58,363 nucleotides of DNA from Basidiobolus ranarum (lineage: Eukaryota). The position numbers and the translations under genes were made by a program. Every line of letters starts with the position of its first letter. The first letter of the stretch is position 1. Under the pieces are notes generated by a model. The model was not told the DNA's origin, ran no database searches, and saw only the letters and a program-made list of their open reading frames with translations. Where the stretch lies: positions 1 through 58,363 of the forward strand of contig JASJQH010000009.1 of NCBI GenBank assembly GCA_040143965.1, in the 5' to 3' direction. Positions 1-58,363 of this stretch are shown in pieces.

Positions 1-580
1 TCCACGATAATTTGCGGGGATGAATTCAGCAATTGTAGCATTGACAGCAGTGTATTCAGCACCTACTCCGATAGCAGTAAGAGCACGGAAAACCAAAAAC
101 ATTGGGTAGTTAACGGAGAAGGCTATGTATGATGTATGTTAGTTCCAAGTATGATGTACATAGATGAAGCATGTACATTGAACACACCTGTGACAATAGT
201 GAAAAAACTGTACATAACGATGGTCATTAAGAATGTTTTCTTTCTTCCATAGCGATCAGAGACATAACCGAACCCAAGGGCACCTACCAAGGCTCCCATG
301 AGCCAGACAGTCTTGATGTAAGTGGCCTGTTGGGAAGTAACTTGAAATTGTTCTTTGAGAAGGTTCAATACGGCGGATACGATATTGATCTCATAAGCAT
401 CAAGAGCCCAGCCAGCTCCAAGAACAGCGGTAATCTATCAGAGAACAAGTTTATACCAAGGAATATGAAAAAGTGAGATTAAATATAATATACCTTGGTG
501 TGCCAACGGCTCCATTTTAATTGTTCTAAGCGTGCGGGGACGTCGGTCAATTGGGCTTCTCCAGATTGTTTGGCACTCAT
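1..580 (-). CDS. MFS transporter (sugar-porter/SV2-like, bacterial-type); 5' part only, runs off the window
   Basis: ATG at 580, intron 435-493 and a second intron near 123-170. Spliced product MSAKQSGEAQLTDVPARLEQLKWSRWHTKITAVLGAGWALDAYE...GYVSDRYGRKK (MFS motif A)...FRALTAIGVGAEYTAVNATIAEFIPANYRG. Confidence 0.85.
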
Positions 581-1890
581 CTAAGTTGTCAGGTCTATGG
601 CTTTAGATGATTGAAATAAAGAGCAGTGCGTTGAATATTTATAAGAGTTTTAGAAATGTAGAGCGTGTTTCTTTCAGGTGTTTAGATTGGTCGTTGATTA
701 TAGCAAGCAGGATTATCAGGTAAGGTAGAGTGTAGAGATCTCTCTTATCTCCAGTATACAGCCTTATATCATGGTCACACTCACAAACACACAGCCTTTA
801 GAATACCAGTTGATTCGTTTGGGTGAACTCTCCAAGTTATGTTTAAAGAAATAGGAAAGTCACCAATACCCCAGTAGGTTACACATTACGGGAACCTTTT
901 ACCCGGAACGCAAACTCTAAAACGTTTGTAAGAAATCTTATCTACTAGATGTGGGGTATTAGATAAGATTTGGTAATGCAATAATCATTTATCTAGCCAG
1001 ACCTAATAAGTCATCCATTCAACGTGAGAGGGAATTACGACTGTGAACTTCCAACAAGATATTGTATACAGATGCGTGGTGTTTGCTTGCATGATGAGTG
1101 GTTCAGTTGTGCAATATTAGTGTGTACATAGGTGAATTCAGTAGCATATTATGACTCGTGCTGGAATAACCTTAACCACAAGCATCAGTGATTTGTCATA
1201 CCAGTGCGTTGGAACGAGATTGTACGCGAATGTTACTTTCCTCAATTCTTATTTGTCAACAGTGAATCCAGTTCCAACTCAAAATCATTTTGGAATAATT
1301 ATGTAATGCGCTTTGTCTGTTCTAGTTATGGTTTGAAGATCTACTAATAAACCTATTGTAAATGCAAAAGTACATGCTTAACCTCGAAGTAATAGAATCG
1401 GCCAGTCATATGCAAGATAGAGGTGTAATCGTGTAATGTAGTAGCAAAATCAATAAACTTGAACTATTTCATCAGCTCTAGTCCAGAGTGAGCCGCTCTG
1501 ATGCAGCTTCTCAATTGTAACGTAGCAATACACTATACATAGAGTTTATACTTGATTAAACTCAAACATAAATTCTAGTCAACCATAGATATAATCCACT
1601 AAACATCGCCAAAATACTCTTTTTATTTCAGATTAAGCTCTGCTAAATGACGATCAGTAGAGGCATCTACCTCCATAACCCATCTTCGGGATAGGATGTT
1701 TCTTGATTAAGTCATGATAAAAACCTAATATAGAAACTAATAAATGCAACTATATTAACCTAATTATTGAAGTCCATATTAATTATAGTCCACTCTTTCT
1801 CCCTCTACACTCCCCCAAGTTTACTCAATCCGAGTAGATATTTCCAACTCTTGGTCACTGAATACCCTCATTTACATTTGTAACAAAAGG

Positions 1891-4304
1891 ATGAGTGCTC
1901 AAGAAATTGACAAGATAGCCAAAGATATGAATCACATCTCTTTGCAAGAACTTCTTGGTGCTTTACCCACTTCCCCACAAGATAGGCCTAATTGTAATAA
2001 AATTGGAAGTGATTCACCTGACAATGGAAGAGTAGAAAGAGCTTCGACAGCACAATACTCTAGGCCTAATTCGATGTTTGAAGCAGCAGGAAGTGGTTCT
2101 TTATTACCCAACGTTAGTCCAGCAACTAAAAGAAAGTGCGTCACCGCTCAAGTTTGTATGTTTATTTTGGAGTTTATCAAAGTTTGTTTCATTGTATTAT
2201 TTTCTTACTGTTTTCGTGGCTCTGCCTAGATTTTTTGGAATATTACTTTGACCTCTTGACTTACATTCATAAGCGTAAGATGCGCTTGGAAAGATTTAAA
2301 CTTGAAGCAAATCATAAAGAGGTAGCACCATTAAAGTGCATATAGATGAGATTCTACTCTCTTTCTAATATATTAACACTAACTTGGCTACATCTACTTT
2401 TAATAGTGGACTGAAGAAGAAAAAGCTGGAGAATGGAAAAGATATTGCGGAAAAGAGAGGGTTTATCTTCGTAAGAGAAGAACTCGCACTCGAGTAACCC
2501 ATTTCCATATATTAACGCAAGTAGGCCAAGGAGGTTACGGTCAGGTATTGAGGAACAATTCATAACTTATTCTCAAGCTTCTTTGTGTTTCAACTATCTT
2601 TCAAGGTCTTCCTAGCTAGAAAAAAGGATACTGGGGAAGTGTGCGCTCTAAAGAAAATGAACAAAAAATTACTGCATAGACATAATGAGGTTTGTTGCGT
2701 ATAATAACCAGTACGACTCAAACATTGATTACTAACTAATCCTCTTGTCAAATGTTTTCTATAAGATTCAACATATACTTACTGAGCGCGATGTTCTCAC
2801 ATCAGCAAACTCTCCTTGGCTTGTTGGATTACTTTATGCCTTCCAAGATATTGATAATGTTTATTTAGCGATGGTTAGATATACTCGTATGGTATGACTA
2901 TCTGCTCTTTTGTTACTAAAGCGATATCTTTATTGTTTACATAGGAATATGTACCTGGAGGAGATTTAAGAACCCTATTGAACAATAATGGATGTATAGC
3001 GGAGGAATTTACCAGCTTCTACATTGCGGAGATTGTAATGGCTGTTTCAGCTCTCCATCAGCTAGGTTACATCCACAGGGATTTAAAGCCTGAGGTATGA
3101 TTGTAAGTCATATTTGGCTTAGATGGCAACTCTAATCAACTTCCATCGTTAGAACTTCTTAATTGATGCAGCTGGTCACGTTAAACTTACCGACTTCGGG
3201 TTGTCTACTGGCTCTATAAGTCCTTTAAAAATTGAATCACTGAGGATTAAGGTAATACTCACACGTTCGTAATGCTGGATTCTTTTACGATACCTTGACT
3301 AAACAACACCATCCTTATAGTTAGAAGCAGTTAAGGACAAGCAAATTGTACACAGAACACCAGTAGAGCGTAGAAGTATTCACAGATCTGTAAGAAGAGA
3401 GTATATTGACTGGGTATGTGGCAGCTTACCAAGTAAATCTAACTATTGACGAAACTAAACCTGACCTCAACCAGGCCTATTCTCTTGTAGGTTCTGCAGA
3501 CTATATGGCACCTGAAATCTTGGAAAATGCCGGTTATGATTTCATGGTTGATTATTGGTCAATTGGATGTATCATGTTTGAATTTCTTGCTGGCTATGCA
3601 CCTTTTACCGCCCCTTCTATGGAAGAAGTATGGGGAAATGTATACCATTGGGACGAAGTTCTTGAAAGACCACAATTCGAGGATGGTGAAGAACTCTCAG
3701 ATGAATCATGGGACTTGATAACCAAGTAAAAAGCCACTCCTCTCCCCTCATTCGGCAATGAGTAAACCCTGCTAACCTTACTTATCTCTTTTCTCCCAGA
3801 CTAATCACATATCGTGATCAAAGATACTCTACTGTCTCCCAAATCCAAAATCACCCCTTCTTTGCTCAGTTGGATTGGGATCATTTAAGAGAAATCAAGG
3901 TGATACATCTTTCGATATTCATGAAAGAATTTGCAAGCACTGAGACTAAATTTCATCTTCTATGATACAGAACCCACCATTTGTTCCCCAATTAGAGTCG
4001 GAGGAAGACGTTTCACACTTTGATGATTTCAACAATCCAGATGATATGGAAATGTACAAAGATGTTCATTTGAAGCAGCAACAACTGGAAGAATCTTTAA
4101 CTGGTAAGGATAGGAATGAAAGACTCCCACGCTCCACTTTCGTTGGCTTTACTTTCCAGCATAAAGACCAAAGAGCATGGAATGCCAAAAAGGAGCAATT
4201 GGCTTCGACACCACAAGAAGAATTTGGTAAGGAATAATTTAGAACAATAGTAGATTGGCACTAGACTTATTAACCATTATCATTCATTAGGAACCATGTT
4301 TTAA
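1891..4304 (+). CDS. DBF2: NDR/AGC-family kinase, Dbf2/Sid2-like (multi-exon)
   Basis: Spliced motifs [43 protein letters not shown], hydrophobic motif FVGFTFQH, and C-terminus FGTMF*. Confidence 0.88.
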
Positions 4305-5057
4305 ATTCCATACCAAATGCCTGTTACGAAAACATCCATATTTAACTAATCACAGCACTGTTTCTATTCTTGCCCTTAAATCTCTATGATCCCAACCTTT
4401 CTCAATTCATCTTATTATGATACCTACCTTTATATTCATAAACTGTTGCATCTAACCAAAGACCTGTCTAATGTTGTTGTCCATTTACTGCAATGAAAGG
4501 AGGAATGCTATTACTCTTAGTATTAGCATAGCCACTTTCTTTTGACACCTAAGCATCTTCCATATAGCTAACAATATCGGAAGCAAATCAAGGTGTACCA
4601 TTACATACCGGAAAATCAAGAAAATTTTGTTTACGTTTATTTTACTAGCATAATGAGGAGCTACGTTAAAATTAAAGCGAAATAAAGGAAAGCAAAAAAG
4701 AGGTTTACATGGAGTGGGATTTTTCAAGAAAAAAATAAGAAAAGTCGAGTCAAAATGAAATCTTTTCAAGGTTACATATAAAAACCAACCATCTTACTAG
4801 CAAGATAGATGGTGATTATATCAAAATACTAAAGAGAAAGAGAGTTACTGGAAGACAGGGTGAAACAAATATGCACAAACCCCTGGCATCGAGACGAGAG
4901 GTGAAGATAAAGGTAAAGGAGAAAGAGAAGAAGTCATTTGGAATTATAGTGGCCAACAATATCTACCCAAAATAAATGGAAAATATCAAATCAACGTAAT
5001 GCATTCAAACCGAGTGTCAAGAAAAGGAGGAAGTGACTATTTTATGTATATCTAAGT

Positions 5058-5826
5058 TTAGTCAGATTCCTCATTGGATTTCCTAGATGAAGGAGATATC
5101 TTCCTTTAGATAGAATTCCATGGTTGTAGGTACTCTGGGCACTTACCGTCGACGACCTCTTCCTCTACCGCGTCCCCTTCCACGGCCCCGAACTGAACTG
5201 CTACGTTCCGGTTTGGGCGATAAGTCACCGTCCTGTTGATTTGAGTTAGATTCTATATCACCTTCAACCTTCTCCGAAGGATCTGGAACATTGGCCACAA
5301 CATCACGCAAGAAATCGAACTGCTCAGTATTTAAAACGCATTTTTTTCTAGATATAAACATTGATATTAAATTTAGTAGAAAGTTATGAGAACTTGCCAA
5401 TACAAAATTATCCTTACAGGTGCGCCACTGAAAGTCTTTTGGCGTTTCTAGAACGCGTTTCACTACAGGCTTCGTCGATGAGTGACTGCATGAAAAGCTC
5501 CAAAGCTTTGGCTAAAGAAAAAATAAAAAAAAAGTAAGAAAAAGGGATAACTTCTAAAGCGCAGTTCATATAAATCTATTCGACGTATCTAAGGGAAAAA
5601 GGAAAACTCTCTCCCTTTACAATATGTTAATACTGATGGATCCTTACATATCAGAACCGGAGTAGCTTGAGCCATCTTCCCAACGTCTTCATCCATCTGC
5701 ATGATCTTTTTGATGCGTGCCTAAAGTGGAGAGATGGAAAGTAGTTTTAATAAATATATTTTCTTAAAAAACGCGAGATTGATTTTCACTTACCACAGGA
5801 AACTTGGTCTTGTATTTCTTCTTCAT
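5058..5826 (-). CDS. BUR6: NC2 alpha subunit (DRAP1/Bur6), histone fold
   Basis: Spliced [46 protein letters not shown]...EQFDFLRDVV, then an RG-rich tail; last exon ends RKSNEESD*. Confidence 0.9.
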
Positions 5827-6140
5827 TTTGACTGAGAATGAAGGTTCTCAAGTTGAGGTATTTTACGTGGAAAGAATGAATGTGTATGAGTTGATTCCAG
5901 CAGTGGGAAATATGATTGTTTGATGGAATGATCGATGAGATAGAGAATATGTTTGGGTGTTAAGAAAAATGGATTATATCCTTGTCCATTAAATATCCTA
6001 TTTCCTACTGTTGACTTATTTTCCAATCTATTACCAAAATGAATGGATTCAGTGACAATGATTGGTGAATTTGTTGAAAGCACCATAATTTTAAGAATGA
6101 ATCATTCAATGATCTATACTTTGATACTGGCCGCTAGCCT

Positions 6141-6156
6141 CTAACCCTAACCCTAA
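6141..6156 (+). repeat. Interstitial telomeric repeat / telo-box CTAACCCTAACCCTAA
   Basis: 2.7 perfect copies of CCCTAA, about 315 bp upstream of the NC2-alpha ATG. Confidence 0.75.
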
Positions 6157-6681
6157 ATCAAGTCAAGGTAACTAACTATTTGCTCATATCTGGACATCTG
6201 CTCTTAACCACTTGGCCATGCGCAAGTTGCATTACCAAAACAGAAAAGCAGTTATTCTGTCAAGCAAGGAATTACGGCAAAGGATTACAGCAAGGGGCAA
6301 AGGGGTCATCAATCAGGTTCTGTATTAGAAGACTCATCGATATGCATGGTAAAAGAGGAGCCACATGATTAGAATAACATCGAACACCTGACACTTGATA
6401 AATTAACTATGCAGTTTGTTGAGCGCACATTGGTCATGTTATTTGAATAGATTTTGGTGAGGAATCGCAATCCTAAGCATCATATAGTAGGCATCAATGA
6501 TCTCCGTGTGAATCGGGCAGATAGCAGATGTAAAGGTGTATTGTCAACAAGATTGTATTTTGATATTCATAGTGAGATAGTGAACAAGTCTAGTGGAAAA
6601 ATATGAGGGCCATTCAAAATCTAGCTTACTCAGAGTGTATTGAAATTAAAGAATGGTTGGGACAACCGTCAAATGTAAATA

Positions 6682-7079
6682 TTATTGGCTGTCCTCAGAG
6701 AGGTTCACTAACTTAAGTGGTATAATCTTCACATCTTCCCAGACTCTAGCATCGATATAGGGATCTTGACTTATGATTTGCTTTACTTCCTCAACATTCT
6801 TCGCCTCATATATATGACAAGAGCCTAACATCTTCCCGTAGTCGCTATCATCAGAACGTAACGCTCCAACCACTACCATTTTGTTCTGCTTATACAACTC
6901 TCTGCAACGGTCCAGATGTATTTCTCGAGTAGCTAAACGTCGGGATATGGCCTCCGCATCAATGAAATCCTTGGCTATAACCAAGTATTGTTTCTGTGCT
7001 ATTTGAATGGAGAGAGAAGCAAATAAAGCAGACTGTGTTAACCAGATATTACCGTCTTTGATAGCATAATGGAAACCAT
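6682..7079 (-). CDS. YCII-related domain protein
   Basis: QYLVIAKDFIDAEAISRRLATREIHL...GALRSDD...MLGSCHIYEA...ISQDPYIDARVWE fits the YCII pattern; probable ATG at 7079 with one intron (start uncertain). Confidence 0.75.
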
Positions 7080-7699
7080 GAAAAATACCTAGACTAGATG
7101 AAGACAATCTTCTGACGCTGGCTATTTGGAATACTTTGTTTTGGAGAATATTATGGTTAGTAAGGAAATAGTATAACACCGGTTGTTCACTAATAACAAT
7201 AGGTAAGCAGTCTTAAGTTTCCCCAACACTAACACTTACAAGGTTTATTCTTGACAAGCGTAGAAGCACTAATCCTGAAGCAACTCATTGTTCACCACAC
7301 TCAAGTGGAGCGTATGTATAGTTATGTGTGGAGAGAGGTTGAAAAATTGATATAATTCAAGTACATTGATATATAACCTAACCCAAAGAGTATAATGCAA
7401 ATTCATGACACAATACTCGTAAACTGACAGATTTCCGTTAACCCCTTGCTAATAATTTAAGTAAAATGGATATTTTCAAATCATAGTCCCTTCATAACAT
7501 CAACCACGGCAAATTGATGGAATTTTCTTCCCACTGTCATGTTATCATCATCCAACAAGATAGTAAATGAAAAGAAAGGATATAAATGGATGGGACTGTT
7601 AGTGACTCAATGAATATAATATTTACAACGTGTATTGAGACGTATACTTTATTAGATGTCAAGGATAAGGGCTAGCACAAAGTGGCAAGCAATAACAAT

Positions 7700-8933
7700 T
7701 TAATTCATTTGTCTGATCAAACCGTTAATCTTATCTTCACGGTCACCAGCATCACCACCCTCAATGAAGTGAGTAGCCTTCTTGCCGGACCAACCACCAG
7801 TAGGGTTGGAGAGCTTGAAAGGCCACAAGAAGTTGTTGACTTCTTTGAAGTGAGGACCGCAAGTGGCAATCTCGTGAATGAGATCTTCCATACAGATGAC
7901 ACCGTATTTACCAAGGTTTTGTTCAATAATGGCGTTGTCAGTCAAGGCAATTCTTTGCTTGTCGACCTTACCAAATCCACGCTTGTAGATCAATTCGCGA
8001 ACAGACTTGAGGTTGGGCTCACCATAGGCAATGTAGGGGCCAACTAATTGAAGCATTTGTTGGGTAGCCTTGGTCAAACGAATGAATACACCATTGTTGA
8101 TTTGAAGAAGACGCAAGAGTTGGAGAATCTTGCGAGGCTTGGGAGCGATCTTATTAATACCCTTGGTACGAATAACGAAAACAACCTTGGGTTGAGCAGA
8201 AACATAGAAGTTTCCAGACTTTTTGGCCTGACGCTTCATGGCAATTTCTTGGCTCTCACGATTACGGTATTCACGGATATAGTCAGCAGCCTTCTTGAAG
8301 ATAACGCGACGTTTGTTCTTCTGAGCCTAATGGATGAAATACGCTGTTTAATTGGATAGAAAATACATAATGAAAGAGTCCTCAATCACAATCCCGAAAG
8401 ATAATAGAGTGAAAGCAATATTGTTTCAAGCTAACTAAATATAAGTCGGATATTTACCTTGCGCTGTTCAGCGAGAGCAGCAGCCCTCTCTACGGCAGAC
8501 TTCTCGGTGGTCTTTCTTCTCTTAAGAAGAGTCTCGGGAACGAGAACATTTTCAACAGTAGGTGTGGTACTAAATTATCCAAAATCTATAGTTAGAAAAT
8601 CGTTGACGTCGGGAGCTTCGTGCTTCTCATTAGATAAGTTCAGAAACAAATCAGCGAGGAAGACCGGCGAATGTATTTAATTAAAGTAGGAGTAAACCCG
8701 TACGGGAATCCTACAGTAACAATTCCTTGACCACTTTCGTAGATTGACTCTACTCAGTGGTAAGATTTACATCGATATCAGTGAGATATCAACAGCAAAA
8801 TATTTTTAAGAAGAAGAGTTGACTATTTCCAAACTTTACTTCCAAATCCTCAAGAAATTATCTCAAGAGCTGGCATTTCCTGTTTAACAATTTATGATAC
8901 ATATTAGAATTAAAGTGATACATACGAAGACAT
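7700..8933 (-). CDS. RPL7: 60S ribosomal protein L7 (uL30)
   Basis: 8-nt first exon ATGTCTTC (8933-8926), intron 8570-8925, then [12 protein letters not shown]...[14 protein letters not shown]...[15 protein letters not shown]...[13 protein letters not shown]. Confidence 0.95.
8668..8796 (-). ncRNA. Structured intronic RNA element in RPL7 intron 1 (H/ACA snoRNA-like or splicing-regulatory)
   Basis: Three consecutive hairpins (8770-8794, 8726-8764, 8686-8714) followed by ACA (8674-8672); no clear ANANNA H box. Confidence 0.45.
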
Positions 8934-9279
8934 GATTGCAATTCCGTTTCTTGACACGTAAAATGTGGGAAAGAGATTGCTCCGTTCCCAATCGCCAACG
9001 ACTTAAATATGATCGAAAAAATTTCTTTTTCCAGAGTGAATAAAATTGTTGGTTGGTTAAGTTTATGGAAAAAATCCATTTTTAACCAATCATGATGGAG
9101 TATATTAGAATAAAATAGATTGAAAACTAACTTAGCTCAACACAAATACCAAGTGTTAGTATGGAAAAAAAATCCTACTTAGGGGTGGGAGATGGTGTAA
9201 TTTAGAAATGTGATGTAATTATGCTTGATTTCGAGTTGGTTTTTGCACTAGTTTTCACTTCCCAAGTCAACTTTCGAAA

Positions 9280-10429
9280 ATGTCACAAGTGGAAAGAAAT
9301 CAAGAGGCTACCGTGTACATTGGAAATTTAGACGAAAGATGTACTGAATCTTTGATATGGGAACTGATGCTTCAAGCAGGTCCTGTTGGTAAGTACTTCA
9401 GAGTTTGGATCGTTGAAAAGACATATAGCTAATATGGATTTCTAGTCAATGTTCATCTACCTAAAGATCGCGTCACCCAAAGTCATCAAGGTTACGGCTT
9501 TTGTGAATATTTAACTGAGGAAGATGCAGACTATGCCATGAAGATCATGAACATGATCAAGTTATATGGAAAGCCTATTCGTGTCAATAAGGTACTGGTA
9601 ATAATTAACGATGAAATAAGCCTACATGTCTAATATTTCGTTCCCTTTTGAAATCTAGGCTAGTGCGGATAAAAAGAATTTGGATGTCGGAGCCTCGTTG
9701 TTCATTGGTAATCTTGATCCCGATGTTGACGAAAAGCTCTTGTACGACACCTTCAGTGCTTTCGGTGTTATTGCACAAACTCCCAAGGTATGTTCAAGTA
9801 AATTGTAAGATCTTCTTTTGAGTTTTTTTTCTTACTTCGTGTTTAGATTGCTAGAGATCCTGACACTGGTAACTCCAAAGGTTATGGATTTGTCAGTTTT
9901 GATAATTTCGAATCATCCGATGCGGCTATTGAGGGTATGAATGGACAATTCTTGGCAAATAAGCCTATATCTGTGTCCTACGCTTTCAAGAAAGACGGAA
10001 AGGGTGAAAAGCACGGTTCTGCTGCTGGTATGTTAATGATGGATTATAGTATAATGATGACCTAATTGAACTAACACTTGGGTATTTTAGAACGTCTCTT
10101 GGCTGCTCAAGCCAAAAAGAACCAGACAATGCCTAACAAGCTGTTTGCCGATGTTAGACCTATGCCTATGGGAGTACGACCTCCTATGCTTGGTATGCCT
10201 CCTGGTGGTGGAATGATGCCCGGTTTCCCTCCTGGTCCACCCGTTGGGTATCAACCACGTCCTCCAATGATGTCTATGGGAGGTGAGTGACGATTTAATA
10301 CTGATATATATATCTTTTCATATTTAGTAACATTCTTATTTGGCATTATTAGCACCTAGACCCCCATACACTGCTGCTATGCCCGGTCAACATTACCCAG
10401 GTTATGCTCCACAGCCTCCTCAATATTAG
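9280..10429 (+). CDS. SF3B4: U2 snRNP splicing factor SF3B4/Hsh49/Sap49
   Basis: [54 protein letters not shown], two RRMs and a Pro-rich tail. Confidence 0.93.
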
Positions 10430-10693
10430 ATCTATATGTACAGTTCTCATAAAAATTCATCGCTCAACTTTATCTCATTAACAGAGCTAAATCTTATTGT
10501 GATGTCAAGCGAATATCCTACTGAAATATGTATTATAAAAATAAATGGAGTTTATTATCCTTTCCACCTAGTTGGTCACTCCTCTATCATGCCATGTAGG
10601 ATGTTTATATCGAATATGTAGCATAATGTATACATTCTATTTGAGTAATAATTGCTAAGATGAGTTCAAAGATATAGAAAGTAATGCTTCGGT

Positions 10694-12072
10694 TTAGGAC
10701 TTTGAAGATGCATTATCCCTAAGTGAGTCACTATGCTCTATCACATGGTCGGAGTTATAGTCAACATGTACAAAAGCACGCTCTACGTGTGGTAGCATTT
10801 CCAATGAATTTTGAAGATGCTCGCCGACATCATGAGATTCTTTCAGAGAGATACCTGGGGGAAGTACAATATGGGTCTCTACATGAATGTTCTCACCTAC
10901 GTAGTATGCTCGAACCTGCATCTAAATGTTAGCATAAATCAGTGGATGCGACGAGAAAAGTGTTTTACTAACAGTTTCAACTTCAATGATCTTGGGGTCG
11001 TAGCGAAGAACCATATACACAAGTTGTTGGATCTCTTGAGCGCTAGCGGTGTGTCCAGTCAAGCGTACGATATTCTCTGATAAAACAATAGGTTAATCAC
11101 TGAATGCACCTACGAATAATGAGATGGCGAAACACACCTAGACAGATCCCAATCCAATTATAGATAAATAGAACGGCAAGGACAATTGCTCCTACTGAGT
11201 CAATCCACCACCAAGAAGTGACCCCGGCTAGAATGGAAAATCTTTAGAAATCGGAAAGTGACGATACAAAAGCTATTTAAAACTTACCTATCAACGGGAA
11301 TACAAAAGCCAAAATGTTGAATACTACATCGTTGCCATGGTCTTGAGCGAGTGTTTGAACAGTCATGTTTTTGATGTTACGGCACCAAATCCACAAGACA
11401 AACTTCACTACGACCACTACTGCGAGAAACATGGCTGTGGTAAGACTCATCGAGATGTTGGAATCCTCTGGTGAGAGTAGGTTCTTGATCGACTCTATAA
11501 TAACTTGAAATAGTGAAGTAGCGGTTACTGCTGCAAACACCACAATGCTAAGCGGCTCCATTCGCGACTAAATAATGGGTTATGTCAGTATTTTCAGAAA
11601 AGCATTTGCTACCAGAGTTGATATAGATTCTACTGACTTTCCCGATAGGATATTTGTAGAAGTTCCTTCTCTGGATAATGATTGAAGTGCAAAAAATTAC
11701 TGTCCCAGCCATGATGTCAAGGAAGGAGTCTAGGGTCGAAACCAAAATAGCCAAACTGCCCGAAGAAAGCGTCATGAATACTTTCATAATGAAAAGGGAA
11801 ATATTTGCCATAAAGCTCACGTTTATGGCCCAGGTAACCCGATTCTGTCGGTTGGTGCTTATCAGTGGAGTAGTTTCGACGTTGCCCTGTGGTAAATCTA
11901 TCAGCCTCGGAAGTCCCCTACTTTCGTTCAATATATCATCGACTTCTCCGAGTTTTTCCAAGAACTCATTCTGTTTTTTATAGAATACGCGCAAGTGTTT
12001 ACTTTTCAGGCTTTTCAAGTCTTCGGGTGAAGTAAACTTGTTGTTGAATCTCTCAAAGAAAGATTCGCTCAT
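10694..12072 (-). CDS. Cation diffusion facilitator, MTP/Mn-CDF-like metal transporter
   Basis: FYKKQNEFL, SGSLAILVSTLDSFLD, YPIGK|SRMEPL, LAQDHGNDV, ESHDVGEHLQ, VERAFVHVDY. Confidence 0.88.
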
Positions 12073-12668
12073 GGTTAGTTCAAATAGTGAAAGCACACGA
12101 TAGCGTTGATAATAGCGCGAGGTTAGGTTTTATTTTTTAACGCAATACAGAAAAAGAAATGCTATCATCAAATCCATTGGTTGTTTATTCTACGAATACA
12201 TACATAGCTAGGTTTCAATTTGATCCTTTAGATATGATAAGTGTGCAAAAATGGACTGATAACGAGAGAATTTTCATGACATTTGGTGATATCAGACCAT
12301 CAACTAACACTTGATTTTCCTTTTGAATAGCATCATTATGAATACATCAAAGCCCTCGCTCTTTGGATCTTGACTGGTTTTGAAATGAAAAGCGGTCACC
12401 TTGCCGGTACTCCACGCAACGGAATTTCCATACTCGTTTGGTTTAGGGGGATGTTGTGGTCACGGCGTACTAATATCTAAGTTCTGTCTCACCCTCACGT
12501 GCATTGGTGAATCAATGACCAGAAATTAAATGAAAAACTCCAATATCAGGTGACTAGAATCTATGGAAGACTTTTAGGGCTTAGGAGAATTGTATTTCTG
12601 TTCACCTAGCCCAAGTATAACCATCCTTCCACTTTAGGCTATTCACTCGAACTACACCAAACCCAGAT

Positions 12669-14553
12669 ATGAGTGAGAAAGATATTGGCGAACTTGAAGA
12701 TATATCAGCTGGATATTTAGGTAGCCAAGAGGCCACTTATCCACAAAAAGAAGTTTCCCAAATTTCAACCAATTCTCTCCCCAATAGCGTGCAAGTAGAG
12801 ACCGTCCAATTCGAAACAAACAATGTCCCTCTCTCTACCTCTCTCAACCAAGTTACATTAACTAATGAGTCCATAATAATGCCATCGACGATTAAGGGGC
12901 AAGAGGGGGTAGAATACCATCCTATTTACTCACCAGGCCTGGAGGAAAATCCTATGATCGAAAACCATTCAGTGAGAGTTGAAACTCAGGAAGAAATGCA
13001 AAAAAATCAACCTCCTATCGAAATGACTTCTACAAATGAAGAAAACGGTGTAACTTTTGACTTGAGTCAAGAGAGCAAACATTCAGCCGATAGAGTAGAA
13101 GATTCACAACAGCATTTTGGTACAGTGAATCATTCACTTGAGAAAGAAGTAAGTTTTTTTACTAAAAAAACGTATCTTGCTATTAGAAAACGAGTCGAAT
13201 TCTTTGAACACTCTCAATGAAGTGGATTTATCAGTTACAGACAGCTCTGCTGTAAATAGCCCTGAAGTTAAAAAAGTGAGAAATAGATGGACTCCAGAGG
13301 AAACTAACGCGCTAATTAATGGTTGCTTTGAGGTAAGTCTAAAATTATTAATTCAAGTCGAGGGTTGGTGTATTCATGTAAACTTTCCTTTATTTTGTCT
13401 TGAATAGCATGGAGTAGGTGCATGGAAAAAGATACTAGATGACTCAAAATATTCATTTGTGAACCGAACTTCCGTCGATCTAAAGGACAGGTTGGTTTTC
13501 CAAGAATTTTTAAAAAAACGCGTATCTTCAATTCTAATGACATTATTGTAATTAAGATTCCGAACATTGTTTCCAGAAGAGTATCATAGGTTGTATCATA
13601 CATCCATGCAAAAGCTTCGCGAGATTAAGAAGCAACCTGTAGAGTCTTACCCTACACCATTCCGTCGAGTAGACAGAAGACCGAAAAGAAAATTCAACCA
13701 AGAAGATGACGAGAATTTGAAAGCAGGATTCCAAAAGGTAAGGGGTCTAATTGTATTTGAAACGTTACATCTTTGAATCTTTTCTAAGCTTCATGCTAGT
13801 ATGGGTGTGCCTGGGCTAGAATCGTAAAAGATCCCACTTTAAATCTCCAGGATAGGAGAAGCACTGATCTTCGAGATAGGTTAGTGATACTAAAGGGGTC
13901 AATAAATGAGGCTGAATATTTATATGCTAAATTCTATTTAGGTTTAGGACTGCTTTCCCTGAAATATACGAGCAACTCGGGTATGCTCCTAAATATCCCA
14001 CCAAGCTTCTTCGCAGCCAGCCTAACGATGAAGCATCCGGTGTGTAGACATTGCCATCATAGAGCACTTATTTCTAACATTAACATGTCCACTCTTTTCA
14101 GATAGTTCACAGGTAACAGACCCAGCAAACACACCAAATTCTTACGTCGAAACTTCGGTCTTCCATGGCTTGGAAACTCATCCGTTACCGTCAATGCCGC
14201 GTACACCTGACCAGAATAGGGTGTTAGGTGTTTCTAATGAAGGCCCTTTAACCCCTCCTCCTACCAAGAGAAGAAAAAAGAAGAATATCCCTATTCGCCC
14301 TGAGCATGAAGAAACAGTGGAGTCGGTGTATGGGAAGGTGATTGATGCTCAACTCAAGGAAGGGGTACGTATACAGTGAATGGTTCGATATATGATAATG
14401 AGTATCTCATCCATGATTTGCCATCAGATCGAGTCAGATGTTTGGAGTTCGAATAATTCAGATCAATATGTCGGGACGTTTAGTCGGGTTGTATCATCCA
14501 CACCAACGTCGAATGATCAAGATCAATACCGTAAGATTCTTCCCAAACAGTGA
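12669..14553 (+). CDS. Double Myb/telobox-domain protein, Tay1/Teb1-like telomeric-repeat-binding factor
   Basis: Myb1 RNRWTPEETNALINGCFEHGVGAWKKILDD...RTSVDLKDRFRT; Myb2 RKFNQEDDENLKAGFQKYGCAWARIVKDP...RRSTDLRDRFRTAFPE (LKDR/LRDR telobox signature). Confidence 0.8.
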
Positions 14554-14563
14554 TGCAAAACAC

Positions 14564-14662
14564 CAACTGGTGAGACTAAACCAACATTAGGTTTTTCAAC
14601 TGATGAGACTAAACCAACATTAGGTTTTTCAACTGATGAGACTAAACCAACATTAGGTTTTT
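14564..14662 (+). repeat. Tandem repeat, 3 x 33 nt (CAACTGATGAGACTAAACCAACATTAGGTTTTT)
   Basis: Units start at 14564, 14597 and 14630; one mismatch in the first copy. Confidence 0.95.
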
Positions 14663-15625
14663 TGAGATAAGTAATTATAATCAGTCAACTGATAATATAT
14701 TCGATGTACGATTTGTTAAAATATATATAATATCAAAAACTTGTTCTTTTCTGATTGTTCTCCTACTTGATAGGAGTTGAATTGTTTGTTTTGTTTGTTT
14801 TTAATTAAAGTGAGTAAACAATAAGATCACCTGATCGAGATGAATATGAGACTTGGCCATAGGTAGGGAATGAGTGAGGGTAAAGGTGAGCTAAAGGTGA
14901 GGAATGTGAAATAGCTCACCTTGCGAACGATGTCTGAAACATTGGGGGAAAGAGAGGGGGGAAGAAAGGGGCTTTATAGATTCAAGTATCGCAGGTAATA
15001 GTATCGTTAGCAATAGCGTCGTTAGCACTATTATATTCAAGGTAGTTACTCTTCACAATAAACATTTCTAGCTATCTTTCTCTCAACCTCCATCATATGA
15101 CGCATTCACAAGTTGGATCAGCATTGTCAGGGTCAATGTGGCTAATATCGACAGAAATAATGGTATTGAAAGGGAGACGTGACAAATCTCACATGCTTAT
15201 ATTAATTCACTGCTGAATAGTCATGCATTGAGGATTGCCATATAATAGTCTTACATTGTGTGTCTACTTTTTTTTTATTTTTAATTGCCATGAAATAGAT
15301 ACGAAATTGACGACAAATTTGGAGCCGCAATTAAAACCAGTTTAGCTAGGGGTACGATTATTAAGTCACGTAATGAAGGTGGTGCAATACTCAGCTAATA
15401 TGGATTCTATTGTCTCTTAGCTGTCGTGCGGAATCCAATGATACTCTTCTCTTTGTTGTTAATACACATTCTCACTTTAAGCTAATAAATAGATTAATTA
15501 CATCTCAGCACTAATGGCGTCAATATCTCGTATAAGCCGCCCGGATTTGCAATAAAAGCCACCTTGTTCGCTCACCATCAATACACAACCTACCTCTCTT
15601 GTCCTAACCATCTGTACTTAACCCA

Positions 15626-16883
15626 ATGAAGCTTACTGCCTTTGAGTCCCTCTTGACTGCCCTTCTGACTCTCGATATTGTTGCGGCATACTCGACGTAC
15701 GTTTATTTACAAATTGCTTTTTATCCTGTTCATTTGTTAACCATTTCACAGCGTAAAAATCCATAAGGTAGATGAATCTCCCTCTCAGAGACTCACAAGA
15801 TATGCTCGAACTGGACAGTATGCTGCCCAAAAATACTTTGGAATCTCTGGTCATAAAAGTGAACAATCATTGATTCCTGTTGATGAGTTCGGAAAAGCTA
15901 AACATGGTGTTCCAATCTCTAACTTCATGAATGCTCAATACTTTGGTGAAGTCCAAATTGGCACCCCTGCTCAAACTTTCAAGGTGGTCTTTGACACTGG
16001 GTCTTCCAACCTTTGGGTACCATCTACCCACTGTTCTTCCATCGCTTGCTTTTTCCATACTCGCTTCAATTCCGAGCAAAGTTCTACACACAAGGCCAAT
16101 GGCACTCAGTTTGCCATCCGCTATGGTAGTGGAAGCTTGGAAGGAATTATCAGCAACGATGTAGTTCGCATCGGTGATGTCACCATTGAAGATTGCGACT
16201 TTGGTGAGTCTGTCAAAGAACCAGGGCTTGCCTTTGCTTTCGGTAAATTTGACGGTATCATGGGTATGGGTTACAACACCATCTCAGTTAAGAGTGTGAT
16301 CCCACCATTCTATCATATGGTGGACAAAAAGCTCATCGATAAACCCATGTTCTCATTCTGGTTGAACAACGCAGAATCCGGAAATGAGGGCGGTGAGCTA
16401 GTTCTTGGTGGCTACAATTCTGATCACTTCTCTGGAAAGATTCACTGGGTCCCTGTAACACGTAAAGGATACTGGGAAGTTGAGCTTGAATCTGTCGCTT
16501 TTGGAGATGATGACATCGGTTTGGATCCTGTTGGAGCTGCCATTGATACGGGCAGCTCACTGTTAGTAGTTCCCTCTGCATTGGCCGACTTAATCAACAG
16601 TCTACTCGGTGCCAAGAAGAATTTTGCAGGACAGTATGTGTTGGATTGTGCGAAAATCCCCAGTCTTCCTAGCTTGACTCTCACTTTTGGTGGCAAGCCC
16701 TTCACTTTGACTGCTGAGCAATATATCTTGAAAGTACAAAACCAATGTGTATCTGGATTCATGGGTATGGACATTCCTGCTCCTGCTGGGCCTCTTTGGA
16801 TCGTTGGTGATGTGTTCCTCAGAGCTTACTATACTATCTACGATCTAGGCAAGCATCGTGTTGGTTTTGCCAAGTCCAAGTAA
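15626..16883 (+). CDS. PEP4: Vacuolar aspartic protease (proteinase A / cathepsin D-like)
   Basis: Signal peptide MKLTAFESLLTALL, one early intron, NFMNAQYFGEV, catalytic FDTGSSNLW and IDTGSS, IVGDVFLR. Confidence 0.93.
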
Positions 16884-17204
16884 ACAGAAATTCAACCAAA
16901 TCAGACACCTTCATTGTACCCAGTTTCTCCCCCTTTTTCTGTCTTAAATGTGAACTTTCCAATTTGTATATCAACATAAATTGTTTGATCATTAATTTGA
17001 TAATATGGCTAATAAATATGTCGAATGTAAATTATCTGCAACTACTATCATTTCTACTCTGGACGAGTAAACTTGATTCTTTTTAATATATGCATTAAAA
17101 ATTGCTTAGCCAACCAAAACTGAAAATTATAATCATTTAGGGTTTTGGGATTTTTACCACAAGAGGTCATTTTTTGCAATTGCAACTTAGTATTTATTTG
17201 TATC

Positions 17205-18705
17205 ATGTCAAACAGCACGGAGCCTTTGGAAGAAGTACCGACTCCTGACTACAATGAAAACATACCACCCACAAAAAGGAAGAAGCCAAGCGAGGTTGAA
17301 CAAGAATCAACGTTCTCTTGCACACAAGTGTGGAATCGTTGGCTAGATCAAAATATCAATACTTTAGTAGTGGGGAAAATGTTTGCTGATCAAGCAGAGG
17401 CGGATGTCATATTGGGAACAGACACTGGAAATATCATTGTAATTAATTCGAATAAAGTGAGTATTCAGAACATTTTTATCTCCTTTTATTTCCTGACTGA
17501 TTAATAAGAGTACCCTCCGTAAAGAAAGACGTCATTCTAGATACGAAGGCAGATGCCATTCAGACTTTACTCTTACATGATGTGACAAGATTGGGTGGTT
17601 CAGAACTTCTGGCTGGTGATTCTCAAGGAACCATTATTACTTTCTGTCGAGAGCAAATACTCAGTAAACAATCTTTTGGCTCTTCAGTCAAATGCCTGGA
17701 GGTCTATTTTGATGCTTGTAAGTATCATGATATATTTTTGCTCTGTATTCAGTCGCTCAATTAATAACGCCGAGTTTAGTAAATGGATTCGAAATAGTAT
17801 CAGGTGATGTGTCTGGAGTTATCACAGCCTTTCTTCCACATTGGCGTTTGTGGCGTATAAGTCTTTATGATGAAACATTTAAACTTCCTAGAGCGTACTT
17901 GGTTAGTATTGATGGCCCCCAGTAATTCATGATACACCCAACATCTCTAATGAAAGCCAATTTTCTCAAAATTAGAATGACACAGATGATCCGGCTATTC
18001 GATGCTTATTATCAGTAATCTTACCAGATGTCCATGGAGTTGATACACACTTTATACTGGCCTGTGATGGAAGTCCCTATGTGCATTTCTTGCAGAAAGG
18101 AACGTTAACCAAAAGTCTAGAGTTGCCTAGCTTGATAAATTGTGTATGTATAATCAATGCTGGCATCATCGATACTCATCTAATCAACAACAATGTCTGA
18201 ATTAGATGTGCTATGGGTATTTTACAGAAAACGATGCTCCCGAGAAAGCCTTGCAAGTAGCTTTAGGTGGCAACGATGGAAATGTGTATATATTGGAGAA
18301 CTTCAAGGTAATCAACATCCCATTACAAATTTGGATTTTCAAGTGCACCATATTGAAATACTTTGCTTAGGTGAGCAAACATATCAATATTGATCATCCC
18401 GTGACGAATGTCAAGCGACTCAAAGCTGAAGGAGCCACCGACATTTTGCTATGCACCGGACACATGAATGGTGCGCAACTTTACAAAGATGGAAAGGTAG
18501 ATATATATTCCATGGTTTCTTCATATGCAGCATGTTATTGATCTGTCCAATATCTTGTTTTTAGCTAATATATCGAATAGAAACTGATGATTGGATTCAT
18601 GGCGTCGGCATTGGAGATATAGACAAGGATGGCGTTGATGAGATGGTCTTTAGTTCACTGAATAATGAGATCTTGGTTTACAAGTATCAAAGCACTGCAC
18701 TCTAA
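17205..18705 (+). CDS. Uncharacterised beta-propeller protein with FG-GAP-like motifs
   Basis: Multi-exon; repeated blade-like motifs VILGTDTGNI, DVTRLGGSELLAGDSQGTI, IVSGDVSGVI, VALGGNDGNVY, GIGDIDKDGVDEMVFSSLNNEILVYKY*. Confidence 0.65.
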
Positions 18706-19164
18706 ACCTCCAGTTGATTACATAATTATGCTTCGGTTACAAATGAGCTAGTTTACATCTTAAAGTCAATTCTTCCTTCCTTCACTTGTTTAGAACCTGA
18801 TGGTTAGATGTATAGAGAAATAATAAACGACTACTCGTGCGCTTAAATCTTTCATAGATAGCCCTGATATACTATATAAATTAATAATTGATACAATTTG
18901 AGTGCACACATGGATTGACGGACTAATGGGAGTTTGATAATTTACTTTATGCTTCACAAAATAGATCAAATTCGTAATGACGTCGCATTTGCTTCAAACC
19001 ACCCTCATCTTCTCCTAATTTGAACCAATCATCTTTCGGTAAGGTAAATGTTGCCCTATTTGTGACAGTTCTTTTCGGCATAACTCTTCAAGGGGTCACT
19101 TCTCTATAAAGGCGACTTCAACGACCTTCCTCTCCGCTGCAAACTAATCCTTTCTCCTGCTACC

Positions 19165-19918
19165 ATGTCCATCGTAATTACTCCCAAGTATAGCTGGGTA
19201 AGTTGCTTCTTTTATTTCGAAATAACCAGTGTACTAATCCCAGGAAACGGTAGTGCGTTATCACTGCTGTCGGTATGAGCTTTCAACTTCTGTTGACTGG
19301 TGGTGCCGTCGGTGCTGCTAGAAAGAAGTACACTATTCCCGTAAGTTTTCTTCACGGCTAACGCTTTGGTTTCGGATACCTTTTGCTCACCTCATGCTTG
19401 TACAGTATCCTGATATGGGAAATGGTCGTTTTGCCGCTAAGCTTACGTATGTATAGCCCCATATACCACGCAGGTTACACATGACTAATTTTTGGAACAT
19501 ACTAGGGATGAGGAGTGGACTGAATTCAACAATATTCAGCGTACTCACCAAAATTACGTAAGCCTTTTCAATGGGAATATTTCCTCTCGTTGAATCTAGA
19601 CTAATGGTTTGTCTAGGTTGAGCAAATCTCCACTGCTCAAAGTTTAGTACTACTTGGTGGTCTTTACTTCCCAGAAATTAGTGCTACCCTTGGTGCCATT
19701 TATATTGTGAATATCCAGTTTTTATATATTTCTGTGGGAACATTTATACTTACCAACCTTTATCGTTTCAGTTCGGACGTGTCCTCTATACTGAAGGCTA
19801 CAAGAGAGTTGGCTCCAAAGGGCGTATCTATGGTGTTATCCCTATTGATCTCAGTCTTTTAGGTTTGGTAGGAGTCACCCTTTTCGGAGCCGCCAAGACA
19901 TTGAAGCTTATCAAGTAA
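19165..19918 (+). CDS. MAPEG family, microsomal glutathione S-transferase 3-like (5 introns)
   Basis: VGAARKKYTIPYPDMGNGRFAAKLTDEEWTEFNNIQRTHQNYVEQ...GRVLYTEGY; TATAAA near 19105. Confidence 0.9.
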
Positions 19919-20131
19919 CTGTCCGCAGTGAGATTTTTTATGCATTCCACCCCGAAATAAACGATTCTTTAAAACTAAACCTAATGAAGATAATCTTCAC
20001 TATCTCGGCCATAATAGGTGGGGTTTCCTATAATAAAATATCATTTGCTGACAAATTGGTGAAAATCTATAAATCCATCATGTACCATGGTTTTCAACCT
20101 TGTCTTCGCTAAGAGCTACTTTTCATAGAAT

Positions 20132-20572
20132 ATGTCCATCGTTATTTCCCCCGAGTTTGCTTGGCCAGTCCTTGCCGCCGCCTTCATGGGCATTCAATTG
20201 GTCGTTATTGGTGCTGGTGTAGGTGCGGCCAGAAAGAAGTACAAGGTTGATTATCCTGATATGGGATGCGGTCGTTATGCTGATAAACTCAGTGATGAAG
20301 ACTGGGTAGCCTTCAATAATGTTCAAAGATCACATCAAAATTATGTGGAGCAAATTTCTTCTGCTCAAGTGTTTGTACTTCTTTCCGGACTTTTCTACCC
20401 CAAGGTTAGTGGATTCTTGGGCTTTACTTACATCGTCGGACGTCAACTGTACTCTGCTGGTTATCGTTCCAAGGGACCAGAAGGACGTATGATCGGTGCC
20501 ATTGCTTTAGATGTTGCACTTGTGGTCATGTTCCTTATTATTGTCTACAACGCTGTGAAACTTCTGTTGTAA
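20132..20572 (+). CDS. MAPEG family, MGST3-like, intronless paralog
   Basis: Single ORF: VGAARKKYKVDYPDMGCGRYADKLSDEDWVAFNNVQRSHQNYVEQ...GRQLYSAGY; TATAAA near 20069. Confidence 0.92.
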   Translation: MSIVISPEFAWPVLAAAFMGIQLVVIGAGVGAARKKYKVDYPDMGCGRYADKLSDEDWVAFNNVQRSHQNYVEQISSAQVFVLLSGLFYPKVSGFLGFTYIVGRQLYSAGYRSKGPEGRMIGAIALDVALVVMFLIIVYNAVKLLL

Positions 20573-20851
20573 ATGTTTCCATGAATTTGTAAAATGAATG
20601 AACTTAAAATTATCGAATTTCGAAAATATATGAAATAATAAAGTGATTTTATATATCTTGTCTATGTTCAAATAATCCCAAGAATGGGTATTAGTTGTTT
20701 GAACACATTAGGGGGAATGAATTGAGGGGTTGAATGTTGGATGGATAAAAGGGGAACTTGATCTACTCTAGTGAATTGAATGAAACATGAAACAATGCAA
20801 AGGATATCAATAAATAGGAAACAAAAAAGTTGAGTATGTTCTTTATATTCT

Positions 20852-23800
20852 CTATTTCTTAAGTAGAGTGTAGAAGGCATCTTGGGGAAGCTCAACATTT
20901 CCAATCATCTTCATACGCTTCTTGCCTTCCTTCTGTTTATTTAACAGTTTCATCTTACGAGATACGTCTCCACCATACTATACAGTTTAAAGGAGAATAT
21001 TATTAAGAGTAAAGAAGTTTTGACAATCAGGGTTATTTACTTACACATTTAGCAGTGACATTTTTACGCATGGCAGAAATGCTCTCTCGGGCAATGATCT
21101 TTTTACCGATAGCCGTTTGAATAACCACTTCGAAAAGTTGTCTGGATAACAAGGATATTTAGGATGTATCCAAAGTGAACATACAAAGTGGGTCAAAAGT
21201 GGTAATAACACTATACCTCTCAATGACTGATTTCAATTTCTTGGCCCATTCACGGCCTACTAGTTCAGCTTTAGAGCGATGCAATACCATAGCCAAGGCA
21301 TCAACAGGGCTTCCATTTAGCAGGACATTCAACTAGGAATATAATACGTTTAGAATATTAAAGGTAGGGATAGTTGGTTCAAAGGGTCATATTCTCTTAC
21401 CTTAACTAAATCAGATTCCTGGTATTCGGTCTCTTCATAATCGAAACTAGCATATCCAGAGGTACGTGATTTCAACTGGTCAAAGAAGTCGGTAACTACC
21501 TCAGACATTGGGAGAGTATATTTCATAAGAACTCGAGTATCATCGATGTATGAATATTCTTGTTGTTCACCACGATGAGCCTATTCGATTAGAAGATTAA
21601 AACGAATGAATCAATCAAGTGAACATAAGTGATTCCTTACTCCACACAACTCCATCATTGGGCCCATGTATTCGTCAGGGAAGATCATAGTGGCCATGAC
21701 CATTGGTTCTCGAAGGGCTATCACTTTGTGGGCCATATCTTCAGGTTCAGGAAATTCGGCAGGTGTGCGAATATCTTTAATTTCACCATTCGTGTATTCG
21801 ACTATATTACAAAGGTTATTTGGGTACATGTGCTGATAACACACTACACTGCTACAAACCTCGGTAAGGAACCGTTGGTTGGGTCACGATAACATTAGCT
21901 GCATATTCCTATAGAAAGGTGAAAAATACTTTTAGCCAACATTTGGGATGTTTGTTCTCATCACTGCTGTTACCTCTTCCAATCTTTGACGGAAAACATC
22001 CAAGTGTAGAGTGCCTAAGAAACCCAATCTCCAGCCTTGTCCAAGTGCCACACTGTAGTTAATCATAAGCCGATGATCAATAAGATGGCTCAATAACGAG
22101 GTTTCAACCTACAATTACCTAGTTTCTCTTTGTGTAGTTACGCTGGAATCATTGAGGGTGAGCTTGGTAATCGATTCTTCAAGCTTGGTAAAATCATTGG
22201 TATCTACAGGGTAAACACCGGCGAACACCTTCGAACCAACAGCTTAGCTAAATTCTCAAAAGATATTTCCAACAAAGGCAACTAACCATGGATTTCACTG
22301 GAACGAAACCTGGTAGCGGCTCAACCGATTGCTTTTGATGACAGAAAGTGTCACCAATATGTGCCTCAGTGGCCACCTTCATATTAATGACAATATAGCC
22401 AACTTGACCGGCATGTCTAGATATTGATCAGTTGAATGGAACTAGAGAGAACGATGTCGGATCTACTTACAGCGCCTTGGTTGGAGTCCTCTCGGGATGT
22501 ATGATGCCAACTTCCATCACGTCGTATTTATTACCAGAATGAACGGAAAGTACTTTATCACCTGTAACACAATTGACAATGAGTTAAAACAACTGCATCA
22601 TAGCCATCAATGTAGATTCTTACCTTTCTGTACTCTTCCCTCTTTGATTGCCATCAAGCAGATCACACCCACATAAGCATCATACCAAGAATCAAACAAA
22701 AGAGCCCTCAAAGGGCCATTCATGTCTCCTACAGGACTGGACATATCATTAATAAGGCTCTACAGTGCTGTATAAGTGACCAGACGGAAACCTTTGGATT
22801 TTCTCTATCACTGCTGGGAGAACTTGGTCAATGTTGAGCCCGGATTTGGCAGAAATCTACATGAAAATTGACTTGTCAGAGATTTGCAATGTGTGAGATA
22901 TACACATGGATATATATACTTTAATAATATCGTTTGTATCCAGTTCGAAAGTATTCGCGATTTGACTCTCGACTTTATCAGGATCGGCAGTTGGTAAATC
23001 AACCTAAAGAAAATATCCCATCAGTTTAAGCCTAGAATGCTGATCGCCTTAATAAAGTCGTAAACCTTGTTGATAACTGGAATAATCGATAGATCTTGTC
23101 CAAACGCCAGGAAGAAGTTCGCCACTGTTTGAGCTTGAATTCCTTGACATGCATCCACTAACAGAATGGCGCCTTGACAAGCGGCTAAAGAGCGAGAAAC
23201 TTCATAACTAAAGTCGACGTGTCCCTAAGCACCAGTTACATGGATGAGATATTATGTTCACGCTACTAATTCGTATCGGACTCATATACATACTGGAGTA
23301 TCGATCAGATTTACAAGGTATTCCTTTCCTTTATGTTTGTAGAACATGGACACCGTCTAGAAATTTTTCAAATGAATATCGCAAAGTAGAATCAATTCTA
23401 ATTGAAGTATATCAACTAACCTGAGCCTTGACTGTAATACCTCTTTCGCGTTCTACTTTAAGCTTATCCAACACTTGCTTATTTCCAGATTTGGTGGTAA
23501 TTGTACCTATATACAACAATTCAATATACTTCCAAGGCACTAATTGGACGGAAAGAATAGACATACCAGTTGTTTCTAATAAACGGTCAGCGAGAGTACT
23601 TTTACCATGGTCTAAAAATTTCAGAGTGTTCAGTTGAAGTTTTTCGTTTTATGGTGTATACAAGTTTCTACAGATAACGTATTCAAAGGAATATCATACC
23701 AATGTGAGCAATGATACTGAAATTTCGTATATTTTCCGGTGGGTAATTAGTCAAATCCAATTCTTTATCCTTAAAATTTACAATTATATCAACATACTTC

Positions 23801-24049
23801 TTCCATAAACGAATGCACCAATATTTGTTTGTCAGTTAACGACCAAAAATATACCTTTAATGACCTCGAGTTACTGAAGTGAGCACGACCAATTCTACCA
23901 GTATTATTTTTAACTCTTAAAATGGCCTGTGTTCTCTGAGAGGTATAGGTACTTAAAGAATTTGAATTTCGGCTCCAAAAAACTCTAGCTTCCAGGCCAA
24001 AGCGGGGGCTATTCCTCAAAGTATTAATGGAATTCCACAATAACGACAT
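20852..24049 (-). CDS. GUF1: Mitochondrial translation factor GUF1 (LepA/EF-4), many exons
   Basis: Mitochondrial-targeting-like N-terminus; [64 protein letters not shown]...[10 protein letters not shown]. Confidence 0.93.
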
Positions 24050-24302
24050 TTCCAAACCAAAGTTAACCAAAAGTTGCGTTTAGTAAGGAGAAAACCGTTT
24101 TGAAAGGGCTTTTGGGACGGGGAAATTTCTTTTTCGACACCAACTCGAAGTTGGTTAGGATTTCTAAAAAATTAGAATATTTTAACAATAATTTTGTAAA
24201 TTAGGTAAATTGAGATGATCCAATGCTAGTATTCATCTATAGAAATTCAACCATATATATTCAACTTCCTCTTGTAATAAGCCTTTTGGCAAGTATAGGA
24301 AT

Positions 24303-25334
24303 ATGGACGTAGAGGAGGAAATAGACCCATTTGAGGCGCGTTTAGCATTTCTTTCGCTGCTAAAAAAACTCACAGCCTCACAACAGTCAATACACAAAGC
24401 CACTAATTTCGCTATTAAATTCAAGTCTCTTTATGAAGATCTATATAGTTGTATCATCGAAGAATTGGATCAGGTATAGAGCATTTACCTTTAAATTCAA
24501 ATTACTCAAGGAACATTTCGTTTAAAAATTAAGAGTTCCTGAAGAATTGCATGTAAATAATATTTCCCCGTTGAACCTTTTCTAAAACTCCTCGATTGTG
24601 TACACTTTTCACTTCAGGCTAGTTTCAGCTCTCGTTTAAATCTCTTATACATACTCGATTCGATATGTCATCAAACCACTCGTATGAAGTTTACCGGATA
24701 TGTGGAGTTGGTACGCAAAGATTTGAACACCATTGTTAATAAAGTGGTTCCTGACAACGCGAAAGGAAACGTGAATTTACCAAGTGCTCGTAAGGTACAC
24801 TCCATTTTTTTATCTATGGAATTCTTTCGATTTATCTCGTGTTTAACCTCTTTCGAAAACAAATATTTAGGTATTGTCTGGTTGGAAAATGAAAGGTATA
24901 GCTCCTGCTGCTGCTATAGAAAAGATTGAGCAGTCTTTAAGTTCACGAGATATTGGGTAAGTTTAAAAGGATACATGTGTTTACTCGTTTAATTATGGTA
25001 TCATTTCAACTCCTTTTCTCTTGTTAGAGATGCGGATTCTGGTTTATCCAAGACGGATATTTTAAAGCGGATGGAAGAGGACCGTGAAAGAGTTAGTAAA
25101 GTCCATCTACTTGCAACTTTGAGAACTCGATATTAACGATATTGATGCATTAAATAGCACAAGAAGATGCGTGAAGAGAATTGGGTCTGCTATTATGACC
25201 AAGAAGACAACGGTAAATCCAAAGAATTTTCCAATACTTGGGAAACCACGTCAGATTTGAATGAACAAGACCTGGAGATGATGGAGTCCGATTATGCTAG
25301 GTTCCGCTCAGACACGGGCCATTCACCAGCCTGA
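24303..25334 (+). CDS. CTK3: CTD kinase I gamma subunit
   Basis: DPFEARLAFLSLLKKLTASQQSIHKATNFA...EDLYSCIIEEL...RLNLLYILDS...ILKRMEEDRER|HKKMRE. Confidence 0.87.
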
Positions 25335-25563
25335 AATATCGGATGGTTATAATTTAAAAGCACGCGTTCTCTTCTGGTTAGAAAGCAATTTCATTAACTG
25401 GTTTGATTTGTAAGAAGCCCATAGAACTGAACCGTGCACACTCCAATTTTATTTTCTCAATACTTTGTAGATAGAATAATTTGAGTTTATAAAAACATCG
25501 ATTTCTTTCATGGAACACACATAACGAATCTATAGTGAGGAAATCAATAACAAAACAAATAAT

Positions 25564-26841
25564 TTAAAGTCTTCTTAAAGGGCTTGGGTTCGATTGTGTT
25601 ATTCCGAAACCACTCGGATCTTTCCCCGTGTATTTCTCTTCGACGTTACTTTCTTCCACGTATAATTGAACCTATGAAAAGGGTTACCATCCATATATTT
25701 AGTTAGTGTATCGAGAGTCCCATTTTACCTTCAACAGTCCAGTATCAATGGACTTTAACATGATCAAATCGGCGCGAGGCATACCCATAGGTTGTTGGTT
25801 GGGCTCAGCTGGAATCCAAGGGTATCCGTCCTAAATTTACAAAGTTAATCATTGTCCAGTAACCCCCATGTAGAAGTCAACTACCTTTGCCTGTGTCGGT
25901 GTATTTATTCCATCTTGCAGTTGGATAACTAAGCTAAAAGTGCATCCTGAATCCCCCAATTATTCTCTGATTTCAAGTATAGAATGATCAATGAATTTCC
26001 ATACCGTTTGGATTTGGCTTGAGCATGGCATCACAAACGCTAATTTTGAGTAGAAAAGCCCTTAAATAGAGTTCTACATCGTTGGCATTCATTGAGCCTA
26101 TTCTGTTTAAACCATATGAATAACCAGCTTGATGTTACGTTCAAGAGTCAATACGTGAATTGGGTACCTTTGTTCACCTTTATCCTTTGGTTCAAATAAT
26201 GTGTTGATCTCAAATACAAACCGTTCTATCGGAATTTGATTTTTATTCACCACCACCAAAGTCATTGTTTCGACATCTCCCTAACACAAATATTATTCTA
26301 ATATTTAGGAGAAATGGTTGTTTGGGGGGAGGTTTCCTTATGGGATGTTCCTAATATTTACCTTTTCAAGGTCAGGTCGACATGCAAGTACCATATCTTG
26401 AATATAAGCATTCAATTGTGGGTGACGTGACATGGGAACTGGTACGTTATACTTTTTTCGAGTTTCAAATAAGGCTATTTCAGCATTCGAAGAGGTTCAA
26501 TTTCAACTGAAGAGAGTTCAAGTCAACAACAACGGCTTACATACTTGCAGGATATATCTCACGTACATAAAGTATCATGTGAATGGCTGCTTCCACTGTA
26601 GGTTGAGAGATAATTAGTCTTGTTATTTAATATAGTGAGATCTAGTACCATTTATCATATAAAAAAAAGAAATATAGGAATGGAGAAACTCACAAAACTC
26701 GCAAAATATTTCGATCGTCTCTACAAGAAAACGAGAGTTGACAAAATCAGTACAAAAGATAGAATCATTGATGCACATTCATATTTTTATACCCAAATAG
26801 TTTAAGAGTTTTGGGTGGGTAACTTCAGGTATTACGTTCAT
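25564..26841 (-). CDS. REV7: DNA polymerase zeta subunit Rev7/MAD2L2 (HORMA domain)
   Basis: Spliced FCEFLEAAIHMILYVREIYPA...RKKYNVPVPMSRHPQLNAYI...PIERFVFE...LRAFLLKISVCD...YPWIPAE...VQLYVEES; absent from the ORF track because the exons are short. Confidence 0.88.
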
Positions 26842-27243
26842 CAGGAACAGAACGTAACAGAGGAAGCAATCGAATCAAGAGTGTATTTTACTAAAGGTAG
26901 AAAAGGGTAGATAAAGTAGGAATTGTTTATTTTGGAATATTTCCCATTTTGTTGTGAATACGTTGGGTGGTAAATCACAAAAACCAGTCACCCTGAAACT
27001 TCTCATCACGAAAGCTAAGCCAGCAACTAACTACAGATAATAGCTGACCTCAGCTGTACGATACTACAATCACCAGTCATGACGAGCTAACTTAATTTAT
27101 TCACGGGAACTTGCCCAGATGATTATTCAAGCTATACAGGCAACACTGATAATTCCCAAACCAAATTACAGATAAAACCAACATTTGAAATGCGATCTCC
27201 TCTCATAAGTGAACATCTAGCCATTGAATCAAGATTACCGACA

Positions 27244-28083
27244 ATGCCCAAAGCAAGCGAAAGAAAACAGAGGTTTGGATTTCAGTAGTTCTTGGTAGCG
27301 GAAGTGTTCTAACTTGTTTCCTCAAGAAAGCTGAATTGGCACAGCAAAGATATCATCAGGATCCAGAGGACCCAAGGCCAACCATGGTTGATCAACGATA
27401 TTGAATCGTCTCATGGTAGAAATCGGAAGATACCTCGAGTGGTACATAAACGGGAACAAGAAGGAAAATGCTTGGTGAAGTCAAAACCTCATTTTCAATT
27501 CAACGAAGTTCCAGCAGAAATCCTCTCAGAAATTCTTAGTTATGTAGACATATCACACGGGGATTTGTTATCCTTTCGATATTTGTGTCGCAATATGAAC
27601 GATGCCACGCTATTTGAAATCAAAAAGAAGGTGAAGTTTCGATTAAGCGAGAGATACTACATCGCCCCTCAGCTCAACTCCAGTATTAACTCTGCAAATG
27701 TTGTACGCCAATATGTTCTACTTCATAACCTTCGAGGTGGCTACGGATTTTACGGAGTTTGTATTCGTTGTGGACTGTTCGACTCAAGCAGTGTGGAAGG
27801 GCGACTGAAGAATGGCTCCATTTCAGTATGTCGAGAATGCTTCACACCCGACATAAATGATTCGTTCAAGAGAAACGTCAGAACATTTGAAGAGTTAGAG
27901 CAAACCCGAATGGCTCTAGGTGATATCAACTACAACGATTGGATTCTTGAACCGCCTTGGATTTATGAACGAGATAAGCGATGGGTCACTTTTACTGACA
28001 TGAAGGATTTCATAGAAGATTGGTATGATCTTGCTATTACTTTGGTTCAGATTGGCTACGAATGGAAGGTTGTCTCTGGTTGA
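27244..28083 (+). CDS. F-box protein with a putative C4 zinc finger
   Basis: Probable exon 1 at 27244 plus one intron; F-box FNEVPAEILSEILSYVD...LLSFRYLCRNMN; CIRC...CREC. Confidence 0.65.
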
Positions 28084-28208
28084 TTCCTTGTTACTTGTGT
28101 TAATTGTTGCCCCTGTTTGCTACCACAATCACCAGATAAGCGAATATATATAGTATAGTAACTCAGTAAACAAAAATATTTATATACAATAATAGTCAGC
28201 CATATCAC

Positions 28209-29708
28209 TCAATAGTATATCTCATCATCGGTTGACTAAAGAAGAGATGGTTAATAATGCCACTCCTTAATGATGAGGTTGAAACACTAACCCCGCAATC
28301 GTCTAAATCGTCATTCCTGAAATTCGGAAATTCACAGTAAAATGTGGGTAGATGAGAGTAATACGCAGCGTTGGTTTGAAAGAAGTAGAACAGACAGGAA
28401 AGTAGTAACCCGAAATAGAGTTTACAAACCGGCATAAAGTAGAATTTTTGAGAAATAGAAGTTGGGTAACCTTGATTAGTGAAATTCCAGATTTTCTACG
28501 AAAATGAACATTACATTTCACCCATTGCCATCTGTAGCTCTCGTACTCGTTGTTTCAGCTGTTGCTTTGTGGCCAGCAGGTGGTGTATATATTCTACAGC
28601 TATTTTAGAAGTTAGTACTCACTCTGACTGAGTACGAAACGACCAGACCTACATTTTTCCAGTATCACCGATTCTGCTCTATGATTGTGATTTAATGTTG
28701 GTACAATATCCACCAAACGTTCAAATCCTATACGAATGTTCTGTCGACGTTTTTGCTCGGATGCTATATGATTTGCACGCTTCTCCTCCTCTGTAAGCAG
28801 CTCATGAGTCGCTTTTTTCGAACGACGGCCTCCTCGGGCTCCACTTAGGCCATCTTTAGGGGAATCAATCAGGTTATTGGAGGCTATTGAACTGGTACTT
28901 GTTCGACGTCGACCATTCTCCATATCATACGTCGGTGGCCTGGATTTGGTGGCCAACTGAGCAGAACGTCGATCTTGAAATATGCATCAATCAATTTATA
29001 GGCCAATGGGAACAGGGATAGGAAATGATAGGAATACTTGTATTTATGTTGCTACTCATTTGACCCATTACCGGTAATGCAAGTCTTCTTTGGTGAGAGT
29101 TTCTCATTGGGAGGTCAGGAAAGGATCGATCCATAAATAAAGATTGAGATAAAACGGTGGGCTGTAAAGGTGAGTTTGGTCTTGGATGAAAATTCGAATT
29201 CTCTATGAAGAAGAAATCAGAGTCAGATGAGCTGCTTGGTATCACGTTATGTTACAGATTTGTGAGAATGACTTTCCCTTAAAAGGGAATGCTGGCCAAC
29301 ATCTTGTGTACAAATCACTCTTTCACATGATAGTTGCTACTTTACCTTGTGGAAAGTGGGCATGATAGAGTCTGTCCATTGGAGCGGAAGGATTCAAGGG
29401 AACCAACGGGTTGAATGATCCGACTTCCATAGGGTTGGGATGGCGGGTAGTATGAGAATGAAGATATACTGAATGTTCGGAGAGTTGGGAATTGCTAAGC
29501 AAAGTCTCCTCTGAATTGATATCTAAAGATGTTGGATATAGTTAGATGATTATTCACAAGGCAAGACTGCAGTTCAATCGAAACACCACATTTCTGTTTG
29601 TAGAATATACCTCAGATGTGTGTGGTTGAAGACGAGTCGAAAGGTAAAGTATTTAGAAACAAGCTAACCTTCTATATATAATGAATTATTTGATTGAGTG
29701 GAGTTCAT
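28209..29708 (-). CDS. bHLH(-zip) transcription factor, Ino4/Mlx-like
   Basis: LLTEEEKRANHIASEQKRRQNIRIGFERLVDIVPTL...ESVILEK|SVEYIHHL; both termini reconstructed by eye. Confidence 0.8.
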
Positions 29709-30140
29709 ATCCAGCTATGAGTTCTAAAGCAAAGGAGGCGAGGATTCTAACGGAAATGAAAAGATTATGGGAAGTAAAGCATAATTAGCGGGCAAACGTC
29801 TTTTATGGAAAATATATAGATAAACAGGTCAGAGTTTAAGCAGAGATCAGAAAACAATAAATAAAAGATGGCTATATATATAATCAGAATCGACGGTATG
29901 GAGTAGAGCAATAGACTGCACATGTAGACCATGAAGTCTGTAGTACGAAAGATATTTGGGCAAGGTTTGTGCCAACTAAGGGATGGAGTATCCAGTCACA
30001 TGTGATAAAAAAGAGTGGGTAAATGTAGAGATTCGAGTGAGTAAGCGAAGTAGCTCGAACATATGAAATCATGTGAAAAGAATGGTACAAGTATGCAGTA
30101 ATCAGTGTTATAAGGAATCAATGCTAACAGTTATCCATGT

Positions 30141-30219
30141 AAGCATACATGCTACGAGTAAAGTAGGAATAATAAGCATACATACTACGAGTAAACTAGG
30201 AATATCAAGCATATATACC
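30141..30219 (+). repeat. Degenerate 33-nt tandem repeat (about 2.4 copies)
   Basis: AAGCATACATRCTACGAGTAAASTAGGAATA.. at 30141 and 30174, partial copy at 30207. Confidence 0.8.
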
Positions 30220-30653
30220 GTGATCAATGAATATTATAAGCTATATACGATCACTGGATGGGCTGGGAATTATGCTTTGGTTGCTGAAGATCTTTTGGTG
30301 AGGAAGATCTACAGGGTGATTGATGTATACATTCTCTACGATAATCCCATCCATGGGGTGGAACGGGTAGAACGTTACAAATAACTCGATCAATAACGCT
30401 ATAGGAGCCCGAATGACCAGTGGGCAATTATTTCAGTGAAGCAAATCATCTTTTTTCAAAAATACCGATTTATGGAAGTGCGATATGAAGATATGTGCAT
30501 AAATGAGTATATTGGAAGAAATGATAACTCAAAAGAATTCTTATTAAACTGGAAATCATAACAACATTAAAAATATCCTATTCAAGAATTGTCAAAATTA
30601 GACCAAGTCTTCGCAAATTCCCTCATCTTCGGAATGTTGTTCATAACCGTGGA

Positions 30654-31535
30654 TTAAAGCATTTTCTTCTGTTCGTCAACTGAAAGACCACCAGGGCCCA
30701 TACTAACCAACAACATTAATCCACCCATAACACTCAAAGTTTGGAAAAAGTCATACTTGACGAAATCTCTACTAGGATGAGCATGATGAATAGACCACCA
30801 GTTATTGATAAGTACGTTGAAAATCGAAAGGAATAGCACAAGGAACATGGCAGACAACTTGGCCTTAAAGCCCACAACAACCATAGTACAGGCGATAAAC
30901 CCAACGATAGACGAGATAACCCTTAATAGAGTCAACTCCCCGGCGAAGACAAATGACAAGAATAGGAAAATCAAAAGAATACGTCCGGCAAGTTGGAAGT
31001 AAGTAGATTTGTCAATCTCCGATACACTAGGAAGTCCAGCAAAAGATGTTTGGCGCTTGTGAAAGGCATCTGCAAGGAGCATCAAAAGACCACCAATTAA
31101 AGAAAGATTACGAAGGAAGAATTTGAAGTCGAAAAGAAGATCATATCCCAGGGTTTGGGATATAACTACAGCGAACAACCCAATAACTGCATATTGTGTG
31201 TGTTTCTTCGTGATTGCCATTATGGAGCCTATAATCATAGTCTTAAATATATATCAAGTGTTAGTCTAAAAAAGAATAAATAGTGAGGCGTTCAGCAGCA
31301 TGCATACCAAGATATTGAAGGCTAAGAAGAAATGGCTAAATCCCCAGTAGAAACCACGGTATTTTTCGAGGTAACGAAGCTGATCAGACCACTGGAAGGT
31401 GATACGAATGGAATCTTCAATAAATGTTACCACCAACAAGAAACGAGCGATGGCAGGAATGTAGGGTTTGGCGGGAGCAGCAATCGTGACAATCATGTCC
31501 TCTAACTGGGAGGTAATACGCTTGACCTGTTCCAT
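30654..31535 (-). CDS. ERV29: ER-Golgi cargo receptor SURF4/Erv29
   Basis: KPYIPAIARFLLVVTFIEDSIRI...RDFVKYDFFQTLSVMGGL...GPGGLSVDEQKKML (KKXX). Confidence 0.93.
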
Positions 31536-32213
31536 GTTGATCTATTGTCTAGAAGTTACTTACTAGTATGAATCAATATTCTTGTCTCAACAAAACTATT
31601 TAAAGTATATTGTAACAAGGTAAAGTTTAGACGTCGAAGTTCGAGTATCTGTCAAATAGCTTGAGATAATTCCAAAGGATATTTATAACCGGGATTCCTT
31701 GAAATCAACCGTATTTGACAAGTTGATGTATAGGTAGAAAGAAAATCAGTCACCAAATCGCATTACAATAGTGACACACTTTCGCTTGTTATTGGATCAA
31801 ATTTGTAGTTTTGACCTTGACACTAATTAAGAGCTGAGAGCGAGAACAAACATTACTCAGATCCTGACAAGCTATAGTTGAGATCCACTAGACCAATTAA
31901 ATTTCTTGATTCCATCTATATGGCATTTACTCACTAAAGTCATAACATTCGAATGTGGGCTACTAAAGCAATGCAGAGAAGAGTCTAGAATTTGGTTATT
32001 CTACGGGATACTAAAGAGGGTTAAGATTAAACAACATTATATCCCAAAGCTGTGCAGATATGGTTTATTTACAATCCAAATGATTTTTAATCTGTTTATT
32101 GTCTCTAATTTGAAAAAAAATCCATCTTGTAGGTAACACTTGACTAAGCTATTTCTTTCAGGAGTGTTATTCTTCGACAACACCTCCCAATTGGGCACAC
32201 ACACGAAGTTAAC

Positions 32214-34126
32214 ATGATGTTTTATGATGCAAGTTTTGGCGATGGGAGAAAAGCTCCCGTTACTCATGAGAGAATGACCGAATTTCAAGCAATTGTACTG
32301 GCTGGTCATGGTAACAGGTTAGATTTCAAACGAAGCGAAATATATTCTGATCGAGTACCTTGTGAAAATCTATGACTCGAATTTTGCTCGGTCAAATTTT
32401 AACCATTCAACGATATAGAATGTCTCCACTTACCAACGAAGAGAATTTACCAAAAGCGCTGCTGCCAGTTGCTAATAAGCCCCTACTTTGGTACCCTTTG
32501 AATTGGCTTGAGAAAGCCGGAATCAAAGGTATGAGATGCTTATTTACACCTTTATGCTTGGCCTCTAATGAATAAGTATTTTGCATCATACAAAACTAGA
32601 TATCATTGTCATTGCACCTTCCTCTGCTGGCGCAAAGATCTCTCATTATCTTACAAGCGTTTACAAAAAAACCTCTCACGTTGAACTGGTTGCTTTGGAA
32701 GGGTATGTCGGTACTGTTGAAGCATTGAGACAAGTCAAGGATAAAATTAGGGTACTTTTCAACTCATTCATATATACTGCCCAGAGAATGCATCAACTAA
32801 ATACGCCTCCTTTAGCACGATTTTATTGTAATGAGTTGTGATCTTGTATTTGACCTGGTCCCTCATGATTTCCTTAATTTCCATCGTGCCAATGACTCTA
32901 CTATGACCTCTTTGTTCTACGAACCTATCAAATCCGAGGGAGGTGGCTCTGGTAGAGATGACGATGGTACTGTTGGTGTATTTCCTCTTATGCTCTAAAC
33001 TACATTCGACTGACTTTCCTCTTGAAGACATGAACCAATATGTTGGTGTAGATCCCAAAGATTCTAGACTAATTTACTCCAAGGCGGCCATTGATGTTAG
33101 TGACGAGTTGGTCTTCAGGATGTCACTTCTCTGGAAGTTAGTATTTACTCTAATCCTTAGATTCAACGACAACTGACTTATTATTTTTAAGACATCCTTG
33201 TATCAACGTATACACAACACTTCGTGATGCTCATCTATACATCTTCAAACGCTGGGTGATGGATTTGATCATGAAGAAGGACAAATTCCTCAGTATTCGT
33301 GAAGATTTAGTGCCCTATCTCACTAAGATTCAATATCAAACTGGACTAATCGAAAAGGACGAAATTGAAAAGCGTAAGAGTATTGTATTTTTTGAGATAC
33401 TTTCATTTACTGATGGCAAGTCTAGTTATCACTCCTTCTAGTAATCAACAAGATCCTTTCGAGTACTCCAGCTCCAGACGAGTTCTTGAACAAGATCTAG
33501 TCAAGTGCCAGGTCTATTTCCATCGTGGTGGTCTCTGCGGTAGAGTCAACACAGTAGGAACATACTTCGATATGAACAGACATGTGAGTGCTTTAGATTG
33601 TTTTCTGTTTGTTTAGATCACTGACTTATGCCTCTTTAGATGGCCAAAACCACCACAGATATTCGAGTTCCTTCTTCCGCTGACATCAATCCCAAAACAC
33701 AGATTGGCGCAGACTCGATTGTTGGAGAAGGATCCCGTATGGGAGAGAAATGCTCGGTCAAAAAATCCATTATTGGTGCTCATTGCATCATAGGAAAGAA
33801 TGTTAAAATCAGCAACACCATCTTGATGGACTACGTCCAAGTTGAAGACGGGTAATGATCTAGAAGTAATTCATTTTCCAACCCTATACTTACCCTCTCT
33901 TTAGAGTTAAACTGGATGGTTGTGTCGTCTGTAATGGTGCCAAGATCCATGAAAAAGCCCAACTCAAAGATTGTGAGGTGGGAGCGAATGTTGTCGTAGA
34001 GAAAGACAGTAAGTTCAATGCAGAAACATTTATTCCATAATTCCATCATATTCAAAGAATTTCATTACTTTAATAGCTCAAGCCAAGAGTGAAAGATTCA
34101 TGGATTATCCAGAGACTAACGAATAA
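32214..34126 (+). CDS. GCD1: Translation initiation factor eIF2B gamma subunit
   Basis: [52 protein letters not shown], and a C-terminal hexapeptide (LbH) region. Confidence 0.88.
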
Positions 34127-34345
34127 AATCACTGTTGCATGTAAACTAAGAACAAATGAAATAAATTCATAAACTGACTTGTTTTCCATCTGACACCACA
34201 TTATGTTGAATTGTCTGCAAGAAGAAAAGGAGGCAATGAGAATACCATACAAATATATCTTTAATGAGGATGCTTTTTGAGTGTAGAATATGGATGAGAC
34301 GGGCAGTGTTTACTAAGAATGCCATGTAACTAAGTTTCTTTTCTT

Positions 34346-34883
34346 TTAAAAACCCTTTTCGGTCAACCACTTACGAACTTCACGAACATAATTTCCTTTA
34401 AATACAATATGGGAAGTTCTTCTATTAATACTGATAGATTCAGCAGGGGCAACTTGAATCAAGTCTTGACGAAGTTTCTAAAAAAACCCAGAACAAATTA
34501 GTAAAAGAAGAAAACCAATTCCACTCCTTCGACAAATAGAATTTTCTCTTAAAACTTACGTCCAAGTCACCTTCAGCACGACGAATAAGGGTCAAGAAAC
34601 GAGTGCCACCGTTCTTGATATCCGAGTAAACTGGTAAAGATTTACCTGCAGTACGTCTAACAAAGTATTTAATATCCGCGGGTAACTCTTGTTTAGGATA
34701 TTGAACTAAAGAAAATGTCAACCAACTTCAATATTTTATACACTTTTCAAAGAAAAATATAACCCCTCACATACTTGACTTTTGATGAAAACGTCCAACG
34801 TTCTTAGTAGAGTACGCGGCCCGAGAAAATCCTCCAAAGGCGGGCTTGCTTGCTTGTAGAACTAAACTTAGTGATTTCGACAT
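34346..34883 (-). CDS. IMG2: Mitochondrial ribosomal protein mL49/Img2
   Basis: YFVRRTAGKSLPVYSDIKNGGTRFLTLIRRAEGD...IVFKGNYVREVRKWLTEKGF*. Confidence 0.88.
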
Positions 34884-35424
34884 AACTACTAATTCGACGT
34901 TATCTTACAAGAACGAAATCCTTTCTAGTCACTCTATTCCTATAGAAAATGAAAAATTTGTCCCAAAAATAAATACTACAATTGGAAATGTCACGTGGAT
35001 GAGAAAAGAATGATTCTGATCTATTAAATATCTGTATTATGGCATGTTGTAGATGTTAAAAAACATGGGAAACTTCTTGTCAAAAAAAAGATAAATCGAT
35101 GTATCATTCAGAGCTGTTTCTCTCTTAGTATATGGAGCAACTCGGCATAGAATTTTCGAACAAAATCAATACTCAATGTTCATAAAATGTCAATATATAT
35201 TCTATTGTGGAATAAAATTAAAGTGTTGATAAAAGGGTCCAAAACATCGGATGTTTAGTGACTTCTGAGGTTTTGTTAACAAATATATATATTGCTACAG
35301 GAAAATAGGTCATGGTAACGAGGCAAAAGAGTATAAATTCGAAAAGAAAACCGGGAATGGAAATATATCTCTTCTCTTTCTATTGAAAACCGACCGAGAA
35401 TATAAAAAAAGTCGAATTATTGAA

Positions 35425-38400
35425 CTAACGAGTGCGTCTCTTGGGTCTAGCAATCTTACGACCAGCAGGAACGGTACTACTACCCATATTAAATCCGCCT
35501 GGAGCTGCTGGTTGTGCTGCACTTGCAGGGGTACCATTAAATCCGAAACTTGGTTGTGCGGCAGGTGTACTAGCACCAAAAGCAAATGGTGCCGGTTGAC
35601 TTGGGGTACCATTGAAATTGAAACCATTTCCAGGTGCAGATCCGGCTTGGCCATTTCCTGATCCAAAGGCAAAAGTGCTAGGTTGAGAAGCTGCTGGTTG
35701 AGAGGCACCAAAGGAGAAGTTGGAATTACTATTGGCTCCGAATGCTGTGGTTTGAGGTTGAGGCTGGGCTGATGAGGCACCAAACCCAGTAGTACTTGTA
35801 CTGCCAAATGCAAACGAGCTGGTGTTGGCTCCAGAATTGCTACCGCCAAATGACATAGAAGGTGGTTGTGACGTACTAGCTCCGAAGCTAAACCCTGTAG
35901 CAGTGGATGGACCACTACTATTACTACTACCAAAAGCAAATGGAGCAGGGGGGTTTGGAGTGGTAGCGGCAGGTGTACTGCTATTAGCTCCAAAACCTCC
36001 AAATCCAGTTGGTGGTGTAGATGACATAGCATCATTTGAGTTAGAGGTTCCAAAAGTGAAAGGAGCTGGTGTAGCTTGGGATGGAGTAGTAGTACTGAAA
36101 GTAGTAGCTTGTGTTGCAGGTGCTCCGAAAGTAAATCCGCTAGGTTGTGCCTGTGTGTTGGCGGAACCAAAAGCGAAGGGCGCAGGTTTGGAATCAACAG
36201 TAGTGGATGGTTGGGAAGCTCCGAATCCGCCAAAAGCAGGTGTAGATGTACCAGCAGTCGAGGTTCCAAAAGTAAATGAAGATTTACTGTCTGTAGTACC
36301 AAATCCGCCAAAAGCGGGCTTGTCTTCGTTAGCTTTGGGAGTTTCCGAAACAGTAGAACTGGGGGCTCCAAAGCTGAATGATGACGGTTTAGCTGTTTGG
36401 GTGGTGGGAGTACCAAATGTAAATCCAGGTTGGCTACTACTGGATGAGGCTGCTGGTGTACCAAACGTAAAGGTAGATTTACTATCGACAGGAGTGTTGG
36501 TGCTTGCAACTAAAGTAGATTCTTCACTTTGGCTAGCAGGTGCACCAAAGCTAAAGCTGGTAGTTTTAGCATCCGAAGTATTGGTAGAGTTAAATGAAAA
36601 TCCACTAGGTTTGGGTTCAGTACTATTGGAGGACGCCGCTGAATCACCGAAAGTAAATCCTGCAATTTTGGATCCTTCCTCACCTGTAGCAGCCTTAACG
36701 CCACCAAAACTGAAACCAGACTTAGGCTCACTTGTATTAGTAGGAGTACTGTCATTTGTACCAAAGCTAAATGTAGGCACATCAGATACTGGCTTGTTAG
36801 TGAGCGAAGTACTGGCGCCACCAAAGGTGAACCCACTGGCTTTAGGCTCAGGAGGACCACTTGGAGTGGTACTAGGAGCGCCAAATGTGAATCCTGTGGA
36901 TTTGGGCTGAGTTTCCTCTGGTTTGTTGGCAGTGGAATCATCAGTAGAGCTGGCAGGAACTTGAGAACCAAATCCTAAAGGTTTGTCATTGGCTACGGGA
37001 GTACCAAAGGTGAATGTAGGATTACTTGGAGTTGCAGACTCAGAAGCAACAGGCTTGCTTGGTACTGAAACGCTGGGAGCTCCAAATGAAAACGATGGTG
37101 TTTTTGTCTCGTGTTCATTCTTATCTTTGGTAGCATTAGTATCAAGCTGGTTGTTAGTCAGCTTGGGTTCAGTTTTATCTGAAGTACCAAAAGCGAAGGT
37201 GGGTGTTTTGATTTCTTCAATAGCAGGAGAACTAAATGAGAACCCAGGTTTGCTTGATGTCACAGTTTCTGATGAGGTTCCTCCCAAAGAGCCAAAAGAA
37301 GGCTTAGTTGAACCAGAAACATCCTTATTACTTAACTCAGAGGTTGAGGACTTGTCCTCACTTACAATTGGAGACGATCCGAATGAGAAACCGGCGGGTT
37401 TTTCCGATTTTTTAGGGCTGCTAAAGCTAAACCCAGAGTTGGTTACCTCAGACTTCTCAGTGGTAGATACATCTGTTGAAGAAATGGAATTCCCAAAAGA
37501 GAAGCCAGCTAGCTTTGTTTGTGTAGGGATATTGCTAGGAGTTTCTGGAGAAGTCAAGACAGAAGCGGATTTATCGGTGGTTAGACTCTCGGTTGTTACA
37601 CTGGGGCTAAGTGATCCAAAAGAAAATCCGGATAGTGTACTGCTTTTCACTTCTGTATTACCCAAAGATGGTGCTGATGAAATAGCTGAGGTGAATGCTT
37701 CAGTGTTACCCAATATGCTACTTCCTTTATCGGACTCACTCTGGGGGGTTTTGTTTGCTGATGTAGAAATATCGGAAGTTGCAGAGCCGAGGAAATTAGT
37801 GGTTGTAACACTGGGAGTTTTCGGAGTAGCAAAACCAAAACCACCTGAAGTATTCAACAAGGGTGCAGGAGCAATTGTCTTTAATGTCTCATCTTCCTCA
37901 CCGCTGTCTAGATCTTCATCTCTAGCAGAGAAGCGATTACTTGATCCATGTTGTCTCGTCGAGAAGGTCTTCATTTTGAGAGAATATTTTTTGAGTGTAT
38001 GTGAGGACTCGTCCACCGGTTTCTCGACCTCAGTTCGCTTAAACTCAACAGGCAATGATGGAGCTTTAATATCACTAAGAGCTACAGGAGATCCAAAACT
38101 GAAATCAGTTTTAGAAGGGGAATGATCTTCAACAGTAGTGGCATTATTAGCGGAAAGTTCATCAGTGGAATTAGAATCTGTAGTATTAGAAACATCTGAT
38201 TCTATACTCTTTTTGGCCTCTAACTGCTGAGAAATTTTCTTCTTTTTCTCATTAACAGAAGAAAGAAATTCAGAGACCTCTGACAGACGAGATGGGGCTT
38301 TACTGACAGCTCTGCGGCTTTTAGAATAAGGGAGACCAGGAAGGCTGAGAGGTACAGAGAGCGCCTTGGTCGGAGGAGCAATATCATCCTCTAATAAGAT

Positions 38401-39324
38401 GCTTCTCTTGGTTGAACTCTGACGAAGTGAGGATGAGGTAGTGGTGGATCTTTTAGCTTCAGAGAAGGGGGATGAGATGGACTCAATATTTTCCATTATT
38501 CTTCGAGCTTCAGATGGAGTAAAAGGGAATTGAGGTGTTCCGAAACGATCGCTCATCTCATTTGCGCTTGGCTCAACCGTCTTTCTTCTTTTAGTTTGTT
38601 GCTCGGACCCTGGAGAGCCAGGAGAAAGATTTCGAGAAAATGGACGTCTACCAACACTATTAAGACCCGCAACAGAGCTTCTATTTGGTGTACGAGTGGG
38701 AACTTGTACTCTTTGTTTAGCGAATCGAAATGGGCTTTTGCTAGTATAGAGATCATCAGAAACCATTGCCTGTTTCTTGGCCAAAGACTCCCTACCAACG
38801 CGACGAACGTACTCAATGATTTCAGCATCCCCTTGAGTTGAAGGTGGCTGAGAAGCTTCGACCATGGATACGTTAGAGTCACGAAGAGGGGTAAGTTTAG
38901 TTGAATCAAACGAAGGAACTCTTGGGTATAAGGACTCTCCGGAATTTTTGGTAGATACTTTTTTCCCTTTGTCCGAATCAATAACCAAATCTTTTCTACT
39001 GCGAATAGTATCACGGTTGACATCAATAGGATCATCGTGATGTTCCTGATTATCATTATCAACAGCATCCATGTTGCTTGATTGCTCCGAATCTGAATCT
39101 ACATTCTCTTCGTTCTCAGCGACGGGAGAAATGTGACTTTTCGTAGGTGAGTTTCGTAACCATTTTAAGCTCAGTATACTCTTGACAGAGTTAAGAAAAC
39201 CACCCTCTTCCTCAGGAGCGTTACGCTCAAGGTTTTTCTTAGTACGAGCATATGGCATATTTTGACGAAGTTTTTTTGAACGAAGTGGATGACGACTAGG
39301 TCCAGCTTCTGAATCTAAAATCAC
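35425..39324 (-). CDS. Nuclear basket FG nucleoporin, Nup1/Nup124/Nup153-like (large exon; small 5' exon(s) probably upstream)
   Basis: About 1300-aa ORF with many FxFG repeats and a C-terminal importin-binding tail GRKIARPKRRTR. Confidence 0.85.
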   Translation of the reverse strand: MILDSEAGPSRHPLRSKKLRQNMPYARTKKNLERNAPEEEGGFLNSVKSILSLKWLRNSPTKSHISPVAENEENVDSDSEQSSNMDAVDNDNQEHHDDPIDVNRDTIRSRKDLVIDSDKGKKVSTKNSGESLYPRVPSFDSTKLTPLRDSNVSMVEASQPPSTQGDAEIIEYVRRVGRESLAKKQAMVSDDLYTSKSPFRFAKQRVQVPTRTPNRSSVAGLNSVGRRPFSRNLSPGSPGSEQQTKRRKTVEPSANEMSDRFGTPQFPFTPSEARRIMENIESISSPFSEAKRSTTTSSSLRQSSTKRSILLEDDIAPPTKALSVPLSLPGLPYSKSRRAVSKAPSRLSEVSEFLSSVNEKKKKISQQLEAKKSIESDVSNTTDSNSTDELSANNATTVEDHSPSKTDFSFGSPVALSDIKAPSLPVEFKRTEVEKPVDESSHTLKKYSLKMKTFSTRQHGSSNRFSARDEDLDSGEEDETLKTIAPAPLLNTSGGFGFATPKTPSVTTTNFLGSATSDISTSANKTPQSESDKGSSILGNTEAFTSAISSAPSLGNTEVKSSTLSGFSFGSLSPSVTTESLTTDKSASVLTSPETPSNIPTQTKLAGFSFGNSISSTDVSTTEKSEVTNSGFSFSSPKKSEKPAGFSFGSSPIVSEDKSSTSELSNKDVSGSTKPSFGSLGGTSSETVTSSKPGFSFSSPAIEEIKTPTFAFGTSDKTEPKLTNNQLDTNATKDKNEHETKTPSFSFGAPSVSVPSKPVASESATPSNPTFTFGTPVANDKPLGFGSQVPASSTDDSTANKPEETQPKSTGFTFGAPSTTPSGPPEPKASGFTFGGASTSLTNKPVSDVPTFSFGTNDSTPTNTSEPKSGFSFGGVKAATGEEGSKIAGFTFGDSAASSNSTEPKPSGFSFNSTNTSDAKTTSFSFGAPASQSEESTLVASTNTPVDSKSTFTFGTPAASSSSSQPGFTFGTPTTQTAKPSSFSFGAPSSTVSETPKANEDKPAFGGFGTTDSKSSFTFGTSTAGTSTPAFGGFGASQPSTTVDSKPAPFAFGSANTQAQPSGFTFGAPATQATTFSTTTPSQATPAPFTFGTSNSNDAMSSTPPTGFGGFGANSSTPAATTPNPPAPFAFGSSNSSGPSTATGFSFGASTSQPPSMSFGGSNSGANTSSFAFGSTSTTGFGASSAQPQPQTTAFGANSNSNFSFGASQPAASQPSTFAFGSGNGQAGSAPGNGFNFNGTPSQPAPFAFGASTPAAQPSFGFNGTPASAAQPAAPGGFNMGSSTVPAGRKIARPKRRTR

Positions 39325-40301
39325 TTGGCCAGAAACCTCTGTGTGAAATCAACAAACAAGGGGAATAAGTATCCTGTGCGAGAACTGCTGGAAATACATA
39401 TTGCGAAGAGAATTAAACAAACCTTCATTGTCATCAGCAAACCCCTTACTTGTGTTCTTAAGTGTTGAAGGCATAAAAATAATAAACTATTTGAAAGAAA
39501 CGATAGAAATCCGCGTAAAAACACCGAAATATATGAGGATCTATGATATCTAAAACTCTCCGGGGATACCTGTATTAAAAATAAAGAAAGACAATGAGGT
39601 TATCGAAGAATAAGTAAAGCCGGAATAAGGCCTATTCAAAAGTGATGTCGCCTCTTGGTTGCCCTATATCTATTTTGGTTTCACCAAATATACAGAGCCT
39701 AATGTAAAGTAATCACATAATTTAGTACTTACCAAACTTTTTTTTTCATTAGATCTCCAAAAAAATTGAGTATTCAAGTACCCATTGGTTGTAAAACTCG
39801 AGTTGAGCGTATTTCTGTGTAATTAAATTAGTTTCAACTGTTTTTAATCAACGTAAAAAGGATAGGGTTAGGGTTCGATACGCGTTCTATCTACAATCGA
39901 TTTAACCACAATCTGGCCCACAATATGGCTTGACTTAGCAGCACATTACTTACTGATCTGACATTTATATATATAAGCAGAATTCAATCGTAGACAGGCT
40001 GGTTGAATGTATTTTATTACTTCCACACGCTCTCAAGAGGCAGTGTGGATGGTATATGCTATATATAAAAATAGTGTAGTGCTCAAGCTCGAAAATGGTG
40101 TCTGTAGAGTAAACCAGGTTTGTAGAAATGATACCCAAGAAATCGCAACAACATATGTATCATTATAGAGGCTTTCAAGAAAACACAGTCGAGTTTCAAA
40201 AATTGTCGCATTTACGACACACCAGGGGGTTCTTGAAAAGTGGGGGGATGGCCTGCCAATGAATAGAGAACAAAATTACACTGAATTAAATAAAGAGGGG
40301 G

Positions 40302-42514
40302 TTATTTTCCTAGCCTCAACTTGGAGGCAAAATCAGATGAGACATCCTCGTTGCTTTTCTTTTCCTTCTTGCCTAATCTTCTTCCAGAGAACCAACTGGG
40401 CTTCCTTTCATTCCTTTCACGCTCTTTTTTCTCTTCCTTTTCTTTTGGATCTTCTGATTTCTCTTCCGTTGGCTCCTGGTGTCTCCTAGGAGGAGGGCTT
40501 TGCAGGTGGAAATCTTCTATTCCATTTGCTAACTCCTGAGACCAAGAATTTTGCATAGCAGTCGGGCTATTTGACAAGCACGGGATTCCGAGAGTGCTGG
40601 CATCCAAATTTTGAGATTCATAGAATAATACATATCCAGATCCTGAGCCAGGTAGATTCCCAAAGTATTTGTATAAGTCACATTCTTCGATCGTCTAGTA
40701 GTATACAGGTTAGTATGTATCTAGCAGTGATCCTAAGATATATATCAATAATCTCTACCTCAACACTATCATCATCAAAAACGAGCCAATTTCCCATGCT
40801 CTTGATTAATGAGACGTAGTGACCGTGATGGGGCCCACTTCCGAGGTGGACTACCACTGCACATAGGGAGTACAATCTATCGGGATCTTGAGCTTTATCG
40901 CTCTAGAGATGCTGTCAGTTGCTTGTTCTTCGCCTTTAACAAAAAAATACAAGACTTTACCGTGTTGAATAATCTCAATTCTAATGGAAAGGCCACACGA
41001 TAAGATAGTTTCACAAATTTCCCAACATTCTCTTGATATTTGAAACGTTTCAAATGTAGTGCGAGGATATTAGGGAGTTTTTTGATTTTCATCCTATAGA
41101 ATGGTAAGAAGGGTGATTTAGACAAAAAGTAAATACATAGGAGTATTGATAAGGATAACCTACCTCTTCTCAGCTTCTTGTAAACTGCAGCAAATATCAC
41201 AGAAAAATTTGTTCTTGTGACAAAGCATTTCGCTAGCTGAAAATTGACGCAAGCAACTTGTGACCGAAGAATTTTCCTCAATATCGATTGAAAGATCCAA
41301 GAAGGACTCTTCACGATTGGTAACCTGTACAACAGTTAAACAGAATTAAACACCACCAACAAACAATGAGATACAATAATATTACCGTTTCACATGTCAG
41401 GCACTTGGTCTCGTTTGTTAACTCTCCTTCAAATAATTGATGTACCCAAGTTTTCTCCCCTGCTCCACTGCTGTTTGAGGATGAAAGTGAGGGCGTTTTG
41501 TCTAGAATATTCATATCTCAGCATACTACTCAAATGTCTCATTAATCAATGAGTATTTACCTGAATTTTGCGAACCATGATCCTCATGAAGACTAGCTTC
41601 GTTAGCGGCGTTTTTCTCATAAAGCTGAACATCTTCAGCAACCGTGTTGAGAATATAGTTTAAAAATTCGTGAGCATCCTGGTGCATAGTACTTCTATAA
41701 ATTTCTAGTAAACGAGTAAACGGATTAACAAAAAGTTTCGAGAGTGAATATTTCATGACCAATTACCATTTTCCTTTCTTAGCTTAGCAATAAACTGACT
41801 GGGAGCGAGAACACCGTTTCTTTTTCTTTGACTTTGAATTTTCCAAAACAGATCTTTCATAGCCGTAAAAATACACTCCTCCATGCCTGGAACACAACTC
41901 GCAATATCATCAGCTCCTGGAGTCGGAGGTATGGGTACCATGTTACTAAAGCCGCTTACACCAGGAGTTGGTACCGTCTCGTTTTTTACCTTTTCTTTGT
42001 TCCCAGAGGAGCCATTAAGGGTGTGTGCTAGGTCCTTAAAGCTGTGACGCTTTACGGCGCCAGAGGGAGGTACACTCAAAGTTGGCGGCGTAGATTCATG
42101 TGGTGTAGGCGGCATAGGTGTTGGGGGGATTCCCATAGGTCCGTTAGGATAATTCAGCACGCATTCTCTGAAAGGCCGACAAAAATAGAGAGCTTGAAGC
42201 ACAGCATTTAAATAACTTTCGAAAGATTGTTAGATAATGCTATGCGCAACTAATGAGAGTGAGGTTACGTACCATGTATTACCAAACTGTTAAAGAATAA
42301 GAATTAGATGATTAGTAACGTCATAGATCCAGTCATTATTAAACACTTTTACTTACATTTTCGAAACCAAAGTAACGTTCGGAGCAAGCAGGTCCGTATT
42401 CTGATGAAGAAATCTTGGATTGACCCTAAATTTGAATTAATATTTTAATAGAGATAATTTTACTGTACGTCTTATATTAAGCTCTACCATTCCCATCCAT
42501 TTTAAAAGTGACAT
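40302..42514 (-). CDS. Ubiquitin-specific protease, USP12/46 (CreB/Ubp9/13)-like
   Basis: [68 protein letters not shown]. Confidence 0.9.
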
Positions 42515-43715
42515 TAGAAGAATTCAATAATATATGTGGAAGGAGTGCAGTTCGAGTCAACGAAGTAGAAATAATAGTTTGTAGTATTAATATAATTGGA
42601 AAATGGTGTACCAGGGGATAAATACGTAAATGACTGCTTAAGTAAATAAATGATTTAATTATGGAGAAAAGACTTCCAAGATTCGATGATTAGTAAGGGA
42701 GATTGAGATCAAAAGAACACGAACACTGCTTCTCGAAAATCTCGCGATATATAAACTCCAATCCCAGGGTATAATATGGCGAGAGCAGTTTATAGAAAAG
42801 ACTCGAATCAAAATTGATCCAATTAAATGTGTCCGAGAAGCCCGGAAAAACCTACCCACATTTCTAGCCTTCTCACTCATCTATATCAGAATAATGGATG
42901 TGCCTCCTGACAAGTTTTAGGATTGCCTTCGGTTCACCACAACCAAAAACGGAGCCACATATTCCAGAATACATGAGCCACCAAATCTTACAACCAAAAC
43001 GGATCACAATTTCCAACTATGTTCCAAAGGAGATACAAGAATAACTCGTCAAACAAAACATATTGGGATGTTCCCATGGGGCTACGAAGCTGACCTGGCA
43101 TATGAGCTTGATTGGCTTACGAAAGGGGATTAGATTCATATAATAATTGAGTGTATGTGCATACAGTTCTTGAATATTCAATAAATACGTGAGAAACGCA
43201 ATGGAATGGCCTATTTATCCTTAATCGTTGATGTGTACTAATTCCCAATCCTGTATGTATTCGACATAAAACTTTACATTAATTCGATTGAACCAGATTA
43301 AATTAATCCGAGACCACTGATGTAAGTATTCTATTACTGTTTTTTTTGAATGATCGGTACCCCTATTCACAATTCACAGAAACCTAGGTACTAATCTCGA
43401 TTCTAAGTAGTTAAAGTCATAAGTATTGATGTTACTTACTTTAAATCGATTGGTAAAGAAAAAAAAATGGAACAGACTCACAACCCTATTCTTTCTCTCC
43501 TCACTGCCTCAGAAGAGTTTCTTAAACTCACTAAGGGGCACATATATACCCAAAACACGTCCAGCTAGAATATATTTTCATCTTTCTTTTGCTGAGCATT
43601 GCAATCTATATCTTTTCCTCTTTGCTTTAGTACTTCATCTCCATATACGAGTCCGGATATCAAATTCTTTTGTTCAATTTCAAAACATATCTAAAAAATC
43701 AAATAATCTTCATAT

Positions 43716-45349
43716 ATGGCAACCGCAATGACGGCTCCCGTAACATCGTTAGACCACAATGATAAGCCCTTAGGTAATGTGAAGGTAGAACTTGACTCAC
43801 TTCGCGAAGAAGAGGAGGAAGAAAATAACTGCGAGTCGATTAAACCTGATGGCATCGAGTCTTCTGAACCCAAGACAAAAATTATTGAAGACAACCAACT
43901 AGATGAAAAAGAAAAACCAAAATTTTCTTTAAAGGACTTCGATCTACTTCAGACCTTAGGTATGCTTTTTAATAGTAAAGATGTTTTATTTCCAAATGAG
44001 TATATAGTTTATACATTTGAAACAAAAAATGTATGATTTTGTTCAAATTGTCATTACTGTTACCCTTTGCTTTGCTCTATTTTTTTTTCACTATTGCATT
44101 GTTTGTCATTTTTATTCTAAATTGTACTTTGATTCTAGGCACAGGAACTTTTGGCAGAGTATATCTGACAAGACATATCGGAACCGAGAATTACTACGCT
44201 ATGAAAGTTTTGAAGAAAGAGGTTGTAGTTCGACTTAAACAAATCGAACACATAAATTCAGAAAAGCAGATCTTATCGCAGATACATTTTCCCTTCATTG
44301 TTAACTTGTAAGTTGCTTATACACTGTATTTATGTGTAAATATTATTCTGCGCTGAATATATTAGTCTGAATGTATTTGTATTCTTTTCCAAACGTTAAT
44401 TTATATATATATATATAGATTTTGTTCTTTTCAAGACGACAACAACCTTTATATGCTGTTAGAATATGTTATTGGAGGGGAAGTATTCTCTCACCTTCGC
44501 AGAGCTGGCCGCTTTACCAATGATATGACTAGATTCTATGCTGCCGAGATTGTTCTTGCGATTGAGTACTTACATTCTAAAGACATCATATATCGTGATC
44601 TCAAGCCTGAAAATCTACTGCTTGATGATCGTGGTCATATCAAGATTACGGATTTTGGATTTGCTAAAGTGGTGGAAGATAGAACTTGGACATTATGCGG
44701 AACACCCGAGTATCTTGCACCCGAGATTATACAAAGTAAAGGCCATGGAAAATCTGTAGATTGGTGGGCTCTCGGTATCTTAATTTTCGAGATGCTTGCT
44801 GGGTAAGCTTCAGATGGCGCTCCTTGCTTGAGTAGTATATGATTCTAAAATATTTCCTATCATTATAGCTATCCACCATTTTTTGATGATAGTCCATTTG
44901 GGATTTATGAGAAAATTCTAGAGGGTAGATTGATGTTCCCTTCCCATTTTGATCCTGCTGCTAGAGATTTGATCAAGAAGCTACTTACCAATGACCGTAC
45001 CAAAAGACTCGGTAACCTTAAGGTAAACTTATAACAGCCATGCATATACCTCACGATTAGCTACTTAACTAGTTCCTTCTTGTAGGATGGGCCAGAAGAT
45101 GTCAAAAAACACAAATGGTTCCGTGGAATCGATTGGCAAATCGTTTTGGAGCGGAAGGTGCCGGTAAGGACTTTTCTTCATTACACTCATTAGTAGCTTT
45201 CACCTAACGCCATTTCGTCATTGAAGGCACCAATCGTTCCCATGTTCCGTCATCCTGGAGACACTGCGAATTTTGACCGGTACCCCGAAGAAGTTCCTGA
45301 TCAAACCGAGTCGGAAGATCCATACAAGCACTTTTTCGAATATTTTTAA
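43716..45349 (+). CDS. cAMP-dependent protein kinase catalytic subunit
   Basis: [50 protein letters not shown]...[10 protein letters not shown]. Confidence 0.93.
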
Positions 45350-45785
45350 TGGAATATTCTCATTAATGTTCACCTTAGTCTTATTTATTGATTTTAATTT
45401 ACATATCATCTTTTACTCTATACACTTCATTTTGCCCCAAGCAGTCATATTTTTCACTTTGTCAACATCACTTTAAACCGCCCAAAACTCTCATCTTTAT
45501 CGAAGTAGCTATCAATATAGTACTTCCATTCATACAATTTTTTAATCCTTCGTCACAGTCACTCGGATTTATTGGTTGCAGCCCAGACCAACATGCCCAT
45601 CAGTGTTCGTGACCTTGCGAACATAACCTTATGGATCTTCGCATGTGTTGAGGATGTACACGAGATCTGATCTGCAAAGTATGGGTGTATACATTCCGAT
45701 TCTAGTTGTATACTGACAGTTGATATCTTCAAAATAATCATGACTATAGATGAAGGGTGTCAATAAATCACTGGATTCTACCATA

Positions 45786-45861
45786 AAATCCTTGGTGACT
45801 TTGTACCATTACAGGTTATATTTAAATCCTTGGTGACTTTGTACCATTACAGGTTATATTT
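45786..45861 (+). repeat. Perfect 38-nt direct tandem duplication
   Basis: AAATCCTTGGTGACTTTGTACCATTACAGGTTATATTT x2 (45786, 45824). Confidence 0.95.
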
Positions 45862-46045
45862 AAAAGATTCCTTCGATGTTTCATGGGACAGTTGTAAAGT
45901 GTGGCTGACCTCGAGATTGTCTAAGAACATATGACCTCTCTACAAGGTACAACACAAATCTATGATTTATTGGCGGCTACACTTTGCCACTCGGTAAATG
46001 ACCTTTCAATTGATGATCTTTCATATATTACAAATTTGAGAACAT

Positions 46046-47172
46046 TTAATGTTGTACTTTATCGACAACCAAGTCGGTTATCTGGTTGAAGATAGAACAC
46101 AAGCTAGATGATGGATATTTCTCAAATAGAGTATTCTTTCTGCCCTGAGATATCTCCTGGTTGGCTTCCTCAATCATAGTTGTAAGAGTGGGATCAATCG
46201 GAACTCGGCCTGTAAAGCACAGTTAGTAATTTCATCATTATTGTACTTACCGAAACCGTAATAAACATACCCAAGAAGTCGACATTAAATTCTTTGGCCA
46301 TATCTTCACCACCACCGGAGGAGAATACATTAGAGCATTCCTAAAAGTAAATGTTAGAAATTACTCTACCTATCATTGCTATTCAAAAATGTACTAACTG
46401 TGCAATGGGGGCATACAAAGCCGCTCATGTTCTCTACAACTCCCAGAATTGGAATATTGACCTTCTTACAAAAGTTCAATTCTTTGCGGACATCCGATAG
46501 AGCAACACCCTGAAAGTACTTATATTAGGGGTGGATATTTCTGGAAACAAAAGGCAAATCGCTGCTTACTTGTGGTGTTGTGACAATTACGGCGCCATCA
46601 GGGTTAAACTGCTTCAAATTCTCAACAATTGAGATGTGTTCATCTGAAGTACCCGGAGGGGTATCGATAATAAGGTAATCAAGCTCTCCCCAGCATACGT
46701 CTGAAAGAAATTGCTTGATCATGGCTAAGAAAAAACGTTAAAATAGTTGAGCAGAATGCAAAAGAAAATATCTGAAGGAAACCTGTTTTCTTGGGTCCTC
46801 TCCATACAACGGCATCGTCACGATTTTGTAACAAAAAGGCTATGCTCATGCAAGACAGTTTTTGACTCTCATCAGCAAATACAGGAACCCAACTAAACCA
46901 AAATAGATTAACAACCGAACCATATATCCAGCGCAAATATCAGAGAAAAATTACCCTCCAGAAGCCTGGTGAACTTGTCTTCCTTCTAAACCGAGCATTC
47001 GTGGAATACTGGGACCGCAAAGATCAATATCTAAAACGCCCACCTTGTTGCCTTTGTTTATTAGAGATAAGGCAAGTTGCATAGTGACCGAGGATTTCCC
47101 AACACCCCCTTTTCCGGAAAGAACAAGTATAATATGTTTGATTTTTGAAAGACGCTCAGTGATCGGATCCAT
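46046..47172 (-). CDS. CFD1: Cytosolic Fe-S assembly factor Cfd1/NUBP2
   Basis: [56 protein letters not shown]; lacks the Nbp35 N-terminal Cys cluster. Confidence 0.92.
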
Positions 47173-47838
47173 TTCTAAAGCTTAAAGAGGAGCCTCTACA
47201 GACTTGTTCAATATATATACTTGAAAAGGTCAGGATGACAAATCGTCAGACAAATTGGACCGTGGTCGGATTATTAATCATCTTTAGAATAGATAATATT
47301 GCAGCTAATATTGAAGCGAATATTGATGGCAAAAAAAAAGGATTTGAATTTGGCAGAAATTCATTGTCTTGTTAAACCAGTCACGATAGATGCACATTTT
47401 ATACAATTGCGATATTTTCCTGGAACGCCATACTGAATCATGGTAGAAAAACTAAGGCCGATTGAAGCATCTAGCTCACTGTCTCATCAACCCGCTCGTC
47501 TCCACATACGCAACCTCTTGATACTAGCCTCCCCTTTTTAGAATCTAACATTTATCTTGACAAGTTCTCTCGGAATTGTTTCAATTACTCTAGTTCGAAT
47601 TGTGACTAGTCTTAGCTCAGTTAACATAATTCTAATCGGAGTATTGACATCATAGACTGACCAACCAAACGTCTAGAAATTAATCGAGTTGTAGTTAATA
47701 CCCTGACTGCCTGAAAATTCCCCTCTGCTATTTTTTTTCTCTCTAACACGTTGTTACTTGCTGTTTACCTGGCTCTTTATCCTTTTTATCTAGTCATTTG
47801 CAGCATTGAGAGTACGGTGAGCATACTATCTTCTCGTA

Positions 47839-50800
47839 ATGTCGGGCTCTTCTAAAGACGAAAAGCCTCAATGGAATTCTACTGGAAATAGTCAGTTACC
47901 TCCCTTTTCGTAAGTATATTTTACCCTTTTTGACTTCACGAAATATATTCTCTGTCACCTTTGATATGACGACTAGCTAGGGTGACTTGTAGTATTCTTA
48001 TGGTTGAAATATTTCGTTTTCATTTCAAACGCGTTTTATTCGCGGCCGCTTTCGCAAATAAACGCGCAAGAGATGTTTACGTTTACATTTTCAATTATCC
48101 AGACCCTATTCTGAAATAGTACCATTTTATTAAACTCGGTTATATTTGTTATTTAGATCAGGTTCACATCCAGGGCAGCAACCACAGCAGCAACCTGGTG
48201 GACTTCCTCACTATCTTCCACCTCCCAATCCCTCACACCCTCAGCAAACTTCACCCATGTCTGTTTCTAATATGGCTCCACCTCAACCAATAGCTCCATC
48301 CCCTGTTTCTATGCCACATTCTGGCCATAGTGGTACAATGGGTAATAATATGGGCCCTAATCATATGGAGCATCAGCGACCTCCCCCTCCTGTTCAGAGC
48401 CCCCCACAAAGTGGAAACAGATCAAGAGCTCCTTCAGCTCAACCACCGAGCCAACCTGGCTCTGCAGAATACCGTCCTTTAAACGTTAGAGATGCCCTAT
48501 CGTATTTGGATCAAGTCAAGATTCAATTTCACGATCAGCCAGATGTATACAATCGATTCTTAGATATAATGAAAGATTTTAAGAGTCAAGCGTAAGTTGT
48601 CTTTTTAAATACATATCTATGAGCTTATACTTACTTGTAAATATCTGATTGTGGGCGACTCTTATAGTATTGACACTCCAGGAGTTATTGATAGAGTATC
48701 AAACCTTTTTCGAGGTCATCCTAGTCTTATCTCTGGGTTCAATACTTTTCTACCTCCTGGATATAGGATTGAAATTTCGCCAAATGCTCACGACCCTCAC
48801 AATGTACGCGTAACGACACCAAATGGCACCATCAACTCATCAGGTATGCCAGAACCTAATCCAAGTTCTCATCCTCCTCCACCTCCTGCTTCAAGCGCTA
48901 GTTCTAGTATGCCACCGGCAACTGGTCCTCATTATTATCCACCTCCGGCAGTTGGAACCTTTTCTCATGGCGGCCCTCCACCTCCGCAACCGATGCCGTC
49001 AGGTCCTCACCCTCCTACCGGAGGTCAGATTCCACCTCCACAACCTGTTGGTGGGTACCACGTTCCACCAATGACTTCGCATATGTCACATGGTTCAGGC
49101 CCACCCCAAGGGCAAGGACCAACTGCCGGACCTCCTTTGTCCAACGGCCCTATTTCAAACATTGGTTTACAGGGACAAACAGCTATAGGGGCTCGCAGAC
49201 CTCCAGTCGAGTTTAATCATGCTATCAACTACGTTAATAAGATTAAGGTAAGTAGAGTCCCTTAATTGTTATTCTGAATATATATTGAAAAGTTTCGAAA
49301 TATAGAATCGCTTCTCATCTGAACCAGAAACATATAAACAATTTTTGGAGATTCTTCAAACTTATCAGAAGGAACAGAAGCCTATTCAAGAGGTATATTT
49401 CCATTCGAAAATAAGATGAAAATTCGAAAAATATTGATCTTTTTAATTCAAGGTGTATGCACAAGTTCAAGTTCTTTTCCGTAATGCTACTGATTTGTTG
49501 GGTGAATTCAAACAATTCCTTCCCGATAATAGCTCAAATAACCAGGGTGGTCCTTCCTCAATTCTCCCTATGCCCGGAAATCCCTTAGTAATGCCTGTCC
49601 AAAGTGCTGCATCAATTCCTCTTTCGCAGCAACAGGGTGTGGCTCAACAATCTCAGCGAATGATGCCTATCATGCCGCCCTCAATTCAAGGTACTTGCCA
49701 ATATATTGAACATGGTTCATTCCTCAAATTAAAACTTCTTCCTTTTAGCTATGGGACCTGGACCACGCTTACCTCCTGTTGGGAACTTTGGCCCATCTAA
49801 TCCGGTTCCTACAGCACCTGAGTCATTTCCGCAGCAATCTTCTGTATCCACTATGTCTCCACCACCTTCTGCTAGCCCTGTGGCTCCTCCTGCTGCTCAT
49901 CCTATTCCACCAACAGCGAGCCCAACTCACGCGACAGTTCCCATACCCAATAAAAAAAGAAAGGGGATCAATGCGGCAAATGAAAAGGCCAGCAATACAA
50001 GCGGTACTGCAAAACCTAAACGTGCCAAGCACATCACCCAAAAGATGAATATGGAATCATCACCAGGGCCTGTTAACGTTACCACTTCCTCCTTATCTGC
50101 TACTCTACCTCCACAAATGTCTAACAAACCCCCCGCCTCGTCTGAAGAGTTAAATTTCTTCGATCGCGTCAAAAAATACCTATCGAACAAGCAAACTTAC
50201 AATGAGTTCCTCAAGGTCTTAAACTTGTTTAGTCAAGAAATATTGGATCAAGCTATGCTAGTACAGAGAATCGAATCTTACATAGGCGGTAGTAAGGAAC
50301 TCTTCGAGTGGTTTAAATCGTTTGTTGGTTATGAGCCCAAGAATGAGCATATTGTCGAGAATCTACCTGCGCCAAGACCGAGAGTAGATCTTTTACGATG
50401 CAAAGGGCATGGACCTAGCTACCGTTTGTTACCAAAAGCTGTAAGTGGTTTTCAATCTGATCTATACATAACGGCTCTTGGTTTGACTGAACCCTAAACT
50501 TTTCCATTTTTCAGGATACTAAGGTTAAATGCTCTGGTAGAGATCTCTTATGCGAGGAAGTTTTGAATAATGAATGGGTTTCCCATCCTACTTGGGCAAG
50601 TGAAGAATCCGGATTTGTAGCACATAAGAAGAATCAATACGAAGAACAACTACACAAGTGCGAGGAAGAGAGATATGAATACGATCTCAATATAGAAGCT
50701 AACCTCAGTACTATCGCACTATTAGAACCAATTGCTAGGAAAATCCAAAATATGACTCCGGATGAGAGAACCAAGTACAAACTTCCACCAGGTCTCGGAG

Positions 50801-52809
50801 GACCATCGTTGTGCATCTACAAGCGAATGATCAACAAAATTTACGGTAAAGAGCAAGGTGCCGCTGTCATTGATGCTGTTCATAACAATCCTGCTATCGC
50901 TGTTCCTGTGGTCCTGAGGAGATTGAAGCAAAAAGATGAGGAATGGCGACGTGCCAGAAGAGAGTGGAACCGAATCTGGCGTGAGGTCGACATCAAAAAC
51001 TTTTACAAAGCATTGGATTATCAAAATGTTAGCTTCAAGTCAAATGATAGAAAGCTGATTACCCCTAAATACCTCACTACTGAAATCGAAACCGTTAGAA
51101 GAGAGCAGAGAGACCGTTATCCACCCGATGTTCGACCAAGCTATCAATTCGAATATCAATTTGAAGATCCTGAAGTATTCCGCGATATTACCAGAATCTT
51201 GTTCTCCTCTTTAGGAAAGCAAAGCGGCTTCTCTAACTCGGATAAAGATTGTATTGAAAGTTTTATCAAAGACTTTATCAGAGAGTTCTTCGGCTTGGAA
51301 AGAATTGAACATGACCGTATTGAGGATAACGATGATGCCAGCAGTGTCCATACTGATGATACTGATAATGAATCTCGGATTTCTGAGGACGAAGATTCCA
51401 CTAATTCACATCAAACCAATGATGAACAAAAAGGTAATGAATCGCTAGCAAATGGAGTTGAACATCCTCATCCCGTGGAAAGTATGGATACTGACTCTGA
51501 GGGCGCCCACGCTGATAACGAAGAATCCATAACATCCGCTGCATCCTCACCACGCTCCAAATCTCTCGATGGAAGTGCAGACGGTGGTAAGACCGAGACC
51601 ATGGAGGTCGATTCAGCAACGTGTAGTAAAAGCGAGCCTAGTCAGCCTGCCACTTGGATTCAAATCAAAACACCAAAAATTGAGCCCAGGCGTAAAACAT
51701 CTTTCAATTTCTATGGTAGCAATGTATTTTACGTCTTCTTCCGATTGTACCAGCTGCTCTATTCACGTGTTGAGTCTGTCAAGGTCAAGTCCACCCAGGT
51801 TCCTAGAAAAACCCCTCACACCGAAACCAAGTCGGTAGCTGGAACCTTATCACTTAGACATAGAGTGAGTGTGTTAGGAGATATGGATTATGCGAATGGT
51901 GACTACTATCAAGAATTTCTTGATTTAGTTGATCGTCTTTTTGAAGGGGAGATTGATCAACAAGGCTATGAGGAAGGGATGAGATATCTATTTGGTATTC
52001 ACGCCTATGTAGTGTTTACCATTGATAAGCTTGTCATGGCCATTCTACGTCAAATTCAGACCATTGTACTGGAGCCCAAGTGCAAGGATTTAATCGATCT
52101 ATTCACCAAAGAGAATCATCTAGAAACGACTAGCTTTAGACAACAAATGATGTATCGTTCTAAAGCTGAAAATGTCATTGAGGGAGAAGAAAGCCTGTAT
52201 AGGATTGAGTATGTGCATAGTAAAAACACAGTCATGATTCAATTGCTTAACAGGGAAGACTCGGCTTTAGATTCTGCTGTATCGCTAGAAGAGAAATGGT
52301 CCATGTATATCGACAGCTATGTTTTGCTTACTCCAACTAAGGATGTTCTTCAGCCTGAAAACAGACCATTCTTAGCGAGAAATAGACCAGCAAATCTATC
52401 CGAAGAGCTACCCCAAGATGCAAGCATGAGCAGCGGTTTGGAATTAAAAATATGTGTGAACACATTGAAAACTTATTTCGTTGCCAATACAGAAGATTTC
52501 TTCAAACGTAAAGGCAGGACCGTTTCCGACAGTAGTCTTGAATCTACGAAGCGGAAAAAACATCAAAAATGGAGAACATGGCTAAACGGAGATCTCGGGT
52601 GGTCACGAGGCCAGCCCAGAGAAGAATCGGAGAAAAAATGCGAACAATGGTTTACTGGGAAATCGCTGGACATGAAGGATTTAACCCGGATCAAAGAAAC
52701 AGTCAAGACTGAATCGTTAGAGTACACAGTCTTTGAGACACCGCTGGCTCCTCAACAAAATTCAGTCGAAGCCAATTCTTCGGCTGCTGACGAGCTCAAC
52801 CAATCGTAA
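47839..52809 (+). CDS. SIN3: Transcriptional corepressor Sin3
   Basis: PAH1 [19 protein letters not shown]2 [18 protein letters not shown]3 [22 protein letters not shown]...[17 protein letters not shown]. Confidence 0.95.
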
Positions 52810-53148
52810 ATTGTCAGACCAGATATTTTGATAGTATCATTGTTTTATTCTGTTTACTCCCTTTTCAATTGTCGATTTTGAGTGTATCTTTTTTGTTCTC
52901 TTACTACTTTTTGATTTATATAGTCTGCTGTTTCTAGTCCTAGATTGATGTATTTTTTCGTTTCCGAAGTAGTAACTAATAAAGCTTCTCACATACTTCT
53001 GAAATATGCCTCTCACATTTGAAATAATCTAATGATCTAAAATATCAATGATCATTTGATCTCCAATTTCGAGAAAATCATAGGGGATGGGCAAGCATGT
53101 ATTGGTCCCTTATCCCTCTCACCTCTATAGCACTTTCGAGTAACTGAC

Positions 53149-54981
53149 ATGAGTACACGCACACAACGGGATAATAAAAAACAAATCGCACAACATGAGG
53201 AGATACTTAAAGCCTTGGTAAAGCTACCTGGTAACTCTGTATGCGCAGATTGTGGAGCATCTGGTAAATACTATTCTTCTTCTTTGTTAGCCATCAAAAC
53301 TCAACATTGCCACGGGTTTTCTTCTTTTTCTCAAAAGGTCCTCGTTGGGCCTCCCATAACCTAGGTGTATTTCTGTGCATCAAATGTGCAGGGTATCACC
53401 GTCGGATAGGTACTCATATATCCAAAGTCAAGTCCATCAATTTGGATACTTGGACTCCTGAACAGCTTGAGGTACTGAGAAAAGTCTACTCTTTCCCCCT
53501 CCAAACCTCCTAAAATTTATTTTCTTTATTTCTCCATAGAACATAACCAAGCTAGGAAATAACAAGGTTAATGCAATCTATAACTCTCATCCAGAAAGAC
53601 ATCCTCCTCCAACTGAAGAAAGGTATAGTGAAACTCAGATTCTCAGTTTCTTTTTCACTTGAAACTTTATGTTAACATTCTCTCTTTACGTCTATGGTAG
53701 ACGCTTGGAAACCTACATTCGGAATAAATATGAATACAAGTCATTCATGAGCTCAGAACAGAGAGATACAGTTGGGGTAACTAGCTGTCCCTTTACTACG
53801 AAAATATTGTACCCTCTTGCTGTTCTTGGTTTAATACGAATTCATTATATTTTAGCAAGAGCCTGTTTCTCGTGTTTCCGAGTCTAAGGAATCCAGAGCA
53901 TTAGCTCAACTCGAGAGTATGGGATTTGTTGACCTTAATCGTAACCGTCAGGTTCTAGCCAGAACAGATATGAATGTTGACGCAGCAGTAGAGATCCTAT
54001 GTTCCCTCCCTCCATCCACTAAGAATGACAATTCTAATATTACTCAGCTTCAGAGTATGGGATTCAATGATATTGCTAAAAGCAAAGAGGCACTCCAAAA
54101 AGCCAACGGATCAGTCGAACGTGCCATTGAAATTCTACTCGCAGAGCGTAAGAAAAACGAGTCAACAAAGAAGAAAACCGACTTGGACCTCCTTGCAGAT
54201 GATTCTTTCGGAGATTTTAACGACTTCAACGATTCTGGATCTCAAGATCTATGGAATATTCCGACTAAAACTTCAAGCAATGCTTCAAAGACGGCTGTAG
54301 CTCCTAGCTCTTTTGGCTCATTTCCTGCACCACCTGGATTACAGAATCAGAAAGCACCTACCAACAATGCATCCAAATCAAACGATGAGAATTTGGAAGC
54401 GACATTCGCTGGTTTAGATATCCACTCTCCAGGTAACTTCTGAACTCTCTACTGATTATTGTTCTCATTATCTAACCAATCCTTTGTCAGTCAACAAATC
54501 TCCACAAAGCTTCGACAAGAACTCTATTCTTTCATTATACCAACAATCCGCCAAACCTGGTCCAGCTCAAGGGGCATTTGGGTATGGTATGCCTGGAAAC
54601 GTTCAATCTCCTCCGGCTCCTTCACAACAGCAACAACAACAACAATCCACAGATTTTGGAGGGTTTGGAAGTAATGATATCATGGGACTTAACTTTGGTG
54701 GACAACCTACCCAACAAACATTCGCCTCATCTCCACTCCAAACTAGAAACTCTACTGCTACTGCCACTGCCACTACTACGCCGCCCAAACTCAACTCACA
54801 AAACGATAAATTCTCTGCTTTCGATTCACTGAATCCACTCTCTTCTTCCTCTTTCCTTAGTGGTTTGAGCAAGAAAGAGACTAACGCAGGTAATAGTACC
54901 ATGAATTCTAAAAGTCCATCAACTAATCAATCCTCAGGGAAAAAGAACTCTTTGTTGGACGAATTCGATTTATTATCTTAA
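53149..54981 (+). CDS. ArfGAP protein with UBA domains (Gts1/Ucp3/SMAP-like)
   Basis: [47 protein letters not shown], two UBA-like LxSMGF...A(V/I)EIL segments, DKNSILSLY. Confidence 0.87.
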
Positions 54982-55274
54982 TTCGAAATTATTTTACTTC
55001 ATTCAACTGTACTCTCCCCATGTACTCAATAAAATCCAACGAACTAACAAGATTCCAATCCGATTAGATTTCTATATATTTTTATTTGCTAGATTTCGGG
55101 GAGTTGCATCGAAACATTTGAACTCGTAAAAACCAAAAAAATCACTTAATTTCTTTCAACTGGTTTAACCGTGCAGGATAGATGTGAATCAAAGAAGATT
55201 TAAGGATGTGAAAGAAATACTATAAATATATATTCATACATATTAGGGGATTGAAGAATTCCTTAAGCCAGCGC

Positions 55275-56915
55275 TTACTCTTCTTCCTCCTCCTCCTCTT
55301 CAGCCTTCTTCGCTGAACGACGGTTGACAGTGCTCTTCTCTCCCTTGACAACATCTTCATCGCTGGATTTCTCCTCAGAGTTAGGTGCGTCAGTTTTCTT
55401 GTGGGGAGCAACTGGGGCTGGGGAAGAAGAGAACAAGCTGAAGATGAGGGCTACGAGAATACTAGCGACACCAGCTATGGCACCAGCAACATAGGGCATT
55501 TCTCTGGCAGCAGCAACTGGGTCAACCTTTGCAGCAGCAATGAATTTATTTACGTGATGGGTGACGAATTTGACGGGCTCCTCGGTGGTAGGTTCGTCGG
55601 CATTAAGATCAGGCTTTGGAGCGTCTTTCTCTTCAGCGGCCTTCTCAATGGCATTCTTAACTGCCCAAGTTTCGGTGGCGATCTTGTGAGCTTCGTCTTC
55701 GGAATGTCCAATGTAGATGTTATCGAAGAGAATATCATTTTGCATGGTCCAGAGTTCGAAACCAATGCCGGAGATTGGCTCAAAGTATGAGGGATGGGTA
55801 TCTTCGAAATAATTAGGATTAGGAATCTTGCGAGGGGCCCACTCTCCCTTGTAAGCGGGGTTATCAATCATCTGAGGATACCATTTACCCTTATAGGCGG
55901 GGTTTCTCTTCATGGGCTTGGTCCAAGGTCCGCAACCAGCGGAGTTCTCACATTTAGGGTTAGGAACTTGAGGGGAAATCCATTCACCATCTTCTTCCTC
56001 ATCCCAATCTTCTGGCTTCTCAGCCTCAGGATCAGGGATGCTTTCTGGCTCATTTTCATACCAGTCTTCAGGTTTCTTGGCGTCTTCATCGACAATCTCC
56101 ATAGGAGCCTCCTCATCCCAATCAGCCGGCTTCTTAGCCTCAGGATCAGCGATCTTTGGGTCGTCAATCCAATCAGAAGGCTTCTTATCTTCAGGATCGT
56201 CAATCTCCTTAGGGGGGTTAACGGCGGGCTCGAAGTTCTCCAAAAGGTTACCCTTATTCTCGGTGTGGTCGTTGATCTTGATTTCGTAGGTATTATCAGG
56301 TCTGACGACAAGAGTGTAGAGAGTGCTCAACTTCGAGACTCTGGAAATAGGAGCACCAGTAAGATGTTTCTCTTCATATTCACCAGAAATAGGGTTCTTG
56401 TGACGGAAGATAAAGTGAACCTTATTAGTAGCACCGCACTTATCAGGTCCAAACATAATAGTGTATGGAGTTTTATCATCGAATTCTTTGTATTTAATAC
56501 CTTGGTCAGATTGAGTGAGTAGCTTTAAGTAAGCACCACCACACTCTAGACCATTTTGTAACTTCACTTCGTATTGAACTACCAAAGCTTTATCTTTGTT
56601 CTCCAAAGCCTTATCGAAAGAAGCGGAGATGGCGTGGTGAGAAGCGGCACTCTTAACCACCAAACCTTCATCACCAGCTAAACCGGGATAAACAGTAGGT
56701 TCCTCAACCTTCCATTGTCCGTTATAACGAAATTCCTCATTCTTGACTGCTTCACTAGGTTGCCAGCGTTTATTCCAACCAGAAGTGAATTGTTCCCAGA
56801 AAGGAGCTTCAATATCAAGTGGTTTGAATTCGGGGCGAGGTAGTTCTTCAGCTAGAACAAGACTTCCAGCCAAAGAGGCGAGAAGAAGAAGAGATAAAGG
56901 GCGTGGACGAGTCAT
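55275..56915 (-). CDS. CNX1: Calnexin (intronless)
   Basis: Signal peptide, [21 protein letters not shown]-domain repeats IxDPxxxKPxDW, [10 protein letters not shown] helix and acidic tail. Confidence 0.95.
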
Positions 56916-57153
56916 GAGTTGTAAGAAGAAGTGGAACAGTGAAGGAAGGAATATGACAAAGTTGAAGCAATTAAAGGCAGTGGCATTGATATAAATTTCA
57001 CTTGCTTGAGGAGATCAATAACAGTCTGGCAGCCGATGACTGGCCAAATTTGAGGTTGTAATGATATTATGCGCTATTACTGAGATCCCAACATTAATTA
57101 CCAATCAGAATTCATTGCCCATCGCTATATCACTTGAGCATAATTCAACGTTT

Positions 57154-57175
57154 TGACGTGGATGCATCGCATTGG
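57154..57175 (-). promoter_or_regulatory. ERSE-I (CCAAT-N9-CCACG) overlapping UPRE (TGACGTGG) in the calnexin promoter
   Basis: Minus strand CCAAT GCGATGCAT CCACG at 57175-57157; plus strand TGACGTGG at 57154-57161; about 240 bp upstream of the ATG. Confidence 0.7.
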
Positions 57176-57649
57176 TTACTCAAACGATAGTAATATCATC
57201 CTCGTTATGCAAATTCCCTTGACTCCATCCATAGCCCCATATTAAATGACTGATGAAACTCAGCCACACTTGAGGGATGATGTTAAGAGCGATATTCAGA
57301 TGGTGGTAGAGGGGAAGGACGGAAGGGACGGAAGGGAATGTTGATCCTCCTGAATAGATGTATGTTGGTGATCATTTGCTGCGATCGTCTGTTATTTGTT
57401 GCACATCAAAGTCTCTGTTCATATTGCACTTTCCCAAGCTATACAAACATTCCCCGTGAATATAGCATTCTGTTTGTGTTTTGTTCTCCATGTATATATC
57501 TACAAAATAGTCTATAAATACTATGGCTAACTGTAATAAAACTCATTGCATAGTACTACAAGCATGGAGATACTCAGTTGAAGAGCAATTTCAAATATAT
57601 TATAATATATTCATTGTATTGTGAAAATCTGAGAATTGTGAAAGATTTT

Positions 57650-58139
57650 GAAATTAGCATTGCCTAAACACCTATATAGTCATATATAGCTTAGTACTTA
57701 GTTATCTTATATTGAACTAAGATATTACCTATTATTCTCATGAGGAACTTACTTCAAAGTTCTCAGATATATAGATTTTGATAACTTGTGCTAGATGTTA
57801 AAGTATTTGGGAGCCTTTTGGAAGTGGCTTGGAGAATTAGAGAAATTGGTGATTTTCACTTGTTGATATATTGTGTATTCAGTTGATATATATAGTTTTG
57901 TCAAGATGTAAACAAACTAACATATAGAATGCATTAAGGAAGGTCCCAGGAACATTTGTGCAAACTTTGGGGCTTCTAGCACAAGTTTGAGAAATCTATA
58001 TATCTGAGAACTTTTAAGTTGGTAAAAATGTTCTAAGTAAATTCCAATTGAGAATAATGGATAATATCTTAGTGAAATATAAGATAACTAAGTACTAAGC
58101 TATATATGACTATATAGGTGCTTAAGCAATGCTATTTTC
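57650..58139. mobile_element. MITE-like / fold-back non-autonomous element with long terminal inverted repeats
   Basis: Left arm about 57650-57795 is the reverse complement of right arm about 57975-58139, including the long perfect block CACCTATATAGTCATATATAGCTTAGTACTTAGTTATCTTATATT; AT-rich, non-coding. Confidence 0.75.
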
Positions 58140-58363
58140 CACATTCCACATGTTAGTTTGCTTACATCTTGTTGGAGGATCTTGACATAATGGGGGTAGA
58201 CTTTGAGTATTAGAAGCAACTTTTGATAGTGTGTTTTAGTTAGTTTATTCTCAAGAGTATATGGTGACTTATATAGTAGAAAAGTAAATCAATTGTTTGA
58301 GATATTCAGGAGTTTGTGTAACAAGATATAATAGATAAGTGGGGGTAATAAGACATACTTGTT

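Follow-up and report, generated by a model that had tools for sequence, protein, structure and literature searches.

A candidate Hac1/XBP1-type UPRE with a CCAAT box at ERSE-I spacing in the calnexin promoter of Basidiobolus ranarum

The fungal UPR is described as an Ire1-Hac1 system, with ATF6 and PERK regarded as metazoan additions (PMC10512342, excerpt). In Ustilago maydis, where Cib1 is the Hac1 orthologue, its ChIP-seq peaks at core genes of the UPR carry T/CGACGTGGAAG or TGACGTGG, a motif that the authors rate as highly similar to the human XBP1 UPRE (PMC6490947, excerpt). Since TGACGTGG is the Cib1 motif, the XBP1-type half is already known as a fungal Hac1 site. Mammalian UPRE-I has the form GA-TGACGT-G[G/A], and the Hac1/Cib1/XBP1-type class includes TGACGTGG. 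On this UPRE mammalian XBP1 does not require NF-Y, and the two elements of Saccharomyces cerevisiae are given as CAGNGTG (UPRE-1) and TACGTG (UPRE-2) (PMC3935401, excerpt).

The second kind of element close to the site described here is the composite ERSE-I, CCAAT-N9-CCACG, which is read in mammals and plants by NF-Y together with ATF6/XBP1 or bZIP28/bZIP60. Known mammalian examples have GC-rich spacers, and NF-Y is conserved in fungi, where its homologue is Hap2/3/5. In plants both ERSE-I and UPRE-I are conserved and bZIP28 binds ERSE-I together with NF-Y (PMC3935401, excerpt), and binding-site data from Arabidopsis show NF-Y/bZIP co-binding that forms the ERSE motif (PMC11472169, excerpt). 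In the open-access literature searched we found no paper on ERSE-I in any fungus and only incidental mentions of the UPR in Basidiobolus; for early-diverging fungi, the excerpt of a paper on anaerobic fungi makes no mention of an ATF6 homologue. The site analysed here had been predicted to be of metazoan type. This label is too narrow, because ERSE-I and its pairing of NF-Y with a bZIP factor also occur in plants (PMC3935401, excerpt), and TGACGTGG is the Cib1 motif of a fungus (PMC6490947, excerpt).

The calnexin promoter of Basidiobolus ranarum

The window, which is the whole stretch of 58,363 nucleotides of B. ranarum DNA that was analysed, holds one classic UPR target gene. Its product is identified as calnexin by a full-length match to Pfam PF00262 (Calreticulin family), a signal-peptide-like N terminus and a hydrophobic segment near the C terminus. 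The top database match is the protein of Basidiobolus meristosporus CBS 931.73, with 86% identity at 99% query coverage, and the other matches reach at most 63% identity. In the NCBI taxonomy the genus belongs to the phylum Basidiobolomycota.

Direct reading of both strands gives CCAAT-GCGATGCAT-CCACGTCA on the sense strand of calnexin (57175 to 57154), which on the plus strand appears in the order TGACGTGG, spacer ATGCATCGC and ATTGG (Table 1). The site holds an exact ERSE-I consensus with a spacer of exactly 9 nt, is oriented towards the gene and, with distances counted from the ATG, falls within the proximal promoter of this UPR target. The original prediction had described a CCAAT-N9-CCACG-TCA with exact 9-nt spacing, placed about 240 bp before the calnexin ATG in an ER chaperone promoter and extended on the opposite strand beyond its CCACG half. 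This description is confirmed in each of its parts, the extension being the 8-mer TGACGTGG.

Table 1. The calnexin gene and sequence features of its promoter, with positions in the window
Feature	Position	Strand	Remarks
Calnexin CDS, one exon, 546 aa + stop	55275..56915	-	ATG 56915, stop 55275-55277; PF00262, E 6.4e-169
AT-rich, TATA-like stretch ATTTATAT (gene sense)	56989..56996	-	about 75-80 nt upstream of ATG; putative
Second CCAAT box CCAATCAG, inverted relative to calnexin	57101..57108	+	186-193 nt upstream of ATG; sequence match only
Composite, CCAAT box 1 to bZIP site	57154..57175	-	239-260 nt upstream of ATG
Exact ERSE-I consensus CCAAT-N9-CCACG	57157..57175	-	
bZIP site CCACGTCA (gene sense), TGACGTGG (plus strand)	57154..57161	-	XBP1/Hac1(Cib1)-type UPRE motif; 239-246 nt upstream of ATG
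Spacer GCGATGCAT (gene sense), 9 nt	57162..57170	-	palindrome ATGCAT inside
CCAAT box 1, context TAACCAATGCG	57171..57175	-	256-260 nt upstream of ATG; candidate NF-Y-homologue site

When set beside the known elements, the bZIP half shares with the Cib1/XBP1-type UPRE the identical 8-mer TGACGTGG, its place in the promoter of an ER folding gene and an ACGTG core that recurs in other fungal calnexin promoters, while its flanks (TGACGTGGATG) differ from those of the extended Cib1 motif (...GGAAG). The ACGTG core is also common to UPRE-2 of S. cerevisiae, from which the site differs in reading GACGTG and not TACGTG. The sole UPRE-1 form in the window, a CAGCGTG at 51508-51514, is far from the calnexin promoter. 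With ERSE-I the site shares the exact consensus, the 9-nt spacing, the orientation and the association with an ER chaperone gene. It differs in that the CCACG half extends here to a complete UPRE, which should bind a bZIP dimer without NF-Y, and in that it occurs just once, in one gene; the spacer GCGATGCAT is not GC-rich.

The remainder of the promoter contains a second CCAAT box, CCAATCAG, which we take to be closer to the NF-Y consensus than CCAAT box 1, and two such boxes inside 75 bp compare with about 0.2 expected. The TATA-like stretch is followed by a CT-rich leader. Further out, about 400 nt upstream of the ATG, lies a short tandem repeat of the GGAAGGGAC type (57304-57335), which is a CT-rich tract in gene sense. 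Just upstream of the promoter there is a long imperfect inverted repeat (57645-58144) with outer arms of 110 nt at 57645-57754 and 58035-58144 (88% complementary) and inner arms of 45 nt at 57751-57795 and 57975-58019 (89% complementary). At about 500 bp in length, it resembles a foldback or MITE-like element.

Frequency of the motif in the window

The statistics of ERSE-I in the window concern a single instance chosen after the fact: from 155 CCAAT and 32 CCACG, counted on both strands, 0.04 matches to CCAAT-N9-CCACG are expected per window and about 3e-4 per 400-bp promoter, and the one match observed on both strands compares with a mean of 0.01 in 100 dinucleotide shuffles, of which one had a match. 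Given a CCACG, the chance of a CCAAT at exactly N9 and in the right orientation is about 1.3e-3 by the same window counts. Statistically, it is a genuine anomaly that the only classic UPR target gene in the window is preceded by an exact ERSE-I.

Taken alone, TGACGTGG is nothing unusual across the window: it has two matches, compared with 0.73 expected, and at least two were present in 15 of the 100 shuffles. If the spacing is relaxed to N7-12, two matches to the composite are found where about 0.26 are expected. The second of these is CCAAT-N10-CCACGTCA at 25231-25253 on the plus strand, which holds the only other TGACGTGG of the window. We rejected it as a second composite: it is part of the final coding exon of a CTK3-like gene (ORF 25158-25334), which translates as FSNTWETTSDL across the near-match, and the gene downstream is convergent. 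Its place in a coding exon indicates that such matches do arise by chance. The assertion that the site is unlikely to be accidental can be upheld in one respect, namely that the exact composite is rare (0.01-0.04 expected per window), but it is weakened by the single, post hoc instance and by the near-match in an exon.

No further classic UPR chaperone gene besides calnexin and no bZIP gene was found among the genes of the window. These comprise an MFS transporter, kinases, RPL7, a cation-efflux protein, an aspartyl protease, MAPEG proteins, the CTK3-like protein, an F-box protein, an INO4-like bHLH protein, SURF4/Erv29, an FG-nucleoporin, a UCH, Sin3 and a UBA-domain protein. In the promoter of SURF4/Erv29 (31535-32400), CCAAT boxes and one CGACGTCT are present, but the ACGTG core is missing. 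The sequence CCAATTGGGCACACACACG at 32187-32205 was discarded, being only a loose CCAAT-N10-CACG that points away from SURF4/Erv29 at about 650 nt upstream. Likewise, GGACGTGTCC at 19775-19784 (ACGTGTCC near the MAPEG genes) was rejected as a promoter site since it is exonic in a tandem MAPEG gene; the region 19560-20569 on the plus strand probably contains two tandem genes of the MAPEG family. A scan of the window for bacterial-type promoters and terminators was set aside, the host being a eukaryote.

Two further observations concern other parts of the window. On the minus strand, 35428-39348 is an open frame of 1307 residues without a Pfam match, whose C-terminal two thirds contain GFSFG/FTFG/FAFG repeats, and these repeats identify the product as an FG-repeat nucleoporin. 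At 12493-12508, CACGTGCATTGG is an E-box abutting an inverted CCAAT box. It is intergenic, between the cation-efflux gene (11280-12129, minus strand) and the ORF 12621-13217 on the plus strand.

Calnexin promoters of other fungi

A metagenome scan with an alignment of 20 calnexin sequences yielded 80 loci with a total of 342,687 bases. We left out 37 of them with less than 450 nt upstream of the estimated ATG, which are short contigs and probably transcripts, and 8 of the remaining 43 as near-duplicates. The resulting 35 non-redundant promoters are mostly from Ascomycota by best named match; Basidiobolus itself is absent, and no animal or plant promoters are included. The ATGs were estimated from the protein match, disregarding introns. 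Enrichment was assessed in the 600 nt upstream of the 35 genes against 500 first-order Markov simulations, and 6-mers were compared with flanking DNA.

The bZIP half of the site belongs to a motif class that is enriched in these promoters. Its ACGTG core occurs at 71 sites in 27 of the 35 loci, compared with 32.9 +/- 6.4 in the simulations, none of which reached 71, and is about 2-3 times enriched. CCACGT is found at 21 sites in 15 loci (7.2 simulated; 0 of 500 simulations reach 21) and ranks third among all 6-mers against flanking DNA. The exact 8-mer TGACGTGG is present in 2 of the 35 promoters, a number reached in 54 of the 500 simulations and not significant. A related form, ACGTGTC(C), has 11 sites where 2.2 are simulated and no simulation reaches 11, and the top 6-mers include GTGTCC and TGTCCT. 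The enrichment of these three suggests a UPRE variant of the ACGTGTCC type in the mostly ascomycete loci.

Five loci (L027, L029, L031, L034 and L035) form one lineage, which comes from soil. The nearest named calnexin of L029 is that of B. meristosporus at 66% identity, and its relatives above 70% identity are all metagenome proteins. The five share a promoter block GCTTACGTGATG...ATTTGnTACGTGGC in which TACGTGG is invariant, so that this lineage keeps the UPRE-2 form from which the Basidiobolus site differs. In the stretches inspected, L027 and L031 also have CCACGTCA, and L029 has CCACGTCT, about 110 nt before the apparent ATG. There is no CCAAT within about 60 nt of the TACGTGG, CCACGTCA or CCACGTCT sites of these five loci. 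A motif class of the UPRE type is thus conserved upstream of orthologous UPR genes through the ACGTG core, CCACGT and TACGTGG.

The CCAAT half gives a different picture. Across the 35 promoters, 40 CCAAT were observed and 40.0 simulated, with 262 of 500 simulations reaching 40, and their density is 1.91 per kb, compared with 2.10 in flanking DNA. CCAAT-N9-CCACG occurs in none of the 35 non-redundant promoters, a set in which Basidiobolus is not represented, and in none of them do a CCAAT and an ACGTG core stand at ERSE spacing. When 800 nt upstream were scanned, three pairs of CCAAT and ACGTG at most 30 nt apart were found in the 35 promoters, none of them ERSE-spaced. In all 342,687 bases there is one exact ERSE-I, in L064, where the gene match starts 2.3 kb upstream of it, compared with about 0.7 expected from motif rates, and ERSE-II (ATTGG-N-CCACG) is absent from all 80 loci. 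The composite is, then, not conserved in the orthologous promoters compared, and the NF-Y/bZIP promoter grammar that had been proposed from the Basidiobolus site finds no counterpart in this set, in which CCAAT stands at background and Basidiobolus is absent.

Competing readings and their meaning

Sequence, position and gene identity of the site are established, as is the conservation of its ACGTG core in other fungal calnexin promoters. Judged by its sequence, the bZIP half is likely to be a UPR element. How, then, should the composite be read? We lean towards a reading in which TGACGTGG is a Hac1-type UPRE that would drive the induction of calnexin under ER stress, with the nearby CCAATs as ordinary boxes for Hap2/3/5. 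In this mechanism, TGACGTGG, as a Hac1/XBP1-type UPRE, would form the core of the upstream activating site of calnexin. Under ER stress, a bZIP dimer of the Ire1-spliced Hac1 orthologue would bind to the ACGTG core and thereby raise calnexin transcription. Both CCAATs, the one at a distance of 9 nt on the upstream side and the better-fitting CCAATCAG about 50 bp downstream, would be ordinary boxes, probably bound by the NF-Y homologue Hap2/3/5, that contribute to basal promoter activity. The exact ERSE-I spacing would then be due to coincidence, or at best be a peculiarity of this locus, and would not speak for an animal-like ATF6 pathway. Such a reading does need a striking coincidence, since an exact ERSE-I, with its chance of about 1.3e-3 given CCACG, precedes precisely the window's one classic UPR target.

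This coincidence speaks for the view that the site is a true ERSE-I, where the NF-Y homologue and a bZIP factor, in the simplest case the Hac1 orthologue, bind cooperatively at the fixed 9-nt spacing as part of an ancestral eukaryotic grammar that this early-diverging lineage retained and Dikarya lost or relaxed. In its favour, the match is exact, where 0.01-0.04 are expected per window and about 3e-4 per promoter, it precedes the canonical UPR target calnexin, and a second, consensus-like CCAAT box (CCAATCAG) is nearby. With ERSE-I common to animals and plants and NF-Y present in fungi, an ancestral composite is not far-fetched. The element is in use in both animals and plants (PMC3935401, excerpt), and NF-Y and bZIP factors bind together in Arabidopsis (PMC11472169, excerpt). 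Against this stands the absence of the composite from all 35 fungal calnexin promoters, including the five of the lineage whose closest named calnexin is the Basidiobolus one, in a set where CCAAT is not enriched either. Moreover, the full TGACGTGG has no need of NF-Y in mammals (PMC3935401, excerpt), the near-identical CCAAT-N10-CCACGTCA arose by chance in a coding exon of the same window, the evidence is one instance picked post hoc, and the open-access literature searched yielded no report of a fungal ERSE-I. We regard a true ERSE-I as unlikely, though it keeps an appreciable probability, given that chance would seldom produce the exact spacing and that animals and plants share the grammar. 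Doubtful, too, is the wider claim that Basidiobolus-type fungi keep an ancestral ERSE-I grammar which predates the split of animals, plants and fungi and was lost in Dikarya, with its first fungal example here.

A further step would be to combine ERSE-I with a membrane-anchored factor like ATF6, CREB3 or bZIP28 that is freed by S1P/S2P and constitutes a second UPR arm. All that speaks for it is that the site is formally identical with the ATF6-dependent ERSE-I. The present data hold no pointer to such a factor, fungi are described as users of Ire1-Hac1 with ATF6 and PERK as metazoan (PMC10512342, excerpt), and a Hac1-type bZIP would fully explain the site, which makes this arm highly improbable. 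Neither an animal-like promoter grammar nor an ATF6 arm is supported by the comparisons run. It is also conceivable that the site has nothing to do with the UPR and is either a CRE/ATF-type site of another bZIP, for which Atf1/Sko1-like proteins are candidate readers, or a functionless chance sequence. That TGACGTGG occurs twice in the window, where 0.73 are expected and 15 of 100 shuffles reach two, and that its other copy sits in a coding exon would agree with this. Yet other fungal calnexin promoters show strong enrichment and conservation of the ACGTG core and of CCACGT, a distance of about 240 nt from the ATG is typical of an upstream activating site, and the site exactly matches the Cib1 motif (PMC6490947, excerpt). 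We consider such a non-UPR origin rather improbable, and the Hac1-type UPRE beside ordinary CCAAT boxes is the reading that we prefer.

On present evidence, the Basidiobolus site adds one more probable fungal Hac1/XBP1-type UPRE, as far as sequence can tell. Among the calnexin promoters of fungi, the XBP1-like TGACGTGG/ACGTG-core element is widespread, which helps annotation and is no surprise. There is a modest chance that this calnexin promoter holds the first fungal ERSE-I. If the CCAAT spacing proved functional, the NF-Y/bZIP logic of ER-stress control in animals and plants would exist in a fungal lineage as well; the composite logic would then date to early eukaryotes, and the promoter would offer a simple reporter system for testing it.
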